Shown here: piece after piece, positions 1 through 64,000 of the stretch
How positions within the stretch are numbered: position 1 is the first letter of the stretch
How the letters are laid out: each line of letters begins with the position of its first letter
Source: an uncultured Clostridia bacterium
GTDB lineage: Bacteria > Bacillota > Clostridia > Christensenellales > CAG-917
DNA length: 64,000 nt
Assembly: GCA_949283145.1 (NCBI GenBank)
Contig: CASDRL010000011.1
Location: forward strand, 1,142 to 65,141
Reading direction: 5' to 3'
Notes under the pieces: generated by a model
Told to the model about the DNA's origin: nothing
What the model saw: the letters and a program-made list of their open reading frames with translations, nothing else
Databases searched by the model: none
Made by a program: the position numbers and the translations under genes

Positions 1-115
1 CAGCGACAAGATCAAAAGAGAGCTCGGATGGAAGCCCCGTTACGACACGTTGGAGGAGATCGTCGCCTCTGCGTGGAAGTGGCACAGCACCCATCCTCAC
101 GGGTTTGAGAAATGA
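1..115 (+). CDS. galE: UDP-glucose 4-epimerase, 3' fragment (gene starts upstream of the window)
   Basis: Frame open from the window edge to TGA 113-115. Translation SDKIKRELGWKPRYDTLEEIVASAWKWHSTHPHGFEK looks like the conserved GalE C-terminus. Confidence 0.7.
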   Translation, partial: SDKIKRELGWKPRYDTLEEIVASAWKWHSTHPHGFEK

Positions 116-456
116 GGGCGTGCGACCTTTGCGGCAAGCGCCCCGGCGTGCTCACAGACAGGACCGTCGTCAACAACGGCATGGTTGAGTTTCACTTTTG
201 CGAAGCGTGTTATGACGATATAAGGCGGTCCGGGCTGAGCACCCTCGAGGTGATGAGCCGCGTCGCGGCAAGGCTGGGGAAGGAGTGTCCCGTCTGCGGC
301 GCGACGGCGGAAGATTTTGCACACAATTTCGCTTTCGGGTGCCCCGAGTGTTACGATTCGATGCGCAAAGTCGCGCTGTCCGCCGCGTCCGCGGCGCAGG
401 GCGAGGGTGCGCGGCATATAGGCAAACGCCCCGACGGGAGAAGACGGAATGGCTGA
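112..456 (+). CDS. mcsA: McsA-like activator of protein arginine kinase (zinc-finger protein)
   Basis: 114 aa with several CxxC pairs (CDLCG, CEAC, CPVCG, CPEC). Sits directly upstream of mcsB and overlaps it. Its ATG overlaps the galE stop (ATGA). Confidence 0.75.
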   Translation: MRACDLCGKRPGVLTDRTVVNNGMVEFHFCEACYDDIRRSGLSTLEVMSRVAARLGKECPVCGATAEDFAHNFAFGCPECYDSMRKVALSAASAAQGEGARHIGKRPDGRRRNG

Positions 457-1474
457 CGACGCGCTTTCGCTCACGCGTTGCAATGTGATATCTTCCAGGG
501 TCAGGCTCGCCCGCAACGTGCGCGGGATGACTTTCCCCGGCGCACGGAGGAGGGAAGACCCGCGCGCTCTGTGCGCATTAGAAGAGGGCGCGGCACGAGC
601 GGCGAAAGGAGTGTTCGACGGCGAGTTCATGCGCATGCGCGACCTCGACGCCGTGCGGAAAAAGGCGCTTGTCGAGCGTCACCTCATCTCGCCGGCGCTT
701 GCTCGCAACACCGCGTCGGGCGCGGTCATCTTAGAGCGCAGCGAAGGCATTTCCGTCATGCTCAACGAGGAGGACAGAGTGCGCGAACAATGCGTGGAGA
801 CGGGGTTCGCGCTCCCTCGCGCTTATGAACGAATCTCCCGCTATGACGACAGCCTTCTTCGCGAACTTCCCGTGGCGTATGACAACGAGCTCGGTTTTCT
901 GACCGCGTGTCCCACCAATCTCGGCACGGGGATGCGCGCCTCCGTCATGCTCTTTCTGCCCGCGCTCAGGCTCGCGGGGGAGATAGAGCGGGAAATGACC
1001 CGTTTCATCCGCGAATACGGACTCACGGTGCGCGGTGTCTACGGCGAAGGCAGTAAGGCGCAGGGGGATATGTATCAGCTTTCCAACACCCGCACCCTGG
1101 GCGTTACGGAAACGGATATCATCCGTTCGGTGGAGCGCGCGGCGCTCGAGATATGCGCCGAGGAAAGAGCCGCGACAGAAGCGTTGGTCGGGCGCGCGGG
1201 GAGCGCTTTGTATGACAAAGCCGCCCGCAGCTACGGCATCATCACCAACGCGTACCGACTCACTTCCGCGGAACTCATGAACCTGATCTCGGATGTGAAG
1301 CTCGGCATAATATTGGACATACTGCCGCTTAAAGACACCAAAACGCTGGATAAACTGCTTGTTTGGTGTTCTGCGGCGAATCTCACCGCCGTCACGGGCG
1401 AATGTACCGCCGCGGAGAGAGACGAGCGTCGGGCGGCGATCGTGAAGAGTATTCTTCAAAAGGAGAAACCATGA
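449..1474 (+). CDS. mcsB: Protein arginine kinase (ATP:guanido phosphotransferase)
   Basis: 341 aa with the guanido-kinase signature CPTNLGTGMRASV. Located in the mcsA-mcsB-clpC context. Confidence 0.9.
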   Translation: MADDALSLTRCNVISSRVRLARNVRGMTFPGARRREDPRALCALEEGAARAAKGVFDGEFMRMRDLDAVRKKALVERHLISPALARNTASGAVILERSEGISVMLNEEDRVREQCVETGFALPRAYERISRYDDSLLRELPVAYDNELGFLTACPTNLGTGMRASVMLFLPALRLAGEIEREMTRFIREYGLTVRGVYGEGSKAQGDMYQLSNTRTLGVTETDIIRSVERAALEICAEERAATEALVGRAGSALYDKAARSYGIITNAYRLTSAELMNLISDVKLGIILDILPLKDTKTLDKLLVWCSAANLTAVTGECTAAERDERRAAIVKSILQKEKP

Positions 1475-4020
1475 ACTATTCTCAGAATTTTACGGGCGCG
1501 ATAGATAAAGCGGCAGGGCTTGCCGCAAGAACGGGCGGCTTGGTCTGCACCGAACACCTTCTTTACGGCATGGCGGCGCAGAGCGGCTGCAACGCGCAGA
1601 GGATGCTTGCGGCGGCGCACGTCGAGGCGGACGCCGTGCTTTCGCTGTTCACTCTCCGCGAGCCCGTTTCCAGAGTGGCGATGTCCACCAGGGCGAACCG
1701 CGCGGTGGCAAACGCGACCGCCGTGGCAAAGCAGACGGGAGCGGGCGCCGTCAATACGGAGCATCTGCTTTTCGCCGTACTTTACGACCGTGAGAGCGTG
1801 GCTGCCCAAGTGCTGGAAAAGCGTTGGGGCATCGACACCGAAGTCATGCGCGCAAAGCTGTGGCAGGAGATCACGGGCGAGGGCGAAGAGACAAGGGTGC
1901 GTCAGCAGAAGAGTCCCGACCTCGGCGACATCATAGACAGTTTCATAGGCAGCTTTTTCGGCGGGATGCAGGGCGGCAGCGGCGAAGGCGGCGAGGCTCG
2001 GACGGATTTCCCGCCCCGCCAGTCCGAGAGCGTCAAGCGTGAAGGCGGCGCGAAGGACAGTCTGCCCGAGGAGCTTGCACAGTTCGGCACCGACCTCACG
2101 GAAAAGGCGCGCAAGGGCGCCCTCGACCCCGTCATAGGACGAGGGAAGGAGATCGAGCGCATCATCCAGATCCTCTGCCGCAGAACGAAGAACAATCCCG
2201 TGCTCATCGGCGAACCGGGCGTGGGCAAGAGCGCCATCGTCGACGGGCTGGCGCAGGCTATCGTGGAGAAGAAGGTGCCGGACATCCTCATCGGCAAGAT
2301 AGTTTTCTCGCTGGACATCACTTCTATGGTGGCGGGGACGCGCTATCGCGGCGATTTCGAGGAGAGGCTGAAAAAAGCCATCGACGGCATAAAGCGTGCA
2401 GGCAACATCATCCTCTTCATCGACGAGATCCACATGATCCTCGGCACGGGTTCCACAAGCGAGGGCGGCATCGATGTCGCAAATGTGCTCAAACCCATGC
2501 TCGCGCGCGGCGAATTGCAGACCATCGGCGCGACGACCGTCGAGGAATACCGCAAATATTTCGAGAAGGACGCGGCGCTCGAACGCCGTTTCCAGCCCAT
2601 CATGGTGGAGCAGCCCAGCGTTTCGGACACCATCGAGATACTCCAAGGCCTCAAAGAAAAATACGAGCAGCACCACAAGGTGGAGATCACCGACGAGGCG
2701 ATCTCGGCGGCGGCGATCCTCTCCGACCGCTATATCACCGACCGTTTCCTTCCCGACAAAGCCATCGATCTCATAGACGAGGCGGCGAGCAGAAAGAAGA
2801 TCCTGAGTTTCACCACGCCGCCGGAGATCAGGAAGCTGGACGAGCGGATCAAGGAAGTGGAGCTCGCCAAGTCCGAAGCCGCGCGTCATGAGCAGTATGA
2901 GCGCGCGGACAAGCTCAAACACGAAAGGGACGCTCTTGTGGAGCAGAGAGAAAAGCTGCAAGCGGAGTGGGACAATCGCGCCAAAGACGAGAAACTTTCC
3001 ATCGGCGAGGACGAAGTGGCGGAGATCGTCGCCGAGTGGACGGGCATCCCCGTGAGAAAGATCACGGAAGGGGAGAGCGAAAAACTCCGTCATCTCGAGG
3101 AGATCCTGCACCGCCGCGTCATCGGACAGGAAGAGGCGGTGAGCGCCGTCGCCAAGGCGATAAAGCGCGCCCGCGCGGGGCTGAAAGACCCCAAGCGCCC
3201 CATCGGTTCATTCATCTTCCTCGGACCCACGGGCGTCGGGAAGACGGAACTCGCAAAGGCTCTCGCGGAGGCGATGTTCGGCGACGAGAACCTGCTCATC
3301 CGCGTGGATATGTCCGAATATATGGAGAAGCACAACGTCTCCAAACTGATAGGCTCCGCGCCCGGTTACGTCGGCTATGACGAAGGCGGCCAGCTCACCG
3401 AGAAGGTGCGCCGCAAGCCCTATTCCGTAGTCCTGTTCGACGAGGTGGAAAAGGCGCATCCGGAGGTGTTCAACATCCTTCTCCAGATCCTCGAAGACGG
3501 TAGGCTCACGGACAGCCACGGCAGGGTGGTCAGCTTCAAGAATACTATCGTGATCATGACTTCCAACATCGGCGCGCAGGAAGTGGGCAGGATGCGCGCA
3601 CCCCTCGGTTTCGGCACGGGTAACAGCCGCGAAGAGGCGGAATACGAGAGCATGAAAGAGAGGCAGATGGACGCCCTCAAAGAGGCGATGAAGCCGGAAC
3701 TCATCAACCGCATAGACGAGATCATTTTCTTCCACCGTCTCGGCAAGGAGGATCTCGAGAAGATCGCGGACATCATGTTCTCGGCCCTCGGCAAGAGATT
3801 GGAAGAGCACAACGTTTCCGTCTCCGTCGACAAAGCGGCGAAGGATCTCATTGTGAGCGAGGGCTACAACGAGGAGTACGGCGCAAGACCTCTCCGCCGC
3901 ACGATACAGCGGCTGGTGGAAGACAGACTGAGCGAGATGATCCTTGCCGGCACGATCACGGACGGCGACAGCGTGAACGTCACCGTCAAGGACGGAGAGC
4001 TCTCTTTCGAGAAGAAGTGA
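1471..4020 (+). CDS. clpC: ATP-dependent Clp protease ATP-binding subunit ClpC
   Basis: Track ORF 1363..4020 trimmed to ATG 1471 (AGGAGA upstream, ATGA overlap with the mcsB stop). Has Clp-N repeats, two Walker A motifs (GEPGVGKS, GPTGVGKT) and a UVR-like coiled coil between the AAA domains. Confidence 0.93.
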   Translation: MNYSQNFTGAIDKAAGLAARTGGLVCTEHLLYGMAAQSGCNAQRMLAAAHVEADAVLSLFTLREPVSRVAMSTRANRAVANATAVAKQTGAGAVNTEHLLFAVLYDRESVAAQVLEKRWGIDTEVMRAKLWQEITGEGEETRVRQQKSPDLGDIIDSFIGSFFGGMQGGSGEGGEARTDFPPRQSESVKREGGAKDSLPEELAQFGTDLTEKARKGALDPVIGRGKEIERIIQILCRRTKNNPVLIGEPGVGKSAIVDGLAQAIVEKKVPDILIGKIVFSLDITSMVAGTRYRGDFEERLKKAIDGIKRAGNIILFIDEIHMILGTGSTSEGGIDVANVLKPMLARGELQTIGATTVEEYRKYFEKDAALERRFQPIMVEQPSVSDTIEILQGLKEKYEQHHKVEITDEAISAAAILSDRYITDRFLPDKAIDLIDEAASRKKILSFTTPPEIRKLDERIKEVELAKSEAARHEQYERADKLKHERDALVEQREKLQAEWDNRAKDEKLSIGEDEVAEIVAEWTGIPVRKITEGESEKLRHLEEILHRRVIGQEEAVSAVAKAIKRARAGLKDPKRPIGSFIFLGPTGVGKTELAKALAEAMFGDENLLIRVDMSEYMEKHNVSKLIGSAPGYVGYDEGGQLTEKVRRKPYSVVLFDEVEKAHPEVFNILLQILEDGRLTDSHGRVVSFKNTIVIMTSNIGAQEVGRMRAPLGFGTGNSREEAEYESMKERQMDALKEAMKPELINRIDEIIFFHRLGKEDLEKIADIMFSALGKRLEEHNVSVSVDKAAKDLIVSEGYNEEYGARPLRRTIQRLVEDRLSEMILAGTITDGDSVNVTVKDGELSFEKK

Positions 4021-4128
4021 CGGTCTCCGCGCCGCGGCACTAAGTTGTACGACCCGCATGTTTAATGTGCAAAACGCGCGCATAAACGGCGGTTTCGGCG
4101 AAATGCCGGCAAAACGCCGGCAAAAAAA

Positions 4129-4153
4129 GAAAGCTCCCGCAAAGGGAGCTTTC
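4129..4153. terminator. Bidirectional intrinsic terminator between clpC and the convergent gene
   Basis: Hairpin gaaagctccc/gggagctttc with a 5-nt loop. An A-run precedes it (T-run on the minus strand) and cttttc follows. Confidence 0.6.
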
Positions 4154-4172
4154 GTGCTTTTCGGGTCGCTTG

Positions 4173-4631
4173 TCAGACGTTGCCGTCCGCGATGATGATG
4201 GCTTGGTCGAACATCCCGTTCACCACCGCGAGGACGAGGTCGAGGGATTCGGTCGCCTGGCGGTAAGCCGCGTTTTCGTCGAGGGGGAGCAGGACGGTAT
4301 ACTTGTGATAAGCCTGTCGGAGCCCTTTGTGCACCCCGATTGAGCCGCAGAGCAGAGTGAGGTTCATCTCATTGAACGCCGCGATCTCGCGGTCGAGTTT
4401 ATCGGCGTCGAGGCCGGAGGCGAATGTGGTGAAGAATTGCAGCAGAGTGCGCTCCTTCCCGCTCAGTTTAACGGGCACGGCGCAAATCTCCGCAAAGGCG
4501 CTGCCGCCCGCGCGCCCGAGGTTACTGAGCCTTGCTTTCAGGATGTCCGTCCCGCCTTGGTTGGTGATGAGGGTCTCGCGTCCGCTGTCTTCGAGCAGGA
4601 CGGAGAGATATTCCAGCACGCCTTCGGTCAT
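4173..4631 (-). CDS. Hypothetical cytoplasmic protein (possibly YbjN-like fold)
   Basis: Track ORF trimmed to ATG 4631, which has AAGGAG 6 nt upstream. 152 aa with no recognisable catalytic motif. Confidence 0.6.
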   Translation of the reverse strand: MTEGVLEYLSVLLEDSGRETLITNQGGTDILKARLSNLGRAGGSAFAEICAVPVKLSGKERTLLQFFTTFASGLDADKLDREIAAFNEMNLTLLCGSIGVHKGLRQAYHKYTVLLPLDENAAYRQATESLDLVLAVVNGMFDQAIIIADGNV

Positions 4632-4765
4632 CGCATTCTCCTTTTGTCGGGCACGGTCGAGCCGCATCCGACGTTCACTAAATCATTATACCATGCCGCA
4701 TGCCCGCGGTCAATACGCCGTTGACAGCGCGGGTGCATTGCCATATACTCAAAGCGGAGGGTGAT

Positions 4766-5671
4766 ATGGAACTCGTCAAGCTGACCTGCACCAATTGCGG
4801 CGCTCCTCTCGAAGAGAAGGACGGGATGCTTCACTGCGCCCACTGCGGCTGCGGCTATATCCGCGTGTGCGATCCGTCCGAGGGCTTCGACGCCGCCGCC
4901 ATGAGCATAGAGGAATTCGAACAGAAACTCGCGGACGCGAGCGTGCTTTTTGCCGTCAAAGGGGCGGATGGCACCGAGCTTTTCGACACGGACGCGGAAG
5001 TTGCCGCGAGCAAGTTGAGATACGCCTCGGAAAGGCTTGCCTCGGGCGATTTCGAAGGGGCGTACGAGGCGGTCTCGGGTCTCGGCGCGGACAGTTTTCA
5101 GGCGGAGCGTGTCAGGCTGCTCGCATCCATGCACGCACGGGACGAAGGAGAGCTCGCCGCTTATTGCGGCGACATCACCGCAGTGCCCCACTTCAAAGAG
5201 GTGCTCGCGCTCGCGGATGAGCGCGCCCGCGCGGCATATCTCAGGCTTGCGGACATCTGTGCCGCAGGTGCCGAAGCCTCCCGCAAAATAAAGAAGGGAA
5301 TGGGATTCGTCGACGCGCACGATGCGGAAAAGGCGGGTCTCTATGCCGCGGAGATGCTCCGAGCCTATCCGTTGCGGTCCGAGGCATGGGAACTCTCTGC
5401 CGCCGCGAAATGTCTCGCCGACGAGAAGTATGACCCCTCTTCCGACCTCGAATTTATGAAAAAATGTCCGGACTACAAATATGTCTTTGCGCCCGACACG
5501 GTTCACGCGCGGGCTCTTGCGCCCGTCGTGGCGGAGCGGCATGCCGCCTTTTCCGCCAAAAAGGACGTCCGTGCAAGGTTTTTCAACAAATACGTCATCG
5601 GACCTCTCGGCGCGATAGTGTTGGTGGGTATAGGCATAGCGCTGTGGAAGCTCATCGAGGCTTTGGGCTGA
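4766..5671 (+). CDS. Hypothetical zinc-ribbon protein with C-terminal transmembrane anchor
   Basis: Trimmed to ATG 4766 (GGAGG upstream). The N-terminus has CTNCG...CAHCGC; the C-terminus is hydrophobic (VIGPLGAIVLVGIGIALW). Confidence 0.6.
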   Translation: MELVKLTCTNCGAPLEEKDGMLHCAHCGCGYIRVCDPSEGFDAAAMSIEEFEQKLADASVLFAVKGADGTELFDTDAEVAASKLRYASERLASGDFEGAYEAVSGLGADSFQAERVRLLASMHARDEGELAAYCGDITAVPHFKEVLALADERARAAYLRLADICAAGAEASRKIKKGMGFVDAHDAEKAGLYAAEMLRAYPLRSEAWELSAAAKCLADEKYDPSSDLEFMKKCPDYKYVFAPDTVHARALAPVVAERHAAFSAKKDVRARFFNKYVIGPLGAIVLVGIGIALWKLIEALG

Positions 5672-5731
5672 CGAGAGAAGGCTCCGGAAGGCACGGATCA
5701 CAAGTTTAGAGGACTAATTGCGGCGTTTCGG

Positions 5732-5759
5732 TTGACTATGCCGGCGGAAGATTTATAAT
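5732..5759 (+). promoter_or_regulatory. Sigma-70-type promoter upstream of thrS
   Basis: TTGACT (5732-5737), 16-nt spacer, TATAAT (5754-5759). Confidence 0.5.
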
Positions 5760-5815
5760 AGTCCTTGCACAAAAAAGTACGGCCGTTCGTAGGGCCGATT
5801 GCAAAGGAGCTTTTT

Positions 5816-7753
5816 ATGATCATTACTCTCAAAGACGGCAGCAAAATGCAGCTCGAAGGCGCCATGACCGCCCTCGAAGTCGCAAAACACATCAGCGAAG
5901 GTCTCGCGCGTGCGGCGCTCGTTGCAAAGGCGGACGGAAAGTTCGTGTCCATGAACGAGGTCATTGACGGCGACTGCACCTTCGAAGTGTTCACCTTCAA
6001 GGACGAGGAGGGCAGACTTGCCTATCGTCACACCTGCTCGCACATCCTCGCGCAGGCGGTGAAGAACATCTATCCCACCGTGCAGCTTGCCATAGGCCCC
6101 GCGGTCAAGGACGGGTTCTATTACGATTTCGAGTTCAAGACCCCCATCACGCAGGCGGATTTCGACAAGATCGAAGCGGAGATGAAGAGCATCATCAAGG
6201 CGGATATGCCCATCGTGCGCAGCACCATGAGCCGCAAGGACGCCGAAAAGCTCATCAAAAAGATGAAGCAGAGCTACAAGATGGAGCTGCTTGCGGACAT
6301 CCCCGAGGGAGAGGAGATCTCCTTCTACACTCAGGGCGATTTCACCGATCTTTGCGCGGGTCCCCATCTCGCGTCCACGGGCAAGGTGAAGTGTTTCAAA
6401 CTCACCTCTCTCACGGGCGCTTATTGGCGCGGCAATGAGAAAAATAAGATGCTGACGCGCATATACGGCACCGCGTTCGACAAAAAGTCGGACATGGACG
6501 AGTATCTCCAGAAGCTCGAAGAGGCGAAAAAACGCGACCACAACAAGCTCGGCAGAGAGCTCGGCATCTTCATGACGGATGAGAACATCGGTCAGGGTCT
6601 CCCGCTCATCATGCCCAAGGGCGCGCGCATCATCCAGATCATGCAGCGCTTCGTCGAGGACGAGGAGCAGCGCCGCGGCTATCTGCTCACCAAGACCCCC
6701 ATAATGTCCAAGAACAACCTGTTCATCACCTCCGGACATTGGGATCACTATAAGGACAAGATGTTCTACATCGGCGAAGAGGACGTGGATGACGAGATCC
6801 TCTGCCTCCGTCCCATGACTTGTCCCTTCCAGTTCACCATCTACAAGAACGGGCTCAAGTCCTACCGCGACCTGCCCATCCGTTACGCCGAGACCGCCAT
6901 CGAGTTCCGCAAAGAGGCGAGCGGCGAGATGCACGGTCTCACCCGCATCCGTCAGTTCACCCTCGCAGACGGGCACATCGTCTGCACCCCCGAGCAGCTC
7001 GAGAGCGAGTTCGCGGGAGCGGTGGACCTCATCAAATTCATGCTCAAGACCTTCGACCTCGAGGGCGACGTCACCTACCGTTTCTCCCGTTGGGATCCCA
7101 AGAACGCGGACAAGTACGTCGGCAGCGCGGCGGATTGGGAGCGCAGCGAAGGCGCGATGAAGACCATCCTGGAAGACCTCGGCATCGAATATACCGAAGC
7201 GTGGGGCGAGGCGGCTTTCTACGGGCCCAAGCTCGATGTGCAGGGCACCAACGTCCACGGCAAGGAGGACACTCTCTTCACCGTCCAGCTCGACTTTGCG
7301 CTCGCGGAGCGTTTCGATATGATGTACATCGACGAGAACGGCGAAAAGGCGCGTCCGCTCATCATCCACCGCAGCTCCATCGGCTGCTATGAGCGCACCC
7401 TCGCAATGCTCATCGAGAAGTACAACGGTGCTTTCCCGATGTGGCTCGCGCCCGAACAGGTCAGAGTGCTTTCTCTCACCGACCGCACAGCGGACAACGC
7501 CAAGAAAGTCGCATCCGAGCTTACGGCGGCGGGACTGCGCGCCGAAGCGGACGTCCGCAGTGAAAAGCTAGGCAAAAAGATCCGCGAAGCGCAGCTCGAG
7601 AAAGTACCCTACGTCCTCGTCATCGGCGACAAAGAAGCCGAAGACGGCGTCGTCGCCGTCCGTCACCGCTCCGAAGGCGACCTCGGCACCATGACCGTCG
7701 CCGAGTTTATTGCCAAGGCTGCGGAGGAGGTTGCTTCCAAACTCCGCAAATAG
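5816..7753 (+). CDS. thrS: Threonine--tRNA ligase
   Basis: Trimmed to ATG 5816 (AAGGAG upstream). 645 aa with a TGS-like N-terminus, a class II core and an anticodon-binding C-terminus typical of ThrRS. Confidence 0.95.
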   Translation: MIITLKDGSKMQLEGAMTALEVAKHISEGLARAALVAKADGKFVSMNEVIDGDCTFEVFTFKDEEGRLAYRHTCSHILAQAVKNIYPTVQLAIGPAVKDGFYYDFEFKTPITQADFDKIEAEMKSIIKADMPIVRSTMSRKDAEKLIKKMKQSYKMELLADIPEGEEISFYTQGDFTDLCAGPHLASTGKVKCFKLTSLTGAYWRGNEKNKMLTRIYGTAFDKKSDMDEYLQKLEEAKKRDHNKLGRELGIFMTDENIGQGLPLIMPKGARIIQIMQRFVEDEEQRRGYLLTKTPIMSKNNLFITSGHWDHYKDKMFYIGEEDVDDEILCLRPMTCPFQFTIYKNGLKSYRDLPIRYAETAIEFRKEASGEMHGLTRIRQFTLADGHIVCTPEQLESEFAGAVDLIKFMLKTFDLEGDVTYRFSRWDPKNADKYVGSAADWERSEGAMKTILEDLGIEYTEAWGEAAFYGPKLDVQGTNVHGKEDTLFTVQLDFALAERFDMMYIDENGEKARPLIIHRSSIGCYERTLAMLIEKYNGAFPMWLAPEQVRVLSLTDRTADNAKKVASELTAAGLRAEADVRSEKLGKKIREAQLEKVPYVLVIGDKEAEDGVVAVRHRSEGDLGTMTVAEFIAKAAEEVASKLRK

Positions 7754-7879
7754 CTGAGGGCACTATTCGGCGAATAACTGCGTCAAAGGCACCCTTTCCT
7801 GCGGGTTACGTACGCCTAAGTACGCGCCCCTTGAAAAGGGTGCCTTTTCCTTGTTCTTCATCCGAATATTGCCCTCAGC
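7753..7879. repeat. Nested hairpin element H1, copy 1 (abuts the thrS stop codon)
   Basis: Outer stem gctgagggcactattcgg/ccgaatattgccctcagc pairs at 17 of 18 positions. Inner stem aaaggcaccctttc/gaaaagggtgcctttt (imperfect, one bulged a). Loop core gttacgtacgcctaagtacgcgcc at 7805-7828. Confidence 0.7.
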
Positions 7880-7981
7880 CCCGAGCGCGCTATTTTGCGT
7901 GATACTGCGTCAAAACCCCCGTCGTGGATGCTCACGTACGTCATTGTACGCTCCGGCGTCGCAATTCGCGCTAAACTGCAA

Positions 7982-8007
7982 GAAAGCCGCTTGAAAGAGC
8001 GGCTTTC
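7982..8007 (+). terminator. Terminator-like hairpin downstream of thrS
   Basis: gaaagccgc/gcggctttc 9-bp stem with an 8-nt loop, followed by catttg (weak T tract). Confidence 0.35.
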
Positions 8008-8167
8008 CATTTGCTGGCGCGCGATTGCTCCTTTTCCCCACAAAGCGTGCTCGCTATGACCCCACCGAAAATTCTTTCGGCGGGGATCCCACACTGCGCC
8101 ACTTTGCGGGGACCCCGATGGAGGGGGCTTTTCCTTGTCTGACGCTAAAATATCGCCGTCAGCGAAT

Positions 8168-8673
8168 GGGGCGCTTTCGCGTTCTGCATCCAAATATCGC
8201 GCTCAGCGAATTAGCGTTCGTGCGGGCGTCTCCGAGAACGACGGCTCTCTTTCGGAGACGGAACAACGCGCCGCTCAGCCAAACTTGCACAGCGGGCGCT
8301 TGCGCCTGCTCTTGCAAGTCGCGGCGCGCTATCTGAGTGCCGAGCGCTGGCGTAACATTAAGTAGGCACGGGCGTCGTGCGCGAGCGCCGAATTCCTCCG
8401 CCCGTGCCGGGTTTTCAGTGAGTTCTGTTCGCCGCTCGATTATGTTAGTGCGAGACACAAACTTTTTTTCAAAAGGCGGAAAGAAAGTTCCGCATTGTAG
8501 GAGGAGGGAAGCCCTGTCGGACACGGGGGAGGAAAGCCCGAATGGGGCTCCCCGCAAAATGCATGCATTTTGTGGGGTCCCCGGGTTGGAGGGGGAAATC
8601 AAGATAACCCGCGAGACGAACAGCTCATTCGAAGCGTGTTTGAACACGACGTACAGCTCGATAGAACGTCCCC
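8168..8673. repeat. Collinear non-coding module, copy 1 (conserved blocks d-e-f-g-h)
   Basis: Blocks at 8168-8195, 8267-8329, 8357-8372, 8525-8542 and 8613-8673 recur in the same order at 18638-19287. No credible ORF. Confidence 0.7.
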
Positions 8674-8812
8674 CGAGTACGTCGAAAACTCCGGGTGTGT
8701 GTTGCTTATATTCGGGCATAACTCCGGGACAACGGGGCGTGGCAGGAAAACTCCGGGATAACGGGGACGGGGTAAAGCAGGGGGACCCATCCTTGATGGG
8801 GTTTGGGTGCGC

Positions 8813-8857
8813 AAATGTTCAATGGCAGGCACATTCTGCCTGCCATTGAACATTTTT
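8813..8857 (+). terminator. 19-bp perfect hairpin with T-run (terminator-like) inside the ORF-free island
   Basis: aaatgttcaatggcaggca / tgcctgccattgaacattt with 5-nt loop cattc, followed by ttttt. Confidence 0.45.
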
Positions 8858-8978
8858 GCCCCGTCCCCATTTGTTTCGTACCCCCGTCCCGCTCTTGCCC
8901 CAATGCGTTCCTGTTTAAGGCGTGTTGGATGGCAGTCCGTTAAAATCGTCTGCGGGCACACCTCTGCGGCTTTGTGTA

Positions 8979-9007
8979 TTGCAAAATTTTTCCGTTGGGG
9001 GTAGAAT
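8979..9007 (+). promoter_or_regulatory. Sigma-70-type promoter for the 9029 membrane-protein gene
   Basis: TTGCAA (8979-8984), 17-nt spacer, TAGAAT (9002-9007). Confidence 0.5.
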
Positions 9008-9028
9008 GGACGGGAGAGAGGTGGCTTT

Positions 9029-9793
9029 ATGATCTTCACGGGCGAACACTATTATCTCGGGCTCATACAGGCGGCGCTTGCGGTCTTTTATGTGCTGTTC
9101 GGCGTGTTCGTCGCGGGGAGGAGCAGGGTGCTCGACCGCGTGGGAGCGTGGCTCATCGGCGCCTATCTTCTGATGTACAAGTTCAACGAATACGGTCCGT
9201 TCAGAGCCGTGCCCGTGGACCTTTCCGCGGTGTCCTACTTTCTCTTCGGCGTGGCGGCGTTCGTCCCCTTCCGTCCGTTGAAAGCGGCGGGGTCTTTCAG
9301 CGCGATGCTGAGCGGTTCGATCTATTTCTTCACCATGATCCTTTACCCCGAGATGCATGTGGAAAATCTGCTGAACGACCGCTGGTTCCTGCTCACCATG
9401 GCGATGGTCAACCACAACATCATGTTCTTCGGCGGGATGCTGGTCTGCGCGGAGTGCCGGTTCGGGCGCACGGACTATGTCTGGATGCTGGGGTGGATGG
9501 CGTTCTATCTCGCCTATTTTCAGCTTGTCACGGTGGGATACGGCATCACGGAGGGGGTGACGACCATCGGGGAGATCGTGGACGGCACCCTTGTCGCCGA
9601 GGTGCTGGGAGTGCCGCTCACCGCGGCGTATTACGCCGTCTATTACATTGTCGTGATACTCGCGCTGGCGCTCATATTTGTGCTGTTCAGGTGCATAAAC
9701 TCGGTGTTTATGCGGCGGAAAGACAGGAATAAACCGCGCTTTCTGTCATATGCCGATATGCGACCCGCTTGGGAGAGCCTGTTTCGGTGTTGA
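9029..9793 (+). CDS. Hypothetical multi-pass integral membrane protein
   Basis: 254 aa with about 7 hydrophobic segments. GGGAGAGAGG lies upstream of the ATG. Confidence 0.65.
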   Translation: MIFTGEHYYLGLIQAALAVFYVLFGVFVAGRSRVLDRVGAWLIGAYLLMYKFNEYGPFRAVPVDLSAVSYFLFGVAAFVPFRPLKAAGSFSAMLSGSIYFFTMILYPEMHVENLLNDRWFLLTMAMVNHNIMFFGGMLVCAECRFGRTDYVWMLGWMAFYLAYFQLVTVGYGITEGVTTIGEIVDGTLVAEVLGVPLTAAYYAVYYIVVILALALIFVLFRCINSVFMRRKDRNKPRFLSYADMRPAWESLFRC

Positions 9794-9915
9794 ATCCCGC
9801 GTGGTGTGAGAGAATGGAAACCGCGTGCAGGTGCATACCGAAATGGCGCGTGCGGGGACGGAAAAGAGACGGGGCGGAAGTGTGTGCGGCAACCGTATAA
9901 TTCCGGTCCGTCAAT

Positions 9916-10491
9916 ATGGAGAGGAGTATGGAACATAAAGGGACTGTTGTTATAGAAACGGAGCGTTTGCTGCTCAGGCGGTTCACGCGGGAAGACGCTC
10001 GTCCCGCGTTCGAGAATTGGACGAACGACGGCAGGGTGACGGAATTTCTGCGCTGGCAGCCGCACGGAGACAGCGCGGTCACGGAGAGGGTGGTCGGCGA
10101 ATGGACGGAGAGCTATCGTGACGAGAAGTTTTACCATTGGGCGATAGTCCCGAAAGAGCTCGGCGAGCCCGTGGGAACCATCTCCGCCGTAGGGATTGAC
10201 GACGGGACGGGCACGGTGCATATCGGCTATTGCATCGGGAGCAGGTGGTGGAACAAGGGGTATATGAGCGAAGCGCTCAACGCCGTCATCTCCTTTTTCT
10301 TCCGTGAGGTGAAGGCGGAAAGGGTGGAGTCGCAGCATCATCCCGACAACATAGGATCGGGCAGAGTGATGGAAAAGTGCGGGCTCGCGTTCGAGCGCAT
10401 TGTGAAGGACGGGGACAGGAGCAATAAAGGAATTGCGGACGCCTGCGTGCACGCGCTCTCGGCGGAAAGATATTTCGCGTCGCGAGGTTGA
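9916..10491 (+). CDS. GNAT family N-acetyltransferase (RimJ/RimL-like)
   Basis: 191 aa. ETERLLLRRFTREDA opening and WWNKGYMSEAL acetyl-CoA-binding-type region. The start could instead be ATG 9928. Confidence 0.8.
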   Translation: MERSMEHKGTVVIETERLLLRRFTREDARPAFENWTNDGRVTEFLRWQPHGDSAVTERVVGEWTESYRDEKFYHWAIVPKELGEPVGTISAVGIDDGTGTVHIGYCIGSRWWNKGYMSEALNAVISFFFREVKAERVESQHHPDNIGSGRVMEKCGLAFERIVKDGDRSNKGIADACVHALSAERYFASRG

Positions 10492-10547
10492 CGGCGCGGC
10501 GGCGGGAGGGAAAGTCGGCGCGGAGCGGCGAAAGGTGTGAAAAACGC

Positions 10548-10577
10548 TTGACAGGGTCTTTCATTAAATGGTAATAT
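10548..10577 (+). promoter_or_regulatory. Sigma-70-type promoter of the infC-rpmI-rplT operon
   Basis: TTGACA (10548-10553), 18-nt spacer, TAATAT (10572-10577). Confidence 0.55.
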
Positions 10578-10579
10578 GC

Positions 10580-10709
10580 CTACGCAAGCAAAGGTTTCCC
10601 TTTCACCGCAGGCTCACGCCGAACGGTCGTCACTTCAAAAATTCCCGCACGGGACAAGTGGTGTCGGAGACTTTTGTCTGCCGACATTTTTCTTTGGGAG
10701 GGCTCTTTT
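10580..10709 (+). promoter_or_regulatory. Candidate L20-responsive leader / attenuator of the infC operon
   Basis: About 130-nt untranslated leader containing hairpin gtcggagac...gtctgccgac followed by atttttc. The position matches the L20 leader of Bacillota infC operons. Not verified by a covariance model. Confidence 0.35.
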
Positions 10710-11225
10710 TTGAAAGAGTTGATCATCAACGAGAGGATCCGCGACCGCGAGGTAAGGCTCATCGGCGAGGACGGCACTCAATACGGCATCATCTCCATCT
10801 CCGAAGCGAGGAGGATCGCGGAGGAGAAGGGGCTGGATCTTTGCAAGGTGTCTCCGCCCGACGTCACCCCCGCCACCTGCAAGCTGATGGACTACGGCAA
10901 ATACCGTTACGACCAGCAGAAGCGCGAGAAGGAGCAGCGCAAGAATCAGCGCATTGTGGAGCTCAAAGAGGTGCGCCTTTCCGCCACCATCGACGTGGGC
11001 GACACCAAGAGGCTGGCGGCTCAGACGGCGAAGTTTATCCAGGACGGCAACAAGGTGAAGGCGTCCATCCGTCTCAAGGGCAGGCAGCAGGCGCATCCCG
11101 ACATCGCCATCGGCATCATCAAGGACTACATCGAGATGGTGGGCGAGGACGCGGTGGTCGAGAAGCCGCCGGTGCAGGAGGGCAGGATGATCTTCACCAT
11201 CCTCGCTCCCAAGAACAAGAAATAG
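10710..11225 (+). CDS. infC: Translation initiation factor IF-3
   Basis: Track ORF (TTG 10674) trimmed to in-frame TTG 10710, which has GGGAGGG 7 nt upstream. The N-terminus KELIINERIRDREVRLIGEDG aligns with the IF-3 N-terminus. IF-3 typically uses a non-ATG start. Confidence 0.85.
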   Translation: MKELIINERIRDREVRLIGEDGTQYGIISISEARRIAEEKGLDLCKVSPPDVTPATCKLMDYGKYRYDQQKREKEQRKNQRIVELKEVRLSATIDVGDTKRLAAQTAKFIQDGNKVKASIRLKGRQQAHPDIAIGIIKDYIEMVGEDAVVEKPPVQEGRMIFTILAPKNKK

Positions 11226-11282
11226 TCCATTCACGGGCAGACATCGTCTGCCGCAGGCAAAATAATCAAACAGGAGGCTCTT

Positions 11283-11480
11283 ATGCCAAAGCAGAAAACC
11301 CACAGCGGAGCAAAAAAGCGTTTCAGAAAGAGCGCGAACGGTCACTATAAGTGCGACCACAGCGGCCACGATCACATCCTGACCAAGAAGACCACCAAGA
11401 GAAAGCGTTCGTTGAGACAGGACCAGTACATCGACAAGACCAAAGAGGCCGAACTCAAGAGATTGCTGCCCTATCAATAA
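11283..11480 (+). CDS. rpmI: 50S ribosomal protein L35
   Basis: 65 aa, [14 protein letters not shown] signature, AGGAGG upstream. Confidence 0.93.
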
Positions 11481-11492
11481 GGAGATGACGAT

Positions 11493-11846
11493 ATGAGGAT
11501 CAAAAGAGCTGTAAGCGCTGTCAAGAAGCGCAGAAAGATAATGAAGCAAGCCAAGGGCTACTACGGCGGCAAGAGCCGTCTCTACCGTGTTGCGAAACAG
11601 CAGGTCATGCGCAGCGGCTACTATGCCTATGTCGGCAGAAAGCAGAAGAAGCGTGATTTCAGAAAGCTGTGGATCGCGCGTATCAACGCGGCGGCGCGTC
11701 TCAACGACCTGAGCTATTCCAAGTTCATGCACGGTCTCAAGCTCGCGGGCATCGACCTCAACCGCAAGGTCCTCGCGGACATCGCGGTCAGCGACCCCAA
11801 AGCCTTCTCCGCTCTGTGCGATCAGGCGAAGGAGAAACTCGCGTAA
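11493..11846 (+). CDS. rplT: 50S ribosomal protein L20
   Basis: 117 aa; [18 protein letters not shown] and [10 protein letters not shown] motifs. Confidence 0.95.
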
Positions 11847-11852
11847 CACACC

Positions 11853-11880
11853 GAGAGGCGCTCCACGCGCCTCTTTTTTC
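11853..11880 (+). terminator. Intrinsic terminator after rplT
   Basis: gagaggcgc / gcgcctct stem followed by tttttt. Confidence 0.7.
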
Positions 11881-11889
11881 AAGATTGCG

Positions 11890-12633
11890 ATGGAGATCGT
11901 CACCTCGACGCAGAACAAGACCGTAAAGCTCTTCCGCTCCCTTTCCGAAAAGAAGTTCAGGGAAAGGGAAGGGCTCTTCCCGGCGGAGGGCGGCAACATC
12001 CTCCGCGACATCCCCGCGTCCGCGGCGGTGCGCTTCGTGCTCGCCACCGAGGACAGAGCGGCGGAGGCGGAGGAGCGCTTCCCGGGCAAAGTCACCGTGG
12101 TCTCCGACGAGGTGATGAAGAGCGTCTCCGGGACTGTCACTCCTTACGGTCTCGCGGCGGCGGTGGTCATCCCCGTGCACGGGTTCGCGCTCCCCGCGGG
12201 CAACGCCATCCTTCTTGACGGCGTGTCCGACCCGGGCAACCTCGGCACCATCCTCCGCACGGCGGCGGCGACGGGCTTTAAGGAAGTCTATCTCCTCGGA
12301 TGCACGGACGCCTACGCCCCCAAGGCGGTCAGGGCGAGCATGGGCGGCATCTTCCGCTGCGTCGTCCGCGAGGTGGATCCCGAGCAGGCGGAGACCCTTG
12401 TCAAGGGCACGCGCTCCGCGGCACTGGATATGGCGGGGGAGAGCATATTCGCTTCTCCGCTCCCCGCTCCCTGCCTGTTTGTGGCGGGCAGCGAGGCGCA
12501 CGGCGTGAGCGAGCGGCTCCTCGGCGCGGTGAAAGAGGTACGTTCCCTTCCCATGACGGGCGGGATGGAGTCTCTCAACGTGGCGGTCGTGGCGGGCATC
12601 GCAATGTACAACGTCTTCACATCTTCACATTAA
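11890..12633 (+). CDS. TrmH/SpoU family RNA 2'-O-methyltransferase
   Basis: 247 aa. The C-terminal region carries SpoU motifs ([30 protein letters not shown]). Confidence 0.8.
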
Positions 12634-12643
12634 CGGAGGTTTT

Positions 12644-13390
12644 ATGAGCGGTCACAGCAAATGGCATAACATCCAACAGAAAAAGGGCAAATCCGACGCG
12701 GCTCGCGCGAACGTTTTCACCAAGATCGGGCGCGAGATCGCCGTCGCCGTCAAGCAGGGCGGTCCGGACCCCAACTCCAACAGCAAACTCCGCGACGCCA
12801 TCGCGAAGGCGAAAGCCAACAATATGCCCAACGACAACATCTCACGCAGCATCAAGAAGGCGAGCGGCGAGCTGGGCAGCATCAACTATGAGGACATGAC
12901 CTACGAGGGATACGGCGTGGGCGGCACCGCCTTCATCGTCGAGGCGCTCACCGACAACAAGAACCGCACCGCGGGCGACGTCAGACACCTCTTTGACAAA
13001 TACGGCGGCTCTCTCGGCGCCACCGGCTGCGTGTCCTTCATGTTCAAGCGCAAGGGCGTCATCGCGGTCGCCAAGTCCGACATCGCAGAAGACGACCTCA
13101 TGATGTTCGCGCTCGACGCGGGCGCTGAGGACATCCTCTCCGACGATGAGGAAGTTTTCGAGGTCATCACCGCACCCGCCGACCTCGGCACCGTGCGCGA
13201 CGAGCTGGAAAAGAACGGCGTCAAACTCCTCTCCGCAGAGGTGGACATGATCCCGGAGAACACCGTCGAGCCCGACGAGGCGCAGCAGACCACACTCCTC
13301 AAGATGATCGACAAACTCGAGGAGCTGGACGACGTGCAGAACGTCTATCACAACGCCGTCATCACCATCGGCGACGATGAAGAGGAATAA
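12644..13390 (+). CDS. YebC/PmpR family DNA-binding transcriptional regulator
   Basis: 248 aa; [27 protein letters not shown] signature. Confidence 0.92.
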
Positions 13391-13393
13391 GAA

Positions 13394-14647
13394 ATGATCG
13401 ACGTCCAAGACATCTGCAAAAGGGCGAAAGAGGCGTCTTACGATCTCGCGGCTCGCTCCGCAGAGGAGAAGAACGCAATGCTTTCCGCCATAGCCCGCGC
13501 TCTCACCGAGGCGGACAACCTCGCGGCACTTTCGGCTGCCAACGCCGAGGATGTTGCGGCTGCGAAGGCGAACGGCAAGGACGCTCCCTTCATCGACCGT
13601 CTCACCCTCACCGAAAAGAGAGTGGCGACCATGATCGAGGGCTTGCGGCAGATCGCCGCGCTCCCCGATCCCGTGGGCGAAGTTGTCGAGGAGAGGACTC
13701 TCCCCAACGGGCTGGACATCAAGCGCGTGCGCGCACCTCTCGGCGTCATCGGCATCATCTACGAGGCGCGCCCCAACGTCACCGTGGACGCGGCGGCTCT
13801 CTGCCTCAAATCCGGCAACTCCGTGGTGCTGCGCGGCGGCAAAGACGCCCTTAACTCCAACCGCGTGCTCTACAACATCATGCGCGCGGCGGTGGAGGAC
13901 TTGGGCATGAGCGGAGACATCATCGGGTTCATCGACGATCCTTCCCGCGACGCCAGCAGAGTTATGCTGGAGCAGGAGGGGCTCATCGACGTCATCATCC
14001 CACGCGGCGGCGAGGGCTTGAAAAACTTCGTGCTGGACAACGCGAAGATGCCCGTCATCGCGTCCGCGGGCGGCAACTGCCACACTTATGTGGACAGTAC
14101 GGCGGATCTTGACAAGGCGATCCCGGTCATCGTCAACGCAAAAGTGCAGCGTCCCTCCACCTGCAACGCGCTGGAGCACGTCATCGTGGACCGCGCGATC
14201 GCAAAGGGATTCCTGCCCGCGCTTTACGCCGCGCTAAAAGAAAACGGCGTGATCGTGTTCGGCACAGAAGAGGTGCGCGCCATCCTGCCCGAAGTCGCGC
14301 TCGCGACCGAACAGGACTTTTATACGGAGTTTTCGGCGCTTAAAATCACGTTTATGCTCGCCAGCGGGGTGGAAGAGGCGGTCGCGTTCATCAACGCGCA
14401 CAGCACCAATCACTCCGACGCCATCCTCTCCCGCGACCAAAAGGCGATAAATTATTTCACCACGCGGGTGGATTCCGCGGCGGTCTATGTCAACACCTCC
14501 ACGAGGTTCACGGACGGGTTCGAGTTCGGTCTCGGCGCGGAGATGGGCATCTCCACGCAGAAGCTGCACGCGAGAGGTCCGATAGCGTTGAAGGAGCTGA
14601 CTTCCGTCAAGTACGTCATCACGGGCGACGGACAGGTCAGGAAATGA
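13394..14647 (+). CDS. proA: Glutamate-5-semialdehyde dehydrogenase (gamma-glutamyl phosphate reductase)
   Basis: 417 aa with ProA-type aldehyde dehydrogenase motifs (IIPRGGEGL, QRPSTCNALE). Confidence 0.92.
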   Translation: MIDVQDICKRAKEASYDLAARSAEEKNAMLSAIARALTEADNLAALSAANAEDVAAAKANGKDAPFIDRLTLTEKRVATMIEGLRQIAALPDPVGEVVEERTLPNGLDIKRVRAPLGVIGIIYEARPNVTVDAAALCLKSGNSVVLRGGKDALNSNRVLYNIMRAAVEDLGMSGDIIGFIDDPSRDASRVMLEQEGLIDVIIPRGGEGLKNFVLDNAKMPVIASAGGNCHTYVDSTADLDKAIPVIVNAKVQRPSTCNALEHVIVDRAIAKGFLPALYAALKENGVIVFGTEEVRAILPEVALATEQDFYTEFSALKITFMLASGVEEAVAFINAHSTNHSDAILSRDQKAINYFTTRVDSAAVYVNTSTRFTDGFEFGLGAEMGISTQKLHARGPIALKELTSVKYVITGDGQVRK

Positions 14648-14654
14648 ACAGAGG

Positions 14655-14682
14655 GCGGGCGCAGACGCGCCCGCGGTTTTTT
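14655..14682 (+). terminator. Intrinsic terminator after proA
   Basis: gcgggcgc/gcgcccgc stem, loop agac, then ggtttttt. Confidence 0.6.
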
Positions 14683-15825
14683 ATGAAAAGAGTCTATCTC
14701 GACAACGCCGCCACCACACCTCTTTCTGAGAGTGCGCGGGCGGCAATGCAGCCTTTCGGGGCGGAGAGGTTCGGCAATGCGGACTCCCGTCACTCTTTCG
14801 GGCGCGACGCTGCGGCGGCGCTCGCTTCCGCGCGCTCTGGCATAGCGGAATGCATAGGGGCTGCTCCCGAGGAGATATACTTCACTTCCGGCGGGACGGA
14901 GGCGGACAACTGGGCTTTGAAGGGCGCGGCGTTCATGCACGCCAAGGGCAGGGTGATCGTCTCCGCCGTCGAGCATCCCGCGGTCTACGAGAGCGCGAGA
15001 CAGCTCGAAAGGCTGGGCTTTGCTCTCACCGTCCTTCCCGTGGACGGGGAGGGCTTCGTAAGCCCGCAAAGCCTCGCCGACGCGATGGGAGACGACGTCT
15101 TTTTGGTCAGCGTCATGACCGCAGGCAACGAGACGGGCAGCATCCAGCCCGTCCGCGACCTTGCGGACATCGCGCACTCACGCGGCGCGCTCTTCCACAC
15201 CGACGCAGTGCAGGCGGCGGGGACAATGTCCTTGAATGTCCGTGACCTCGGCTGTGACATGCTCTCCCTTTCCGCGCACAAGTTCGGAGGCCCCAAGGGC
15301 TTCGGTGCGCTGTACATCAGAAACGGGGTGCGCCTCGAAGCGTTGCACTCCGGCGGCGAGCAGGAGAGAGGGAAGAGAGGCGGCACTTCTGATGTCGCGG
15401 GGGCGTGCGGCACGGCTGCTGCGCTATCCGCCGCAGTCCGCGATATGGCTGTCGTGAGCGCTCGCGTGCGTGCGCTTAAAGACGCTTTTGCCAAGCGCGT
15501 GCTGAAAGACATCGACGGCGCGGTGCTGCATGGAACTCTCGATGAGGGGCGTTCTCTTCCCGGCATAGTCAACCTCGGTTTCGAGGGCGTGACGGGGGAG
15601 GAACTTCTCTTTTCTCTCGACCTTGCGGGCATCGCCGCATCCAACGGCAGCGCGTGCTCCGCGGGCTCTACGGAGCCGAGCAGGACCCTCCTCGCCATGG
15701 GGCTCACTCCCGCAGAGGCGAAAGGTGCGGTGCGCTTCTCCTTCGGAAGGGACAACACCCCGGAAGACGCGGAAGCCGCCTTCGCCGCATTGAAGAGTAT
15801 AACGGAACGCCTGCGCGCAAGATGA
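14683..15825 (+). CDS. Cysteine desulfurase (NifS/IscS family, PLP-dependent)
   Basis: Trimmed to ATG 14683 (MKRVYLDNAATTP). PLP lysine motif SAHKFGGPKG and catalytic Cys motif GSACSAGS. No clear SD, so the start is less certain. Confidence 0.88.
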   Translation: MKRVYLDNAATTPLSESARAAMQPFGAERFGNADSRHSFGRDAAAALASARSGIAECIGAAPEEIYFTSGGTEADNWALKGAAFMHAKGRVIVSAVEHPAVYESARQLERLGFALTVLPVDGEGFVSPQSLADAMGDDVFLVSVMTAGNETGSIQPVRDLADIAHSRGALFHTDAVQAAGTMSLNVRDLGCDMLSLSAHKFGGPKGFGALYIRNGVRLEALHSGGEQERGKRGGTSDVAGACGTAAALSAAVRDMAVVSARVRALKDAFAKRVLKDIDGAVLHGTLDEGRSLPGIVNLGFEGVTGEELLFSLDLAGIAASNGSACSAGSTEPSRTLLAMGLTPAEAKGAVRFSFGRDNTPEDAEAAFAALKSITERLRAR

Positions 15826-15931
15826 TGCGGAGCGGCGGAGCAACTCTTCACGCTTTCCGTCAGCCGAAACCTGCCGATAAGCCGTCGAAAGCGGAGAAAG
15901 TTTTCCGACACGGAAAACAGACAAAAAAAGG

Positions 15932-15958
15932 AAGACGGAGCGTGACGCTCCGTCTTTT
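15932..15958. terminator. Bidirectional intrinsic terminator
   Basis: aagacggagcg/cgctccgtctt stem with an A-run before and a T-run after. Serves the convergent genes on both sides. Confidence 0.65.
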
Positions 15959-16092
15959 CAGTCCAGCACTTCTTCCAGCTTGTGGAGCAGCGCTTTTTTG
16001 GTCTTTTTGACCAGGTTTTGGTTGCTTGCCGAGTATATCGCGGTCGCGGTCACGACGCCGAGCACGGCTCCTATCCACATAGAGTTTTTCAT
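15958..16092 (-). CDS. Small hydrophobic protein (44 aa, single TM)
   Basis: MKNSMWIGAVLGVVTATAIYSASNQNLVKKTKKALLHKLEEVLD. GGGAGG lies 5 nt upstream of ATG 16092. This is a sub-ORF of track ORF 15958..16275. Confidence 0.45.
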   Translation of the reverse strand: MKNSMWIGAVLGVVTATAIYSASNQNLVKKTKKALLHKLEEVLD

Positions 16093-16318
16093 GATGACCT
16101 CCCGCATACAGTTTGCGCAAAGAGCGGCGGGATATGCGCCCCTTCGCCGCGTTTCGCCCGCTCGTCTTCCGCGGCGCTCCGCAAGGGCTTTTTGCGCCCG
16201 CTCGGGAGACGGAGGGGGAAAAGCCTCGTTCGTCGTCGTTTTATGAGAGAGGGGGATAAGAAAACGCCGAAGCATTCCGCCTCGGCGTTCGGGATATTCT
16301 CTGATGCGTCGCGTCCTT

Positions 16319-17476
16319 TCAGACGGTGACGGGAGTGAGTTCGTTATCCGCCAGGAAGTCGATGAGGGTCATCGAGGTCACGGCATAGCCGATGTTTTCG
16401 ATGTTTTCGGTGACGATCTTGGACTCGACGATGCCCACCACTTCGTTCTTATTGTTGACCATGGGGCCGCCGGAGTTGCCGCCGTTGATGGCGCTGTCCG
16501 TCTGATAGAATGTGCCCGCTCCCCAGGAAGAAAGGGTGTGCTCGGTCGCGGAGATGATGCCGGTGGAAAGGCTCAGGATCGCCTGAGTGGGATCGCTGCC
16601 GGGGGAGGGATAGCCCACGATGGCGATGTTGTCGCCGTAGTCCGCCCCTTCCGTCGCGATGTTGAGGGAGGGATATTCCTCCTCGTCCGGCTGCTCATCG
16701 CCTTTAAAGTACAGCACTGCGAGGTCGGGCAGAGAGGTGTAGCTTTCGTCCACGACGATGTTCGTCCCGTCGATGACTTCCAGATAAGATCCGCAGGCGT
16801 AGATTTCGAGCTCATAGCTTCCGGATGCGCCGTTCATAAGGGAGCAGGTGATGGTTTCGCGCTGCTTAAAAGAGTAGGATGTGGTCGTGCCGCCGCCGGT
16901 GCTGCCGAAGTGATCATCCCACCAATTGCCGCTTCCCGACGAAGTCGTCTCGCTCACCGTTTCCAGCACGACGTGGGCGTTGGTGACGACATATCTTGCG
17001 GTTTCACCTTTTGAGTTTGTTGCGGTGATGAGGAAACCGGAGCCGTAAGAGGTGCTTTTCTCGCCTCTTGCGACGATCTGCACGGTGGAGTAGACCGTCT
17101 TGGTGCCCGCTACGACGGCGGCGGAGGTGGTCAGCTCCTTGATGACATTCTCTTCTATCTGCGCGATGACGTCCTCGGTGATCTCTCTGCCATCGAGATA
17201 TTCCTCTATGGCTTTGAGATATTCCTCGCGAAGAGCTTCCGTCATGCTGTCGGCATAGCTCTGCGAGACCTGGCTCTTCATGCTGGCGAGCACAACGACG
17301 TTCGCGACGATGGCTATGCACATTATCACGGCAATGACGACAAACAGGATCGTGATCACCGTAAAACGCTTGCGGCTGTTGTTGTCTTTGGGATCGACCG
17401 GATCGGGAGTGTGATATATGGGGGTGCGCTCCGGATCGTTGACGTTGTTGAAGAAGTTGTCGTAGTTTTCCATCAT
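16319..17476 (-). CDS. Membrane-anchored trypsin-like serine protease (S1C/HtrA-like, no obvious PDZ)
   Basis: 385 aa with an N-terminal TM (ITILFVVIAVIMCIAIVANVVVL). Catalytic triad contexts TNAHVV, DLAVLYF, GNSGGPMV. Confidence 0.8.
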   Translation of the reverse strand: MMENYDNFFNNVNDPERTPIYHTPDPVDPKDNNSRKRFTVITILFVVIAVIMCIAIVANVVVLASMKSQVSQSYADSMTEALREEYLKAIEEYLDGREITEDVIAQIEENVIKELTTSAAVVAGTKTVYSTVQIVARGEKSTSYGSGFLITATNSKGETARYVVTNAHVVLETVSETTSSGSGNWWDDHFGSTGGGTTTSYSFKQRETITCSLMNGASGSYELEIYACGSYLEVIDGTNIVVDESYTSLPDLAVLYFKGDEQPDEEEYPSLNIATEGADYGDNIAIVGYPSPGSDPTQAILSLSTGIISATEHTLSSWGAGTFYQTDSAINGGNSGGPMVNNKNEVVGIVESKIVTENIENIGYAVTSMTLIDFLADNELTPVTV

Positions 17477-17632
17477 CTGCTCCGACCGTGTTTGATGTTC
17501 ATATGATATTTTAATTAAGTTAAAGCCGCGTTAAAACAATTTAACTTCTTTTTCCGCTTTTTTTAAGCACAAAATCCGTCGGATGAGATGATTTTGCACG
17601 GGCGCTGTGTTATTATATTAAAAAGGTATTTT

Positions 17633-18556
17633 ATGGCTAAAAGAGAATTTCCTTCAAAACAAGAGATAGAAGCGGCGGTCAAAGCCGTCATCGACCGCGA
17701 CGGGACGGAACGCAAGCTCCTCATCGAGCGCTCCCTCACCCGTTACGGTTATTCCGCGGCGGAGCTCAAAGACCGCAGCTGCGAGTCGCTCAGCACCCGC
17801 CTCAAAAGCCTCACCGGCGTCGTCCTCAACGAGATGCTCTCCGCGGGCACCCTCGTCACCACCGAGGACGGCAGGCTCGCCCCGCCCGCGCCCGTCGTCG
17901 AACCCAAGACCGGGCTCACCCGCACCCAGCGCCGCAGAGCGCAGCGCAAACGCGCCGCCGAACGCGCCAACAAACAGCCCAAATATCCCGACACCCCCCT
18001 CGGCAAAGCCCTCGAAGGCGCGGACAAAAAGTTTCAGGAGTATAAGGCGGGCAAGCTCAGCAAGGATAAATATCTCGCCGCTCTCCGCCGTGCGCTCACG
18101 CAAGCCATCTCCGAGGCGGGCGGCGAGTTCTTCGAGGAGCTCAGCATGAAGGTGCTCCTCGCCGTCTACGGCGACACCGTCGTCAGCAACGAGCTCACCG
18201 CGGGTCCCGACGACAACGGCATCGACGGCAAGATACACCTGAAAGACCCCGCAGGGTTCAAAGAAACCGTCTTTTTCCAGTCCAAGACCAAGCTCAACGA
18301 GCGCGCGTTCGTCTCCGTCAAAGTGGTGCGCGAGTTCCTCGGCGTCATGACCGCCTGGGGCGCCACCAAGGGCATCCTCATCACCAACTCCCGCTTCCAC
18401 CGCGACACCAAGACCTTCGCCGCCAAACGCCCAAACCTCCTCCTCATCGACAACACCGTCCTTCTCGACATGATGTTCGCCCACAGCGTAGGCGTGAAGC
18501 AGGTGGAGGGTGGTGTGTGGCATGCGGATGATGATCTCTTCCTCAACCTGACCTGA
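17633..18556 (+). CDS. Mrr-like restriction endonuclease domain protein
   Basis: Trimmed to ATG 17633. The C-terminal approx 130 aa have a PD-(D/E)xK-like pattern (GIDGKI...VFFQSK) and Mrr_cat-like layout. Upstream of that are an N-terminal approx 90-aa domain and a K/R-rich linker. Confidence 0.7.
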   Translation: MAKREFPSKQEIEAAVKAVIDRDGTERKLLIERSLTRYGYSAAELKDRSCESLSTRLKSLTGVVLNEMLSAGTLVTTEDGRLAPPAPVVEPKTGLTRTQRRRAQRKRAAERANKQPKYPDTPLGKALEGADKKFQEYKAGKLSKDKYLAALRRALTQAISEAGGEFFEELSMKVLLAVYGDTVVSNELTAGPDDNGIDGKIHLKDPAGFKETVFFQSKTKLNERAFVSVKVVREFLGVMTAWGATKGILITNSRFHRDTKTFAAKRPNLLLIDNTVLLDMMFAHSVGVKQVEGGVWHADDDLFLNLT

Positions 18557-18676
18557 CGGCGTCATTTGGCGCACAACTTTGTCAGCGCCCTTTTTTCGGC
18601 TCGTTACGTACGCCTGAGTACGCGCCTCGCCGAAAAAGGGGCGCTTTCGCGTTCTGCATCCAAATGACGCCGTCAG
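18553..18676. repeat. Nested hairpin element H1, copy 2 (abuts the stop codon of the Mrr-like gene)
   Basis: Outer stem ctgacggcgtcatttgg/ccaaatgacgccgtcag (17 bp, perfect). Inner stem agcgcccttttttcggc/gccgaaaaaggggcgct. Loop core gttacgtacgcctgagtacgcgcc at 18603-18626. Confidence 0.7.
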
Positions 18677-19287
18677 GCAATGCACAGCTTGATAGAGTGC
18701 TGTTTGAACTCGATTTGCCCATTTTTCGGAGACGGAATAACGAAAACCACGAGCGTGACGTCCTTAGACCCGACGCGCACTCATTCGGGGTGGAGCCGCT
18801 CACAAACGCGCACTCGTTCGGAGCGTCTTTGAGCACGATGTCTCTCTTTCGAAGACGGTTTTACGCGCCGCTCAGCCAAACTTGCACAGCGGGCGCTTGC
18901 GCCCGCTCTTGCAAGTCGCGGCGCGCCCCGCGACCTCGCAAGCTAGACGGGAAATTAAGTAGACACGGGCTCGGTGCGCGTCGAGTCGCCCTCCTCGCCC
19001 CGCGAGGGGATTTCAACCGGTACCGGCATCCACTTGATTATGTGGGTGCGATTACCAAAATTTTGGTAAAGTTCAAAAGTAAGTCCCGCATTTTGGGAGA
19101 CGAGAACTCTATTCCGAGTGGGGGAGGAAAGCCCGAAGGGAAGGAGGGGGAATTCTTACTCACCCCCGAGACGAACAGCTTGATAGAGTGTCTCCGATCA
19201 CGCCGTACCCTCCGAGCGAGCACCCGTGAGACGAACAGCCTATTTGAAGCGTGCCTGAACACGATGAACAGCTTGAAAGAACGTCCC
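18638..19287. repeat. Collinear non-coding module, copy 2
   Basis: Blocks at 18638-18665, 18864-18926, 18954-18969, 19120-19137 and 19228-19287 match copy 1 in order. e-f and f-g spacing is conserved (90/90 and 168/166 nt). Confidence 0.7.
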
Positions 19288-19442
19288 GGATCCGACGCAC
19301 CATTTGAGCGGGCGTCATAATACACGAAGCCATTGTTTCCTGCGCGGTGTCTCTCTTGACATGAACGGCGCTTTATATTACTATAATTGCGTCGGCAATG
19401 CGTTTTGCCGCATAGAATATAGCTTATTATGTGGAGAATATA

Positions 19443-20309
19443 ATGTCTGTTTTGTTTTGTGATACCGATTGCGAACTGTGGTACACCACCGCGCGCGAGC
19501 TCGGCGTGAAGGTCGTCCCCATGCCGTACACCGTTGACGGCGAGGAGAGGCTCTATGACCTCGGCGAGAACACCGATCTCAATGCATTCTTCAAGAGGAT
19601 GCGCGAGGGCGCCTCAGTCAGCACCGCGGGGCTCAACCCCGAGACTTACATCGAACTTTTCGAGCCCTATTTCGCGGCGGGCGAGGACATACTGTATGTG
19701 GCGTTTTCCTCCAAGATGTCCAACACTTTCAGCTATCTCAAGATCGCGATCGACGAGCTTTCCGCGAAGTATCCCGGCGTGAAATACCGCCGTTTCGACA
19801 CCCTCAACATCTCCATGGGCGCGGGGCTCATGGTTTATATGGCGGCGAAGTTCTTCAACGCCAACGGCGGTGACATCGACGCCACTTACGACTATCTAGA
19901 GACGCTGGTGCAGAACGTCGCTGTGCTTTTCGTCGTGGATGACCTCAAATATCTCGCGCGCGGCGGCAGGCTCTCTCCCGCAAAGGCGGCGATCGGCAAT
20001 GTGCTGCAACTGAAGCCCGTCCTCTATGTCAACAGGGAAGGGGAGATCGACGTTCTCACCAAACAGAAGGGCTTCAAAAAGGCGATGAGCTACATAGTGT
20101 CTTCCTTCGAGCAGAAGTTCCGTCCCGTCGAGGGCGCTCCCGTGGTCATCGTTGGTGCAGCATGCGACGAATATGTCGAGGAGCTTCGCTCCCGCATAGA
20201 GCCGCTCGCGCAGGGCACCGAGATCATCGTTCAGCCCGTGGGACCCGTCATCGGCGCGCATTGCGGACCCGGCACCTACGGCATCATCTTTACGGCGGAG
20301 TCCAGATGA
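19443..20309 (+). CDS. DegV family fatty-acid-binding protein
   Basis: Trimmed to ATG 19443 (GGAG 6 nt upstream). DegV-type layout throughout (e.g. YLARGGRLSPAKAAIGNVLQLKP). Confidence 0.88.
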   Translation: MSVLFCDTDCELWYTTARELGVKVVPMPYTVDGEERLYDLGENTDLNAFFKRMREGASVSTAGLNPETYIELFEPYFAAGEDILYVAFSSKMSNTFSYLKIAIDELSAKYPGVKYRRFDTLNISMGAGLMVYMAAKFFNANGGDIDATYDYLETLVQNVAVLFVVDDLKYLARGGRLSPAKAAIGNVLQLKPVLYVNREGEIDVLTKQKGFKKAMSYIVSSFEQKFRPVEGAPVVIVGAACDEYVEELRSRIEPLAQGTEIIVQPVGPVIGAHCGPGTYGIIFTAESR

Positions 20310-20326
20310 CCCTCGGAGCAGGCTCG

Positions 20327-21334
20327 ATGAAAAGATCCACTGCATTCAAAACGACGGCGGCATTGCTCGCCGTCTTCGCGTTGTTGCCGCTTTTTGCCGC
20401 CTGCAACAAGACGGCAAAGGCGGAGTATTTCGACATCTTCGGCACCACCGCTTACATCGAGACATACGACGCCGACGATGCGGAAAAGATCGAGCGCGAG
20501 ATGCGCCGCGTCGAGGAACTGTGCTCGGTGAATATCGAGGGCAGCGACATTTGGCGCATCAACGCCGCGCACGCGGGCGAGACGGTCAAGGTGGACGCGG
20601 TCACCATGTTCCTGCTCACGCTGGCGATGTCAGTCTATGAGCTCACGGACGGGTGCTATGATCCCACCGTCTATCCTCTCGTGGAGCTTTGGGGCTTTGC
20701 GGCGGGAGACTTTGTCGCGGGCACCCCGCCCGAGGGCGGCATCCCGACGGATGAGGAGATAAGCGCCGCGCTCGAACTCGTCGGGTTCGGCCGTGCCTTC
20801 TCCCTCAACGCCTCCGAGTGCACCGTCACCAAACTCATCGAGGGCGCCAAGCTCGACCTCGGCGGCATCGCGAAAGGGTATGCCTCCTCGCTTGCCTTCT
20901 CCGTGTCCTTCGACATCTGCAACGTGGGCGGCAATCTCGCCGTCGGGATGCCCACGGCGACCATTGGAGTGCCCGCGCCGCGAGAGACGGAGGCGGTGAG
21001 TTCGTCCTGGTTGTTCTCCTTCAAAGCCGCATACGGGCAGTGCATTTCCACCAGCGGCGACTATGAGAGATATTATTTTGTCGACGACGTGAGATATCAC
21101 CACATCATCGATCCGCGCACGGGCTATCCCGCGTCGAGCGGTCTCGCGAGCGCGACGGTCATCTCGACGGACGGAGCGTTTGCGGACGCATTCGCCACCG
21201 CCGTCATAGTGGGCGGAGCGGATGCGGCGGAGAGATGGCTGTCCGACGAGAGCAACACCTGGGAGCTCGACCTCGTGACCGTGACGGAGAACAACGAAGT
21301 GACCTCTTACGGTCCCGAACTGACGTATGCCTGA
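20327..21334 (+). CDS. apbE: FAD:protein FMN transferase (ApbE family lipoprotein)
   Basis: Trimmed to ATG 20327. Lipobox LFAAC. ApbE motifs GGIAKGYA and HHIIDPRTGYP. Confidence 0.85.
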   Translation: MKRSTAFKTTAALLAVFALLPLFAACNKTAKAEYFDIFGTTAYIETYDADDAEKIEREMRRVEELCSVNIEGSDIWRINAAHAGETVKVDAVTMFLLTLAMSVYELTDGCYDPTVYPLVELWGFAAGDFVAGTPPEGGIPTDEEISAALELVGFGRAFSLNASECTVTKLIEGAKLDLGGIAKGYASSLAFSVSFDICNVGGNLAVGMPTATIGVPAPRETEAVSSSWLFSFKAAYGQCISTSGDYERYYFVDDVRYHHIIDPRTGYPASSGLASATVISTDGAFADAFATAVIVGGADAAERWLSDESNTWELDLVTVTENNEVTSYGPELTYA

Positions 21335-21461
21335 TCGGTTTCATCATTCCGCTCCGGCATGCCTATCGACACGGTGCGTGACACATATCGGCAAATAAGA
21401 GTGTTTACTCGGCATTTTTGAAAGATAAACATCGCGTTTAGCGATGTTCGGGAGAATGCAC

Positions 21462-21863
21462 ATGACCAAGACGCGGACGGGACAAGGCGGAAGGAGCGGA
21501 GCGGCACAGGCTCTCCGCTCTCTGTTCAGGAAGGGGGACATCATCCTTCTTCTCGTCCTTCTCGTTGCCGTCGCGCTCTCCGTTTGGTTCGCGCTGCGCC
21601 CCGGCGGAGGAGAGGCACGAGTGTATGTGGACGGGGAGCTTCGCTACACGCTCTCCCTCGCCGAGGATGGTGACTACGACATCCTCGATGGCAGGATGAC
21701 ATTGAGGGTCAGGGACGGCGGGGTGTCCGTCGTCAAGTCCGACTGCTCGGAGCAGCTGTGCGTGCATTCCGCGGCGCAGTCCGTCTCCGGCGGGCTCATC
21801 GTCTGCCTGCCAAATCACGTCGTCATCGAAGTGGGCGAAAGGGAGGTGGACGCGGTCACATGA
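21462..21863 (+). CDS. NusG domain II-containing protein (DUF1312-like), membrane anchored
   Basis: In-frame ATGs at 21444, 21456 and 21462; 21462 has the best GGGAGA spacing. One TM, then a beta-rich domain ending CLPNHVVIEV. Confidence 0.7.
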   Translation: MTKTRTGQGGRSGAAQALRSLFRKGDIILLLVLLVAVALSVWFALRPGGGEARVYVDGELRYTLSLAEDGDYDILDGRMTLRVRDGGVSVVKSDCSEQLCVHSAAQSVSGGLIVCLPNHVVIEVGEREVDAVT

Positions 21864-22444
21864 AAACTTCCGTCACCAAACGCATCGCGCTCTCCGGGCT
21901 CTTCCTCGCCCTCGCGCTCATCGTCTCCCTCATCGAGAACCTCATCCCGCCCGTCATCCCAGCGCTGCCTTACGCAAAGCTCGGGCTCGGCAATGTGGTG
22001 CTGCTCGCCTGTTTCCTCCTCGTAGGAGTGGGGGAGGGGTGCGTGGTGCTCGTGCTCAAATGTTTCTTTGCGGCGCTGTTTTCGGGCAACTTTTCCATGC
22101 TGATATGGTCCCTGCCTGCCGCCGCCGTCGCGTATGCGGCGATGGTGATCCTCTCCCGCACCCGCCTCTTTTCCGTGACGGGGCTCTCCGTCGCGGGCGG
22201 GATGCTGCACAACATGACGCAGATCCTCGTCTCCATGGCGGTGGTCGGTGAAACCGTCGTCGCTTATATGCCGTATATGTTGCTCGCGGGCGGTCTCGCA
22301 GGCGTGGTGACGGGCGTGATCTGTCACTTTGTGGTCGCGTTTGCGGAGCGCAACTCCCTCACTCTCCGCCACCGCGACGTGTACGTCAGAACGCCTGCGG
22401 AAAAGAGGATAGCCGAAGACGGGTCGGATGACGGGGGAGTGTGA
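21860..22444 (+). CDS. Gx transporter family protein (heptaprenyl diphosphate synthase component I-like membrane protein)
   Basis: Trimmed to ATG 21860 (overlaps the upstream stop, ATGA). 194 aa, multi-TM; KRIALSGLFLALALIVSLIENLIPP opening typical of the family. Confidence 0.75.
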   Translation: MKTSVTKRIALSGLFLALALIVSLIENLIPPVIPALPYAKLGLGNVVLLACFLLVGVGEGCVVLVLKCFFAALFSGNFSMLIWSLPAAAVAYAAMVILSRTRLFSVTGLSVAGGMLHNMTQILVSMAVVGETVVAYMPYMLLAGGLAGVVTGVICHFVVAFAERNSLTLRHRDVYVRTPAEKRIAEDGSDDGGV

Positions 22445-22491
22445 ATGACGCGTGCCCGAATGAGTCGGGCGGCGGAGGAATTGCGGAAACC

Positions 22492-22520
22492 AAAAAACCC
22501 CGTCGGATGACGGGGTTTTT
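22492..22520. terminator. Bidirectional intrinsic terminator
   Basis: aaaaccccgtc/gacggggtttt stem flanked by an A-run and a T-run, between convergent genes. Confidence 0.7.
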
Positions 22521-22544
22521 GATCGCGTCGAAAAGCGGCGCGGT

Positions 22545-22901
22545 TCAGCCTATGGCGTGAAGGGGGATGATCGCCGCAAAGACCAGGCACAGCAGGAAAC
22601 ACGCGACGCCGAGCAGAAAAGCCGTTGCCGAGAAGAACAGGTTGAGCCTTGCCACGCCGGAACGGGGTTTCGCAAGCGCGGTCAGGATAACGCCCGCAAG
22701 CGCCGCTGCCGCGCCGAATGCGTTGACATAGATCCCGGTCTTCAGCAGGGGAGAGGATCCGTCGGCTCCGCCGGGGATGAAGAAGAGAAGCAAGGGCACC
22801 AGCACCGTCACGAATGCCGCAGCAGAGAGCCCCAGCCCCGCAAAGAGCAAGGCTTTGTTTTCTTTTTCCTGCGTCCCCTTGTTTTCCTGCCGTTCTTTCA
22901 T
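22545..22901 (-). CDS. Hypothetical small membrane protein (about 4 TM)
   Basis: 118 aa, hydrophobic, no known motif. Confidence 0.5.
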   Translation of the reverse strand: MKERQENKGTQEKENKALLFAGLGLSAAAFVTVLVPLLLFFIPGGADGSSPLLKTGIYVNAFGAAAALAGVILTALAKPRSGVARLNLFFSATAFLLGVACFLLCLVFAAIIPLHAIG

Positions 22902-22951
22902 ATTTTCAGTTTAACTCAAAAAACTTTCGATGTCAATTCCCTTATGCCCGA

Positions 22952-24256
22952 TCACAGCGGCAGGGAGACGAGATATGCGTCGGAAGCCCCGAAATTTTCA
23001 AAGAACACTCCGTCGGCGGAGGAGGTGGACAGCACGAGAACGAGCGTTCCCCCGACGATCTCGGCGGTCGTTTTACCCTCGGCGTGAGCGCAGTCGATGA
23101 GGGGGATGAAATTGCCGTACCCGTCCTCGGCATAGACGGTCGTGACGCCGTCCGAAACGAGGGCGAGAATGTTGTTTTCCGAGTCGCTGCGGGCTGCAAC
23201 GATCTCTCCCGCGCGCAGATCCGTAGGCGTCGACGAGATGAGGTCGAGGTGACGGCAATATGTTTCGGTCAGCCCCGGGCGCACAAGAGTGATGGAGACG
23301 CCGTCGCCGAAAACCGCGGCGGAGGAGCTTCCTTCGCGTACTGCCGCCGCAAGCTCTTCGCCGTCCGCGGAGAGGACGGAAAGCAACACTCCGCTGCTTT
23401 GCTTTGCCAGCATCGCAAATGCCGCGCCGTCTTCTCCGGCGATGGGTATAATTTGCAGAAATACGCTTTTATCATAGGTTTCAGTACACCTGAACCCCGC
23501 TTTTTGCGAAAATGTGAGAATGAATGTATCTGTGCCGTCGCATGCTGCGAGCGTGAACGAGCCGCCCGATGCAAAGCCTTCTTTCACTTCGCACACGGTC
23601 GGGAAACGGAAGGGGGAGACGACGGGCGAAAGCCCCTCCTCCACACTCACGAAAGAGAGTCCGTCGGAGCTTGTGAGAAAGAGGGAAAGTTTTCCGTCGG
23701 CGACGAGAGGAAAGGCAGAGGAAAATGCGGGGATGTCGGTTTCGCCCTTCGGTTTGCCCGCGGAGTCGAAAACCACGAGCCTGCCCCTTCCGCCTTCGGA
23801 TACGACGGCGGCAACGCCGTCCCGTGTGAGTTTGGCGCCGCCGAACACGCAGTCTTTTTCGGCAAACCGCGTGACCGCGATGAGGGAGTTTTGCTCAAAT
23901 ACCGCGACATAGATGCCCGCTCCCCGGCAATCGTATTCATCGGATGAAGAGGAAAAGAAAAGATATACCGTATTTTGTGTGAGCACGGTCCCGAGCACCT
24001 CTTCCTCGCCCTCTCCGCCCGCATGCGCGACGGTGATGCCGGCATAGGTCTGCGAATGTCTGGGAAGGGTGGTGAAGAAGGGCGGGTCTTCGTCGGGAGT
24101 CACGTCCGGATCGGATGTCGGCGGAACGGTGTTTGCGCCGCCGTCCGCCGTTTCGCCGCCGAGATACAGCGCGTCGTACATTATGTATGCGCCCACAGCA
24201 ACGGTGACGAGCACTATGATCACGAGCCACTTGGCGATGGTTTTCTGTCTTTGCAT
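22952..24256 (-). CDS. Hypothetical membrane-anchored extracytoplasmic protein (beta-rich)
   Basis: 434 aa with an N-terminal TM (WLVIIVLVTVAVGAYIMY). Overlaps the murG 3' end by 37 nt on the same strand. Confidence 0.6.
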   Translation of the reverse strand: MQRQKTIAKWLVIIVLVTVAVGAYIMYDALYLGGETADGGANTVPPTSDPDVTPDEDPPFFTTLPRHSQTYAGITVAHAGGEGEEEVLGTVLTQNTVYLFFSSSSDEYDCRGAGIYVAVFEQNSLIAVTRFAEKDCVFGGAKLTRDGVAAVVSEGGRGRLVVFDSAGKPKGETDIPAFSSAFPLVADGKLSLFLTSSDGLSFVSVEEGLSPVVSPFRFPTVCEVKEGFASGGSFTLAACDGTDTFILTFSQKAGFRCTETYDKSVFLQIIPIAGEDGAAFAMLAKQSSGVLLSVLSADGEELAAAVREGSSSAAVFGDGVSITLVRPGLTETYCRHLDLISSTPTDLRAGEIVAARSDSENNILALVSDGVTTVYAEDGYGNFIPLIDCAHAEGKTTAEIVGGTLVLVLSTSSADGVFFENFGASDAYLVSLPL

Positions 24257-25299
24257 TTCACACCTCGCCGTATTGTAGCATCGATGAAGGACGCAATTTT
24301 TCCGTTCGCGTCGTTAGAGATCCTGCGCATCGGCGGCTGCGAGAAAGCGTTGACGATGACGGGAAAGAGCTTGGCTGCAAGCTCATGCTGAAAGATAACT
24401 TTGCCGCCGTGTCTTTTGGCGAGTTCCGCATTTGGCAGCTGGTCTCCCCGCGACACGCCCTTGGGGAGAGGGACGAACACGGCGCGTTTGCCGAGGGCGG
24501 CGAGCTCCGCCACGGCAGTCGCACCCGCGCGGGAAAGCACGAGGTCGCTCGCGGCATACAGCGATCCGATGTCGTCGGAATATTCCAAGGGGATGTACCT
24601 TTCCGAGCGCGGAGGCGCGTCCCCCGCCTTTCCCCGTCCCGTGAGATGGATGACAACGCATCTCTTTTCCAGGAAGGGCAGGAGAGGGAAGAGTGCGTCG
24701 TTGACCGCTTTCGCACCGCTGCTGCCTCCCGCGACGAGCAGGACTTTTTCTTCCTGCGGGATGCCGAGGCTTTTTCTCGCCGCACCGCCGTCGCGACAGA
24801 ACAACTCTTCTCTCACGGGCATGCCGACAAATTCGCCGAAGTGCGATCCGGGATAAGCAGACAGCGCAACAGCGCCTTTCATTGACGCCAAACGGTTGGA
24901 TAAACCCGGCGTTTTGTCGGATTCGTGGCAGATGACGGGGATGCCGAGACGCGCTGCCGCAAGCACGTACGGCAGCGCGGCAAAGCCGCCTTTTGAAAAC
25001 ACGGCGTCCGGCGTTTCCCGTTTCAGAATTTCTTCCGCGGCGTGTACGCCCGCCGAGAGCACCCGCGGCACGGAGAGGTTGTTCGAGAGGGCTTTCGGGG
25101 AAAATGACCGGATAAATTTTACGCAGGGCACCCCGACATAATCCAGCTTTGCGCGCTCCGCGGCGCGTTTTTCCGGGACGTCTCCCTCGCCGCCGCCGTA
25201 GAAAGCGTCGATGTCCAACCGTTCCAGGGCGGGCAGAAGGGCAAGGTTTGGGTATATGTGTCCGCCCGTTCCCCCTCCCGTGAGCAAGATCTTCCGCAT
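24220..25299 (-). CDS. murG: UDP-N-acetylglucosamine--N-acetylmuramyl-(pentapeptide) pyrophosphoryl-undecaprenol GlcNAc transferase
   Basis: Track ORF 24220..26289 trimmed to ATG 25299 (AAGGAG upstream). MRKILLTGGGTGGHIYP glycine-rich loop and GT28 C-terminal motifs. The upstream part of the track ORF is antisense to the hydrolase gene. Confidence 0.88.
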   Translation of the reverse strand: MRKILLTGGGTGGHIYPNLALLPALERLDIDAFYGGGEGDVPEKRAAERAKLDYVGVPCVKFIRSFSPKALSNNLSVPRVLSAGVHAAEEILKRETPDAVFSKGGFAALPYVLAAARLGIPVICHESDKTPGLSNRLASMKGAVALSAYPGSHFGEFVGMPVREELFCRDGGAARKSLGIPQEEKVLLVAGGSSGAKAVNDALFPLLPFLEKRCVVIHLTGRGKAGDAPPRSERYIPLEYSDDIGSLYAASDLVLSRAGATAVAELAALGKRAVFVPLPKGVSRGDQLPNAELAKRHGGKVIFQHELAAKLFPVIVNAFSQPPMRRISNDANGKIASFIDATIRRGVKCKDRKPSPSGS

Positions 25300-25443
25300 G
25301 AGTCTCCTTTGTGGGCGTCTGATGACGGTCATGTCCCCGCGCCCGCTTTTCATAGTATGCGCGGATGCGATTTTAGTTTGCATTCCCGATGTTCGTGTGT
25401 TAGAATTATCGACAATAAACGATAACTTATCGAGGCGGAAATA

Positions 25444-26373
25444 ATGAGAACGGAAAAATTTACGAGTTTTGACAACACCATTTTGCAATGCTATCTCTGG
25501 AACGACGTCAAGAACCCCAGGGGCGTGGTGCAGATCTCCCACGGCATGGCGGAGCACGCGAGACGTTATGACGCGTTTGCGCAGTTCCTTAACTCCAACG
25601 GCTACATCGTCTTCGCGGACGACCACCGCGCGCACGGCATGACCAGCACCAAGCAGAGCAAGAACGGTGTTTACGGCTACCACAAGGGCGACATCTACAA
25701 CGATACCGTCCGTGACGAGATCGCCATCACCGCCCACCTCAAAGAGCGTTTCGGACTGCCCGTGGTCTATCTCGGGCACAGCTACGGCAGCATGGTGGGG
25801 CAGAGATATATCGAGATGGAGAACGCGTCGTGCGGCGCCATCCTCAGCGGTTCCGCATGTATGAAAGGGGCGCTGCTCGGCGTCGGCTGCACGGTCGCCA
25901 ACATCCAGTATAAGCTGCTCGGCGGCGACAAGGAGGGCAAGCTGCTCAACGCTCTCAGTTTCGGCTCCTACAACGCGAAGTTCAAGAAGGATAAGACGGA
26001 GTTTGCCTGGCTTTCCCGCGACCGCGAGCAGGTGCGCAAATACATATTCGACGAGCAGTGCGGCGGAGTGATGTCCATCGCGTTCTTCAAGTTCTTCTTC
26101 AACGGTCTGAAAGCGTCCTACAAGGCAGAGAACCTCGCGGGCATCGACAAGAATAAACCCATTGCGATCTTCAGCGGCGCGATGGACCCCGTCGGCGGTT
26201 TCGGAAAGCTGGTGGACAAGCTCTATAAGCAGTACACCGATCTCGGGGTCAAAGACGTGACTCTCAAGATCTACTCCGACGCCCGTCACGAGGTGCTCAA
26301 CGAGACCAACCGCAGCGAAGTGTTTGCGGATTTCCTTGCCGCCATCGAAAAGATGACCGCCTCCGCAAAATGA
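25444..26373 (+). CDS. Alpha/beta hydrolase (lysophospholipase/monoacylglycerol lipase-like)
   Basis: 309 aa; nucleophile elbow GHSYGS; HG oxyanion motif near the N-terminus (SHGMAEH). Confidence 0.8.
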   Translation: MRTEKFTSFDNTILQCYLWNDVKNPRGVVQISHGMAEHARRYDAFAQFLNSNGYIVFADDHRAHGMTSTKQSKNGVYGYHKGDIYNDTVRDEIAITAHLKERFGLPVVYLGHSYGSMVGQRYIEMENASCGAILSGSACMKGALLGVGCTVANIQYKLLGGDKEGKLLNALSFGSYNAKFKKDKTEFAWLSRDREQVRKYIFDEQCGGVMSIAFFKFFFNGLKASYKAENLAGIDKNKPIAIFSGAMDPVGGFGKLVDKLYKQYTDLGVKDVTLKIYSDARHEVLNETNRSEVFADFLAAIEKMTASAK

Positions 26374-26397
26374 TGATGCGGCATCGAGACCGAGCTT

Positions 26398-26427
26398 AAA
26401 ACGCCTCCCGTCGCGGGAGGCGTTTTC
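26398..26427 (+). terminator. Intrinsic terminator after the hydrolase gene
   Basis: acgcctccc/gggaggcgt stem followed by tttt. Confidence 0.65.
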
Positions 26428-26658
26428 TTATTGTCCCGCAACGGCTTGGGAGCGCGAGGGTGTGACACCCTCGCCGGGGTCAAGGGGCAGAGCCCTTTGG
26501 ACACTCCCGCGCTTTCGGCAGCGAATCAATTTGTCATTAAGTTGTGAAAAACGCTTTTTTATCGCAAGTTGTTGTGGTATAATCACTTTATAATTCGATA
26601 TTTATGCCCACGCACGTGCGGCGCGCACAGGCGCGGAGCTGCGGCGGGCGGGAGTTTT

Positions 26659-28632
26659 ATGGCGCAGGAACAGGCATACAAGGCTAGCGACATCCGCGTT
26701 CTCGAAGGGCTGGACGCGGTGAGGAAGCGTCCCGGTATGTACATCGGCACGACGGGGTCGAAGGGGATGCATCACATCTTGTGGGAGATCATCGACAACT
26801 GCGTGGACGAGGTCGCCAACGGTTTCGGCGATACGGTGACGATCGAACTTCTGGACGGCAACATCGCGCGCGTCAGTGACAACGGGCGCGGCATCCCCGT
26901 CGACAAACATCCCAAGCTCAAGATCAGCGGCGTTGAGGTGGTGTTCACCCAGCTCCATGCGGGCGCGAAGTTCGACAACGGGCAGTATGCCTATTCCGGC
27001 GGTCTGCACGGCGTGGGCGCGTCCGTCACCAACGCGCTTTCGGAGTGGCTCACCGTCGAAGTGAAGAGGGACGGGCATCTTTACCGCGCGGAGTTCCATT
27101 CTCCCCAGATCGGCGGCAAGATCAAGAGCGGCGTGGTCAAGACTCCGCTCACGCTTGTGGGCAAGACGAAGGACAAGGGCACCACGGTCACATTCAAGCC
27201 GGACGAACGGGTGTTCGGCAAAGAGGAGTTTGAGTACGACGAGGTGACGGAGCGCATGCGCGAGGTTGCTTATCTCAACCGCGGCGTCACCATCGTGGTG
27301 CAGGATAACCGCTTGCCTCTCGGAGGAGGGGATTTCCGCCGCGACGTCTTTTGCTATAAGGGCGGCATCGCGGACTATGTACAATATCTCAACGAGGGGC
27401 GCACCGTCCTTTACGACAAGCCCTTTTATGTCGAGGCGAAAGAGGACAAATTCGAGGTCGCCGTCGCGATACAGCACACGGACGGCTATTCCGAGAGCAT
27501 ACATTCCTATGTCAACAACATCCCCACCCCGGAGGGCGGCACTCACGAAGTGGGCTTCAAGTCCGCCGTCACCAAAGTCTTCAACGAGTTCGCGAGGAAG
27601 AACAACATCCTGAAGGAGAAGCAGGCAAATCTGCTCGGTGAGGATTTCAGAGAGGGTATGGTGGCGGTCATCACCGTCAAGATGCAGAACGTGCAGTTCG
27701 AAGGGCAGACCAAAGGCAAACTCGGCAACCCCGAAGTCAAGAGCAAGGTGGAGAATCTCGTCTCCGAAAAGCTGGAGGCGCTCATCGGGATGCGCGGCTT
27801 CAAGAGCGCGGCGGAAAAGGTCGTAGCGAAAGCGATGGGAGCGGCGAAGTCCAGAGAGGCGGCTAAGCGCGCCAAGGACATCGCGCGTCAGCAGAACAAA
27901 CTGAACGGCTCCAACCTCATCGGAAAGCTGAGCAGCTGCACGGGGAGGAACGCTTCCGTCAACGAGCTTTTCATCGTGGAGGGCGACTCGGCGGGCGGCA
28001 GCGCAAAACAGGCGCGCGACCGCAGTTTCCAGGCGATCCTGCCCCTCCGCGGCAAGCCGCTGAACGTTGAAAAGGCGCCGCTTGAAAAGATCCTCGCCAA
28101 TGAGGAGATCTCCACCATCATCAGCGCGCTCGGCACGGGCATCGAGCCTGCATTCGACATCGAGGACCTGAAATACGACAAAGTGATCATCCTCGCCGAC
28201 GCGGACCAGGACGGCGCGCACATCAGGGCGCTGTTGCTCACCTTCTTTTTCCGCTATATGCGCCCGCTCATCACCGAAGGGCACGTCTACATCGGGATGC
28301 CCCCGCTCTACAAGATGCAGAAGAAGGACGAGGTGCGCTATTTCTATGACGACGCAGCACTGGAAGCGGGCAGGAAAGAGATGGGCAAGACCGCGCTGCT
28401 GCAACGCTTCAAGGGTCTCGGCGAGATGAACCCGGAGCAGCTTTGGGACACGACGATGGACCCTGCGCACCGCGCGCTCACCCGCGTCACGATCGAAGAC
28501 GCCGCGGCGGCGGACAAACGCATCAGCATACTCATGGGCGATGACAGCGCCGTGAGGAAGGAATACATTTATAAATACGCCGACTTCAACCGCGTGGACG
28601 ACTTCGCGGTGAGTGAGGAGAACCGGGGATAA
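26659..28632 (+). CDS. parE: Type IIA topoisomerase ATPase subunit (ParE-like; GyrB not excluded)
   Basis: Trimmed to ATG 26659 (GGGAG upstream). GHKL ATPase motifs ([17 protein letters not shown]), Toprim EGDSAGG, PLRGK. Confidence 0.85.
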
Positions 28633-28640
28633 GGGCAGCA

Positions 28641-31058
28641 ATGGCAAAGAGCAAGAAGAACGAGCATCTGCAATATACGGCGGCGGTGTATGACGTGGTC
28701 TTTGAAGAGGTCATGCACAACAGCATGCTGCCGTACTCCGAAAACGTCATCCTCGACCGCGCTCTGCCGCGCGTTGAGGACGGTCTCAAACCCGTGCAGA
28801 GGCGCATCCTTTACGCCATGCACGAGATGGGGCTCACTCCCGACAAGCCGTACAAAAAATCGGCGAGGATCGTCGGAGACTGCCTGGGCAAATATCATCC
28901 CCACGGCGACAGTTCCGTCTACGGTGCGATGGTGAGGATGGCTCAGCCTTTCTCCATGCGTATGAAACTCATCGACGGGCACGGCAACTTCGGTTCCGCC
29001 GACGGCGACCCGCCCGCCGCGATGAGATATACCGAGGCGAGGATGAGCCCGCTCGCGCTGGAACTTCTCCGCGACCTGGACAAGGACACGGTCTCGTGGA
29101 GCCCCAACTTCGACGACAGCATGGAGGAGCCCAATATGCTCCCCGGCAGGTTCCCGAATCTGCTCGTCAACGGAGCGAGCGGCATCGCTGTCGGGCTTGC
29201 CACCAACATCCCGCCCCACAATATGGGAGAGGCGATAGACGCCGTGGTCGCGGTCATCGACAACCCGAAGATAACGACGGCGGAACTGCTCAAAGTCATC
29301 CACGGACCGGACTTCCCGACGGGCGGATTCATCATCCCCGTGGACAGCATGGAGAGCATCTACGAGACGGGCAAGGGCAGGCTCAAACTGCGCGCGCGTC
29401 TGCACATCGAGGATGAAGGCGGCAGGAAGAACATCGTCATCACGGAGATGCCTTATCAGGTCTCCAAAGCCGCCGTGCTCAAAGATATTGCGGATCTCAG
29501 AGAGAAAAACAAGGAACTTCTCGGCGGCATAAGCGAGATCCTGGACGAGTCCGACAAGACGGGCATGCGCGCCGTCATAAAGCTTAAACGCGAGGCGGAT
29601 GCGGGCAAGATCGTCTCCTTCCTCATGAAGAAGACCGGTCTCGAGATGGGCTACTCCGTCAATATGGTCGCCATCGCGGGCGGCAAGCCGGAGCAGATGG
29701 GGCTGAAAGACATCCTCACCTATTACGTTGCCTATCAGCGCGACGTCATCGTGCGCAGGACGACATTCGATCTCAAAGCCGCAAAACAGCGCGCGGAGAT
29801 CGTGAGAGGGCTGCTCATCGCCATCCGCAACATCGACGAAGTGATCAGGATCATCAAGTCCTCGGAGTCCACCCCCAAGGCGAAACTCGCGCTGCGTGAG
29901 CGCTTCGACCTCACGGACGATCAGGCTCAGGCGATCGTGGATATGCGCCTGAAAGCGCTCACTCACCTCGAAGTGGGCAGGCTTGAGGAGGAACTTGCCG
30001 AGCTCGAGAAGCGCATCGCTTATCTCAGCGCCGTCCTTGCCTCTCCGCGCAGGCAGTACAACGTCATAAAAGAGGAGATCCTCGCCATCAAGAAGGCGAT
30101 GAACTCCGCGCGCGTTTCCGTCATCCTGGACGGCGACAGCGACGAAGTTGAACTCCCCACCGCGGAAGAAGCTGTGAGCTATCGCGACGGCGTGTTGGTG
30201 CGCTCCTCCGAGGGCACCCTCCGCTTCATGTCTCAGAAGAACTGGTCCGCGCTGGTCAAGGATGCCTCTTCCGTCAAAGGCGAGCTCATCGCCGAGGCGG
30301 CGGCGGTCAACAATAAGGGGTGGATCTATGCCTTCACCGACCGCGGCAACATCGCGCGGCTGGACATCACCGACGTCACGGAGCGCAAGTGGAAGGAGAA
30401 GGGCATGAACCTCTCGCAGTTCAACCGCGAACTGCATCCCGACGAAAAGGCGGTGAAGATAATGTTCTTCCCGGGGACGCCCGTGGGCGAGCTGGTGTTC
30501 TTCACCCGCGGCGGCATGGTCAAGCGCAGCGATTGGAACGATTTCACTTCCATGCGCGCGCCCGGTCCCGCCATCATACTGCAGGAGGGCGACCGCCTCA
30601 TCAATGTCGAGAACGTGAACGACGATATGAACGTCCTGGAAGTGACGGACGGCGGTCTCTGCCTTGTCTACCGTGTGACGGAGATCCCGGTGCAGGGCAG
30701 AAAGGCTGCGGGAGTGCGCGGCGTCAAGCTCGGCGACGGCGACGCGGTGGCGTTCGGCGGGCAGATCGACGACGAGGGCGAGATCATCGTCATGACGGAC
30801 ACGGGCTATGTGAAGCGCGTCATCGCTTCCACCATAGACCCCGGTTCGCGCTATCTCAAAGGCGTCAAGATCGTGGAGCTCGACCGCAGCAAAGTGGTGC
30901 ACATCGATACGGTGAAAATGCCTTATGACATTGCGGTCAACTCCGGCGCGGAGACCTTCCGCATCAATACGGAAGACATCAGACTGGACACCCGCACCAC
31001 CAAAGGCAAACAAATGTTCAAGGCGGGGATAATCTCCGCATCCAAGCTGCCCGAATGA
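28641..31058 (+). CDS. parC: Type IIA topoisomerase DNA-cleavage subunit (ParC-like; GyrA not excluded)
   Basis: 805 aa; [14 protein letters not shown] (Q rather than the H usual in GyrA); active-site region AAMRYTE. I could not find a GyrA-box (QRRGGKG-like) in the C-terminal domain. Confidence 0.85.
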
Positions 31059-31115
31059 TGATGCGGGACAGCGGTATCAGGAAGGAAAAAGGCAGGAAGA
31101 CACAGGAAGGAAGAT

Positions 31116-32603
31116 ATGAAAAAGATCGGTTTTGACAGCGAACTGTATATGCAAAAGCAGTCGGAGAAGATTTTGGAGCGGATCTCCAAGTTCGGCAAAC
31201 TTTATCTGGAGTTCGGCGGCAAACTTTTCGACGATCTGCACGCGGCGAGAGTGCTGCCCGGCTTCGACAAAGCCGCCAAGATCAAGCTCCTGCAAAAGCT
31301 CAAGGATAAGGCGGAGCTCATCATCTGCATCAACGCGGGCGACATCGAGAAGAACAAGGTGCGCGCCGACTACGGCATCACCTACGGCAGCGAAGTGGAG
31401 CGCATGATCGACAACATCTCCGGGATGGGCATCTACATCAACTGCGTGGTCATCACGATGTTCTGCGATCAGCAGGCGGCGCTCGCCTACAAATACAAGC
31501 TGGAAAACCGCGGCATCAAGGTCTATCTGCACCGTCCCACCAAGGGCTATCCCCACGAGATCGACACCATCGTCTCGGATGAAGGTTACGGCGCGAATCC
31601 GTACATAGAGACCTCACGTCCCCTTGTTGTGGCGACAGCTCCCGGGCCCGGCAGCGGCAAGCTCGCCACCTGCCTCAGCCAGCTCTATCACGAGTTCAAG
31701 AGGGGAGTGAAGGCGGGATACGCCAAGTTCGAGACCTTCCCCATCTGGAATCTTCCCCTCGGACACCCCGTCAACGTCGCCTACGAGGCGGCGACGGCGG
31801 ATCTCAAAGACGTCAACAAGGTGGACAATTTCCACCTGGAAGCATACGGCAAGATGGCGGTCAACTACAACCGCGACATCGAGGTCTTCCCCGTGGTGAG
31901 AAGCATCCTCACCAAGATCTCCGGCACGGAATTCGTCTATCATTCTCCCACGGATATGGGAGTGAACATGGCGGGCTACTGCATCGTGGATGACGAGGCG
32001 TGCAGGGAAGCGAGCAAACAGGAGGTCATCCGCAGATATTTCAAGGCGCTCGTGGACTACAAGAACGGCACGGCGAAGCCTTCCACCGTGCACAGGCTGG
32101 AGTTTCTGATGTCCGGGCTCGGCATCTCTCCCGCGGACAGGAAGGTCGCGGCGGCGGCACGGGCGAAGAGCGAACAAAACGACGGCTGCGGCGCGGTCGC
32201 GATCGAGCTCGACGACGGCAGGACGGTGACCGGCAAGAACACGGAGATGATGTCCGCATCCGCGGCGTGCGTCTTCAACGCCGTCAAAGTGCTCGCGGGC
32301 ATAGACGACTCCGTCAAACTCATCTCGCCCTATGTCATAGGGCCCATTCTCGACCTCAAGACCAAGATACTCAACGAGCGCGAAAATCCGCTCACTCTCG
32401 AGGAAGCGCTGCTCGCTCTCTCCATCTGCGCCGCCACCGAACCGAACGCGGCAAAGGCGGTGGAGCAGCTCCCGAAACTCAGAGAGACGGAGGCGCACTC
32501 CACTCATATGCTCATCAAAGCGGATGAGAATCCGTTCAGAAAACTCGGGGTCAATCTCACTTGCGATCCCGAATTTTTGGACAATCATCTTTACAGCAAC
32601 TGA
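31116..32603 (+). CDS. DUF1846 (UPF0371) family protein
   Basis: 495 aa; MKKIGFDSELYMQKQSEKILERI...LEFGGKLFDD opening characteristic of this family. Confidence 0.85.
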   Translation: MKKIGFDSELYMQKQSEKILERISKFGKLYLEFGGKLFDDLHAARVLPGFDKAAKIKLLQKLKDKAELIICINAGDIEKNKVRADYGITYGSEVERMIDNISGMGIYINCVVITMFCDQQAALAYKYKLENRGIKVYLHRPTKGYPHEIDTIVSDEGYGANPYIETSRPLVVATAPGPGSGKLATCLSQLYHEFKRGVKAGYAKFETFPIWNLPLGHPVNVAYEAATADLKDVNKVDNFHLEAYGKMAVNYNRDIEVFPVVRSILTKISGTEFVYHSPTDMGVNMAGYCIVDDEACREASKQEVIRRYFKALVDYKNGTAKPSTVHRLEFLMSGLGISPADRKVAAAARAKSEQNDGCGAVAIELDDGRTVTGKNTEMMSASAACVFNAVKVLAGIDDSVKLISPYVIGPILDLKTKILNERENPLTLEEALLALSICAATEPNAAKAVEQLPKLRETEAHSTHMLIKADENPFRKLGVNLTCDPEFLDNHLYSN

Positions 32604-32632
32604 CGTTTACCGTGTCGAAACGGGAGGATGAA

Positions 32633-33586
32633 ATGCCTTTTCGTATGAAAACGAAGGACAGCACAGGTGACGCTCCGAAGAGGGCGCGCAGCGCGGACGA
32701 ACGACGGATGAAACTTGCCGTCGCCTGTTCCGCAAGCGGCGTGAACCTGGTGCTGGGCATCGTGAAAGTGCTCGCGGGCGTCTACACCAACAGCCTCAGC
32801 ATAGTGACGGACGGGGTGAACAATTTCGGCGACGTGCTGTCCAACGCGGGCGCCGCCGCAGGTTTCGCGGTGGAAAACAAGGCGCCCACCCGACGTTTCC
32901 CGGGCGGGTTCGGAAGAGTGGAATATATCGTCTCTTTCGTGATGGCGATCATCATCATGGCGGTGGGCGGCGGCTTCATGTATTCCGCGCTGGACAGAGT
33001 GTTCTATCATCCCGTCGTCACTTTCGCGTGGGCGCAGTTCGGCATTGTCGCGGCGACCATAGCCGTCAAGATCGGGCTCGCGGTGATGTTCCGCCTCTCG
33101 TGGAAGAAGTTCCCCTCCGATGTGCTGAAAGCGCAGACTGCGGACAGCATCCTGGACGCCTGCATCACGACGTTTGCGCTTCTGGGGCTCTTCCTTTCGC
33201 GGTATATCCAATTCCCCGTGGACGCGTTGATCGGCATCGCCATCAGCGTCGTCATGATCGTCTCGGGGCTGAAGATCGCCGTCTCGGCATTTATGAAACT
33301 TGCGGGCGCGGCGGATCTCGCGCGTGTGGGCGGGATTAAAAACCTGTGTATTTCGCAGAAAGGCGTGACGGATGCGCGCGTGAGAGTGTATGATTTCGGC
33401 ACAAAGTATGCCGAAGCGACGGTGGAGATCGTGTGGGAAGACGGTTCGCGGCGGGAGGAAAGGGCTGCCGCCGAACGCAGGATCGCGGACGCGGCGCGGA
33501 GAAAGGGTATCTCCGTGACGTTTGTGCGCTCCGATGAATACGAAACAACGATCGCCGCGGAAGAGCGGCATAAGGAGGGACAATGA
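32633..33586 (+). CDS. Cation diffusion facilitator family transporter
   Basis: Trimmed to ATG 32633 (GGAGG 5 nt upstream). TM1-2 motif SLSIVTDGVNNFGD, six TMs and a cytoplasmic C-terminal domain. Confidence 0.8.
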   Translation: MPFRMKTKDSTGDAPKRARSADERRMKLAVACSASGVNLVLGIVKVLAGVYTNSLSIVTDGVNNFGDVLSNAGAAAGFAVENKAPTRRFPGGFGRVEYIVSFVMAIIIMAVGGGFMYSALDRVFYHPVVTFAWAQFGIVAATIAVKIGLAVMFRLSWKKFPSDVLKAQTADSILDACITTFALLGLFLSRYIQFPVDALIGIAISVVMIVSGLKIAVSAFMKLAGAADLARVGGIKNLCISQKGVTDARVRVYDFGTKYAEATVEIVWEDGSRREERAAAERRIADAARRKGISVTFVRSDEYETTIAAEERHKEGQ

Positions 33587-35151
33587 GACCGGAAGACGAA
33601 AAGAACAAACTTACCGGACAGGAGACGCCCGTTCCCGAAGAAGGGAAGACGTCGGCAGAGGAGAGTGCGGCGGACGACAAAGCGTTCGAGGATGGTGCGG
33701 CAGGCGCCGACGAAACGACATCCGCGGACACCGTCGAGAGCGAAGAGGAATATTTCTCCGAGAAAAAGCCGTCCAAGCGCAAAAAGAGGATACGCCGCAA
33801 GGACATGACTCCCGAGCAGAAGCGCCGCTACAACATCCGTGCGCTCATCATCACGGGCACCGTCTGCGGGCTGGTGCTGGTGTTCTTCGCCATCTGCGCG
33901 CTGTGCAGCTGGGTGGGTTACACCGGCAACTTCGATTATATCGCCACCATAGAGAAGGTGGACTACGACAGCCCCTTCACCCTCATCAGCTATGAGGACA
34001 GCGACACGGGATACTACGAGTTTGTGGCGGAAAGCGAGGAGGACTCCTTCCGCGTGCTGCATCTCACGGACATCCACATCGGCGCGGGCGCCTTCTCCGC
34101 ATCCAAGGACAGGTGGGCGATCGAGGCGGTGGTCAAGACCGTCAACCGCGTCAAGCCCGACCTCGTCATCGTGACGGGCGACATGGCTTATCCCGTGCCC
34201 TTCCAGGCGGGCACCTTCAACAACAAGCGCGAGGCGGAGATGTTCGCGAGCATGATGGAGCAGCTCGGGGTCTATTGGACCATCGGCTTCGGCAATCACG
34301 ACACCGAGATCTACAGCCTTTACGACCGTGACGAGATCGCGGCGCAGGTCTATATGGACAAGGAGAGCTATCCGCACTGCCTCTTCCGTGAGGGCCCGAC
34401 GGACATCGCGGGCAAGGGCAACGACGTCATCGTCGTGAGACATCCCACCACGGACGGAGTGGAGATCGTGGACGCGGACAGCTACGACGCGAACGTCGGG
34501 TCCACCAAGATCAGCCAGGCACTCGTCACCATCGACTCTCATTCCTACACGGACGGCGACTACTTCGGCATTGCGTGGAAGTACGACAACATCCACCAGG
34601 ATCAGATCGATTGGTACGCGCGTGAGATGGACAAGCTCACCGAAATGAACGGCGGAGAGCAGGTCAAGAACCTCGTCTTCTTCCACATCCCGCTCACCGA
34701 GTACGGCGCCTATTGGAACGAGTATAAGGACAACGGACACAATGACACCGCCAACGTCCATTACGTCCACGGTTGGGCGGGCGAGAGCGGAGAGAAATCC
34801 TTCCCCGGTGTCGACGACTGCCAGATGTTCGAGACCATGCTCAAGCACGGCGGGCAGGGCACCTTCTGCGGACACGACCACTACAACACTTTCGCGCTCG
34901 ACGTCAAGGCGACGACGAAGGATGCGGACGGCAACGACGTCACGGGCGTCATCAGGCTGAGCTACGGCATGAGCATAGACTATCTCGCCTACGTCGGCAT
35001 CGCGAGCGACATCGAGCAGCGCGGCGGGCAGGAGATCAGGATAGACGCGGACGGCGGCTTCGCCACCCGTCATTGGGTGTATCAAGGCAAGAACGCCGGT
35101 GTCGCGCTCGATTGGCAGGAGTTCGAAGGGCTCGGGACAGAGTTCGCATGA
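33583..35151 (+). CDS. Membrane-anchored metallophosphoesterase
   Basis: 522 aa with an acidic/basic N-terminal tail and one TM. Metallophosphoesterase motifs LHLTDIHIG, VTGDMAYP, GNHD, CGHDH. Confidence 0.75.
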   Translation: MRPEDEKNKLTGQETPVPEEGKTSAEESAADDKAFEDGAAGADETTSADTVESEEEYFSEKKPSKRKKRIRRKDMTPEQKRRYNIRALIITGTVCGLVLVFFAICALCSWVGYTGNFDYIATIEKVDYDSPFTLISYEDSDTGYYEFVAESEEDSFRVLHLTDIHIGAGAFSASKDRWAIEAVVKTVNRVKPDLVIVTGDMAYPVPFQAGTFNNKREAEMFASMMEQLGVYWTIGFGNHDTEIYSLYDRDEIAAQVYMDKESYPHCLFREGPTDIAGKGNDVIVVRHPTTDGVEIVDADSYDANVGSTKISQALVTIDSHSYTDGDYFGIAWKYDNIHQDQIDWYAREMDKLTEMNGGEQVKNLVFFHIPLTEYGAYWNEYKDNGHNDTANVHYVHGWAGESGEKSFPGVDDCQMFETMLKHGGQGTFCGHDHYNTFALDVKATTKDADGNDVTGVIRLSYGMSIDYLAYVGIASDIEQRGGQEIRIDADGGFATRHWVYQGKNAGVALDWQEFEGLGTEFA

Positions 35152-35170
35152 GCAAAGTTGAACGGACTGA

Positions 35171-35202
35171 AAAGCATCTCCGCATACGTGCGGAGATGCT
35201 TT
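35171..35202 (+). terminator. Intrinsic terminator
   Basis: aaagcatctccgca/tgcggagatgcttt stem followed by gacttttg. Confidence 0.6.
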
Positions 35203-35401
35203 GACTTTTGCGGAGCGTCTTAAAAAGGGCGCGCGCAGGGCATAATATCGTCAAGTTTCGGCTGTGCAAAAGCCCGAAAATAACTGCGCCGATGCCGGTC
35301 GGCATCATTCCGTTCCGGCATCCCGCGGCGGACGGTCACGGATACGCCGTAAAACGACAGACGAAGTAAGAATGCCATTTCAAAAGGGCAGGAGAGCAGA
35401 T

Positions 35402-37207
35402 ATGAAACTCAAAGACAGAAAGAACATCCCGCAGGAGTACAAGTGGAGGCTTGAAGACATCTTCCCCGACAACGAGGCGTGGGAGGAGTGCTTTTTCGCG
35501 CTCTCGGAGCGCATGGGGAGGATCGCGTCCTACAAGGGGAAACTCGCGGACGAGGACGCGCTCTTCGAGTGTCTCACCCTCTCCACCTCTCTTTCTCACG
35601 ACCTTGGCAAACTCTATCAGTACGCGCGCATGCGCCGCGACGAAGACTCCCGTGTCTCCCTCTATCAGGGCATGACGGACAGGGCGGACAACGTCGCCGT
35701 CAAACTCTCATCGCTTTCCGCGTTCATCATGCCGGAACTTGCGGCGATGAGCACGGAAAAGCTCCGCGAGCTCGCGGGAAAGAAGAGATTTTCGGACTAT
35801 TCCGTCACGCTTTCGGAGATCGTCCGCAACAAGGCGATCATCCTCTCGGACAAAGAGGAGACGCTGCTCCGTGAGGCGGGCATCTTTGCGGACAACGCGG
35901 ACGAGGTCTTCACCATGTTCGACAACGCGGACGTGAAGTTCGCGCCCGTCACGGACGACAAGGGCAGAGAAGTGGAGATGAGCCACGGCAACTACGCGCT
36001 TCTGTTGCAGAACCCCTCGCAGGAAGTGAGGCGGGCGGCGTTCGAGAGTATGTTCGAGGCGTATCGCGACCACATCAACACACTTGCCGCCAACTACGCC
36101 GGTAACGTGAAAAAGGATTGGTTCTTCGCCAAGATCCGCGGTTTCAGATCCTCTATGGAGCGCAGCATGTTTGCGGAGAACGTGCCGCCGACCTGTTACG
36201 GCAAGCTGCTCGAAGCGGTGGGCAAGGGCACCAAAGCCATGCACCGCTACATCGCTCTCAGGCGCAGGATGCTGGGCGTGAAGGAGCTGAATATGTACGA
36301 TCTCCACGTTCCTCTCGTCGACGAGGCGAAACTCGCAATGCCGTACGAAAAGGCGGTTGAAACGGTCAAATCGGCACTTGAAGTGATGGGTAAGGAATAT
36401 TCCGACATCCTCGCCTCCGCTTTCACGGACGGGTGGATCGATGTGTTCGAGAACCGCGGCAAGAAGTCCGGAGCGTATAGCTGGGGGTGCTACGGAGTGC
36501 ATCCTTTCGTGCTCCTGAACTACACCGGGACTTCCCACGATGTCTTCACCATCGCGCACGAGCTCGGGCACGCCATGCACTCCTATTTCTCCAATGCATC
36601 GCAGCCCGAGGAGAAGGCGGGCTATGAGATCTTCGTCGCGGAGATCGCCTCCACCGTCAACGAGGTGCTTTTGCTCAAACATCTTTTGAAGACCGCGACG
36701 GGCAAGACCCGCACCTATCTTCTCAGCTATTATCTGGACATGTTCCGCACCACGCTCTTCCGTCAGACGATGTTTGCGGAGTTCGAGGCGGAAGCGCACG
36801 CAATGGCGGAAAAGGGCGAGCCTTTGACCGCAGACGCCCTCTCCTCGGCGTATTACGCGCTCAACAAAAAGTATTACGGCAGAGCGGTGAAGCACAACGA
36901 CCTCATCCGCTACGAGTGGGCGCGCATCCCGCACTTTTACAGCTCCTTCTATGTCTACAAGTACGCGACGGGGCTCACCGCAGCCGTCACCATCGCGGAC
37001 AACATTCTGGAGCGCGGGGCGGAGTATTTCGAAAAATACAGACAGTTCCTGTCCGCGGGCGGGAGCCTGCCCCCTCTCGACATCCTGAGGCTTGCCGAAG
37101 TCGACCTCGAGACGGACGCGCCTTACGAGCGCGCGATGAAGGAGTTTGCCGCGACGCTCGACGCCCTCGAAAGCGATTTTAATAAGAGCGGGGGAGAGAA
37201 AGCGTGA
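35402..37207 (+). CDS. pepF: Oligoendopeptidase F (M3B family)
   Basis: Trimmed to ATG 35402; HELGH zinc motif (AHELGHAMH); 601 aa. Confidence 0.9.
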   Translation: MKLKDRKNIPQEYKWRLEDIFPDNEAWEECFFALSERMGRIASYKGKLADEDALFECLTLSTSLSHDLGKLYQYARMRRDEDSRVSLYQGMTDRADNVAVKLSSLSAFIMPELAAMSTEKLRELAGKKRFSDYSVTLSEIVRNKAIILSDKEETLLREAGIFADNADEVFTMFDNADVKFAPVTDDKGREVEMSHGNYALLLQNPSQEVRRAAFESMFEAYRDHINTLAANYAGNVKKDWFFAKIRGFRSSMERSMFAENVPPTCYGKLLEAVGKGTKAMHRYIALRRRMLGVKELNMYDLHVPLVDEAKLAMPYEKAVETVKSALEVMGKEYSDILASAFTDGWIDVFENRGKKSGAYSWGCYGVHPFVLLNYTGTSHDVFTIAHELGHAMHSYFSNASQPEEKAGYEIFVAEIASTVNEVLLLKHLLKTATGKTRTYLLSYYLDMFRTTLFRQTMFAEFEAEAHAMAEKGEPLTADALSSAYYALNKKYYGRAVKHNDLIRYEWARIPHFYSSFYVYKYATGLTAAVTIADNILERGAEYFEKYRQFLSAGGSLPPLDILRLAEVDLETDAPYERAMKEFAATLDALESDFNKSGGEKA

Positions 37208-37824
37208 CCTGCCGCATGCGGAAACAGACTGTATTTTGGGCGGCGGCGCTTGCTGCCGTGATTGTTTTCTGCATGCTGTTTTTCGTGCCAGCAGGCGTTG
37301 CGCAGGCATCCGAAGGGACTCTGACCCTCTATGCGTGGGGGAAGGACGACGAGGGCAACGTCTATGCCTTTTTCACCGCGGGCGGGAGCGAAAACGCGTT
37401 GGCTTCCGTCCCTTGCACGACGGCGTCCTACATCGCGGACGAAGGGGAATTTTTCTATGCTTCGCACTATGACGTGACCTTTGACGCCCGCGCCGCCGCG
37501 GACGCCGCCGCAGCCGCGGCTCCGGAAGGAGTGACGGTCACGGAAGATAACTTGAAAATCATTTTCGTATATGCTACAATGTACGAAAGCATAGTTTCCA
37601 ATGCCGAGAAGTCGGAGCAGGACGGAGTGTGGATGCACACTCTTGCGGTCTCTCCCGATGACGGAACGGTGACTTTCGCCGCGTCGTCGAGAGGCGCGAA
37701 GAGCGAAAATTGGTACGCTTTGCTCATCGGTGCCGCCGTGCTCTGCATCGTGGCTGCCGCAGCGGGGATCGCGGCGGCGAGGAGTTTGAAATGCCGGAAA
37801 AACAGAAACAGACCTACAGAGTGA
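37204..37824 (+). CDS. Hypothetical protein with signal peptide and C-terminal TM anchor
   Basis: 206 aa; GTG start overlapping the pepF stop (ATG 37216 is an alternative). The C-terminal TM overlaps the dnaB start by 34 nt. Confidence 0.5.
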   Translation: MTCRMRKQTVFWAAALAAVIVFCMLFFVPAGVAQASEGTLTLYAWGKDDEGNVYAFFTAGGSENALASVPCTTASYIADEGEFFYASHYDVTFDARAAADAAAAAAPEGVTVTEDNLKIIFVYATMYESIVSNAEKSEQDGVWMHTLAVSPDDGTVTFAASSRGAKSENWYALLIGAAVLCIVAAAAGIAAARSLKCRKNRNRPTE

Positions 37825-39488
37825 TGCCCCACAACGCGGAAGCGGAAGAGGCGCTGCTCGGTTCCATCCTCATCGACACCCGCACGGCGGATCAGCTCGT
37901 GCCGTCTCTCCGCGCGGAGGACTTTTACAGCACGGCGAACCGCACCGTCTTTGCCGCGATGCGCTCCCTTTTGGACGAGAGCGTCGTGGTGGACGTTGTG
38001 TCCGTCGCGGACAGGCTCATGCTGGAGGGCAAGCTGGACGAAGTGGGCGGCATGGATTATCTCGCCTCCCTCACCGAGAGCATCCCTTCCTCGGCGGGCG
38101 CGGATCACTATGCGGACATCGTCAAGCGCGACGCGCTCATCCGTCGTGTCATCACGGCGGGCAACAACATCGTGCAGGAAGGGTACAAGTCCGTGAGCGG
38201 CACGGACGCGCTGCTCAATGCCGAGAAGGAGATCTATTCCATCTCCGAAGACATCACCGAAAAGGATCTTGTGCACGCCGCCGACGCTCTCGGCGACGTG
38301 ATGAAGAGCATACAGGACGCGCAGGCGGGCGTTGCCAAGCCGGACGCGATCTTCACCGATTTTCCCTCGCTGGACAGGATGTCGCACGGTTTCAAGCCGG
38401 GCGAACTCATCCTCATCGCGGCGCGCCCCTCCGTGGGCAAGACGGCGTTTGCGCTCAACCTCGCCGCCAACGCCTGCCTCAAACACGACAAGACGGTGGC
38501 GGTCTTCTCCCTCGAGATGCCCGCGCAGCTTCTGGTCAAACGTATGCTCGCGCACGTCTCGGGCTGTTCCCTCTCGCTGATGGACTCGGTGGGCGGGCTG
38601 TCCGGCCCCGCCACGGGCAAGCTCTACGACGCCTACCGCAGGCTGCTTTCCGCAAAACTTTTCATTGACGACTATTCCATGAACACCCCCGTGGACGTGC
38701 TCTCCAAGTGCCGCAGGCTGAAACGCGACCAGGGGCTCGACCTCATCATCATCGACTATCTCCAGCTCATGACCGCAGGCGGCAGCGGCAGATCGAACGA
38801 GAGCAGACAGGTCGAGGTCAGTGAGATGTCCAGGAGTATGAAGGTGTACGCCAAGGAGCTCGGCGTCCCCGTCATCCTGCTTTCGCAGATGTCCCGAGGC
38901 GTGGATCAGCGCCCCGACCACATGCCCAAACTCAGCGACCTCAGAGAGTCCGGCGCCATCGAACAGGACGCGGATATGGTCATGTTCCTGCACCGCGCGA
39001 GCAAATACGATCCCACTGTTCCCGAGGATCTCGTCCAGCTCATCGTGGGCAAGAACCGCAACGGCGAGACGGGTGAGGTGGAACTGCAATGGGAAGGCTC
39101 CACCACCACATTCCGCGAGTGCGTCCCCGGCGACCGCCGCACCGAAAACGGCGGAGCGCCCCGTCCCGAATACCGCGCGCCAGCAGCGGAAGTCGCAAAA
39201 GAGAGCGCGGATGAAGACGACGATGTGTTCGTGAAGGAGGAGACGGAGACGGACAACGGGCTCTTGCCTTTCTCCAAGACGAGCGAGGACATCCCGCCCT
39301 TTGACGCGGACGGACCGGGATCGGACGCGGACGCCGCTCCCGCCGAAGAGTTTTCCGAGGCGGAGGAGGAGCTTGCGGATGCGGAGTATAAGGAAGAGTA
39401 CGAGGACGAAGAGTACGCCGACATGACGGAGGACGACGAGTTCGAGGACGAGCTCGACGACGAAGGCGGGGAAGACCTCCCCTTCTGA
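37791..39488 (+). CDS. dnaB: Replicative DNA helicase DnaB with long acidic C-terminal extension
   Basis: Trimmed to ATG 37791 (GAGGAG upstream). PHNAEAEEALLGSIL N-terminus, Walker A ARPSVGKT, DYLQLM, RESGAIEQDAD. Carries about 120 extra D/E-rich residues. Confidence 0.9.
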   Translation: MPEKQKQTYRVMPHNAEAEEALLGSILIDTRTADQLVPSLRAEDFYSTANRTVFAAMRSLLDESVVVDVVSVADRLMLEGKLDEVGGMDYLASLTESIPSSAGADHYADIVKRDALIRRVITAGNNIVQEGYKSVSGTDALLNAEKEIYSISEDITEKDLVHAADALGDVMKSIQDAQAGVAKPDAIFTDFPSLDRMSHGFKPGELILIAARPSVGKTAFALNLAANACLKHDKTVAVFSLEMPAQLLVKRMLAHVSGCSLSLMDSVGGLSGPATGKLYDAYRRLLSAKLFIDDYSMNTPVDVLSKCRRLKRDQGLDLIIIDYLQLMTAGGSGRSNESRQVEVSEMSRSMKVYAKELGVPVILLSQMSRGVDQRPDHMPKLSDLRESGAIEQDADMVMFLHRASKYDPTVPEDLVQLIVGKNRNGETGEVELQWEGSTTTFRECVPGDRRTENGGAPRPEYRAPAAEVAKESADEDDDVFVKEETETDNGLLPFSKTSEDIPPFDADGPGSDADAAPAEEFSEAEEELADAEYKEEYEDEEYADMTEDDEFEDELDDEGGEDLPF

Positions 39489-39525
39489 CAAGGCAGCCGC
39501 GGAAGCGGCGCGAGAAAGCATTTAA

Positions 39526-39548
39526 GGCGGCGCTTTGCGCCGCTTTTC
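39526..39548 (+). terminator. Intrinsic terminator after dnaB
   Basis: gcggcgc/gcgccgc stem followed by tttt. Confidence 0.55.
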
Positions 39549-39701
39549 ATATGCGTTCGGATCAGCTCCGAAACGCCGGGAGATGCGGTATTGCCTGAGC
39601 AAATATATTCATAAAAGGCAAGTTTATCATTTCGTTTTGTCACATAAACGCGCAGTTCCGTGATCATACATATCAGCGGGCACGGCGGCATATTTTGGAA
39701 T

Positions 39702-39965
39702 ATGTTTCTTGAAGACGTCCTTTCCAAACTGAAAGCGGACACTGCCGCCGCGCCTTTTACGGCGGCAGTGCTCGGGCAGGCGGGCGTATCCCTGACCGGG
39801 GTGCGCGGCATGGTCTTTTTTTCGGAGGAAGAGGTCCGGGTGCGCGTGAAGGGCGGCGCCGTCACCGTGAAGGGGGAGGGACTCCGCATTGCGGAAATGG
39901 GTGGCGGAGACGTCCTTGTGAGCGGAGTGGTCGCGGGGGTGGAAATTGACAGAGATCGCGGATGA
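39702..39965 (+). CDS. yqfC: YqfC/YabP-family sporulation protein
   Basis: 88 aa from ATG 39702. The pattern ...SLTGVRGMVFFSEEEVRVRVKGGAVTVKGEGLRIAEM...VSGVVAGVEI resembles YqfC, and it lies directly upstream of a yqfD-like gene. Confidence 0.6.
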   Translation: MFLEDVLSKLKADTAAAPFTAAVLGQAGVSLTGVRGMVFFSEEEVRVRVKGGAVTVKGEGLRIAEMGGGDVLVSGVVAGVEIDRDRG

Positions 39966-41088
39966 GAGAGGGGGACGGCGCGCGGCGGGGAGATCCCGTC
40001 CGCTGCCTTTTTCGCGCACGGTGTTCGAGGTGGAGAGAAGGGACGCCGGCAGGGTGTTTTCCGCGGTGTCGGAGGTGACTCGGCTGCGTGCGGAGAGAGG
40101 AGGAGCGGGCGTGCGCTTTTCCGTGCCCGCGGCGGACAGATCAAAGGTTGTTGCAATATGCACATCCTTATGCTATAATTACAAAATAATAAAAGAGAAA
40201 GGTCCGTTGCTTTTTGCGGCGCAGGCGGCGGGACGGGCGGGCATCGTTTTGGGCACTGTCGCGGCGGCAGTTCTTGCGGCGGTGTATCCGATGTTCGTCA
40301 TCCGCGTCGAGTATACGGGCGACCTCATCGACGGCGTCGCCGAGACCGTGGAAAGGAGCGGCGTGTGCGAGTGGACTTTTCTCCCGGGGCTGGATTGCGA
40401 GGCTTTGGAGAGGGAACTGCTCGCGCTGGACGGGGTGGCGTTTGCCGCTGTGACGCGGCGGGGCACGCGCGTGTATGTGGACGTGCGCGCAGAGCGGCAC
40501 GAAGACGGGATCTTAGGCATCCCGGCGGGGAACGTCACGGCGAAAGTTTCCGCGTCCGTCACACGGGTCATAGTGCGGCAGGGTACGGCGGAAGTGTCAT
40601 ACGGCGACATCGTGCGCGAGGGCGACGTGCTCATCGGCGCGTACGTGATCTCCGGCGAGGAGAAAGTCCCGTGCGCCGCGGACGGCGAGGTATACGGGTT
40701 GGTGAGCCGCACCTATACGCGGTTTTTCCCTGACACCGTGCTCGAAAAGCGGTTCGGCAGGGTGGAGCGCGTGTCGCGGATCTCCTTCGGCGGCAGGGTG
40801 CCGGAGACTCCGGAGAGCCCTTTCGAGAACTGCATAGTGGAGACGGAAGCCGTGCGCAACGGGTTCCTCCTGGGATACACGCTCTACACGTTCACTTTCC
40901 GTGAAGTGCTTGTGCGGGAGAGTGAGAACACGCTTTCCGCCGAAGAGATGGAGAAGGAGGCGTCGCTCGACGCTGTCGGGGGGCTGCCGCCGGGAGCGGA
41001 GATATTGAGCGTGACGGCTCGGACAAGAAAGACGGACGGCGGCACCGTGGTGACGGTCGCCGTGCAAACGGAAGAAAGGATAGACTGA
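39946..41088 (+). CDS. yqfD: YqfD-like sporulation protein
   Basis: 380 aa with a central TM (IVLGTVAAAVLAAVYPMFVI). Conserved position between yqfC and phoH. The TTG start is uncertain. Confidence 0.6.
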   Translation: MTEIADERGGRRAAGRSRPLPFSRTVFEVERRDAGRVFSAVSEVTRLRAERGGAGVRFSVPAADRSKVVAICTSLCYNYKIIKEKGPLLFAAQAAGRAGIVLGTVAAAVLAAVYPMFVIRVEYTGDLIDGVAETVERSGVCEWTFLPGLDCEALERELLALDGVAFAAVTRRGTRVYVDVRAERHEDGILGIPAGNVTAKVSASVTRVIVRQGTAEVSYGDIVREGDVLIGAYVISGEEKVPCAADGEVYGLVSRTYTRFFPDTVLEKRFGRVERVSRISFGGRVPETPESPFENCIVETEAVRNGFLLGYTLYTFTFREVLVRESENTLSAEEMEKEASLDAVGGLPPGAEILSVTARTRKTDGGTVVTVAVQTEERID

Positions 41089-42120
41089 ATGAGGATCTCA
41101 AAGGAGAAAAAGGTCAACGACTATGAGGCTTTCCGCCAGCTGTTCGGCGGGCTGGACACCAATGTCCGTCTGTTGGAGGAAGAGTTCGGCGTGAGCGTGT
41201 TCACGGGCGCGGAGTCTCTCAGGATCACGGGCGAAAAGGGGGATGTCGAGAGCGCGGCTGAGGCGATCGACGCCCTTGTGGCTCTCTCTGAAAAGGAGCC
41301 GCTCGGTCCGCAGCAGATCGCGGCGGTGGTGGACATGGTGCGCCGCGGAAAGGGGCACAGCGTCAAAGATCTCATGTCCTGCGTGACCGTGGGCAGGGGC
41401 AAGACCGTCTATCCTAAGAGCATAGGGCAGAGGCTCTACTGCGACGCAATCAGGGAGAATTCCGTGACCTTCGGCATCGGACCCGCGGGCACGGGCAAGA
41501 CCTATCTCGCCGTCGCGCTCGCGGTGGACGCGCTCAAAAACCACGAGGTTGACAAGATCATCCTCACCCGTCCTGCGGTGGAAGCGGGGGAGAAACTCGG
41601 TTTTCTGCCGGGAGACCTCGCGGACAAGGTGGACCCCTATCTCCGTCCCCTCTATGACGCCCTCGAAGAATTGATGGGCGGCAGCGAGAGTTATCTGAAA
41701 AACATCGAACGCGGACTTGTGGAGATCGCGCCCCTCGCGTATATGCGCGGCAGGACGCTCAACAGAAGTTTCATCATACTCGACGAGGCGCAGAACACCA
41801 CGAAGGAACAGATGAAGATGTTCCTCACCCGTCTCGGAGAGGGGAGCAAAATGGTGGTGACGGGCGACGACACGCAGGTCGATCTCCCGCGCAACGTGAC
41901 GAGCGGGCTCATCCATGCCGAAAAGGTGCTGCAAGGCGTCAAAGGCGTCGCCGTCGTGCGGCTGGAATATTGCGACGTCGTGCGCCACGAATTGGTGAGC
42001 CGCATCATCCGCGCATATGACAGGTTCGAGCGCGCGGAAGCGGAAAGAAGAGACCGCGCCGCAGAGAAGAGCGGAGCGGAAAGCATTGCCGAAGAGGAAA
42101 GATATGATCAAGAAGACTGA
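41089..42120 (+). CDS. phoH: PhoH family ATPase
   Basis: 343 aa; Walker A GPAGTGKTYLAVA; DEAQN Walker B. Confidence 0.9.
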   Translation: MRISKEKKVNDYEAFRQLFGGLDTNVRLLEEEFGVSVFTGAESLRITGEKGDVESAAEAIDALVALSEKEPLGPQQIAAVVDMVRRGKGHSVKDLMSCVTVGRGKTVYPKSIGQRLYCDAIRENSVTFGIGPAGTGKTYLAVALAVDALKNHEVDKIILTRPAVEAGEKLGFLPGDLADKVDPYLRPLYDALEELMGGSESYLKNIERGLVEIAPLAYMRGRTLNRSFIILDEAQNTTKEQMKMFLTRLGEGSKMVVTGDDTQVDLPRNVTSGLIHAEKVLQGVKGVAVVRLEYCDVVRHELVSRIIRAYDRFERAEAERRDRAAEKSGAESIAEEERYDQED

Positions 42121-43576
42121 ATATCTGACCACAGCGCAAAAGGTCAAACTCGCGAAGCGCCGCAAATTTGCGGTGGATTTTGCAAAGGTATACCCGCCGT
42201 GTTTTCTGGTGACGGGCGTAGTGACGCTTTTCGCCATATTCATGACGGGCGATTTTTACGGAGCGTTCACAGAGGAGAGCGCGGCGGCAACGGCGGGCGT
42301 CTTTGTCATACACGAAGTGCTGGCGGGCTTTCTGATCGCGTCGGCGTACGCGTCCGCGGAAGACGCGCGGTTCCCTCTGCGTGAGGTGCTGCTTTCCTTC
42401 GTGATGACGGTCATCACCTACATCGCGTGTCTCGCGACGGCAAAATTCCTCAGCGTGTTCGCGCTGCCTGTCTGTCTTGCCGCGCTGGTGCTCACCGAGC
42501 TTTCCAACCGCAGGACATCCTCGATCACCTCGCTCGTCATCGTCGCGATGCTGCTCGTCTCATTCATCAGAGGAGAGTATTATCCGGACACCATGCTCCC
42601 GGAGGTCATCCTTGCGGTGGTGGGCAACTTTGCGGCGGCTCTTGCGGTCAATATGCTGGTGGACAAGCATCTTGCGCGTCTGCCTTTCATACTCGCCGCG
42701 CTCGGGGCGTCCGCACTCGGGATCCTGGTCGTGCTTGCGGGCACGCTGGTCATGGGCGACATCAGCATCAATCTGCTTTACAACGTGCTGTGGTCGTACG
42801 GCGCGTCCGTGGGCGCGGTGCTCGTCTTTACGCCCATCGTAGCCATCCTGGAAGGGGTGTTCAACATCGCGGACGATTTCAGGCTCAACGAACTCACCAA
42901 CCTCAATCAGCCGTTGCTCAAACGGCTCGCGAGCGAGGCGCCGGGCACCTTCAACCATTCCCTGGTGGTGGGCAACCTCTCCGAGGCGTGCGCGGGTGCG
43001 ATCGGCGAGAATCCGCATATGGCGAGAGCGGCGGCGTACTATCACGACATCGGCAAGCTCAAAGCCCCCGTGTACTTTTCGGAGAACCAGACGGGCTACA
43101 ACCCTCACGACGAGCTCATCCCGGAAGTCAGCGTGAGTATGATCACTTCGCATACGGTGTTCGGCGAGATCCTTGCCAAACAATACCGCCTGCCGCCCGA
43201 GATCGTCGCCGTCTGCCGCGAGCACCACGGCACTTCTCCCGTGGGATATTTCTACCGCAAGGCGCTCAATCTCAAAGAGGAAGGGGATCTTTCCGTCAGC
43301 AATTACACCTATCCCGGTCCCAAACCGCAGACCAAGATCGCGGCGATCGTCATGATCGCGGACACGGTTGAGGCGGCGTGCAGGGCGTATATGCCCGACA
43401 CCAAAGAGGAGTTTGTGGAAAGGGTGAACAAACTTGTGGACGAGAAGCTGCAGCTCGGTCAGTTCGACGAGTGCCCCATCACAATGAACGATCTTTCCGT
43501 CATCAAGACCACCATCATCGAGACCTTGCCGCAGGTGCAGCACGGACGAGTCTCCTACGAGAAAAAGAAGGCATGA
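42104..43576 (+). CDS. 7TM-HD (HDIG) membrane phosphohydrolase, YqfF/PgpH-like
   Basis: Trimmed to ATG 42104. Multi-TM N-terminal half; HD domain motifs HSLVVGNL and YYHDIGK. Confidence 0.8.
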   Translation: MIKKTEYLTTAQKVKLAKRRKFAVDFAKVYPPCFLVTGVVTLFAIFMTGDFYGAFTEESAAATAGVFVIHEVLAGFLIASAYASAEDARFPLREVLLSFVMTVITYIACLATAKFLSVFALPVCLAALVLTELSNRRTSSITSLVIVAMLLVSFIRGEYYPDTMLPEVILAVVGNFAAALAVNMLVDKHLARLPFILAALGASALGILVVLAGTLVMGDISINLLYNVLWSYGASVGAVLVFTPIVAILEGVFNIADDFRLNELTNLNQPLLKRLASEAPGTFNHSLVVGNLSEACAGAIGENPHMARAAAYYHDIGKLKAPVYFSENQTGYNPHDELIPEVSVSMITSHTVFGEILAKQYRLPPEIVAVCREHHGTSPVGYFYRKALNLKEEGDLSVSNYTYPGPKPQTKIAAIVMIADTVEAACRAYMPDTKEEFVERVNKLVDEKLQLGQFDECPITMNDLSVIKTTIIETLPQVQHGRVSYEKKKA

Positions 43577-44040
43577 TAGAGTTCACCGGCGCGCGATTTT
43601 CGGAAAGGCGGCTCATAAGAAAAGTGGAGAGAGCGGTCTATGAAGTCCTCGGTCAGGAGGATATCTTCACGGTGGATCTCGCGGTGACGGACGGCGAGAC
43701 GGTGAGGGAATACAACCGCGAAACGAGAGGTGTGGACGCGGAGACGGACGTCCTTTCTTTCCCATATTTCGAGGGGCTGAAACTTCCCGTCGGAGCGGAG
43801 GATTTCAGCGACGAGGCGTTCGACGGCAGACGGGTGGCTCTGGGCAGCATCATGATATCCTCGCCGCGGGCGCATTTGCAGGCGGAGGAGTACGGGCACT
43901 CTTATGAGCGCGAACTCGGCTTTCTCGCCTGCCACGGGCTGCTGCATCTTCTGGGGTTCGATCACATCGAGCCCGAGGACGAAAAGCATATGCTCGCCGT
44001 CACGAAACGGATCATGGACAAGGTCGGGCTCTCCCGATAA
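43573..44040 (+). CDS. ybeY: rRNA maturation endoribonuclease YbeY
   Basis: Trimmed to ATG 43573; zinc motif HGLLHLLGFDH. Confidence 0.9.
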   Translation: MIEFTGARFSERRLIRKVERAVYEVLGQEDIFTVDLAVTDGETVREYNRETRGVDAETDVLSFPYFEGLKLPVGAEDFSDEAFDGRRVALGSIMISSPRAHLQAEEYGHSYERELGFLACHGLLHLLGFDHIEPEDEKHMLAVTKRIMDKVGLSR

Positions 44041-44095
44041 ACGCATGAGGGCGCGGACGGCGCACAAATAACGGACAAAGGAAATAATCGCACAA

Positions 44096-44992
44096 ATGAA
44101 ATCAGGCTTTATTTGCATAGCGGGGATGCCGAATGCGGGCAAATCCACCCTCATAAACGCGCTGGTCGGCGAGAAGGTCGCCATCGTTTCCTGGCGCCCG
44201 CAGACGACGCGCAACAAGATCCTGGGTGTGGTCAACACCGATGACGCGCAGATCGTATTCATCGACACTCCCGGCATACATCAGGCGAAAAACAAGCTCG
44301 GCAAATATATGATGCAGTCCGTGGCAAGCGGGCTCAAAGACGTCGACGGCGTCATCTATGTGCTGGACGCGGCGAAGGGCGTGCGCGAAGAGGACGAGCA
44401 TTTCCTCACCGAAAAAGCGGCGGGACGCAACGTCGTCGTCGCGCTCAACAAACAGGACGCCGTGACGAGAGAGACGCTCTTCTCCGTGTTGGAGAGGCTC
44501 AACGCTTTCGGCGGGGTGAAAGCCGTCGTCCCGATCTCCGCAAAAAAGGGGGAGAATCTCGAGCCCCTGCTCGCCGAAGTCGGCAAATTTCTCCCCGAGG
44601 GTGAGAAGATGTATCCCGACGACATGTATACGGACAGGACGATGCGTTTCATGGCGGCGGAGATCATCCGCGAGAAGGCGCTATATCTTCTGGACAAGGA
44701 AGTGCCCTACGGCATAGGTGTGCACATCAACAAATTCGAGCTCCGCGAGGACAAGCCCATCTATGACATCGATGCCGACGTGGTGTGCGAAAAACAGTCC
44801 CACAAAGCCATCGTCATAGGCAAGGGCGGCGAGATGCTGAAAAGGATCTCCACCGCCGCCCGTCAGGACCTCGAAGAACTCACCGGGTGCAAAGTCTTCC
44901 TCACCCTCTATGTCAGGGTCAAGGCAGAGTGGCGGGACAGCGACTATCTCATGCGTGAGCTGGGCTACGACGTCAAGGATCTGAAAGATTAG
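44096..44992 (+). CDS. era: GTPase Era
   Basis: 298 aa; G1 GMPNAGKST, G3 DTPG, NKQD, KH domain at the C-terminus. Confidence 0.93.
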   Translation: MKSGFICIAGMPNAGKSTLINALVGEKVAIVSWRPQTTRNKILGVVNTDDAQIVFIDTPGIHQAKNKLGKYMMQSVASGLKDVDGVIYVLDAAKGVREEDEHFLTEKAAGRNVVVALNKQDAVTRETLFSVLERLNAFGGVKAVVPISAKKGENLEPLLAEVGKFLPEGEKMYPDDMYTDRTMRFMAAEIIREKALYLLDKEVPYGIGVHINKFELREDKPIYDIDADVVCEKQSHKAIVIGKGGEMLKRISTAARQDLEELTGCKVFLTLYVRVKAEWRDSDYLMRELGYDVKDLKD

Positions 44993-45077
44993 CACAAAAG
45001 CGCGGTTCACGGTGCGGAAAAGCACGATGAACGCCGTGTTGAGGTGAAAGTATCAAAACCCATCGGCAGCGCAGACT

Positions 45078-45221
45078 ATGCGTATGCTGAAAAAGAAAGA
45101 ACTGTGGCAGTTGTTTGAAAGGAGCGGGCGGATAGAGTTTTACAACGCATACCGCGCGCTCGGAGAAGAGGAACATGGACAAGAAAGTGAAAGCGATAGT
45201 GACGAGGGCGGTGCCGTATAG
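45078..45221 (+). CDS. YqzL-like small protein (not in the ORF track, <60 aa)
   Basis: My translation is MRMLKKKELWQLFERSGRIEFYNAYRALGEEEHGQESESDSDEGGAV. It occupies the era-recO gap where yqzL sits in Bacillus, and its 3' end overlaps the recO start by 47 nt. Confidence 0.5.
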   Translation: MRMLKKKELWQLFERSGRIEFYNAYRALGEEEHGQESESDSDEGGAV

Positions 45222-45870
45222 GGACTCCGACATGGTGCTCACTCTCGTCTCCCTCGAAGAGGGCAGGCTCACGGCGTCGGCGAGGGGGTGTCTGAAACCC
45301 CGCGCCAAACTGCGCTTTGCAGCCGAGCCCATGAATTTCGGGGAATATATGCTTTCCGGAAAGGGGGACAGATACATAGTTACGGACTGCGTTCAGTACG
45401 ATTCCTTTTCCCCCGTGACGGCGGACATCGACAGTTTTTATGCCGCCTGTATGATCCTCGAACTTCTCTCCCGTCTTTCTCCCGAGCCGCAGCCGGAGAT
45501 CTTTCTTGCGGCGATAAAGGAGCTCAAAGCCCTCGCTTACGAAGGCAAGCACGGGCGCGATTCCGCGTGCGATTTTATGCTTGCCGCACTTTCCGCGGGC
45601 GGCAACGGGCTGGATTTTTCCGTGTGTTCCGACTGCGGGTGCCTGCTTGACGGCGACGCCGCGTTTTCGGAATCCGGAGGGATAATGTGCACGCATTGCG
45701 CGCCGTGGGACGCCATCAAGGTGGACGCCGCGTCGCGCGCGTATATAGCCGGGGAGTCGCGAGACGTACCCGACGCGATAAAAACAAGGGCAGACAGGCT
45801 GCTTGCCGACTTCCTCTACCGCATGCAGGGGGTGCGTCCGGACAGCGCCTATTTTAAGGAGCAGGAATGA
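45175..45870 (+). CDS. recO: DNA repair protein RecO
   Basis: 231 aa; OB-fold N-terminus (AIVTRAVPYRDSDMVLTLVS) and a Cys4 zinc motif (CSDCG...CTHC). Confidence 0.85.
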   Translation: MDKKVKAIVTRAVPYRDSDMVLTLVSLEEGRLTASARGCLKPRAKLRFAAEPMNFGEYMLSGKGDRYIVTDCVQYDSFSPVTADIDSFYAACMILELLSRLSPEPQPEIFLAAIKELKALAYEGKHGRDSACDFMLAALSAGGNGLDFSVCSDCGCLLDGDAAFSESGGIMCTHCAPWDAIKVDAASRAYIAGESRDVPDAIKTRADRLLADFLYRMQGVRPDSAYFKEQE

Positions 45871-47885
45871 GAAAGAAGATCACATTCGTACTGATCGCCG
45901 CCGTGATGACCGCGGTCGTCGCGCTCACAGTGTTCGGCTGCGACAAATTCAGCACAAACATGCCGTCTCTTGCGGACATCTATGCCAACTACGATTCCAC
46001 GCAGGGCGAGATCGACGGGGCGGAGCTCAGTCTCGTTCTCCCCGACGGCTGGAAAGTGCTTTCCTCCACAAGCGGTTACGACCCGAGTTCCAAGACGAAG
46101 TACAACGCCGATTCGGACATCGGTTATATCGCTAGCATGAACGCTTTCATCATCGTCAACGAGAACAACGATCTTTCCGTGGTCAAAGTCCCCGAGGGCG
46201 ATGACAAGACAGTGACGGAGGAAGATTTCCTCATCCCTCCCGGCACCGCCGTGCGCGCGATCAAAGCGGCGGGAAGCTATTTTGCCGTGCGCATAGCCAG
46301 CAGTTCCGGGTTCGTCGGCGTGATGGACGCGAACGGCAACTGGAGGGTCAACGCTTCCAAGACCAAGTCCGTCAGCGACGAAATAGACGAAAACACTCTC
46401 TCTTCCGCTATACGCGTGCTGGATGACGAGCTGGTCGCGGTCAACCCCGCAAATTCCGCGGAGACCGCGGGCAACGCCTCTTACACCCCCATCTACCGCA
46501 TTTCCACGGGTGAGATGGTGTGCAGGATAAATACGGGCGGATCTATCGGCGGCATCCTCGGTTTTGACGGGAAGTATGTGTCCGTTGAGACCTCGTCAAA
46601 GGACAGCGGCAAAGAGACGCGCATATATGCCGTGCCCGACGTCCTCGGCGCCTCCGCCGATCTCTCCTATCCCCGCCACGGCAACTTTGTCAACACGGGC
46701 GACTACGACGACTATTACACCGAGTCGCTCTATCTCGGGGAGGGCAAGTTCTATGTCCACACCGAATGGACGGTGGATTCGGACGCGACCTACACCTACG
46801 CTTACGGCGGCGAATATTACCGCGCCGTCCGCTATTTCTATTATCCCGACCGCGACGATACGGAACAGTACACCTCTTCCCACATCTTCCTGAACGCCGT
46901 CAATTCTTATTACGACGGAGTGCAGGGCAGGAGTCTCGGCGATGCGACGGTCACGCCGTCATCCTTCCTCAAAGACGGCTATTCGTATGCATCGTTCGGG
47001 CTCACCGTGGACGCGGATAAAAATGCGTATTACGACCAGTTCATTTTGGACAGCGATCTGAACATTGTCTATTCTCTCACCACCAATTTCGGCATTCGGC
47101 CGGAGGGCTCTCTCGACCGCGACGAGGTCGGTCTTTACGACCTTATGATGCAGGGGTCGGACGGCTATTATTACGCGAGGCTCTATCCGAGCGCCATCAG
47201 GCTGTATGATGCCGACGGTTCCCTCATCTTTGAAAACGACGAGCACGAGTATGTCAGCGCGGGGTTGCAGAACGGCATCATCATCGCGGGCATAGAGGAC
47301 AGCGACGGAGATGTGGTGTACGGCGCGTTCGATCTTTCCGGCAACAACGTCATCCCCTTCGAATACAGCTACATCGAACCTTTCAGGAGCTATTACACCT
47401 ATGCCGTGACCGCGGAGAACAACACCGCCGTGCTTCTCGGGCGCGACGGTATGCCCGCACCCCTCGAAGAGGGGGCGAGCAAGCACTTCCCGGACGTCGC
47501 CACGAGTAGCAGCAACAAGGCGCTGGAAAAGAGGGGATGCTATGTTTTCACCATCAAGACCGACGACGGTACCCGTTACGGCGTCAAGAATATGAGCGGG
47601 GATTTCGACGACAACATCGTCCTTCCCGCGCAACTCACGTCGTGCACGCTCTATTCCCCTCTCAACGACAACAGCATCGTCTTTGCCTGGGGCAACCGCG
47701 AAGAGGACGGCGCGTTCTGCGTCTATGCGATGACCTCTTCCGATGACGGCGGAGCCCCCGCGGGAGACCTTCCCGACTGGGCGGTGGGGCTCATCGCGGC
47801 GGGCTGCACCCTTGTCGTCGCAGCGGCGGTCATTGGCGTTATCATCGCTGTGAGACGCAGGAAGAAGGCAGGTGCCGCGCAATGA
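45867..47885 (+). CDS. Hypothetical lipoprotein with WG-like repeats and a C-terminal TM anchor
   Basis: 672 aa. Lipobox LTVFGC. Repeats of the type YGVKNMSGDFDDNIVLP and YGAFDLSGNNVIPFEY. C-terminal TM followed by RRRKK. Confidence 0.6.
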   Translation: MRKKITFVLIAAVMTAVVALTVFGCDKFSTNMPSLADIYANYDSTQGEIDGAELSLVLPDGWKVLSSTSGYDPSSKTKYNADSDIGYIASMNAFIIVNENNDLSVVKVPEGDDKTVTEEDFLIPPGTAVRAIKAAGSYFAVRIASSSGFVGVMDANGNWRVNASKTKSVSDEIDENTLSSAIRVLDDELVAVNPANSAETAGNASYTPIYRISTGEMVCRINTGGSIGGILGFDGKYVSVETSSKDSGKETRIYAVPDVLGASADLSYPRHGNFVNTGDYDDYYTESLYLGEGKFYVHTEWTVDSDATYTYAYGGEYYRAVRYFYYPDRDDTEQYTSSHIFLNAVNSYYDGVQGRSLGDATVTPSSFLKDGYSYASFGLTVDADKNAYYDQFILDSDLNIVYSLTTNFGIRPEGSLDRDEVGLYDLMMQGSDGYYYARLYPSAIRLYDADGSLIFENDEHEYVSAGLQNGIIIAGIEDSDGDVVYGAFDLSGNNVIPFEYSYIEPFRSYYTYAVTAENNTAVLLGRDGMPAPLEEGASKHFPDVATSSSNKALEKRGCYVFTIKTDDGTRYGVKNMSGDFDDNIVLPAQLTSCTLYSPLNDNSIVFAWGNREEDGAFCVYAMTSSDDGGAPAGDLPDWAVGLIAAGCTLVVAAAVIGVIIAVRRRKKAGAAQ

Positions 47886-48865
47886 TCACGCGCATAGTAA
47901 ATGCAGAAGACGGGCTTGACGAAGCCGTTTCGCTCATAAAAAGCGGCGAATTGGTCGTTTTCCCCACCGAGACGGTGTATGGTCTCGGGGCGAACGCTTT
48001 CGACCCCGCAGCGGTCGGGAAGATCTTTGAGGCAAAGGGCAGACCGCAGGACAATCCCCTCATCGTGCACATCTCCGCAGTCGGCGAAGTGAAGGAGATC
48101 GCGCGCGATGTCCCCGAAGTTTTCTACACCCTTGCGGAGCGGTTCATGCCCGGAGCGCTCACCGTCGTGCTTCCTAAGTCCGACCGCATCCCCGGGATCG
48201 TCACCGCGGGCGGAGATACCGTTGCGGTCAGGATGCCGGACAACGCTTTCGCGCGGGAGCTCATCTCCCGTTCCTTCCCGCTTGCCGCGCCTTCCGCGAA
48301 CAGGAGCAAGCACGTGTCTCCCACCTCGGCGGGACACGTATATGACGATCTGAACGGGCGCGTGCCTCTCATCCTCGACGGAGGGGAGTGCAGGGTCGGC
48401 ATAGAGTCCACCGTGCTAGATCTCACTTCCGGCGATCCCGTCATCCTGCGTCCCGGTGCGGTGACGGCTGAGATGCTGGCGCCTTATCTGGGGGCTGCGC
48501 CCGGCAGCGGCAAAGTCATCGGGACGGCGAAATCTCCCGGGATGAAATACCGCCATTACGCGCCGACGGCGGAAGCATATGCCGCGCTGAGCGCGGAGTC
48601 CGCGGCGGCGTTTTACGACCGCTGCGCGGCGGAGGGCAAGAGTCCCGTACTGCTTTTCAGGGACATATATCCCGACATTCTCGGAGAGAGGTCGCGAGTG
48701 TCGCTGGGCAGGAGCGTGGACGATTTTATGCACAACGTCTATTCCGCGCTGCGCACCGCGGAGAAAGAGCACGATGTCATCATCGTCGAGACCCTTGCGG
48801 GCGAAGGCAGGGCCGCGTCCGTGATGAACAGGGTGATGAAAGCCGTGGGAGGCAAGACGGTATGA
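47882..48865 (+). CDS. tsaC: L-threonylcarbamoyladenylate synthase (Sua5/YwlC type)
   Basis: 327 aa; VFPTETVYGLGANAF motif plus a Sua5 C-terminal domain. Confidence 0.88.
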   Translation: MITRIVNAEDGLDEAVSLIKSGELVVFPTETVYGLGANAFDPAAVGKIFEAKGRPQDNPLIVHISAVGEVKEIARDVPEVFYTLAERFMPGALTVVLPKSDRIPGIVTAGGDTVAVRMPDNAFARELISRSFPLAAPSANRSKHVSPTSAGHVYDDLNGRVPLILDGGECRVGIESTVLDLTSGDPVILRPGAVTAEMLAPYLGAAPGSGKVIGTAKSPGMKYRHYAPTAEAYAALSAESAAAFYDRCAAEGKSPVLLFRDIYPDILGERSRVSLGRSVDDFMHNVYSALRTAEKEHDVIIVETLAGEGRAASVMNRVMKAVGGKTV

Positions 48866-49293
48866 AGATGGTCTTCGTCTGCACGGGGAATACCTGCCGT
48901 TCGCCCATGATGGCGGCAATGTTCCGCGACTATGCGAAGAAGGTGGGGTTCGACTGTGAGGTTGCCTGTGCGGGGATGAAGGGCGGCGGTTCTCCCGTCA
49001 ACCCGAAAGCGGCGCACACGCTCGCTTTGCGCGGACTGTCGGCGGAAGGGCACGTGTCGTCGGTGTTCGGAGAAAAGGATGCGGACGCCGACTTTGTCTT
49101 CACCATGACGGATGAGCAGCGAGATGAACTGCGTTCCCGCCATCCCTCTCTCCGCGTCGAGAGTTTGTCCGTCTTTGCCGGCGGCGACATTGCCGATCCG
49201 TACGGCGGCACGCAGGAAGATTATGACGCTACGGCAGATGTCTTCGAGGGCATCTTGGGCAAGCTGCACGACTACATCGTCACCCATTCGTAA
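48862..49293 (+). CDS. Low-molecular-weight phosphatase (YwlE-like protein arginine/tyrosine phosphatase)
   Basis: 143 aa with P-loop CTGNTCRSPM. Its position after sua5 mirrors Bacillus ywlC-ywlE. Confidence 0.8.
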   Translation: MKMVFVCTGNTCRSPMMAAMFRDYAKKVGFDCEVACAGMKGGGSPVNPKAAHTLALRGLSAEGHVSSVFGEKDADADFVFTMTDEQRDELRSRHPSLRVESLSVFAGGDIADPYGGTQEDYDATADVFEGILGKLHDYIVTHS

Positions 49294-49316
49294 AGGGCGG
49301 ATGCGGACGGAACGGA

Positions 49317-49338
49317 AAGGCGCAAGGGCGCCTTTTTC
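49317..49338 (+). terminator. Intrinsic terminator
   Basis: aggcgc/gcgcct stem followed by ttttt. Confidence 0.55.
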
Positions 49339-49431
49339 GATAAAGGGAAAGCGCGGTTTTTGCCGCGCTTCCTGAAGGACAGGTCTTCGTCCGTATACGC
49401 CGGGCGGCACGCCGCGGCGTTTCTTTGCCGA

Positions 49432-49914
49432 TCACAGCGAGGCGATGAGCTCTTTGAATATCTTTATGTGCAGTTCTTCGTCCAGAACGATGCGTTCAAG
49501 CAGGTTCTTTACGCTTTCGGTGCGCAGCGCTAAGACGGTGCGCTCGTAGTTGAGGATGGCGGTCTCCTCTGCGGTGATGTTCTCTCTCAGGAATTTTTTG
49601 GGATCGAGAGTATAATTCGGGAAGCTCCCGCTCCAATAAGTTCTTCCGCCCATGACGGGATAGCCGCCGAGCTTTACGATGGCGCGTCCGAGCAGCTCGT
49701 GATGGTGCATTTCCGTTTTCGCGATGCCGCCGACGGCGGCGGCGACCTCCTTGAAGCGCGTCGTGACATAGCTTTGGAAGCAGTAGGTAGTGATGGCGGT
49801 GAGTTCGCCAGCAGGTCCGCCGTACAGCGGCATCAGCAGCTTGCTGTCCGCGAGGTTTTCGGCGCAGTCTATCTCGGGATAGGGCAGTTCGGACGCGAAG
49901 ATCTCATTGTCCAT
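49432..49914 (-). CDS. Ferritin-like / manganese-catalase-family (CotJC-like) protein
   Basis: 160 aa; GGPAGELTAITTYCFQSY and EMHHHELL di-metal-type helices. Confidence 0.6.
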   Translation of the reverse strand: MDNEIFASELPYPEIDCAENLADSKLLMPLYGGPAGELTAITTYCFQSYVTTRFKEVAAAVGGIAKTEMHHHELLGRAIVKLGGYPVMGGRTYWSGSFPNYTLDPKKFLRENITAEETAILNYERTVLALRTESVKNLLERIVLDEELHIKIFKELIASL

Positions 49915-50096
49915 AGGCTCCTCCTTTCGCCCCCAGTATATGAAGGGGAGAGGCGCATGGTGACGGAAAACGCCTTGCCGAAGAGAAAATGCGTCAATCC
50001 GCTTGCAAAAGATATCCCCGTGTGATAGGATATTATAGCTTGTAAACGGAAACGCGCGCGAACAGCGGCATTTTCCGTCCGAGAGGTGTCTTAGAT

Positions 50097-50465
50097 ATGA
50101 AGAAAAGAGTCATAATGCTTATCGCACTCATCGCACTCGTCGCCGTGCTCGGCGTCGTGCTTGCTGCGTGCAACGAGTCCACCACGTCCGACCCCGCCGG
50201 TTCCATCGACTACGACGTCAGACAGAACGTTACTCTTGCGTTCATGATCATGATGCTCGTCGCCGGCATCGCGCTCATTGTGGTCGTCATGATGCAGAAG
50301 GGCACAAACGATAATGTGGGAGTCATCTCGGGTGCATCCGACACTTATTACGGCAGGAACAAGGAGAAGGGCAAGGAAAGCGTGCTCAAAAAGGTGACTT
50401 TCGCACTGTTCGCTTTCATTCTCATCTGCTCCATCATCTGCTTCGTCGTCGGCACCGTGGACTGA
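50097..50465 (+). CDS. secG: SecG-like preprotein translocase subunit with extra N-terminal lipoprotein-type segment
   Basis: 122 aa. The last approx 75 aa resemble SecG (TM, then MMQKGTNDNVGVISGASDTYYG, then TM). The N-terminus adds a TM/lipobox (LGVVLAAC). Confidence 0.5.
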   Translation: MKKRVIMLIALIALVAVLGVVLAACNESTTSDPAGSIDYDVRQNVTLAFMIMMLVAGIALIVVVMMQKGTNDNVGVISGASDTYYGRNKEKGKESVLKKVTFALFAFILICSIICFVVGTVD

Positions 50466-50482
50466 GCGGAATGCAAAGTTCG

Positions 50483-50513
50483 GACGGCTCCCGCAAAAAC
50501 GGGAGCCGTTTTT
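50483..50513 (+). terminator. Intrinsic terminator after the secG-like gene
   Basis: acggctcccg/cgggagccgt stem followed by tttttt. Confidence 0.7.
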
Positions 50514-50543
50514 TAGTGCCCTGCGGGAATGATGCGCATCCGT

Positions 50544-50576
50544 CTCGGAGCAATTCTTTTCGGCGCTTTTCCGCGG
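50544..50576. repeat. 33-nt intergenic direct repeat, copy 1
   Basis: ctcggagcaattcttttcggcgcttttccgcgg; the second copy at 50731-50764 differs by about 3 substitutions plus 1 indel. Confidence 0.6.
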
Positions 50577-50730
50577 CTGAGGCTTGCCAATATGTATACT
50601 ATTGCCTGCGCCTCACCCGCAAAAAATCATCCGAAAATCTTTTGCTCCGAGGTGTCGGAAATCCCGCGGCGCCGGGGCGGATCCGCATCACCCCCGCAGG
50701 GCGTGCTCTCCGAAATGCTCACGGATCAGG

Positions 50731-50764
50731 CTCGGAACGATTCTTTTCGGCGCTTTTCCGCAGG
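50731..50764. repeat. 33-nt intergenic direct repeat, copy 2
   Basis: ctcggaacgattcttttcggcgcttttccgcagg. Confidence 0.6.
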
Positions 50765-50935
50765 GTTGTCCGCCGGAAGTCACACCGATACGGTGCAAAG
50801 CAATTGCTCCTGAGCGGGAGGAAAAGAGTGCGGCGTGCGCTCATTCCGGGAGAGGGTGTAAAACTCTTGTAAAAACAGAGAAAAAGTTATATCATATAAA
50901 TTACGGCGCGCGGTGCGCGCGAAAGAGAGAATGTG

Positions 50936-51388
50936 ATGAAGATCGTTGCCACCAACAAAAAAGCCTATCACGACTATTTCGTGGAGGAGACTTATGAGGC
51001 GGGGGTGGCGCTTGTCGGCACGGAAGTCAAGTCCGTGCGGCTGGGCAAGGTGAATCTCCGCGACAGCTACGTCTCGCTGAAGAGCGGCGAGGCGGTGCTT
51101 TCGGGTGCGCACATTTCTCCGTACGAGAAGGGGAGCTATTTCAACGTCGATCCTGTCCGTCCGCGCAAGCTGCTGCTGCACAAGGACGAGATAAGGAAGC
51201 TGAAAGCCAAGACGGAGCAGAAGGGCTATACCGTCGTCCCTCTCAGGATCTATTTCAAGGACAGCCTTGTCAAGGTGGAGATCGGGCTGTGCAAGGGCAA
51301 GGATCTTTACGACAAGCGCGAGACGCTGAAGCGCCGCGAAGAGGCGCGCAAGCTGGACCGCATCAAAAAAGAGTTCAACACCAGATGA
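50936..51388 (+). CDS. smpB: SsrA-binding protein SmpB
   Basis: 150 aa; NKKAYHDYF...GTEVKSVR signature. GTG 50933 is an alternative start. Confidence 0.93.
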   Translation: MKIVATNKKAYHDYFVEETYEAGVALVGTEVKSVRLGKVNLRDSYVSLKSGEAVLSGAHISPYEKGSYFNVDPVRPRKLLLHKDEIRKLKAKTEQKGYTVVPLRIYFKDSLVKVEIGLCKGKDLYDKRETLKRREEARKLDRIKKEFNTR

Positions 51389-51428
51389 CCGCCGAAGTGC
51401 CGTGCATTTGGCAGAAAAGGAGTTTTAT

Positions 51429-52712
51429 ATGAGCAAGATCGAGACTTTATGTGTCCAAGGCGGCTATACGCCCGGCAACGGCGAGCCGAGGCAGATCCCC
51501 ATCGTACAGAGCACGACCTTCCGCTATGAGACCAGCGAGGATATGGCGAAGCTCTTCGACCTGGAGGCGTCGGGCTATTTCTACACCCGCCTGCAGAACC
51601 CCACCAACGACACGGTGGCGGCGAAGATCTGCGCCCTCGAGGGCGGCACCGCGGCGATGCTCACGTCGTCGGGTCAGGCGGCGAATTTCTTTGCGGTGTT
51701 CAACATCGCGAGCGCGGGCGATCACGTGGTGGCGAGCTCCACCATCTACGGCGGCACATTCAATCTCTTTTCCGTCACGATGAAGCGCATGGGCATCGAT
51801 TTCACTTTCGTCGCACCCGATGCGAGCGAGGAGGAACTGAACGCGGCGTTCCGTCCCAACACCAAGGCGGTGTTCGGCGAGACGATCGCAAACCCCGCGC
51901 TCACCGTCCTTGACATCGAGAAGTTCGCGCACGCGGCGCACGCGCACGGCGTGCCCCTCATCGTCGATAATACCTTTGCCACTCCCGTCAACTGCCGTCC
52001 CTTCGAGTGGGGCGCGGACATCGTGACGCACTCCACCACCAAGTATATGGACGGGCACGGCGCCGCGGTGGGCGGCTGCATAGTGGACAGCGGCAAGTTC
52101 GACTGGACGAAGTATCCCGAGAAGTTCCCGGGGCTTTGCACTCCGGACGAGAGCTATCACGGCGTGACTTATACCGAGCGTTTCGGGCTTGCGGGCGCGT
52201 TCATCACCAAGGCGACGGCACAGCTCATGCGCGACTTCGGCGCCATCCAGTCGCCGCAGAACGCGTTCCTTTTGAACCTCGGGCTTGAAAGCCTGCATGT
52301 AAGGATGCAGCGTCATTGCGAGAACGCCCTCAAAATGGCGCAGTTCCTTGCGGAGAGCGAGTATGTCGGGCACGTCACCTATTGCGATCTGCCCGGCGAC
52401 AAATATCACGAAGTGGCGAAGAAGTATCTGCCTCACGGCTCCTGCGGCGTGGTCAGCTTCACCGTGAAGGGCGGCAGAAAAGCGGCGGAGAACTTCATGA
52501 AGCATCTCAAACTCATCGCCATCGAGACGCATGTCGCGGATGCCAGATCCTGCTGTCTGCATCCCGCAAGTTCCACCCACCGTCAGATGACGGACGTTGA
52601 GCTCGCCGCCTGCGGAGTGTCGCCGGATCTTGTCCGCCTCTCCTGCGGCATCGAGAACGCGGACGACCTCATCGCCGATGTCAGGCAGGCGCTCGAAGCG
52701 GCGCACGCCTGA
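51429..52712 (+). CDS. metY: O-acetylhomoserine aminocarboxypropyltransferase (sulfhydrylase)
   Basis: Trimmed to ATG 51429 (AAGGAG upstream). PLP lysine motif HSTTKYMDGHG. Confidence 0.9.
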   Translation: MSKIETLCVQGGYTPGNGEPRQIPIVQSTTFRYETSEDMAKLFDLEASGYFYTRLQNPTNDTVAAKICALEGGTAAMLTSSGQAANFFAVFNIASAGDHVVASSTIYGGTFNLFSVTMKRMGIDFTFVAPDASEEELNAAFRPNTKAVFGETIANPALTVLDIEKFAHAAHAHGVPLIVDNTFATPVNCRPFEWGADIVTHSTTKYMDGHGAAVGGCIVDSGKFDWTKYPEKFPGLCTPDESYHGVTYTERFGLAGAFITKATAQLMRDFGAIQSPQNAFLLNLGLESLHVRMQRHCENALKMAQFLAESEYVGHVTYCDLPGDKYHEVAKKYLPHGSCGVVSFTVKGGRKAAENFMKHLKLIAIETHVADARSCCLHPASSTHRQMTDVELAACGVSPDLVRLSCGIENADDLIADVRQALEAAHA

Positions 52713-52788
52713 GATCCCTTGCGGCAGGTGAGGGGAGCGGCCGCCGTCCCGCATATGACGGCTAAGACAAAGTGACTACGGAGGCAAT

Positions 52789-53721
52789 ATGCCCATCATC
52801 ATTCCGAAAGACATACCCGCCTATGCGTCGCTGCGTAGCGAGAAGATCTTCGTCATGGATGCGGAGCGCGCGGGCACGCAGGACATCCGCCCGCTGGAAG
52901 TCGCCATCGTCAACCTCATGCCCACAAAAGAGGTGACGGAGACCCAGCTCATGCGGTTGCTCGGCAACACTCCTCTGCAGGTGAACATCCACCTCATCGG
53001 GACGGCGAGTTATAAGAGCACGCACGTCTCCGAGGCGCACATGCAGAAGTTTTACCGTTCCATTTCGGAAGTGAAAAAGATGAAGTTCGACGGCATGATC
53101 GTCACCGGTGCGCCCGTGGAGACCATCCCCTTCGAGGAGGTCAAATATTGGAACGAGCTTGTCGAGATCATGGATTTCGCGCGCGAAAACGTCACCAGCA
53201 CCATATACATCTGCTGGGGAGCGCAGGCGGCGATGTATCACTTCTGGGGCATCGGCAAGCAGCTCCTCGACAAGAAGCTTTTCGGCGTGTTCGCCACCCA
53301 CGCCATGCAGGAGAACGATATGCTCCTGAAAGGTATGGACGACACATTCTACATCCCGCACTCCCGCCACACCCGCGTGGACGAAGAGGCGGTGCGCGCG
53401 TGTCCGGACATCAAGGTGCTGGCGTCCTCTCCCGAGGCAGGCATCTCCATCGCGAAGACGCACGACAACCGCATGTTCTTCTTCACGGGACACGCGGAGT
53501 ACGACCGTTTCACCCTGAAAAACGAGTACGACCGCGACCGCGCAAAGGGGCTTAGTATCGAGCCCCCGAAGAACTATTTCGTCAACGAAGAGCTCGGCAT
53601 CGTGGACATGAAGTGGCGCTCCACCGCCAATCTTCTCTTCTACAACTGGCTGAACTATTACGTCTATCAGGTCACGCCGTACGAGATCCACTCCGTGGGC
53701 TCCGTCCCCGCCTCCGAGTGA
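52789..53721 (+). CDS. metA: Homoserine O-acyltransferase (MetA family)
   Basis: 310 aa; MPIIIPKDIPA opening, NLMPTK motif, catalytic Cys context ICWGAQA. Confidence 0.9.
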   Translation: MPIIIPKDIPAYASLRSEKIFVMDAERAGTQDIRPLEVAIVNLMPTKEVTETQLMRLLGNTPLQVNIHLIGTASYKSTHVSEAHMQKFYRSISEVKKMKFDGMIVTGAPVETIPFEEVKYWNELVEIMDFARENVTSTIYICWGAQAAMYHFWGIGKQLLDKKLFGVFATHAMQENDMLLKGMDDTFYIPHSRHTRVDEEAVRACPDIKVLASSPEAGISIAKTHDNRMFFFTGHAEYDRFTLKNEYDRDRAKGLSIEPPKNYFVNEELGIVDMKWRSTANLLFYNWLNYYVYQVTPYEIHSVGSVPASE

Positions 53722-53750
53722 GCTCGCCGGCAAAACCGATATGCGCTTCA

Positions 53751-53778
53751 AGACCGCTCCCTTTCGGGGCGGTCTTTT
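53751..53778 (+). terminator. Intrinsic terminator after metA
   Basis: agaccgc...gcggtct stem followed by tttt. Confidence 0.65.
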
Positions 53779-53964
53779 GCTGCCAGGAGAGGGCGGCGGA
53801 ACAGCGGCAATTTGATGAAGCATCGTGCATTACGGCGGCGGGACTGCGGTGATTTGATGAAGCGCGCCCATGAGACGGCTTTGCGCGGAAATCGGCGGCG
53901 GCGGATTCGGTTCATATCATTCCGATCCGGCAGTAAAAACATCGGGATTTTATTTTTCCCAATC

Positions 53965-53993
53965 TTGAACTTGTGTATGTTATCTGCTATACT
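53965..53993 (+). promoter_or_regulatory. Sigma-70-type promoter
   Basis: TTGAAC, 17-nt spacer, TATACT upstream of the 54029 gene. Confidence 0.5.
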
Positions 53994-54028
53994 GTATATA
54001 TAACCATAACTATCCCAAGGGGGAGAAT

Positions 54029-55465
54029 ATGAAACTGTTTCTCGACGAAGTGACATCCAAAGAGCAGGTGCTTGCGGACATGAACACCATGAACGCTTTC
54101 GGCGGCGGTGACCGTCTCACCGGCACTCCGGGACAGCGCGATTACTGCGCGTGGCTGAGGCGCGAGATCGAGGCGATGGGCATCCCCGTGGAGAGGAAGG
54201 AGTACACTTTCGACCGCTGGAGCGCGAAGGAGTGGTCTCTCACCGTGGACGGCAGCCCCGTGCACGTCTCCTCGCCCTTCCATTACAGCGGTTTGACGGG
54301 AGAGGAGGGCGTGACGGCGAAACTCTGCACCGTCTGCAACAATCCTCTCGATTTTCAGCGCGCACGCGGGAAGATCGCGGTGTGTCACATAAAGAATCTC
54401 TCCCTCATCAGCAGCAAGGTGGCTTTCAACAAGCGCAGGTCGCTGCCCGCCGACCTTGAGGTGGAAAAGAGCTATCGCGGTCCCGTCAGCACTTCCTTTG
54501 TCAAGACATTGATCACCTTTCCCTTTCTCAAAGCGGCAGGGATGAAGGGTATGATCTGCGTGTGGGAGGACATGTCCGACGCGATGGTGGAAGGGCAGTG
54601 CCTCAACTTCATCCTCTCTTATCTCGGGGTGCCCGTGCTGTGGGTGAACGAGACGGAGGGCAGGAAGGTCTTTGCAGCGGCGAAGGCGGGCAAGAGCGCG
54701 ACGCTGCGCCTCACCGGTGAGCTGGAAAAGGGAGCGGTCACCGAGTCCTTCCACGCCATCGTCAAGGGCACGGGCGGCACGAACGAGGCGATCATCGTCA
54801 ACACACACACGGACGGGTGCAACTTCTCGGAAGAGAACGGCGGTGTCGGGATGCTCGCGATGCTGCGCTGGTTCAAGGCGCATCCCCCCAAGCGCACCCT
54901 CATCTTCGCCTTTGTGACGGGGCACTTCCGTCTTCCCGTCTTCCGCGTGGGGGTGATGACCTCCAACCAGGCGACGGGGAGATGGCTCAAAGACAACAAG
55001 GAACTTTGGAACGGCGGGAAATATAAAGCCGTCGCGGGGTGTTCCGTCGAGCACCTCGGCTGCACGGAGTGGAAGGACGTGGACGGCGTTTACAAAAAGA
55101 CGAACGACGTCGACGTCGAGCTCGTCTACACCGGCAACAAGAGCATGGACGCCGTCTATTACGAGGCGGTGAAGGGCAGAGACCGCCTCAGGACGATGAC
55201 ACTGAGGGGGCACAACACCATGCACTTCGGCGAGGGTCAGCCCCTTTCCAAGAAGGGCATCCCGGAGATAGCCCTCGTCACCGCGCCGGACTATCTGTGC
55301 TCGGTGGACTACACGGGCGGCAGCCACATGGACAAGTTCGACATCGACCTGATGTACGAGCAGATCCACACCTTCGTCAGGTGCGTCGAGATCCTGGACG
55401 GCATGACGAAGAAGGAGATCGGCAGGTCTCAGCCCTACACCGTGGGTCTGGGCAGACTGAAATAG
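54029..55465 (+). CDS. Hypothetical protein, possible M28/M20-like metallopeptidase
   Basis: 478 aa. GTPGQRDYCAWLRREIEAMGI, NTHTDG and SEENGG contexts resemble aminopeptidase metal ligands. This is a weak by-eye call. Confidence 0.5.
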   Translation: MKLFLDEVTSKEQVLADMNTMNAFGGGDRLTGTPGQRDYCAWLRREIEAMGIPVERKEYTFDRWSAKEWSLTVDGSPVHVSSPFHYSGLTGEEGVTAKLCTVCNNPLDFQRARGKIAVCHIKNLSLISSKVAFNKRRSLPADLEVEKSYRGPVSTSFVKTLITFPFLKAAGMKGMICVWEDMSDAMVEGQCLNFILSYLGVPVLWVNETEGRKVFAAAKAGKSATLRLTGELEKGAVTESFHAIVKGTGGTNEAIIVNTHTDGCNFSEENGGVGMLAMLRWFKAHPPKRTLIFAFVTGHFRLPVFRVGVMTSNQATGRWLKDNKELWNGGKYKAVAGCSVEHLGCTEWKDVDGVYKKTNDVDVELVYTGNKSMDAVYYEAVKGRDRLRTMTLRGHNTMHFGEGQPLSKKGIPEIALVTAPDYLCSVDYTGGSHMDKFDIDLMYEQIHTFVRCVEILDGMTKKEIGRSQPYTVGLGRLK

Positions 55466-55499
55466 CTTCACCGCGCAAAGACAGCTCGCGCGGGCGGTC

Positions 55500-55528
55500 T
55501 TGACCTTTGCGCGCGAGCGCATTATGAT
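55500..55528 (+). promoter_or_regulatory. Sigma-70-type promoter
   Basis: TTGACC, 17-nt spacer, TATGAT upstream of the 55594 gene. Confidence 0.5.
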
Positions 55529-55593
55529 CGTTTCGTCGGCGCGCGGATGCGCGCACCGTCGCTCTCTCGGGAGGGGAGCGGCAAGGGGGATAT

Positions 55594-57258
55594 ATGAAAA
55601 AGAGACTTTCCTTTTACGGGTTCATGACCCATCACGCCACTCTCGGCGCCGAGGCTGTCCTCGCCGCGTTAGCGCCCATGCTTTACTGGGCTTGCAGAGA
55701 GAGCGGGCACGGCTTCATCGACATCTATTCCTTCAACGGCGCGTCCCACCTCATCCTTTGGCTGATGGTGGCGAACGCCATTGCTGTCGCGGCGCTCGCC
55801 GCGCTCAGGTTCCGCGCGGAGCGTTTTTCGGGAGAGGATGCGCCCAAGGCGTACAACATCGCCTGTTCGGTGACCTTCTTCACCTCGATATTTTTCTTTT
55901 TGGTGGACGCGGTCATTCTCGGCGTAATGGGGGAAGAGTCCACGCCCATCGCGGGCAACGCGCTCGTCGAGGTGCTGCCTTTCGGGCTCGCCTATTGCGC
56001 CGTGGTCTTCTTCGCCCTCTTTTTCCCCGCCGTCAAAGGCAAAAAGATGCGCATCGCCATCGCTTCCGTCGCGATAACGCTCGGGGCGCTCGGGATGCTC
56101 TTTGCGATCTATCCGCCCGTGCATTACGAGATCCTCGCCGCGCCCATGGTCATTGACGACGGCGAGGGCTACTCCGTGGTGTTCGCGACCAGCGCGCCGG
56201 GGACGGGCTATATCGAATATGAATACGAAGGGGAAGAGTACCGCGTCTACGACTCCACGCAGGGCAAGATCAGAGGGGACAGCACCGTCCACCACATCCG
56301 CGTGCCCTACGAGCACCTGAACGGCAATGACTACCGCGTGGGTTCCATGCGCGTCTTCGAGGTGTACGGCTACGGCGGCAGGAACGGGCGCACGGTGACT
56401 TCGGAGACCTACACTTTCACCCCTGTCACGGGGGACACGCAGGACTATCTTTGCATCTCGGACTGGCACATCCGTCTCGACCGCGCCTATGACGCGATAA
56501 GTTACGTCGGCGACTATGACGCCGTCCTGCTCATGGGGGACGCCGCAGCGTCAATAGAGCGCGAGAAGGATGTCGCGGAGTATATCGTCGAGTTCGGCGG
56601 CAAACTCTCCGGCGGCGAGAAGCCCGTGGTCTATCTCAGAGGCAACCACGAGACGAGAGGGAAGTACGCTTCCGAGCTCGCGCGCAGTCTCGGCATGGAA
56701 GAGTTCTATTACGAGATGAGGATGGGGGACTACCGCTTCATCGTGCTGGACAGCGGCGAAGACAAGAACGACGATCACCCCGAGTACGGCTCCCTCGTCG
56801 CGTATGAGCAGTACCGCGAGGAGATGGCGGATTGGCTGGACACTCTCGAGGCGGACGGCAGCAATACCGTCGTGCTGTGCCATTCTCCCTCCGTGGGGCT
56901 CCCGCACGGGAAATACGTTGACGAGCCCGAGGATGAACTCAGGGCGCGCATATTCGCAAAGCTTGAAGAACTCGGCGCCTCCGTGCTCATCTCGGGACAC
57001 TCGCACGAGTGCTATCTCAACCTCAACGACGGCAGCGGGAGCATGCTCGGCGAGCTCTACATCAACCCCGACGGGTATGCCTATGAGGACGATCCTTCCA
57101 CCAACCTGAGCGGCATCCCCGTGTATGTGGACGGCGGCTTCGTGCACTATGAGGATCTGTTCGTCGCAAGCAAGGTCACGCTTTCACCGGACGGCATCGT
57201 CCTCTCCGCCTTCTCGGAGCACGGCGACAAAGTGTTCGGGTACGACCTCGAATGGTGA
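55594..57258 (+). CDS. Polytopic membrane metallophosphoesterase
   Basis: 554 aa with about 6 N-terminal TMs. Metallophosphoesterase motifs ISDWH, LMGDAA, GNHETRG, GHSHE. Confidence 0.7.
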   Translation: MKKRLSFYGFMTHHATLGAEAVLAALAPMLYWACRESGHGFIDIYSFNGASHLILWLMVANAIAVAALAALRFRAERFSGEDAPKAYNIACSVTFFTSIFFFLVDAVILGVMGEESTPIAGNALVEVLPFGLAYCAVVFFALFFPAVKGKKMRIAIASVAITLGALGMLFAIYPPVHYEILAAPMVIDDGEGYSVVFATSAPGTGYIEYEYEGEEYRVYDSTQGKIRGDSTVHHIRVPYEHLNGNDYRVGSMRVFEVYGYGGRNGRTVTSETYTFTPVTGDTQDYLCISDWHIRLDRAYDAISYVGDYDAVLLMGDAAASIEREKDVAEYIVEFGGKLSGGEKPVVYLRGNHETRGKYASELARSLGMEEFYYEMRMGDYRFIVLDSGEDKNDDHPEYGSLVAYEQYREEMADWLDTLEADGSNTVVLCHSPSVGLPHGKYVDEPEDELRARIFAKLEELGASVLISGHSHECYLNLNDGSGSMLGELYINPDGYAYEDDPSTNLSGIPVYVDGGFVHYEDLFVASKVTLSPDGIVLSAFSEHGDKVFGYDLEW

Positions 57259-57363
57259 GCCCTCCGGGAGAAGGAAGGGATGCTACATCGTCCGCACCCT
57301 AAGAAACGGTATCGAACAAACGGTCTGCGGTGGAGAGCAAGGTGACAGCAAACATCCACACAT

Positions 57364-57395
57364 AAAAAACGCACCGCGTTTGCGGTGCGTTTTTT
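57364..57395. terminator. Bidirectional intrinsic terminator
   Basis: acgcaccgc/gcggtgcgt stem with an A6 run before and a T6 run after, between convergent genes. Confidence 0.75.
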
Positions 57396-57427
57396 ATGCG
57401 CATTTTCGCGCAATTTTTTTACGTGAG

Positions 57428-58903
57428 TCATTCCGCGTCCGCTTGCGCCGTCTCTTCCGTGACGGTCGCCTCTGCGGGAGCATCCTCGCTCTCTTCGAGC
57501 TTGCGCGCGATGAGGTCGCGGCGGAGACGGTCGGAGTCCTTCACCACCCAGATGAGCGGGATGATGGCGACGGCGACGACTATGGCGGCGGCAAGGAAGA
57601 GCTCGAAGGGCGGTTTCATCTGTCCGTCGCTGTGCGCGTCGAGTGAGTTGACGCCCACCGCCTGCGCGATGCCGATGCCGAGCGCCATGGGGATGAGCAC
57701 GGTGAAGCACATCCTCACGCCCTGGAACCTGCCCTCCGCGCCCTTGGGGATGTAGTCCTGGAAGGAGGCGGTGAGAGCGCCCGAGATGGAGAGTATGGCG
57801 CCGAGCAGCACGGAGCCGCCCACGATGAGGATGGGCAGATATGCCGTTCTGTCCATGAACTTCATGCAGTAGACCACCACCGCGCCCACGATGAGGATGG
57901 CGAGCAGGGGGAAGTAGAAGTTCTTTCTGCCGAACTTGTCGAAGAACACGCCCAGCACGCCCGTGATGACCGCGCCGACGACGATGATGACGGCGAGAGG
58001 AATGATGTAGTCTTTGATGCCGAGCGTCTTTTCGATGAAGTTGATGAGGTAGGACATGAAGATCTGCTGCGCTATGCCGAGCAGGCATACCGTGCCCAGC
58101 GTGACGTACATCATCTTGTTTTGCTTTATGACGGAGGGACGGAAACCGTAGAAAGTTTCCTTGAAGTAGTTGGGGTTGGAGTTCTTGACGATGTTGGGGG
58201 AGTCCTTCATCATAAAGGCGGAGAGCACGCCGCCCACCATCGGGAAGATGCCCATGATGATGAAGAAGAGTTTGATGAGCAGCCCGTCGCGGTCGGCGAT
58301 GGCGACTTTGATGACCTCGCCCGCATCGTTGGTGACCGTCGCACCGTTGTCGTAGGTGAGCATCCCTATGCCGAACACCAGCACCGTCGCGATGACGGGC
58401 ATGACGGAGAGGATGGTGTTCACCTTGCCGCGGTTGGTCACGTCGGTGACGTCCGCCACCCAGGTGTTGAACGCCGCGTCGTTCGCCGTCGAGCCGAAGA
58501 ACGTCATCACGCAGTCCAGCACGACGAGCGCGGCGATTATCCCCCAGCTGCTGTCGTCGGAGAAATCGATGGGGATGGCGGCGAAGAGCATGATCGTCAC
58601 GCCCCACAACAGATAGCCCACCGTGATGAAGGGTTTGCGCTTGCCCGTCTTGTCGATGAGTCCGCCCGCGAAGATGGTCGTCACCGTCGCGGTGACCGCG
58701 GAGAGTATGACCATGAGCGTCGTGACCGTGAAATACAGCTCTCCGCGTGTGTCGAACAAGTCCTGCCCGAACTTGGCGAAGAACATGTTCTCCACCACCC
58801 ACGCGATCTGTCCTATCAGCCCGAAAACTATCGCGCACGCCCAGATCTTTCTGCCCAGCGGAGCGGCTTTTCCGCTTGCGGCTGCTTGCGTCGTCTTTTC
58901 CAT
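57428..58903 (-). CDS. MFS transporter (paralogue 1)
   Basis: Trimmed to ATG 58903 (GGAGG upstream). About 12 TMs. Shares FGLIGQIAWVVENMFFAKF and DKTGKRKP motifs with the adjacent paralogue. Confidence 0.85.
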   Translation of the reverse strand: MEKTTQAAASGKAAPLGRKIWACAIVFGLIGQIAWVVENMFFAKFGQDLFDTRGELYFTVTTLMVILSAVTATVTTIFAGGLIDKTGKRKPFITVGYLLWGVTIMLFAAIPIDFSDDSSWGIIAALVVLDCVMTFFGSTANDAAFNTWVADVTDVTNRGKVNTILSVMPVIATVLVFGIGMLTYDNGATVTNDAGEVIKVAIADRDGLLIKLFFIIMGIFPMVGGVLSAFMMKDSPNIVKNSNPNYFKETFYGFRPSVIKQNKMMYVTLGTVCLLGIAQQIFMSYLINFIEKTLGIKDYIIPLAVIIVVGAVITGVLGVFFDKFGRKNFYFPLLAILIVGAVVVYCMKFMDRTAYLPILIVGGSVLLGAILSISGALTASFQDYIPKGAEGRFQGVRMCFTVLIPMALGIGIAQAVGVNSLDAHSDGQMKPPFELFLAAAIVVAVAIIPLIWVVKDSDRLRRDLIARKLEESEDAPAEATVTEETAQADAE

Positions 58904-58968
58904 AATTTTACCTCCCGTTACGCGGCAGAGCCTTTTCCGTATCGCCGGTTGTTGTCGTAACACGCAGT

Positions 58969-60393
58969 TTATTCTGCTGTTTGTACATTTTCATCTTCCG
59001 TATCGGCGGTTTGCCGGTTTTGCGCGGCGTCGCGCTCCGCAAGCAGACGCGCACGCGTCCCGGCGTCTTTGCTGCGGACTATGACCGCCGGTATCAGGGT
59101 GAACACCGCCACGATCGCCGCTCCCAGGAACATCTCGTAAGGGTAGTTCAGGATCTCTTCTCCCATGGTCTCGGAGAAGGTGTACCACCCGTAACGGTCG
59201 ATGATGGCGTTGCCTATGGCGGGACCGATGATCATCGGCAGCAGCACGAAGAGGAACATCCTGATGCCCTGGAAGCAGCCCTCTTTCCCCTTCGGGATGT
59301 AGTCGCGGAAGGAGGAGACGAATAGCCCGCTCACCGAAAGCTCCGCCGTCATCGTCACGATGCCCACGGGTATCAGCATGCCGAGCAGAGCCGCCGTGTC
59401 CGACGTGCCGAGGAATTTCAGAAGATATATGCCCAGCGTCCCTATGACGGCTGCCGCCACCAACGGGATGAAGAAGTGTTTCCTTCCGAATTTGTCCATC
59501 AGGAACCCGAGCACCCCCGCCAGCACCGCGGAACACACTATGATGACCGCGAGCGGCATTACATAGTCCTTCATGCCGAGCGTACGCTCCACAAAGTTGA
59601 TGAGATAGGACATGTACACCTGCATGCTCGCGCCCGCGATGCCCGAGCCCGCAAGAGCTATGTAGAGCATCTTGTTCTTCTTGATGACGGAGGGACGGAA
59701 ACCGTAGATGAGTTCCTTGCCGAAGTTCGGGTTGGTGTTTTTGGGGAGTCCGGGCTTGTCTTTCAGGACGAAAAGCCCCACTATGCCGCTCACGATGGGG
59801 ATGGCGCCCAGGATCACGAAGAAGAGCCACCATTGTTCCGTGCCCTTCGCCGTCAGGCTGTCCAGCCCGATGAATACCACCACCATCGCAAACACCGGCA
59901 TCATCGAGAGCACGGTGTCCGTTTTGCCGCGGTTGGTGGTGTCGGTCATGTCCGTGAGCCAGGTGTTGAATGCCGCGTCGTTGGCGGACGACCCCACCCA
60001 CGACATCACGCAGTCCATGATGACGATGCCTGCCACCAGCCCGCCGAGCTGCTCGGGAGAGTAGTCGATGGGAAAGAGCGCGAACACCATGATGGTCAGC
60101 CCCCACAGGATGAACCCCCACGACACGTAGACGGAGCGCTTGCCCGTCTTGTCGCAGATAGCGCCCGTCACCACCGTCGCCGCCGTCGCGAAGATCGCCG
60201 AAAGCGCCACCATAAGTGTGGTCGCCCACGCCTCGTCCACAAACTCGTCCTGCATGAACTTGGCGAAATACATATTTTCGACGATCCAGGCGATCTGCCC
60301 GATGAGCCCGAAAAAGAGAAGGCAGAACCAGACTTTGCCGCCGAGCGGTGTCGTCTTGGTCGCCGTGGAAGAAACGGAATGTTCGCGTGTCAT
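58969..60393 (-). CDS. MFS transporter (paralogue 2)
   Basis: Trimmed to ATG 60393. By eye about half the residues are identical to paralogue 1. Only a 65-nt gap separates the two genes. Confidence 0.85.
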   Translation of the reverse strand: MTREHSVSSTATKTTPLGGKVWFCLLFFGLIGQIAWIVENMYFAKFMQDEFVDEAWATTLMVALSAIFATAATVVTGAICDKTGKRSVYVSWGFILWGLTIMVFALFPIDYSPEQLGGLVAGIVIMDCVMSWVGSSANDAAFNTWLTDMTDTTNRGKTDTVLSMMPVFAMVVVFIGLDSLTAKGTEQWWLFFVILGAIPIVSGIVGLFVLKDKPGLPKNTNPNFGKELIYGFRPSVIKKNKMLYIALAGSGIAGASMQVYMSYLINFVERTLGMKDYVMPLAVIIVCSAVLAGVLGFLMDKFGRKHFFIPLVAAAVIGTLGIYLLKFLGTSDTAALLGMLIPVGIVTMTAELSVSGLFVSSFRDYIPKGKEGCFQGIRMFLFVLLPMIIGPAIGNAIIDRYGWYTFSETMGEEILNYPYEMFLGAAIVAVFTLIPAVIVRSKDAGTRARLLAERDAAQNRQTADTEDENVQTAE

Positions 60394-60556
60394 TTTCCCT
60401 CGCTTATCAGATGTCGGAACGAGCGATGCCGACCGACCTCGAGTAATATTTTCCGGCGCTTTTTGCGCCCGGAATTTGCCGATGGCATAGGGGAGTGCAC
60501 GGAAAACCGAAAAACACAAGAGCGGCATTCAGCCGCCCGTTCCCCCCTACAAGCTA

Positions 60557-60585
60557 ATTTTACCCTTGCCTACGCGCACTGTCAA
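60557..60585 (-). promoter_or_regulatory. Sigma-70-type promoter for the MFS pair
   Basis: Minus strand TTGACA (60585-60580), 17-nt spacer, TAAAAT (60562-60557). Leaves an approx 155-nt leader. Confidence 0.5.
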
Positions 60586-60736
60586 TACCGAATGCGCGCG
60601 CGTGAGTGAACAATCCCGCCCGAATGCCGTTTTTCTCGCCCCGTGAAAGCCGTATGTGATCCGCTTGAAATCCCGTCCGCGATCGGTTTGATATACAGAA
60701 TCACGCGCGTTTAAATATTGCTGCAAAGGCAGTAAT

Positions 60737-61975
60737 TCAGATTTTGTCGGCTGCTTTAAGGTCAAGTCTAATCATTGTTCTAAAAGCGCCGCTGTAATTC
60801 AACAAACCACCATTGTCATATACGAACGAAGAAAGAGATGCGTTTCCGTAGGGCAACTTGTACCACCAATAGCATGTGCCGGAAGGACCACTATAAGCCC
60901 CTTGTTCCATTGCGTAATCTGTCGGTAGTGATTCGCGGGTGGGAGTTATATTGAAAGTTGTATCAAACGTTAAATCTGCCGATGTCAGATCTTCTATTAA
61001 AGGAAGTGTTACGTAATCATCGTCTATTTTTTCCATCAACGCTTTTTCAGTCTCGTTGAAGGCAATATTATAGAATTCGTTATTTAGCCAATTTCTGATT
61101 TCGGTTTCTTCCCAATATACCATTTTGGGAATGCTGTGATATTCCCTGCAATCCAGACATTTTTCCGACAAAAGGTAAAGCGTTTTGTCTTCATATTTCA
61201 TAACGCGCCAACTTATTGGCTCCACGCGGAAATATTTGCCGTTTTTGAATTTGTACAGCTCGTCTCCGCGCCGGTAGTAATTTTTGGGCAGCGGGACCAG
61301 ATCCTTTTTCCAAATCGAGAACATTTTTATCTCGGATTGCGGATACTGTCCGAACATTACGGTTCTGATGCCGTTGGAATTTACTGTATGATGCAAAAAT
61401 TCATATCCAACCAGCTCAAGATCTTGGGCATTTTGTTCGGTAGTTATATTCCATTTGCGTAACTTTTCGTATAAAGTAGATATGTGAGACATATCGTTTG
61501 CGTCTGCCGATCTGCCTACAAACGGATAATCATCATCAAATGTCTCACTGATAAGGCGTGTCCGTTTGGAGTTGCGCCTAGCCCGTTCCTCATCATTTAA
61601 TTGAGAAGTTTCGTCAAACAATTCGGTCGTATTTTTGTTGCCGATGTTCACTGAAAAATAACTCTTTAAAGATCCGTCATCGGTTTTCAACAAGGCGATC
61701 TCTTTCTCTATTGATTCGGAAGCAAATACATGCGGAGAAAGATAAAAGACGACGGCAACGCACCTTGGATCACGGATTCTGCGTTCGATTTGAGTATACC
61801 AAAGATCCGATCCGACCTCTAATCCGCGGTCGTACCAAAATTTTACGCCTAATTCAAACAACTTGTTCAAGTCGTTGTAGACGATGTCGGCATCTTTATG
61901 TGAGTAGCTGATAAAAATGTAATGATCTTCGGGAGTGTATTCCTTTCTGTCGATATATAAACTTGGCAATGTCAT
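60737..61975 (-). CDS. TIR domain protein fused to a DUF6273-like C-terminal domain
   Basis: ATG 61975 with AAGGGGG 9 nt upstream (the track start is TTG 61984). N-terminus YIFISYSHKDADIVYNDLNKLFELGVKFWYDRGLEVGSDLW...VVFYLSPHVFASESIEKEI is TIR-like. The C-terminus has FGQYPQ...EPISWRVM...WEETEIRNWLNNEFYNIAF. GC is much lower than in the flanks. Confidence 0.8.
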   Translation of the reverse strand: MTLPSLYIDRKEYTPEDHYIFISYSHKDADIVYNDLNKLFELGVKFWYDRGLEVGSDLWYTQIERRIRDPRCVAVVFYLSPHVFASESIEKEIALLKTDDGSLKSYFSVNIGNKNTTELFDETSQLNDEERARRNSKRTRLISETFDDDYPFVGRSADANDMSHISTLYEKLRKWNITTEQNAQDLELVGYEFLHHTVNSNGIRTVMFGQYPQSEIKMFSIWKKDLVPLPKNYYRRGDELYKFKNGKYFRVEPISWRVMKYEDKTLYLLSEKCLDCREYHSIPKMVYWEETEIRNWLNNEFYNIAFNETEKALMEKIDDDYVTLPLIEDLTSADLTFDTTFNITPTRESLPTDYAMEQGAYSGPSGTCYWWYKLPYGNASLSSFVYDNGGLLNYSGAFRTMIRLDLKAADKI

Positions 61976-62003
61976 AATGAGCAACCCCCTTGTCTTTAAA
62001 AAG

Positions 62004-62032
62004 ATTATATAAAAGTATTAAATTGCTGTCAA
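62004..62032 (-). promoter_or_regulatory. Perfect-consensus sigma-70 promoter of the TIR gene
   Basis: Minus strand TTGACA (62032-62027), exactly 17 nt, TATAAT (62009-62004). Confidence 0.65.
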
Positions 62033-62048
62033 TACCAATCGTTCAAAG

Positions 62049-62316
62049 TGTTGGCGCGGGACGGGACTTGCTCCGCGCTCGCTATGCTAGTGGACGCATA
62101 CGGCTTGGGGATAACATCGTTCTTGCATTATGGTGCGTTGCTCGCGCTATCACGCCGGGGCGGGAAACTTGCCCCGCAAAGTGTCCTCATTTCATTCCGG
62201 CGCTTTGCGGGGACCCCGATCATTATTAAGATACATCACTTCATGAATGTAAGGCTTGATCATATTTCCGCCCGTTCAAGCCCCGTCCCTCGACAAATTA
62301 AATGCTCCGCTATGAC
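62049..62316 (-). repeat. tRNA-Leu 3'-end-like unit A (with 99-nt apical cassette)
   Basis: 62054-62165 equals 62639-62750 except one base (62087 c vs 62672 a). 62265-62316 is identical to 62778-62829. The tRNA-like tail is mutated (ttggcgcggg instead of tggtgcgcggg). Confidence 0.7.
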
Positions 62317-62453
62317 GATAATGTCACGCAAAATTCCCGCGGAGCGAAAATGAGTGAAAGAGCGATAGTTGCGGAGCGGAGCGGAGAAACGAGGAGCGAA
62401 TGAACGGCTTGCATTTTCGTGACGCGAAGAGGAGCCGCAGGCTCATACGCAAA

Positions 62454-62475
62454 CACCCCGCAATTCTGCGGGGTG
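62454..62475 (-). terminator. Hairpin following unit C
   Basis: Minus strand caccccgcagaattgcggggtg followed by tttg. Confidence 0.4.
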
Positions 62476-62501
62476 TTGCTAATGGCGCCTTGCGGCGACG
62501 A

Positions 62502-62598
62502 TGGTGCGCGGGACGAGACTTGTAAGGAGCGAAGCGACGGAATAGCGATCGTTGCATGAAGTGCCGATCGCGTCAGCCACAGGGAGAAAGTCCCGTCT
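62502..62598 (-). repeat. tRNA-Leu 3'-end-like unit C
   Basis: Minus strand ends ...acaagtctcgtcccgcgcacca. Its 5' GACGGGAC can pair with the 3' GUCUCGUC; one pair is a G-U wobble only in the minus-sense RNA. Confidence 0.55.
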
Positions 62599-62607
62599 GC
62601 GAAAAAG

Positions 62608-62635
62608 AAAGTCCCGTGACACTTCACGGGACTTT
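62608..62635 (-). terminator. Intrinsic terminator immediately after unit B
   Basis: Minus strand aaagtcccgtgaagtgtcacgggacttt followed by cttttt. Confidence 0.65.
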
Positions 62636-62814
62636 GGTGCGCGGGACGGGACTTGCTCCGCGCTCGCTATGATAGTGGACGCATACGGCTTGGGGATAAC
62701 ATCGTTCTTGCATTATGGTGCGTTGCTCGCGCTATCACGCCGGGGCGGGACAACAGCCAATCCGTAGGCTGTTGTCTTTTCCGCCCGTTCAAGCCCCGTC
62801 CCTCGACAAATTAA
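62635..62814 (-). repeat. tRNA-Leu 3'-end-like unit B (with 27-nt apical hairpin)
   Basis: Minus strand ends ...gcaagtcccgtcccgcgcacca, identical over the last 21 nt to the tRNA-Leu 3' end. The 5' GGGACGGG can pair with the 3' CCCGTCCC. Confidence 0.7.
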
Positions 62815-62850
62815 ATGCTCCGCTATGACATAGTCGTCATAGCGGAGCAT
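62815..62850 (-). terminator. Intrinsic terminator of tRNA-Leu
   Basis: 15-bp stem atgctccgctatgac/gtcatagcggagcat, followed by tttaattt on the minus strand. Confidence 0.7.
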
Positions 62851-62851
62851 T

Positions 62852-62939
62852 TGGTGCGCGGGACGGGACTTGAACCCACATGAACGTATTGTTCACTAGA
62901 ACCTGAATCTAGCGCGTCTGCCAATTTCGCCACCCACGC
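62852..62939 (-). tRNA. tRNA-Leu (anticodon CAG), class II with long variable arm, CCA encoded
   Basis: Hand-folded. Acceptor GCGTGGG/CCCGCGC with one G-U pair; anticodon stem CTAGA/TCTAG; loop TTCAGGT. Long variable arm, T-loop TTCAAGT, discriminator A plus CCA. Confidence 0.9.
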
Positions 62940-62957
62940 ACGGGTGATCGCTTGTTG

Positions 62958-62987
62958 ATTATATGACAAAGCGGCGGGAGGTGTCAA
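62958..62987 (-). promoter_or_regulatory. Sigma-70-type promoter of tRNA-Leu
   Basis: Minus strand TTGACA (62987-62982), 18-nt spacer, TATAAT (62963-62958), about 20 nt upstream of the tRNA 5' end. Confidence 0.6.
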
Positions 62988-63026
62988 ACGATTTTGCGGT
63001 GCGGGGCAAAATTTGCTCGGAGAGGG

Positions 63027-64000
63027 TCAGTTGGCGCGGAGGGAGCGGTCGTCGCGGGTGCGGTAGCGGGGGGAGGAGACTTGGAGGAAGGAGACGGCGT
63101 GGGAGAGCGCCCAGAGGAGGATGAAGGCTGCGGTGAGGGCAGCGGCGATCGCGATCATGAAGGTGGGGAAGGCTTCCGGGGTGAAGTATTCGCCGATGAG
63201 GCGCGCTATGGCGGCGGAGGCGCGGTTGGCGAAGAAGGCGGCAACGAGCCCGATGGCGAAGCCCACGGCGGCAAGGACGCCCGTCTCGGCGCTTATGTAG
63301 GCGGCGGCGCCCGCAGGGGTGAGCCCCGCGAGGCGCAGGACGTCGAACTCCTTCTTTCTGCTGCCTGCGGTGATGACGATGAGGTTGACGAGCCCCAGCC
63401 CCGCGATGCCGTAGATGATGAAGGTGAACATCCCGATGAGGTCCTCGGTGTCCAGCTTGTCCGTGCCCTCGGCGGAGAAAAAGCCGCTGTAGGTGTAGAC
63501 GGTGACGCCCTTTGCATCGAGCGCGGCGCGGATGTCGGTGAAAGCGGCGGGGTCGGAGTCGAGCAGGACCAAGATCTCGGCGCTCGGGCTCCACCCTCCG
63601 ATGAGACAGTCGGCGCGGCGGATGAGGACGAACTCGTCCCACGAGGTGACGGTGTCGTCGATGGCGACGACGGTGAAATGTTGGATGTCGAAGCTTGTGG
63701 CGGTGTAGCCCGCCGTGATCCAAACGCTCACTTCGTCGCCGACGGACAAGCCTTCTCTGCCTGCGACGGTCTGCGGGAGGATGACGGGGTGCTCCGTCTC
63801 GGCGAAGAGGCGGATCTCCTCATCGGTGAGGGAGGGGCAGACGAAGCGCAGGTCGTTTTCGTCCGGCACGGTATAGACGCCGTAAGAGATGAGCAGACCG
63901 TCATCGGCAGGCGTCTCACCGTAGCGGGAGATGTCTATCCCGGCGCCCGTCATCGCGAGGATGGCGGCGTCGTACACTCCGGGGAGAGTCTCCGCCTCAG
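63027..64000 (-). CDS. ABC transporter permease, FtsX/MacB-like (5' part lies beyond the window)
   Basis: The frame stays open to position 64000. The C-terminal FtsX-type 4-TM bundle includes KEFDVLRLAGLTPAGAAAYISAETGVLAAVGFAIGL. Confidence 0.7.
   Translation of the reverse strand, partial: EAETLPGVYDAAILAMTGAGIDISRYGETPADDGLLISYGVYTVPDENDLRFVCPSLTDEEIRLFAETEHPVILPQTVAGREGLSVGDEVSVWITAGYTATSFDIQHFTVVAIDDTVTSWDEFVLIRRADCLIGGWSPSAEILVLLDSDPAAFTDIRAALDAKGVTVYTYSGFFSAEGTDKLDTEDLIGMFTFIIYGIAGLGLVNLIVITAGSRKKEFDVLRLAGLTPAGAAAYISAETGVLAAVGFAIGLVAAFFANRASAAIARLIGEYFTPEAFPTFMIAIAAALTAAFILLWALSHAVSFLQVSSPRYRTRDDRSLRAN

Follow-up and report, generated by a model that had tools for sequence, protein, structure and literature searches.

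The window, the whole 64,000-nucleotide stretch of DNA from an uncultured Clostridia bacterium that was analysed, carries 45 of its 51 genes on the + strand. Two of its intergenic islands, one after thrS and one after an Mrr-like gene (17588-18556), hold non-coding modules, which we call A and B; they have the same orientation and are separated by 10.6 kb. A copy is built as a mosaic of one to three palindromic P elements, hairpin units of ~33 nt, a core of ~325 nt and further units, arranged as follows.

7753..7880, no strand assigned: P element copy, a ~125-nt imperfect palindrome with terminal inverted repeats, starting at the thrS stop codon
8165..8211, no strand assigned: right half of a P element, containing block d (8168-8195); repeat family D4
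8222..8545, + strand: core of module A, subtype 1 (nhmmer 309.8 against the family profile; RNA fold z = -2.6)
8227-8236 / 8251-8260, + strand: helix H1 of module A (core fold)
8267-8328, + strand: hairpin e (H2) of module A (core fold)
8357-8372, + strand: block f of module A
8393-8411 / 8517-8534, + strand: long-range helix of module A, which uses block g (8525-8542) (pairing and covariation)
8447-8452 / 8491-8496, + strand: helix P6 of module A (core fold)
8546..8606, + strand: small G/C-clamped palindrome in the loop after block g (insertion in the alignment; hairpin fold)
8607..8673, + strand: tail of module A, two ~33-nt hairpin units that make up block h (84.8% identical to 19222-19287)
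8740..8880, no strand assigned: Q element, a second palindromic repeat family, hairpin followed by a T-run (inverted repeat I9)
18552..18677, no strand assigned: P element copy with block d at 18638-18665, overlapping the stop codon of the Mrr-like gene
18678..18818, + strand: 5' extension of module B, a solo copy of the first ~20 nt of the core (18724-18742) followed by ~33-nt units
18819..19140, + strand: core of module B, subtype 2 (nhmmer 373.3; RNA fold z = -3.2)
18824-18833 / 18848-18857, + strand: helix H1 of module B (core fold)
18864-18925, + strand: hairpin e of module B (core fold)
18954-18969, + strand: block f of module B
18991-19009 / 19112-19129, + strand: long-range helix of module B, which uses block g (19120-19137) (core fold)
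19045-19050 / 19087-19092, + strand: helix P6 of module B (core fold)
19162..19287, + strand: tail of module B, ~33-nt hairpin units, with block h at 19222-19287 (unit pattern match at 19243-19266)

An earlier, sequence-only reading had described a module present twice, without a credible ORF, in which five blocks (d to h) keep their order and spacing within essentially unrelated sequence. Most of the blocks were found as described. Block d is identical at 28 of 28 positions (8168-8195 and 18638-18665), block g at 18 of 18 (8525-8542 and 19120-19137), and block f lies at 8357-8372 and 18954-18969. Block e falls inside a stretch with 92.9% identity over 85 nt (8245-8329 versus 18842-18926, E = 2.5e-29); its hairpin has the CTTG (CUUG) loop that was claimed, and the single difference within it, T in A (8307) and C in B (18904), makes the + strand pair G.U in A and G-C in B. 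The e-f spacing is the same in both copies and the f-g spacing is 168 versus 166 nt, again as reported. The grouping of the blocks required revision. Block d belongs not to the module but to the right end of the separate ~125-nt P element. The similarity at block h was real (8607-8672 versus 19222-19287, 84.8% over 66 nt), but it consists of two ~33-nt units of a kind that also precedes the core. The intervening sequence is related after all, with 72.8% identity over 323 nt between the cores (8226-8545 versus 18823-19140), and the inference drawn from unrelated spacers does not hold for spacers that are ~73% identical and belong to two subtypes. The module is also not confined to two places, but is part of a multi-copy family.

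The P element at 7753..7880 has self-complementary arms (7753-7770 and 7862-7879) and forms a single long hairpin (-67.5 kcal/mol, z = -8.3), of which the inner hairpin and T-run at 7824-7849 were detected by a terminator scan. The P element at 18552..18677, 71% identical to it, has perfect 18-nt terminal inverted repeats (18552-18569 and 18660-18677) and a fold of -78.7 kcal/mol (z = -9.2). The right half at 8165..8211 is 88% identical to positions 84-125 of this second copy, and P copies 84-90% identical to it stand upstream of modules in L002, L003 and L016 (L-numbers are labels of module-bearing loci outside the window). The P palindromes look like the terminator of the upstream gene. In the Q element, the 26-nt arms of inverted repeat I9 (8806-8831 and 8837-8862) are 88% complementary and the fold reaches -53.1 kcal/mol (z = -8.6); Q copies adjoin modules in L020, L021, L002 and L003 as well. 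With one to three P elements, units in varying numbers, cores in tandem and inserts in some copies, the build is modular in the way of BOX and BIME repeats. The palindrome at 8546..8606 is one of these inserts: L026b has a different insert of like kind at the same site, and the other 14 of the 16 aligned copies have none. Residues 1-54 of this insert are 100% identical to residues 54-1 of L007, and residues 16-61 to residues 1-46 of L013.

The ~33-nt units both precede and trail the core, and their pattern has three matches in the window, all beside modules, versus 0 expected. A CRISPR array was rejected for these units, which are directly adjacent without spacers and occur in the window at the two modules only. 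The solo element of module B (18724-18742) is 94.7% identical to 8250-8268, and the 5' extension to which it belongs is also found upstream of the core in L007, L011, L014 and L016 (77-86% identity). In the tail of module B, 19162-19180 matches 8607-8625, and 19175-19190 matches 18684-18699.

Modules A and B are copies of a dispersed, multi-copy, non-coding repeat family that was, as far as searched, previously undescribed. An exact-word scan of 185,579 species genomes with a 23-mer from hairpin e gave seven stretches in three Clostridia MAGs, five of them in one fragmented MAG and mainly at contig ends. A 20-mer was found in 11 stretches of human-gut contigs, bringing the exact-word scans of the two collections to 18 further stretches in total. 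The sequence-only reading had named a lack of further homologues as counting against it, and further copies were found. In addition, 105 clusters of spurious ORFs overlap copies, all from ENA metagenomes and mostly on contigs of ~1 kb. The family has so far been found only in a lineage of uncultured, high-GC human-gut Clostridia. All copies lie outside real genes, so that the family is dispersed, intergenic and multi-copy like BOX, BIME and NIME-type repeats. Two copies occur within 1-12 kb of one another at L002, L006, L009, L018, L021, L022 and L026, and truncation, tandem arrangement or nesting affects many copies. Copies in other genomes are nearer to A and to B (85-91% identity) than A and B are to one another (73%); the two represent two subtypes of the family.

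ORFs do run across both modules, a 218-aa ORF on the + strand of module B (18664-19320), called as a gene in the public assembly, and a 186-aa ORF on the - strand of module A (8159-8719). The earlier statement that there is no credible ORF was nevertheless borne out, as no frame is open in all of 12 copies and most copies have stops in every frame. No Pfam domain is present in the 218-aa ORF, whose apparent homologues are without exception ORFs over other copies. A protein-coding gene or pseudogene was rejected because no frame is kept open across copies.

The copies have a characteristic position. Sixteen of 18 lie 110-650 nt downstream of a co-oriented gene, and annotated loci likewise place them downstream of lacZ, gyrA, a peptidase gene and a GAPDH gene; in L007 and L011 the element begins at the stop codon that ends the preceding gene. 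Co-orientation is far more frequent with the upstream than with the downstream gene, and four of the ten copies with a callable downstream gene sit between convergent genes. Because nearly all window genes are on the + strand, co-orientation with genes is confounded with replication direction. A simple sigma-70-type scan detected no promoter upstream of either window module and picked up only those of the downstream genes. No transposase gene was found, either within the window or among the annotated genes flanking seven loci, and the window and annotated flanks had no gene for a Y1/HUH transposase, TnpB or IscB; nor did the annotated flanks contain an IscB, TnpB or reverse-transcriptase gene beside any copy examined. 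We found neither a mobilising gene nor a target-site duplication, and the junctions showed no conserved target word of four or five nucleotides. GAGACG-like words flank the core, but they differ within a copy and therefore do not represent a target-site duplication.

Comparison of related loci shows gains or losses of copies between genomes, and empty sites exist in related genomes. In L020, where thrS is 87% identical, the spacer downstream of thrS is a plain 216 nt with an ordinary terminator and without a module, and the module is located upstream of thrS instead. Conversely, a module follows gyrA in L009 and L021 and is absent from that site in the window. At an orthologous site the module is 76% identical versus 91% for the neighbouring genes. 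L026 and L003 are 93-95% identical in both flanks, and between the final base of hairpin e and the tail they carry different subtypes; L007 and L011 differ from the same switch point. The L007/L011 switch may be an assembly chimera, because L007 ends inside the repeat; both flanks are assembled for the L026/L003 swap, which is free of this problem. A subtype swap of the segment after hairpin e at two orthologous loci thus indicates gene conversion. These comparisons show that recombination has exchanged the segment downstream of hairpin e among copies, the homology arms being the invariant hairpin and the tail units. A decaying repeat shaped by patchy gene conversion, the alternative kept in the sequence-only reading, was therefore partly right: the repeat is dispersed, and conversion is visible at two orthologous loci.

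The core of ~325-330 nt appears to fold as RNA, read in the direction of the gene, into a conserved shape. In the modelled fold, which was derived from the same alignment that was used to count its pairs, the 51 core pairs are 98.5% paired across the alignment, versus 37-57% in slid controls. Compensatory changes on both sides were observed at six pairs (22 cells), few of them independent events because most covariation separates the two subtypes, and none of 500 shuffles reached the observed count of both-side-changed cells or the covariation score. An unguided search for covarying helices on the mixed-subtype alignment was dominated by noise. The core pairs include 88 G·U cells versus 5 A·C cells, which identifies the + strand as the folding strand. 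The structured RNA proposed in the sequence-only reading fits both the covariation and this asymmetry, whereas the protein-binding DNA sites that it offered as an alternative do not, since double-stranded sites do not explain helices that form on one strand only.

Hairpin e stacks three tiers of 8, 7 and 8 bp below a CUUG loop (-38.4 kcal/mol, z = -3.7), and compensatory changes in L020, L021 and L024 replace G-C by U-A, A-U by C-G and C-G by U-A. In L021b its two distal tiers have shrunk to a short stem-loop on the basal stem and the remaining core is kept. Block f and the loops and bulges of hairpin e vary little or not at all among copies that share ~73% identity elsewhere. The long-range helix is formed by a UCCUC stretch and the GGAGGA of block g and switches between subtypes from C-G to U-A, from G-C to C-G and among G.U, G-C and A-U; P6 closes a variable hairpin within the core. 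Another helix, P4, occurs in four covarying variants; it would run across the long-range helix, so that a pseudoknot is possible in the modelled core; the P4 partner is ambiguous, with the CGAGC motif present three times. A helix between block f and the 3' part of block g was rejected, as it comprises four invariant pairs only and is broken in L021a. Block g was also rejected as a ribosome-binding site: an ATG follows it in copy A only, and its GGAGG pairs with the upstream CCUCC in all copies. The core is asymmetric, ~325 nt long and without terminal inverted repeats, and in size and architecture differs from BOX- and BIME-type repeats, which typically measure under 200 bp and are palindromic or bounded by inverted repeats; here only P and Q are palindromic. 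Of the features that define a MITE (terminal inverted repeats, a target-site duplication and an IS with matching ends), perfect 18-nt inverted ends are present in P and absent from the core.

A search of the whole window with Rfam 15 (4227 models) at the gathering score returned a tRNA-Leu only. For both islands, on which an Rfam scan had been proposed, there was no family match; at E values up to 5 only sub-threshold chance matches appeared, the best with 27 bits versus a 137-bit cut-off. Ten further module loci gave an unrelated FMN riboswitch only at the gathering score. A subtype-3 copy also exists among the family members, and its search against Rfam at E up to 1 yielded nothing relevant. 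Block g resembles the GGAGGAAAGUCC stretch of RNase P RNA; RNase P was rejected since no RNase P model scores. Blocks e and d had 0 matches in an exact-word scan of viral contigs, and blastn of both islands against phage and plasmid collections gave no match, so that neither these searches nor Rfam identified the blocks as fragments of a known IS or prophage, the origin that the earlier reading had said would speak against it. Four core words were not present in the first 200 supplementary files of a catalogue of structured-RNA candidates from the human microbiome (PMC8040213), and a literature search found no account of such an element.

We give about an even chance to the reading in which an abundant mosaic repeat of intergenic regions, specific to the lineage, BOX/BIME-like and co-transcribed as a structured 3' extension, is represented here by copies of two subtypes, A and B. 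The element would have no promoter of its own and would be transcribed by read-on from the upstream gene, and any action in cis would be exerted as a structured 3' extension. By analogy with proposals for BOX, REP/BIME and ERIC repeats, such an extension might serve as a 3'-exonuclease barrier or insulator. Spread would occur via a function encoded elsewhere in the genome or via recombination, and the near-invariance of hairpin e would reflect a structural or protein-recognition constraint together with concerted evolution. In size and intricacy the core surpasses BOX, REP and ERIC repeats, with its long-range helix, possible pseudoknot, invariant loop sequences and lack of terminal inverted repeats; an exonuclease barrier would not need such intricacy.

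A family of genes for a trans-acting non-coding RNA, new, large, structured and with a protein partner, is a possibility that we hold to be rather unlikely. Hairpin e and block f would then be protein or ligand contacts, the subtypes functional variants such as specificity cassettes, and the flanking palindromes insulating terminators. The fold is indeed complex for a repeat and its long-range helix is backed by compensatory changes; the four covarying variants of P4, which would cross that helix as a pseudoknot, the (near) invariance of block f and of the hairpin e loops and bulges, and the terminator-like palindromes upstream (P) and often downstream (Q) point the same way. Shortening or replacement of the hairpin apex on a preserved basal stem is also seen in variable domains of known RNAs. 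Against this stand the lack of a detected promoter upstream of either window copy, the ambiguous P4 partner, the divergence of the module relative to its neighbouring genes, and a very high copy number with many truncated, tandem or nested copies that is typical of selfish repeats. The more specific proposal, in which the core represents a new RNA class, large (~330 nt), pseudoknotted and working with a protein not yet seen, seems less likely still; it might be the scaffold or guide RNA of a mobile-element enzyme, with hairpin e as the protein handle, the swapped segment as the specificity cassette, and copies that hitch-hike on housekeeping read-through.

We regard as doubtful a non-autonomous transposon that moves as single-stranded DNA, like IS200/IS605 derivatives or REPIN/RAYT, in which the hairpins would be top-strand signals for an HUH tyrosine transposase encoded elsewhere and the orientation bias would come from replication. 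Pairing on one strand with many G.T wobbles is expected of folded single-stranded DNA too, the core has no terminal inverted repeats, long REPIN-like palindromes (P) are always alongside, presence varies among relatives, and the strand distribution of the window genes (45 of 51 on +) satisfies co-orientation with replication equally well. However, neither the window nor the annotated flanks of the seven loci contain a transposase gene, the junctions share no target tetra- or pentanucleotide, and a covarying helix with strands >100 nt apart has no known role in HUH transposition. The upstream-gene bias and the four of ten convergent sites also point to the transcript 3' end rather than the fork. 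Membership in a known class of self-splicing or retro-mobile RNAs, be it group II introns lacking an ORF, group I introns or IStrons, or guide RNAs of the HEARO/omega RNA kind, would suit a co-oriented, multi-copy, structured RNA of 300-450 nt positioned after terminator-like palindromes, but is very improbable. Rfam 15 gave no match to an intron, ribozyme or HEARO (islands at E up to 5, the subtype-3 copy at E up to 1, and the ten loci), and an ORF-less class C group II intron was rejected because neither Intron_gpII nor group-II-D1D4 matched even at E up to 5. Domain V of group II introns has ~34 nt; hairpin e is unlike it in geometry by eye, with 37 nt by count and a bulge 8 bp from the loop, and no domain V-like hairpin was seen by eye near the 3' end of the core. 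No IscB, TnpB or reverse-transcriptase gene adjoins the copies in the annotated flanks. The direct orientation of A and B at a distance of 10.6 kb and the ORF annotated over B are what one would expect if, in this genome alone, a segment had simply been duplicated locally or a protein-coding gene were decaying. We give these explanations hardly any credence, given dozens of copies at unrelated loci of other genomes, the greater similarity of A and B to foreign copies than to each other, the lack of a conserved frame and an ORF without a Pfam domain.

If the BOX/BIME-like reading is true, this is, per the searches made, the first described mosaic repeat system of that kind in uncultured high-GC human-gut Clostridia. 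The repeat breaks metagenome assemblies, with many copies at contig ends, may produce chimeric joins between loci, and yields more than 100 spurious 'hypothetical protein' clusters in public databases. It also offers an example of concerted evolution in which a 62-nt invariant hairpin would be the crossover point for swaps of ~300-nt segments among dispersed copies. Should the core instead be a new RNA class, it would add a large structured RNA that has a long-range helix and may contain a pseudoknot, and the two coexisting subtypes would provide a handle for testing what the variable segment recognizes.

Among known systems, class C (IIC) group II introns are multi-copy structured RNAs whose insertion sites lie just behind terminator hairpins, with the intron oriented like the upstream gene. 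Their marks are a domain V carrying the catalytic triad, GUGYG at the 5' end and AY at the 3' end, and a fold of six domains. The repeat shares the position after terminator-like palindromes, the co-orientation and the copy number, but lacks an Rfam group II match, so that domain V and domains I-IV were undetected, and its core is shorter than the ~400 nt of a minimal class C intron. HEARO/omega RNA of IscB, ROOL, GOLLD and OLE likewise span several hundred nt with an intricate fold backed by covariation, and HEARO occurs in many copies per genome, stand-alone ORF-less copies included. Unlike these RNAs, the repeat matches no Rfam model, has no nuclease or phage context and no detected promoter, and exists in many truncated and nested copies. 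BIMEs (the enterobacterial REP mosaics), REPIN/RAYT and the Neisseria NIME/Correia elements are also extragenic mosaics of palindromes and short motifs. They are usually located at gene 3' ends, with termination and mRNA protection as proposed roles. The P element, with its ~125-nt hairpin and inverted ends, resembles a REPIN or MITE, and P, Q and the small G/C-clamped palindromes fit the BIME/REPIN class; the non-palindromic core does not, and no RAYT or IS partner was identified here. BOX of Streptococcus pneumoniae (boxA-(boxB)n-boxC), RUP and SPRITE are abundant non-coding intergenic modules with variable tandem internal units, as is the family described here, although there is no sequence similarity. 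BOX elements are modular, enriched downstream of coding sequences and a source of spurious ORFs; they are transcribed as extensions of neighbouring operons and have been proposed to impede 3'-5' exonucleases or alter mRNA stability (PMC3049150). Predicted stable RNA folds, enrichment downstream of coding sequences and spurious ORFs from long copies are common to both. The present repeat is distinguished by its asymmetric ~325-nt core with a long-range helix, its 62-nt nearly invariant hairpin, its two to three exchangeable subtypes, its host lineage of high-GC uncultured Clostridia, and a co-orientation with the upstream gene (16 of 18 copies) that is much stronger than the ~61% reported for BOX.

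The two islands were read and compared with each other. All five conserved blocks (d to h) lie where the sequence-only reading had placed them, with the spacing it described, in copy A downstream of thrS and in copy B downstream of an Mrr-like gene. Block d is identical at 28 of 28 positions, block e lies inside an 85-nt match (92.9% identity, E = 2.5e-29) and is predicted to fold into a three-tier stem with a CUUG loop (hairpin e), and blocks f and g are found in both copies, g at 18/18. Block h is indeed similar (84.8% over 66 nt) but consists of two ~33-nt hairpin units rather than one block. The observation is real with two corrections: the sequence between the blocks had been called unrelated, but the whole core aligns at 72.8% (8226-8545 with 18823-19140), and the blocks are not one entity, block d forming the right-hand end of a distinct palindrome of ~125 nt. 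The interpretation put on them was partly supported.

Modules A and B are members of a family, not a lone pair. Among 185,579 species with one genome each, a 23-mer of hairpin e was found in seven stretches from three Clostridia MAGs, five of the seven from one MAG and mostly at contig ends. A 20-mer matched 11 stretches of human-gut metagenome, and a 218-aa ORF across copy B, used as a probe, returned 105 ORF clusters, all from ENA assemblies, none with a Pfam domain and most on contigs of ~1 kb, the size expected when a repeat breaks assemblies. Loci fetched from these matches carried further copies, some of them in tandem pairs and some truncated; the count for the window is exactly two. 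The matches elsewhere refute a private duplication. A decaying gene is likewise refuted, since none of the reading frames stays open through all of 12 copies and the homologous ORFs are other copies of the repeat. The family is undescribed. More than 100 public 'hypothetical proteins' of 120-340 aa (P0001, at 18664-19320, and P0002-P0105) are merely open frames over repeat copies; such entries are database contaminants and could be flagged.

The window, which overlaps ENA assembly ERZ16268056, is an ordinary stretch of core chromosome carrying genes such as one for a ClpB-type AAA+ ATPase, thrS, infC-rpmI-rplT, gyrBA, dnaB and recO, with 45 of its 51 called genes on the + strand and no transposase, integrase or reverse transcriptase among them. 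Rfam searches of the window and of further module loci disfavour known introns, ribozymes and guide RNAs; at gathering score the whole window returned tRNA only. T-box and L20 leaders are common in Firmicutes, and it was unexpected that this search found neither a T-box upstream of thrS (5700-5816) nor an L20 leader upstream of infC-rpmI-rplT. An FMN riboswitch (531-649, 109 bits) in L009, a locus fetched for its module, is unrelated to the repeat.

A typical copy follows the upstream gene's stop codon with one to three copies of a palindrome P, a variable number of ~33-nt units, a core of ~325 nt, further units and often a second palindrome, Q. P is predicted to form a ~60-bp hairpin (-68 to -79 kcal/mol, z about -9) with a terminator-like inner stem and a T-run. 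Within the window it occurs only in the two module-bearing islands (7753-7880 and 18552-18677), where it begins at or overlaps the stop codons of thrS and the Mrr-like gene. Q, often present on one or both sides of a copy, is a long hairpin whose 26-nt arms are 88% complementary; a T-run comes after it, and GGGGACGGGG / CCCCGTCCCC bracket the element. In L020, a locus from a relative, a module lies between two same-orientation Q copies. A third, small palindrome family reads CCCCGCAAA...TTTGCGGGG then ACCCCGA/GGAGGGGG.

Window 8740-8880; L020 6069-6201 and 6756-6866; L021 5976-6046; L002 4521-4667: copies of palindrome Q
Window 8075-8130, 8546-8606 and 62165-62220: small palindromes of the third family

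The small G/C-clamped palindromes stand alone and, in some copies, are inserted at a fixed core loop, as at 8546-8606 in copy A and, with another one, in L026b. An 18-nt word is shared by 8102-8119 and 62203-62220, and the palindrome in copy A matches contig ends of L007 and L013 at 100% over 46-54 nt. The part of the core beyond hairpin e separates subtype 1 (copy A, L003, L004, L009b and L011) from subtype 2 (copy B and most remaining copies). In a third variant (three copies) the apex of hairpin e is replaced by ~230 nt of other conserved sequence, and in two of the three block f is replaced too.

The window also contains a tRNA gene with a repetitive flank:

Window 62852-62939, - strand: tRNA-Leu(CAG)

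Upstream, its 3' end (GGTGCGCGGGACGGGACTTG-like) recurs three more times, at 62048, 62500 and 62633. A 112-nt direct repeat is 99% identical between 62054-62165 and 62639-62750, and 62300-62326 / 62826-62852 form a 27-nt inverted repeat. The region 62040-62940 resembles a stack of attachment-site scars left by repeated integration into this tRNA gene; between 60528 and 63027 no gene was called as an integrase.

Sixteen full cores (alignment A4) were analyzed with RNAalifold and pair counts. Five helices comprising 51 pairs are 98.5% paired, the fold having been derived from the alignment on which the pairs were counted. Both-side changes occur in 6 pairs (22 cells), reflecting few independent events because they are mostly a split between two subtypes. 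None of 500 shuffles matched the observed both-side-change cells or covariation score, and sliding the partners by 1-3 columns lowered pairing to 37-57%. Hairpin e is invariant in close copies and carries compensatory changes (G-C to U-A, A-U to C-G, C-G to U-A) in the distant L020, L021a and L024; in L021b its distal two tiers have shrunk to a short stem-loop atop the basal stem. The most informative helix is a long-range one. In subtype 1 it joins UCCUCC-G-CCCGUG to CACGGG-GGAGGA; subtype 2 has UCCUC-G-CCCCGC opposite GUGGGG-GAGGA, and three pairs are changed on both sides between the two. Block g is a strand of this helix and was therefore rejected as a ribosome-binding site. One more helix, P4, is tentative: C(G/A)AGC, together with three bases, follows hairpin e and would pair with GCU(C/U)G, which precedes a conserved AUUAUG, and the helix has four complementary variants (AAC/GUU, CGG/CCG, UAG/CUG and GCU/AGU). 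P4 would cross the long-range helix in a pseudoknot; its partner is ambiguous because the CGAGC word is present three times. The 51 pairs include 88 G.U cells vs 5 A.C cells, which places the helices on the + strand alone. This excludes double-stranded protein-binding sites as the explanation and points to RNA or, less likely, folded single-stranded DNA.

A same-orientation gene lies 110-650 nt upstream in 16 of 18 copies, and annotated loci concur, with copies after lacZ, gyrA, a peptidase gene and a GAPDH gene. In L007 and L011 the upstream gene's stop codon marks the start of the element; we take this gene, from its C-terminus, to resemble serS. Six downstream genes share the orientation of the copy and four converge on it, which ties the repeat to the 3' end of a gene; co-orientation with replication and with transcription are inseparable here because nearly all window genes lie on one strand. 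No promoter-like site showed up ahead of A or B in a simple sigma-70-type scan, whose only hits are promoters of the downstream genes.

Copies are gained or lost between relatives. In L020 (thrS 87% identical) thrS is followed by an unremarkable 216-nt spacer bearing an ordinary terminator (8988-9204), in whose place P seems to stand in the window, and the module lies upstream of thrS instead. A module follows gyrA in L009 and L021, with none there in the window. The orthologous loci L026 and L003 (flanks 93-95% identical, both sides assembled) are identical up to the last base of hairpin e, differ in subtype for 300-390 nt and resume identity at the tail CCCGCGAGACGAACAG; L007 and L011 switch at the same point, although the L007 contig ends inside the repeat. 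The switch is gene conversion among dispersed copies, for which the invariant hairpin and the tail serve as homology arms, and part of the extreme conservation of block e is therefore due to concerted evolution. Identity at the orthologous gyrA site is 76% for the module vs 91% for the genes, so strong purifying selection does not act on the element as a whole.

A single-stranded-DNA transposon of the IS200/IS605 or REPIN-like kind is a less likely reading, which lacks a transposase and leaves the long-range helix unexplained. The element is most likely an abundant, lineage-specific, mosaic intergenic repeat, and among known kinds it comes nearest to the BOX/BIME/NIME class. The modular BOX elements contain tandem internal units in variable number, occur preferentially downstream of coding sequences, spawn spurious ORFs, are transcribed as extensions of neighbouring operons and have been proposed to impede 3'-5' exonucleases (PMC3049150). 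The core would be transcribed by read-on from the upstream gene and, if it acts at all, may do so in cis as a structured 3' extension. The core differs from the BOX/BIME/NIME class in its size, its asymmetry, its long-range helix and its exchangeable subtypes, and in view of these features it may instead act in trans as an RNA that works with a protein partner.

Follow-up and report, generated by a model that had tools for sequence, protein, structure and literature searches.

In Bacillus subtilis, the ICEBs1-encoded SpbK is a single-gene TIR NADase, which is activated when its non-TIR domain docks on a dodecameric phage portal, YonE of SPbeta (PMC12847820). In the CLec conflict systems, which are STAND/VMAP sensors diversified by diversity-generating retroelements (DGRs), the effector domains, in some cases TIR, are N-terminal and a C-terminal lectin fold is the presumed sensor, together with an NTPase (NACHT, nSTAND or MoxR), a vWA partner or a DGR (PMC10907252, PMC7159879). 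The DUF6273 domain has been described as C-type-lectin-like (PMC10743442; bioRxiv 10.1101/2024.10.15.618418) and, in gut phages, as a receptor-binding C-lec scaffold that DGRs usually target for diversification (PMC10743442, PMC11792537, bioRxiv 10.1101/2024.10.15.618418). DUF6273 occurs mostly in large surface proteins outside the cell or in the receptor-binding proteins of phages (PMC12402451).

The stretch of DNA analyzed here (64 kb, hereafter the window) comes from an uncultured gut Clostridia bacterium and encodes a protein that joins an N-terminal TIR domain to a C-terminal DUF6273 domain, a rare pairing of two known parts. Like SpbK, it is a stand-alone TIR protein with a putative non-TIR recognition domain, probably carried or left behind by an integrative element, and clustering by the target is the proposed trigger (PMC12847820); the gene sits at a hotspot of att scars, where a relative has an integrase. 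Unlike in SpbK, whose recognition domain is N-terminal, the TIR domain comes first here and the putative sensor is DUF6273/C-lec, and no SpbK-named chain was found among the PDB profile matches at E up to 0.01. The domain order is that of the CLec systems, but NTPase, vWA partner and DGR are all lacking, the lectin subtype is DUF6273 and not FGE/TvpA, and the host is a unicellular gut Clostridia. The same Pfam domain, with matches in BFVD, is found in the tentaclins and Mtd-like DGR targets of gut phages (PMC10743442, PMC11792537). Those are receptor-binding proteins of the virion with hypervariable C-termini, whereas the protein described here is predicted to be cytoplasmic, is fused to a TIR domain and has an invariant C-terminus. 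The TIR fold and catalytic Glu are shared with ThsB and the TIR effectors of TIR-SAVED, SPARTA and Pycsar, but ThsA, cyclase, Argonaute and SAVED are all absent, both as partners and as domains.

The original prediction placed a 412-aa open reading frame with a perfect promoter in a low-GC segment, and both the frame and the promoter hold. The gene and its signals are the following:

60737..61975, minus strand: coding sequence of the TIR-DUF6273 protein, 412 aa, from the open reading frame list (stop codon at 60737-60739)
61985..61991, minus strand: ribosome-binding site AAGGGGG, 9 nt 5' of the ATG, read from the sequence
62004..62032, minus strand: sigma-70-type promoter TTGACA-17-TATAAT, agreeing with the consensus at 12/12 positions

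The gene is monocistronic, and its promoter is unchanged in all strains compared, while no convincing terminator was seen. The length of 412 aa is counted from the ATG. A TTG three codons further upstream would give 415 aa, but the ATG is favored because the TTG is too near the ribosome-binding site. The GC content is 0.41 in the gene and 0.403 over 60707-62040, against 0.592 in the remaining window; the contrast is real, although the flanks had been put slightly too high at more than 60%, the non-coding DNA directly beside the islet having 0.53-0.58. The codon composition is equally foreign-like, with a GC3 of 0.45 compared with 0.82 in the adjoining MFS and Metallophos genes. No signal peptide or hydrophobic N-terminus was found in the protein sequence.

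The protein is divided as follows:

61571..61927, minus strand: TIR domain, aa 17-135, flavodoxin-like, predicted NADase, from TIR_2, Foldseek and profile matches
61700..61702, minus strand: codon of Glu92, the predicted catalytic glutamate in SIEK-E-I, invariant and aligned with the reference Glu
61391..61570, minus strand: helical linker, aa 136-195, from the AF2 model, part of the conserved N-terminal module
60740..61390, minus strand: DUF6273 domain, aa 196-412, from Pfam, phmmer and BFVD, C-type-lectin-like by the literature

The N-terminal part is a TIR domain, as had been proposed. Pfam TIR_2 (PF13676) matches aa 20-98 with E=7.6e-10 and 39.8 bits against a cut-off of 28. The AF2 model of the whole protein (pLDDT 86, pTM 0.78) matches with Foldseek probability 1.0 the TIR domains of SPARTA TIR-APAZ, RPS4, RUN1, RPP1 and AbTir; chains of SPARTA TIR-APAZ rank first among these structural matches, and the target-normalized TM is ~0.6 against the TIR domains of RPS4, RUN1 and AbTir. 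Profile matches were obtained to AbTir (1.6e-5) and TIR-APAZ (8.5e-4). The candidate catalytic Glu of the SIEKEI motif, in the αC region, is E92 and is intact: it is kept in 10/10 family members, the divergent ones included, and in the alignments falls on the Glu of AbTir 'WTNYEL' and on E77 of MapSPARTA TIR-APAZ 'VLKEL'. The residue numbers of these reference glutamates, E77 among them, we take to be established. The fold and this residue point to NADase activity of the TIR-DUF6273 protein. The suggested PADLOC search returned matches, though weak ones confined to the TIR domain (SAVED_TIR 1.6e-8, PDC-S66 1e-4); ThsB was not matched in this search, and an NCBIfam scan of the protein gave no match. 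The SAVED_TIR match spans only aa 19-143, the TIR part of that profile, and the C-terminus is DUF6273, so a CBASS or type III CRISPR TIR-SAVED effector was rejected.

The remainder of the protein also agrees with the prediction. Pfam DUF6273 (PF19789) scores above its gathering threshold (E=7.4e-7, 29.6 bits vs 23.5) over aa 267-316, only 50 aa. The phmmer alignments to multi-DUF6273 proteins, mostly large extracellular surface or phage receptor-binding proteins, cover aa about 205-410, and the domain aligns end to end with P0011, a relative with a DUF6273 match of E=3e-54. The BFVD matches are DUF6273 proteins of Siphoviridae and Myoviridae phages. The C-terminal part modeled by itself has a pLDDT of 83.5, and a β-hairpin is inserted at about aa 214-250. 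Because a Foldseek search of this domain against the PDB gave nothing significant (best 9qa6, E=0.26), its C-lec assignment is taken from the literature. Between the two domains there is only the ~60-aa linker, with helices at aa 136-145, 165-175 and 179-189 in the model. Down to a limit of E=1, the Pfam scan lists no NTPase family, and a STAND/NLR-like receptor (Avs, bNACHT, DGR-CLec STANDs) was set aside for want of a central P-loop NTPase domain.

Conservation is highest in the putative ligand-binding C-terminus, with 80% mean pairwise identity vs 66% over the whole protein; this is where the VR-equivalent region (aa 353-405, 80% identity) lies. A DGR target was rejected, since the C-terminus is conserved rather than variable and a template repeat is lacking: nothing in the 64-kb window repeats a part of the gene. 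A surface engaged in an arms race might be expected to vary more than this, which speaks against an anti-phage sensor, though a conserved target would explain it.

The combination of TIR and DUF6273 is rare: of 1.84 billion representatives, clustered at 50% identity, only some five clusters have it. Homologues at 48-71% identity are full length and keep all key residues. The 57-aa members of the 90% cluster are unrelated sequences and a clustering artifact. The TIR and linker module recurs with MORN, BspA-type LRR or FHA C-termini: over aa 12-186, the identity to TIR-MORN and TIR-LRR_5 proteins is 35%, and the BLASTP similarity to both runs through aa 185-186 and stops at one junction. The C-terminal domain has been swapped in modular fashion at that junction, which is an effector-plus-interchangeable-sensor pattern. 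P0011 has a TIR and two DUF6273 domains, and adjoins a 1565-aa TIR-WD40 protein and a Cas6 gene. Carriage by phages or plasmids was rejected, since no TIR-DUF6273 protein was found in INPHARED phages, PLSDB plasmids or IMG/VR; in the JGI metagenomes, one contig only, of 1.6 kb, offered further context.

The original prediction regarded the gene as an orphan, and the neighborhood agrees. The window contains no SIR2, SLOG, Macro, integrase or transposase gene, and SIR2-, SLOG-, Macro- or caspase-like genes are absent within 17 kb on one side and 10 kb on the other. The region of 44-60.5 kb holds housekeeping genes (Era, RecO, Sua5, SmpB, Met enzymes, two MFS transporters and Metallophos). In L035, the same locus continues past the end of the window with three FtsX permeases and an ABC ATPase. 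The neighbors change from one homologue context to the next: among about 10 different contexts, most of which are not obvious defense islands, no partner gene is conserved, and a TTGACA/TATAAT promoter of its own precedes most copies. An ADP-ribosylglycohydrolase lies downstream of the homologue in L013/L014, and a Metallophos gene directly downstream of that in L007. The 554-aa Metallophos of the window, 3.5 kb from the gene, is 29% identical to the latter, and such a neighbor recurs in this one other context only. As a partner it was set aside, having host-like GC3, two syntenic MFS genes in between and no PADLOC match; it is absent from the relatives L016, L017 and L019. No secretion-system gene or immunity-like small open reading frame is found beside the gene.

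Horizontal acquisition, as first proposed, fits the comparison of the MFS-to-tRNA interval. Besides its foreign composition, the gene is absent from the sister species, missing at 14/14 related loci that keep the MFS anchor, and the homologues have a GC content near 0.41, with unrelated DNA around them. Within the species itself, 23 contigs from many samples carry the identical protein, always at this locus, in a search by exact protein that finds carriers only and cannot detect strains without the gene; a look-up of same-species strains lacking it, via the exact MFS protein, gave no record. Among these carriers, the islet is not a strain-variable cassette. The absence of locus variation on the 23 contigs (carriers only) is a further observation that speaks against an anti-phage sensor. 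One strain variant (L001) has D49G at an invariant TIR residue.

A tRNA-Leu gene had been named as the neighbor of the islet. It is indeed nearby, though not directly adjacent, as an ~800-nt array of tRNA-3'-end repeats separates the two. The elements of this array and of the islet borders are:

62852..62939, minus strand: tRNA-Leu(CAG), from ARAGORN and Rfam (tRNA, 48 bits), its last 21 nt being att0
62635..62655, minus strand: att1, copy of the tRNA 3' end, 21/21 nt
62502..62522, minus strand: att2, copy of the tRNA 3' end, 20/21 nt (0 expected by chance)
62050..62070, minus strand: att3, the farthest copy of the tRNA-Leu 3' end, 17/21 nt, repeat family D2, read from the sequence
62054..62316, minus strand: repeat unit of D3, a long loop and D1, with a second copy at 62639-62829
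60665..60681, no strand assigned: inverted att-like 17-mer just past the stop codon, close to where the islet has its left border

All four tRNA-3'-end copies are between the tRNA and the gene, and att3 abuts the promoter and forms the right border of the low-GC islet. The two D3/D1 units share a 112-nt repeat at 99% identity and a 52-nt repeat at 100% identity, and are present or absent between strains with edges at the att boundaries; such a unit of D3, loop and D1 is the remnant of an integrated mini-element. Strains differ in the att units beside the gene but not in the gene. At the same hotspot in the relative L017, a tyrosine integrase adjoins an att copy. A classical tRNA island was rejected, with no integrase in the window and no direct-orientation att distal to the gene (1385/2000 shuffles reach the score); the inverted att-like sequence has a local alignment score of 11, which was reached by 4/2000 shuffles. 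The imperfect direct repeat at 60711 and 62018, which had been thought to bracket the segment, is present but does not exceed chance (82/2000 shuffles with an 80-nt end window), and homologues share no flanking DNA, so that it was discarded as a target-site duplication or att. A structured RNA in the array was also rejected: the att0-att1 unit folds strongly (z=-10.2), the other copy does not (z=-2.35), and Rfam matched the tRNA alone; the unit was taken for inverted-repeat scar DNA. No D1 repeat DNA was found in IMG/VR.

Taken as a whole, the explanation to which we give about an even chance is that the TIR-DUF6273 protein is a cytoplasmic, single-polypeptide sensor-effector, an abortive-infection NADase like SpbK whose lectin-fold domain senses a conserved ligand, and that its gene was acquired from a donor of ~40% GC and landed at the tRNA-Leu(CAG) integration hotspot. 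The gene would have entered probably as cargo of an integrative element, the other genes of which were lost later. The protein probably combines an anti-phage sensor and a killer in one chain. In the uninfected cell, it would be an inactive monomer or dimer; a consensus constitutive promoter in front of an NADase would demand tight autoinhibition, which counts against this reading. The lectin-fold domain would bind a conserved, probably multivalent component of the invader, such as a phage structural protein or polymer; binding may cluster the TIR domains head-to-tail and form a composite active site, which would hydrolyze NAD+, possibly to cADPR-type products, and abort the infection. Both activation by ligand-induced clustering and the anti-phage role are inferred, the former with SpbK as its precedent.

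The TIR domain might instead be a Thoeris-like signal generator, making a cADPR-isomer or His-ADPR-type messenger for an effector encoded elsewhere. Many bacterial TIRs are signal producers (bioRxiv 10.64898/2025.12.03.692087), SpbK makes N1-cADPR too, in a role that is unknown (PMC12847820), and the ADP-ribosylglycohydrolase and Metallophos genes near some family members would be in keeping with such a messenger. There is also a weak likeness to ThsB_TIR (E=0.04) and a match of P0011 to ThsB1 (7e-4), yet in the Pfam scan ThsB_TIR reaches 14.8 bits, below its cut-off of 21.2. The effector of described Thoeris is in the same operon (PMC12847820), whereas here none recurs among the homologues, no SIR2, SLOG, Macro or caspase likeness is within reach, and the neighbors are MFS, tRNA and FtsX permease genes, so membership in Thoeris was rejected and a signal generator is unlikely.

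A non-immune TIR NADase or adaptor, be it a toxin-like selfish gene, a regulator of NAD/ADPR metabolism or a protein acting through its lectin on host or competitor cells, seems to us similarly improbable. It would suit the mainly extracellular and phage receptor-binding company of DUF6273 (PMC12402451), the strongly conserved binding surface, the single locus on the 23 contigs and the housekeeping neighbors. However, signal peptide, secretion-system gene and immunity-like open reading frame are all lacking, the recurrence of TIR and linker with different binding domains is typical of conflict systems, and P0011 lies in a TIR/Cas6 neighborhood. That the gene is a decaying passenger, all that is left of an integrative element and free of selection in this host, is very unlikely. 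It ends an att-scar array whose integrase is gone, lacks a convincing terminator and has the D49G variant, but the frame is intact, the protein on 23 contigs identical and the promoter invariant, homologues keep full length and key residues, and only the att units differ between strains.

If the TIR-DUF6273 protein is the sensor and killer preferred here, it would be a pattern-recognition receptor reduced to a minimum, two domains and 412 aa, from an uncultured gut lineage that has been little studied, coupling a TIR NADase to a lectin fold so far known mainly from surface proteins and the receptor-binding proteins of phages. The single-gene TIR defenses, with SpbK as the mechanistic prototype, would gain a new type of sensor, and CLec sensors would prove able to work without a STAND NTPase or DGR diversification. 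More tentatively, and with somewhat more doubt than belief on our part, the TIR and helical-linker module (aa about 12-186) may define a family, not described before, of gut Clostridia receptors for innate immunity that consist of one protein and in which the C-terminal binding domains (DUF6273, MORN, BspA-type LRR, FHA) are exchanged at the fixed junction. Its DUF6273 form would be a host receptor that has co-opted a phage host-recognition fold to detect some conserved part of the phage and set off NAD+ depletion, with no need of an NTPase switch, DGR or partner gene. The junction common to the MORN, LRR and FHA C-termini is a natural scaffold for studying and engineering ligand-triggered TIR activity, and the ligand, once found, would give a first biochemical handle on DUF6273, an abundant domain of unknown function.

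The TIR gene lies near a tRNA-Leu gene, in a locus with the following features.

60737-61975, minus strand: TIR-DUF6273 ORF, 412 aa counted from the ATG
62032..62004, minus strand: TTGACA-17-TATAAT promoter, 12/12 consensus positions
62852-62939, minus strand: tRNA-Leu(CAG)

An AAGGGGG ribosome-binding site is read in the sequence 9 nt upstream of the ATG. The composition of the gene is foreign to the host, with a GC content of 0.41 (0.403 for the segment 60707-62040) against 0.592 in the remainder of the window, and a GC3 of 0.45 against 0.82 in the adjacent MFS and Metallophos genes. The ORF in its low-GC segment and the perfect promoter were found as originally noted. The imperfect direct repeat said to bracket the segment is at chance level (its score was reached in 82/2000 shuffles) and is the sole exception among sequence observations that are otherwise all real.

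A confident two-domain model was obtained with AlphaFold2 from a 30-sequence alignment (pLDDT 86, pTM 0.78).

aa 17-135: flavodoxin-like TIR domain
aa 136-195: helical linker
aa 196-412: beta-rich C-terminal domain

The bacterial TIR domain proposed for the N-terminus is matched by TIR_2 of Pfam at aa 20-98 (39.8 bits, cut-off 28). Foldseek against the PDB ranked SPARTA TIR-APAZ chains at the top, followed by the plant TIRs RPS4, RUN1 and RPP1 together with AbTir, at a probability of ~1.0 each, and all of these are NAD+-cleaving TIRs. A profile of the family TIR region matches AbTir (E=1.6e-5) and TIR-APAZ (E=8.5e-4). In this comparison Glu92 (SIEK-E-I), the candidate catalytic residue and invariant in the family, is aligned with the Glu of AbTir 'WTNYEL', the catalytic E208, and with residue 77 of TIR-APAZ 'VLKEL', the catalytic E77; because it falls on these residues, the catalytic Glu is not missing. 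Neither a signal peptide nor a membrane segment was found in the protein, which is therefore predicted to be cytoplasmic. At the same locus in another metagenome (L001, 532-1770), D49G is the sole amino-acid change relative to the window protein; it hits an invariant TIR residue (WYD motif) on a contig of ~2.5x coverage, and may reflect either a sequencing error or loss of function in a gene whose product could be toxic.

The DUF6273-like module anticipated at the C-terminus is supported by a short Pfam match (aa 267-316, 29.6 bits, cut-off 23.5) and by phmmer against 1.84 billion representatives, in which aa ~205-410 align with DUF6273 proteins by the thousand, most of them giant surface proteins with multiple repeats. 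The distant relative P0011 is alignable throughout and carries two full DUF6273 domains (E=3e-54), and the BFVD structural matches are phage 'DUF6273 domain-containing proteins'. Modeled by itself (pLDDT 83.5), the C-terminal domain gave no significant match in a PDB fold search; the best was 9qa6 (E=0.26), an IgA peptidase of T. ramosa whose N-terminal domain is DUF6273 (PMC12402451). The C-type-lectin-like fold is therefore taken from published papers on DUF6273 (PMC10743442; bioRxiv 10.1101/2024.10.15.618418). The gene was rejected as a target of a diversity-generating retroelement (DGR): no part of it occurs a second time in the window, and aa 353-405, the VR-equivalent, is its most conserved part (80% vs 66% overall mean pairwise identity). 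Conservation of the C-terminal surface is in keeping with a conserved ligand and not with an arms-race epitope.

A word-indexed search of 5.8 billion clusters returned nine clusters of the same architecture (48-100% identity, all metagenomic) plus P0011. In an exhaustive search the close family comprised two 50%-identity representatives (P0007 and P0008), and three divergent ~390-aa proteins (P0129, P0132, P0174) showed the layout TIR-linker-'FGxYPQ...WR...VRP'. No cultured phage, plasmid or IMG/VR entry showed the architecture, which occurs on one short JGI contig. Six 54-57-aa proteins (MVDMEKREALLERVIRVYGFEHE...) in the 90% cluster of P0001, to which the TIR protein belongs, are unrelated to it in sequence and represent a database clustering artefact. 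Remoter matches keep the N-terminal part and end in MORN repeats, BspA-type LRR_5 or FHA. By BLASTP, aa 12-186 are 35% identical to TIR-MORN (P0018) and TIR-LRR_5 (P0024), and both similarities end at one point just ahead of the C-terminal domain. Because the N-terminal part is constant, the C-terminus swapped and the stopping point shared, the unit that evolves is an effector module of TIR plus linker, to which one or another binding domain is joined. By sequence, TIR-DUF6273 is a rare combination of two known domains and belongs to this modular family.

The gene had been described as standing alone, and its surroundings agree. Era, RecO, Sua5, a low-molecular-weight phosphatase, SmpB, Met-pathway enzymes, a Metallophos protein and two MFS transporters occupy 44-60.5 kb of the window; a tRNA and an FtsX permease lie on the opposite side; and a longer contig of the same locus (L035) continues past the window edge with three FtsX permeases and an ABC ATPase, no effector-like neighbour appearing up to that point. 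The homologue neighbourhoods compared are mutually unrelated and share no conserved partner gene.

M28 peptidase and ABC/FtsX genes
Metallophos and ThiF
HTH_3, SHOCT and UPRTase
unknown 252-aa protein
ADP-ribosylglycohydrolase

DNA similarity among homologues does not extend beyond the CDS; most copies have a TTGACA/TATAAT promoter of their own. PADLOC did return matches for the protein, weak ones confined to the TIR domain, and NCBIfam returned none.

Several neighbours deserve mention. The Metallophos gene of the window (55594-57258, plus strand; 554 aa, membrane-anchored, host-like GC3 of 0.82) is absent at the syntenic spot in the relatives L016, L017 and L019 and present in every strain carrying the TIR gene. 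Its product shares 29% identity (E=2e-22) with the Metallophos protein directly downstream of the L007 homologue, and a link to ADPR/cADPR metabolism is possible. In L013/L014 an ADP-ribosylglycohydrolase (1783-2928; PF03747, 5e-57; Tri1/DraG-like by NCBIfam, below cut-off) follows homologue P0006 by ~400 nt on the same strand. P0011 (569 aa, TIR and two DUF6273; L003, 10001-16559) lies tail-to-tail with a 1565-aa TIR-WD40/beta-propeller protein, with a Cas6 gene nearby and dnaA/dnaN close, a neighbourhood that resembles a defence island.

With the adjacent MFS protein as anchor, 14 loci of related species were retrieved, which group with 'Candidatus Limadaptatus' and Christensenellales gut MAGs, and 0/14 encode the TIR protein. 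In L017, the closest informative relative, window position 62268 joins 60640 directly, so that the TIR gene and one repeat unit are lacking; it is not a clean empty site, because ~30 nt common to L016 and the window are also missing. This sister species encodes a 314-aa tyrosine integrase (247-1191, minus strand; Phage_integrase, 5e-26; SAM-like N-terminal domain) adjoining a degenerate copy of att at this tRNA-Leu/MFS hotspot, which is therefore still in use. In L015, L016, L018 and L019, a divergent tRNA-Leu(CAA) stands immediately upstream of the MFS pair in place of the TIR islet and the tRNA-Leu(CAG) array, and the intergenic region upstream of the MFS gene (60640-60710) is a synteny breakpoint. 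The exact protein was found on 23 contigs, which come from many samples and all place it at this locus, a count that covers carriers only, since an exact-protein search cannot detect strains without the gene. Homologues have ~0.41 GC regardless of their flanks, which points to a donor pool of roughly 40% GC and recent spread.

The last 17-21 nt of tRNA-Leu(CAG) recur as four direct att copies (62852, 62635, 62502 and 62050; 0 expected by chance), which separate short element remnants, among them a duplicated unit of 112 nt plus 52 nt. Strains of the same species differ in which array units they have, and the gains and losses fall at att boundaries. Since the TIR gene starts right after the most distal copy, with no direct att copy beyond it and only an inverted att-like 17-mer, it is best viewed as cargo left stranded at an integration hotspot, with a putative route of entry.

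The array remnants (62045-62872) comprise D3-D1 units, an E2 unit that bears a terminator, and an E3 unit. The first unit is missing from L041 and two motifs are missing from L039, and a 62-nt deletion in L043 removes att3, the most distal copy. The att0-att1 unit next to the tRNA (62630-62855, minus strand) folds at -111 kcal/mol (z=-10.2 vs shuffles). In this fold a perfect 17-bp hairpin directly follows the tRNA, and an att-like sequence in inverted orientation pairs with att1 to close a long stem. The unit has no Rfam match. Its longer second copy (62045-62330) reaches z=-2.35 only. At 60394-60640 (minus strand), a ~190-nt leader runs from the MFS promoter (TTGACA-17-TAAAAT, 60585..60557) to the MFS start and holds a terminator-like hairpin (60538-60520). 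It has no Rfam match, is nearly identical by eye in L016 and L017, where coding regions are just ~88% identical, and may be an attenuator or riboswitch-like element.

The active sites of TIR NADases arise only between self-associated TIR domains, and clustering is driven by non-TIR domains in SpbK, STING-TIR, SAVED-TIR, SARM1 and plant NLRs (reviewed in PMC12847820). SpbK is encoded by one gene, carried on an integrative element, and its non-TIR domain docks the dodecameric phage portal and thereby switches on NAD+ depletion (PMC12847820). It is the closest functional precedent for the TIR-DUF6273 protein, which would follow the same logic: its DUF6273 domain would recognise a conserved component of the invader, probably a multimeric one, ligand binding would cluster the TIR domains, and the clustered domains would hydrolyse NAD+. 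We give this sequence of events about an even chance. It is unlikely that the protein, as in Thoeris, produces a signal for an effector encoded at an unlinked site, and a role outside immunity is equally so; that the gene is a decaying passenger is less probable still.

Among known systems, the protein failed the defining tests of Thoeris, TIR-SAVED, STAND receptors and DGR targets. Its layout recalls that of the effector-NTPase-CLec sensors found in multicellular bacteria (PMC10907252, PMC7159879), from which it differs in having neither NTPase nor DGR and in its lectin subtype. While the general principle behind the candidate is already established, the TIR-DUF6273 protein makes a clean candidate for a minimal immune receptor consisting of one protein, and it offers a route to a function for DUF6273.

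Follow-up and report, generated by a model that had tools for sequence, protein, structure and literature searches.

Why should the 3' end of a tRNA gene recur downstream of that gene, on the same strand and at short intervals? This question is raised by the tRNA-Leu(CAG) locus of the window, i.e. the whole stretch of 64,000 nucleotides that was analysed. A sequence-only reading of this DNA had offered two answers, namely that the copies are decayed serial att scars, or that they belong to expressed ncRNAs co-transcribed with tRNA-Leu. The features of the locus are listed below, in the direction of transcription of the tRNA.

62958-62987, minus strand: tRNA-Leu promoter, sigma-70 consensus (TTGACA, 18-nt spacer, TATAAT)
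62852-62939, minus strand: tRNA-Leu(CAG) gene (ARAGORN; Rfam tRNA model, 48 bits)
62852-62872, minus strand: DR0, final 21 nt of tRNA-Leu(CAG), positions C56-A76, template of the copies
62635-62851, minus strand: unit E1, 217 nt, composed of hT, X (52-nt block), a long hairpin, Y (112-nt block) and, at its end, DR1
62813-62852, minus strand: hairpin hT, 17-bp arms and 6-nt loop, then TAATTTG; first part of E1
62790-62802, minus strand: 5' strand of helix P1, GGGACGGGGCTTG, complement of C56-C68 of the tail copy
62743-62786, minus strand: long hairpin, P2 (GGGCGG/CCGCCC) and P2a (GACAACAGCC/GGCTGTTGTC)
62639-62750, minus strand: block Y1, 112 nt, with invariant motifs GGCGTGATAGCG and AGCGGAG; takes in most of DR1
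62635-62655, minus strand: DR1, exact copy of the 21 nt of the tRNA 3' end
62502-62634, minus strand: unit U2, 133 nt, composed of a terminator, GACGGGACTT (62588-62597, tail complement), a body and DR2 (62502-62522, one C>T)
62608-62635, minus strand: canonical intrinsic terminator at the start of U2, 12-bp stem and CTTTTT
62317-62501, minus strand: segment U3, with a hairpin inside (62454-62475)
62050-62316, minus strand: unit E2, composed of half of hT, X2 (62265-62316), a 99-nt replacement insert (62166-62264), Y2 (62054-62165) and DR3 (62054-62070), then CAAC
62004-62032, minus strand: consensus promoter of the TIR gene, 21 nt past DR3; a neighbour, outside the unit family
60737-61975: TIR-domain gene

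Tail copies and the units that they close

Besides its own place in the tRNA (62852-62872), the 21-mer CAAGTCCCGTCCCGCGCACCA has matches at 62635-62655 and 62502-62522. The copy at 62635-62655 is exact, as the sequence-only reading had stated, and its identity to tRNA-Leu even reaches 23 nt (62633-62655). The copy at 62502-62522 was said to have two substitutions, but it has only one (C>T). For the third copy, described as having a mutated ACCA, 17/17 nt are indeed identical and CAAC replaces ACCA, but the span had to be corrected to 62054-62070. No further copies were present elsewhere in the 64-kb window, and 0/100 shuffled controls yielded any 21-mer match at ≤3 mismatches. The units lie immediately 3' of the tRNA gene, on the same strand, and are bounded by direct repeats of the tRNA 3' segment. 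Their own 3' end is a copy of ~20 nt of the tRNA (21 nt here), from the T loop through CCA, and the identity block begins at one T-loop base, C56, in the unrelated units E and U2.

The cassettes fall into two families that are not related to each other, namely E (217 nt), which is present twice, and U2 (133 nt); comparison of E, U2 and U3 revealed no significant homology apart from the tail copy. E1 and E2 are one module in two copies, 100% identical over the 52-nt X block (62778-62829 versus 62265-62316) and 99% identical over the 112-nt Y block (62639-62750 versus 62054-62165). They differ solely in an internal insert, which has 27 nt in E1 and 99 nt in E2, and in other strains E2 has the short 27-nt hairpin. 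The conserved block of ~112 nt pointed out by the sequence-only reading is real, but this reading understated the two-copy X/Y module. Although E occurs twice, the array of the window is mixed and not a pure tandem. A small tpr-like ORF was sought in E, and no conserved ORF was found. The body of Y carries conserved primary-sequence motifs without supported structure, so that protein-binding DNA fits it as well as RNA.

On the tRNA strand, the tRNA-Leu promoter is the sole promoter-like site upstream of the array. The hairpin with CTTTTT that had been placed after unit B was verified, with a 12-bp stem at 62635-62608; it is the only terminator of the window that passed the scan on this strand, and it is located after the E1 tail copy. 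In strains and species without E1, this same terminator abuts the tRNA directly. The hairpin of unit C, CACCCCGCAgaatTGCGGGGTG followed by TTTG, was also found as claimed, at 62475-62454, and U3, which contains it, lies directly 3' of the tRNA in relative L020, with 91% identity. Between the tRNA and the body of E, a hairpin and the U-rich tract TTTAATTT are kept in types A-C. The stem sequence of hT is wholly different in type C, despite the conserved hairpin, and the type C hairpin with TTTAATTT was flagged as terminator-like by the terminator scan. It is possible that hT is a weak terminator or a processing hairpin; given the conserved hairpin and TTTAATTT that precede its body, E may be poorly transcribed.

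The proposed tie of the array to the TIR gene promoter is peculiar to this lineage, where the two are adjacent; E was found elsewhere without a TIR gene. A TIR-less allele was sought via the MFS protein, and the exact protein was found only on the source contig. Short repeats were also observed in the region: seven occurrences of AAGTCCCGT are spread over both strands within ~820 nt, the U2 terminator stem included, and ACGGGACTTTCT is duplicated, 21 nt apart.

Variation and conservation among relatives

The strains differ from one another in entire units, which are bounded by the tail copies. Contig L007 has no E1, its junction being precise at a tail copy, L017 (an NCBI MAG) has U2 doubled in tandem, L045 has E twice in tandem, and L046 and L035 are empty alleles. 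Whole units are therefore gained, lost and duplicated at tail copies. E is inserted discretely after ACCA in four flank contexts, each of which has an empty allele; for the empty alleles L007, L046 and L035, homologous deletion gives an identical product. The half of E made of Y plus tail always moves as a single piece. The empty type C flank was considered as a decayed Y block, but the similarity was not significant.

Several lineages of gut Clostridia have conserved the architecture of the units. An identical tRNA-Leu is followed by E-like units of 217-218 nt in at least three lineages besides that of the window; in B and C the identity of the tRNA is 100%, a partial unit exists in type D, and homologous arrays are present in other species (NCBI MAG L017, human-gut assemblies L031, L044 and L045). 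The 21-nt tail of E is invariant, and the remaining part is only 54–56% identical between types. Between types A and B, E is 81% identical, versus 72–75% for the adjacent spoIIIA coding DNA. Similarly, U2 is 92–98% identical in L015, L017 and L051, which exceeds the 72–75% of the flanking spoIIIA coding DNA. Since the coding DNA beside them is less conserved than E and U2, these units are not decaying scars. Of the earlier proposal of decayed serial att scars, the recombination-site flavour stands (start at C56, presence or absence of units at the copies, integration of elements at the tRNA 3' end in relatives), whereas "decayed" is countered by the length of E (217-218 nt), its invariant tail and its compensated helices in three to four lineages.

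Several other features of these regions were observed. The promoter region of the tRNA is tandemly duplicated in L017, hairpin loops are inverted between strains and species, and downstream synteny varies between relatives. Many contigs from other samples break in or beside the array, an odd, truncated junction of the tRNA is seen in L005, and the contigs of close FtsX homologues (L012-L014) end before the array.

Helices and covariation

The long-range helices proposed for units B and C were both recovered by folding. In E1, GGGACGGGGCUUG (62790-62802) and CAAGUCCCGUCCC form 13 bp, including one G-U pair (closing helix P1; fold of E1 with MFE -81.6 kcal/mol, z -5.2). The partners in U2 are GACGGGACUU and AAGUCUCGUC (fold of U2 with z -4.8). 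E and U2 each have a 5'-side complement of the tail, which allows them to be closed by a long helix; closure by an internal segment is also seen in rttR of E. coli. The G-U wobble that had been noticed in unit C is present in the window strain, but it is a strain-specific SNP, with a C in other strains. Once closed, the helix leaves an 8-nt 3' tail, GCGCACCA, single-stranded, instead of the minihelix that had been suggested.

An alignment of nine E units, from three to four independent lineages, was used for covariation. P1 is 94% paired and its changes are to G-U or A-U only, compatible with the tRNA strand; two-sided covariation is impossible there, because one strand is fixed. P2 and P2a are 100% paired, with four pairs altered on both sides (compensatory changes). 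The covariation score was 0.140, versus 0.081 in shuffles (0/500 reach it) and 0.03-0.09 with slid partners, and it rests on four events, since the lineages that are independent number only three to four.

When the whole transcript is folded at equilibrium, X is paired with the 3' strand of the tRNA itself. The 5' strand of P1 and the long hairpin are also present in the "empty" allele L046 (partly in L020), without Y or tail copy, and they are thus not exclusive to the unit.

Known systems and the origin of the units

Rfam, at gathering threshold and at E≤10, returned nothing but the tRNA. The covariance model of the rtT family (RF00391) had no match at either setting, and the resemblance to rtT described below is therefore architectural, not one of homology. 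A blastn search of the whole region against phages and plasmids gave no match. Exact-word scans with type A sequence, a weak negative given their limited sensitivity, found no X core in viral contigs and no Y core in viral and metagenome contigs, and the 21-mer was likewise absent from viral contigs by exact-word scan. A single X core match in GTDB representatives, within a coding tandem repeat of Labrys sedimenti, was discarded as chance. By these blastn and exact-word searches, no integrase-bearing autonomous element having the att arms of the units was found among phages, plasmids, viral contigs, GTDB representatives and metagenome contigs, and the same holds for the integrase-bearing relatives with unit sequences that the sequence-only reading had proposed to look for. 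Its statement that no integrase remains is borne out by the 42 longer ORFs of the window that were scanned with Pfam (most of those of ≥120 aa) and by the L001 genes around the array. Serine-recombinase elements integrate at the 3' end of the tRNA in relatives, and remnants of them abut the tRNA terminus in L024 and L051. These remnants were rejected as movers of E and U2, having only ~GCACCA in common with the tRNA and ends unrelated to X and Y.

The closest likeness was found in E. coli K-12, where three units of 178 nt lie behind tyrV (NC_000913.3), and each has 19 nt of tRNA-Tyr, from the T loop, at its end. The first of them, annotated as sRNA RttR, ends exactly at ACCA, and its closing helix on folding is GGGGAAGGAU/AUCCUUCCCC. 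As reported in a later paper (PMC3318445, citing Bosl & Kersten 1991), rtT is an RNA product from one repeat unit of the tyrT operon. The design of E. coli rtT (tyrT/rtT; rttR, RF00391) is identical to that of the units described here: a tRNA gene of the same strand lies directly 5' of them, each closes with a copy of the last ~20 nt of the tRNA, starting in the T loop and including CCA, several copies are present, and an internal tail complement gives a 10-13-bp helix with a single-stranded ...ACCA tail. However, there is neither sequence nor covariance-model similarity, the tRNA is Tyr there and Leu here, and the phylum is different. Also, rtT is one family in pure tandem, whereas two unrelated families are interleaved here, each tail copy being followed by a hairpin or terminator, with a hairpin and U-rich tract between the tRNA and E, and with no conserved Tpr-like ORF. 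Finally, rtT is known to be expressed, whereas expression of the Clostridia units is a prediction. To our knowledge, rtT has been for decades an E. coli orphan without agreed function.

Other systems resemble the units in part. 3'ETS-leuZ is a non-coding RNA cut from the trailer of a tRNA transcript and ending at the operon terminator. It has no tRNA tail copy, is neither repeated nor cassette-like, and functions as a sponge by pairing with sRNAs, partners that have no known counterpart here. MITE and REP repeats are short, non-coding and hairpin-forming, and P1 resembles a terminal inverted repeat. In contrast to them, the units are not dispersed, copies being found only in the tRNA-Leu(CAG) array wherever the contig reaches far enough, and the "inverted repeat" is here the tRNA tail itself. 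The islands of Dehalococcoides that target ssrA have 20-bp repeats that begin midway through the T loop, in tandem arrays, some without integration modules (PMC3146451), and CIMEs and accretion are an established concept (PMC5704250). As in these islands and in ICESt1-type CIMEs of Streptococcus, ~20 nt of a tRNA 3' end, starting in the T loop, are serially repeated here, array content is strain-variable and the units have no integration gene. Known CIMEs and islands, however, are kilobases long and carry genes, whereas the units consist of 112-196 nt of non-coding DNA plus the repeat. In addition, no cognate integrase or full-length relative was found here, the units are more conserved than the flanking genes, and their helices are compensated.

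The main rival explanation, possible but in our view doubtful, is of this DNA-only kind. The tail copies would be att cores of integrative elements targeting the T-loop-to-3'-end segment of tRNA-Leu, any RNA being irrelevant, and E and U2 would be minimal cis-mobilizable remnants, roughly attP-sized, in which attL adjoins attR directly. Accretion would have stacked them, and an integrase whose gene lies at another place would move or excise them in trans. It is favoured by the start of the identity block common to E and U2, as in the ssrA islands (PMC3146451), by the CIME and accretion precedent (PMC5704250), by the discrete position of E after ACCA in four flank contexts with their empty alleles, and by the newest unit adjoining the tRNA. 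The constant 217-218 nt and the motifs GGCGTGATAGCG and CTTGAACGGGCGG could reflect phased protein-binding sites, and the site is a hot spot of integration and rearrangement (L024 and L051 remnants, shifting synteny, an adjoining low-GC TIR cassette). Yet the type A exact-word searches, within their limited sensitivity, found no integrase-bearing element with X or Y, no integrase was found in the 42 longer ORFs or around the L001 array, and the serine-recombinase elements of the site, with only ~GCACCA in common with the tRNA, have ends unlike E and U2. The compensatory changes of the long hairpin, and the 10-13-bp tail complement in E, U2 and E. coli rtT, are left unexplained, and homologous deletion can bring about precise loss at the copies just as well. 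A purely neutral origin appears quite unlikely. Unequal crossing-over, slippage and hairpin-templated switching would have duplicated the tRNA tail and its flank, in a region made unstable by stacked hairpins, and gene conversion with the tRNA would hold the copies identical, with no role as RNA or recombination site. The sevenfold AAGTCCCGT in ~820 nt, the ACGGGACTTTCT duplication 21 nt apart, the loops flipped between strains and species, the tandem promoter region of L017 and the 99–100% identity of E1 and E2, which points to recent duplication or conversion, are in line with such events. However, faster divergence than that of coding DNA would be expected, yet E and U2 exceed the neighbouring operon in conservation; unit length is constant across lineages only 54–56% identical, P2 and P2a substitutions are all compensated, and the Y-plus-tail half is not made by simple tandem duplication of the native flank.

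It is very improbable that the units represent pseudogenes of a tRNA, or that they are genuine tRNA-like minihelices, which would serve tRNA enzymes as substrates or mimics like a tRNA acceptor/T-arm. They do carry the 3' strand of the T stem and of the acceptor stem, and ACCA, and the tail strand can form a helix, but the Rfam check proposed earlier, together with ARAGORN, spoke against tRNA-like units: ARAGORN calls one tRNA only, and the Rfam tRNA model is empty elsewhere, even at E≤10. A T arm is impossible upstream of the copy (2/5 pairs only), and positions 56-68 pair as a continuous strand with the 8-nt tail, which is not acceptor/T-arm geometry. Chance similarity, or a metagenome assembly artefact collapsing or duplicating repeats, is barely credible. 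The numerous contig breaks in or near the array and the odd tRNA junction of L005 could suggest it, but 0/100 shuffles match, and the presence of the repeats in independent assemblies, which had been named as a check, was established: the order E1-U2-U3-E2-TIR is repeated in contigs from other samples (L008 and L009), and homologous arrays occur in other species and data sets (L017, L031, L044 and L045).

The explanation that we prefer, tentatively and at somewhat less than an even chance, is that the units are rtT-like tRNA-trailer cassettes, which would be shuffled by recombination at the tail copies and are predicted to be transcribed, probably by read-through. Because every unit ends like the tRNA, any two copies could recombine, adding, deleting or duplicating whole units. 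Whether by recombination of the RecA type, by unequal crossing-over or by uptake of foreign DNA anchored through homology, the tRNA would be kept intact, beside a terminator, and the variation between strains would arise. Transcription that starts at the tRNA promoter and runs through the weak hT would include E1 and extend to the strong terminator at 62608-62635. The tRNA-like end of the unit would then be trimmed by the tRNA 3'-end maturation machinery, like that of rtT, and a compact structured RNA would be released. The idea of expressed ncRNAs co-transcribed with tRNA-Leu is to that extent plausible, with a precedent in E. coli rtT, although the units are not tRNA-like. E2, which has no ACCA and lies behind the terminator, is probably a silent duplicate.

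A wider claim, which we hold to be unlikely, is that E, U2 and E. coli rtT form an unrecognised convergent class of "tRNA-trailer RNAs", sharing maturation, spread as cassettes and a role in tRNA biology. Such structured RNAs would borrow a tRNA 3' end for maturation by the tRNA-processing machinery and would spread as cassettes via recombination at the borrowed end. One example would be a decoy role towards the enzymes or defence nucleases by which the tRNA-Leu 3' end is recognised; another would be regulation of the folding of pre-tRNA-Leu, via the complement that they carry to the T-arm and acceptor strand.

Short direct repeats of tRNA 3' ends are thus not always decayed island boundaries, a caution that bears on genomic-island prediction. 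The array also matters for the assembly of tRNA-adjacent metagenome regions, since many contigs break in it. An independent, non-homologous family of rtT design has been found in gut Clostridia, which suggests that the design itself (body, closing helix and copy of the tRNA 3' end) is selected or self-propagating, and the Clostridia units provide a second system for testing the function of rtT-like units.

Tail copies and units downstream of tRNA-Leu(CAG)

The last 21 nt of tRNA-Leu(CAG), CAAGTCCCGTCCCGCGCACCA, which begin at C56 of the T loop and include the final A, recur downstream, each time closing the 3' side of a modular unit. In the direction of the tRNA strand the order is tRNA, E1, U2, U3, E2 and the promoter of the TIR gene.

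Features of the array in the window
62987-62958, minus strand: perfect consensus promoter upstream of tRNA-Leu(CAG)
62852-62939, minus strand: tRNA-Leu(CAG)
62851-62635, minus strand: unit E1, 217 nt
62635-62655: exact copy of the 21-nt tail
62635-62608, minus strand: terminator opening U2, the sole one in the region to pass the terminator scan
62634-62502, minus strand: unit U2, 133 nt
62502-62522: tail copy with one C>T
62501-62317, minus strand: segment U3
62316-62050, minus strand: unit E2
62054-62070: third tail copy, 17/17 identical, with CAAC in place of ACCA

No tail-like matches were found in shuffled windows. The coordinates and hairpins of the sequence-only reading were essentially correct, except that it had counted two substitutions in the 62502-62522 copy, which has one. 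The base underlying the G-U wobble it described in that unit is present, but as a SNP confined to the window strain.

Unit E opens with hT, a 17-bp hairpin, then TAATTTG. Next come GGGACGGGGCTTG, whose 13 nt can pair with the opening 13 nt of the tail copy to form helix P1, then the long P2-P2a hairpin, the 112-nt block Y and finally the tail copy. E1 and E2 share blocks of 52 nt (X, 100% identical) and 112 nt (99%), and differ in P2a, a 27-nt hairpin in E1 whose place is taken by 99 nt in E2. Past its terminator, U2 carries GACGGGACTT, also a complement of the tail copy in which the unit ends. The predicted folds reach -81.6 kcal/mol (z -5.2) for E1 and z -4.8 for U2. Pairwise comparison of E, U2 and U3 detected no relatedness outside the tail copy. 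Within the 99-nt insert of E2, 18 nt (62203-62220) are the reverse complement of 8102-8119. A MITE-like element, with GCTGAGGGCACTATTCGG...CCGAATATTGCCCTCAGC as its terminal inverted repeats, has several copies in the window (7754-7880, 8160-8215, 18564-18665) and occurs in one related genome (L020).

Other identities were rejected. The units are not tRNA pseudogenes, as neither ARAGORN nor the Rfam tRNA model picks them up, and the Rfam search that had been proposed returned no family besides the tRNA itself at the gathering threshold or at E<=10. By blastn the array region matched no phage or plasmid DNA, and the 64-kb window holds no further copies of the kind a dispersed repeat would leave. 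No integrase was found among the window ORFs scanned; the rest of the window carries housekeeping genes typical of a spore-forming Firmicute (McsB, ClpC, ThrRS, MurG, YqfD and others). A 22-nt core of X has three matches in Labrys sedimenti (L011:1-460), spaced by 96 nt; they sit in what looks like a tandem repeat within a coding sequence of the opposite strand, a chance match unrelated to the units.

The array in other strains and lineages

Strain contigs were gathered through the TIR protein, which is encoded on 23 metagenome contigs. The order E-U2-U3-E2-TIR recurs in contigs from other samples (L008, L009), and the array is therefore not the assembly artefact that had been considered. In L007 unit E1 is missing and the flanks meet exactly at the tail copy; E2 of L002, L003, L004, L007 and L010 has a short hairpin, not the 99-nt insert; and L009 has a deletion within Y. 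L005 also lacks E1, yet its junction is odd and truncated: at L005:3529-3560 the tRNA-Leu 3' end runs straight into the U2 terminator (CCCGTCCCGCG, then AGTGTCACGGG), and the 16 nt lost there take CACCA with them. Misassembly or damage to the allele would account for this. Many contigs end inside the array, as expected because of its repeats. In the loop of the U2 terminator the window (62620-62623) has AGTG where L015 (15371-15374) has CACT; the U3 hairpin loop (window 62462-62467, compared with L002, L005 and L007) is AGAATT, AAAATT or AATTTT by strain. Such flipped loops suggest template switching at palindromes.

Related loci came from a 21-mer scan of metagenome contigs and look-ups of neighbouring FtsX homologues. 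U2, 92-98% identical to the window copy, lies directly 3' of the tRNA in L015, twice in tandem in L017 (an NCBI MAG) and after a recombinase remnant in L051. In L017 (12740-13160) the tRNA-Leu promoter region upstream of the tRNA carries a tandem duplication of ~190 nt. At least three further lineages have an E-like unit, 217-218 nt long, behind a tRNA-Leu that is 100% identical.

E units of other lineages, identity to the window copy
Type B (L024, L025, L036, L044): 81%
Type C (L031, L038, L043, L045): 56%
Type D (L021, L032): partial

L045 has two tandem E copies. In type C the sequence of hT is wholly different, but TTTAATTT still comes directly after it. Empty alleles exist in lineages A (L007), C (L046) and D (L035). 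Comparison of the window with L007, and of L021/L032 with L035, showed that in A and D unit E behaves as a discrete insertion between the tRNA ACCA and the downstream flank. The reported adjacency to the TIR promoter holds in the window lineage and, through E2, is specific to it.

The TIR-domain/DUF6273 gene (60737-61975) has a GC content of about 0.40, versus 0.59 for the genome, and is bounded by an 11-nt repeat, GGTATTGACAG (62026-62036 and 60579-60589; region 60579-62036), whose copies form the -35 region of the TIR promoter and that of the MFS promoter. The gene thus has the look of a cassette inserted in the MFS promoter. Just downstream of the gene is an inverted degenerate tRNA-tail motif (60668-60681, AAATCCCGTCCGCG); comparable near-matches number only ~2 per strand in the other 60 kb. 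The ~190-nt MFS transporter leader, in which no Rfam family was matched, and the 5' coding region (60274-60560; L001-L009) carry deletions differing by strain; one of 77 nt in L001 sets that contig apart from the window.

Conservation and base pairing of unit E

In an alignment of nine E units (A1) the 21-nt tail is invariant, as are GGCGTGATAGCG and the AGCGGAG directly before the tail, while identity outside the tail falls to 54-56% between types. RNAalifold recovered P1, P2 and P2a from this alignment and supported no structure in the body of Y. Pairs were counted on our own stated structure. P1 is 94% paired, its changes being solely to G-U or A-U, compatible with tRNA-strand sense. P2 and P2a show 100% pairing; in four of their pairs both partners have changed, through two events each in lineages B and C. 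Covariation scored 0.140 versus 0.081 in shuffles (0/500 reached 0.140) and 0.03-0.09 with partners slid. No conserved ORF was found in E. The adjacent spoIIIA operon, 72-75% identical between these lineages, served as yardstick: E (81%, A versus B) and especially U2 are more conserved than coding DNA. This argues against the decayed scars of the sequence-only reading, and requires selection or recent horizontal spread.

Possible readings: trailer cassettes or att-site repeats

Downstream of E. coli K-12 tyrV lie three tandem 178-nt units, each with AATCCTTCCCCCACCACCA at its end, a copy of the 19 nt that run from the T loop of tRNA-Tyr to its 3' terminus. The first is the annotated sRNA RttR (rtT), with its 3' end exactly at ACCA. 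Its predicted fold has a closing helix GGGGAAGGAU/AUCCUUCCCC and leaves an ACCACCA tail unpaired. This is the design of P1 in E and U2, and the register agrees as well: pairing stops within the initial nucleotides of the acceptor 3' strand, at C68 for E and rtT and at C66 for U2. The Rfam rtT model has no match in the window; rtT is therefore an analogue, not a homologue. It is described as an RNA that a single repeat of the tyrT operon encodes (PMC3318445). A possible tie to the stringent response is also described, by a mechanism given there as unknown (bioRxiv 10.1101/2024.07.17.603846).

We tentatively favour reading the array as rtT-like trailer cassettes. Their architecture is conserved, and units are gained, lost and duplicated whole at the tail copies. 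E1 sits between the tRNA and a terminator that abuts the tRNA in E-less genomes. Recombination between tail copies would shuffle units with the tRNA unharmed, read-through beyond hT would transcribe E1 as far as the 62608-62635 terminator, and the tRNA 3'-maturation machinery would trim it at its tRNA-like end. Of the earlier proposal of expressed tRNA-like ncRNAs, co-transcription with tRNA-Leu is plausible; the units are not tRNA-like by ARAGORN or the Rfam tRNA model. E2 is probably a silent duplicate, because its ACCA is lost and it lies behind terminators. This reading has weak points: most transcripts may end at the conserved hT with its U-tract, the equilibrium fold of the whole transcript pairs X preferentially with the 3' strand of the tRNA itself, and X and the long hairpin also occur in empty alleles.

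Alternatively, the tail copies would be att-site repeats in CIME-type arrays. Dehalococcoides ssrA islands leave 20-bp repeats that start mid-T-loop; they form tandem stacks, and some lack integration genes (PMC3146451). CIMEs, which keep only attL and attR, form arrays growing by accretion (PMC5704250). The identity block starting at C56 alike in unrelated units and the cassette-like insertions fit, and the tRNA-Leu end looks like an integration hot spot: decayed large serine recombinase genes run into GCACCA (L024, L051), downstream synteny differs and the TIR cassette is low in GC. However, blastn against phages and plasmids and exact-word scans of viral contigs, metagenome contigs and GTDB representatives found no integrase-bearing relative sharing X or Y. 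The units also have no kinship with the serine-recombinase elements, and the compensated hairpin and the recurrent tail complement are left unexplained.

The recombinase genes themselves (L024:12284-12646, minus; L051:5820-6470, plus) stop exactly at the tRNA-Leu 3' terminus (...TTCCGGCAC(T/C)C(G/T)GCACCA), beyond which lie hT and E (L024) or U2-U3 (L051). Immediately past the motif FRHSAP the homologous proteins cease to resemble one another, as their reading frames continue into different flanks. This looks like a serine-recombinase element family with the tRNA-Leu end as attB.

The array is a real, conserved and structured feature, and its tail copies may well stem from integrase-type or homology-driven recombination. 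Its units are candidates for RNAs, DNA sites or selfish cassettes, of a known kind that is so far poorly understood and to which this array adds a new variant.
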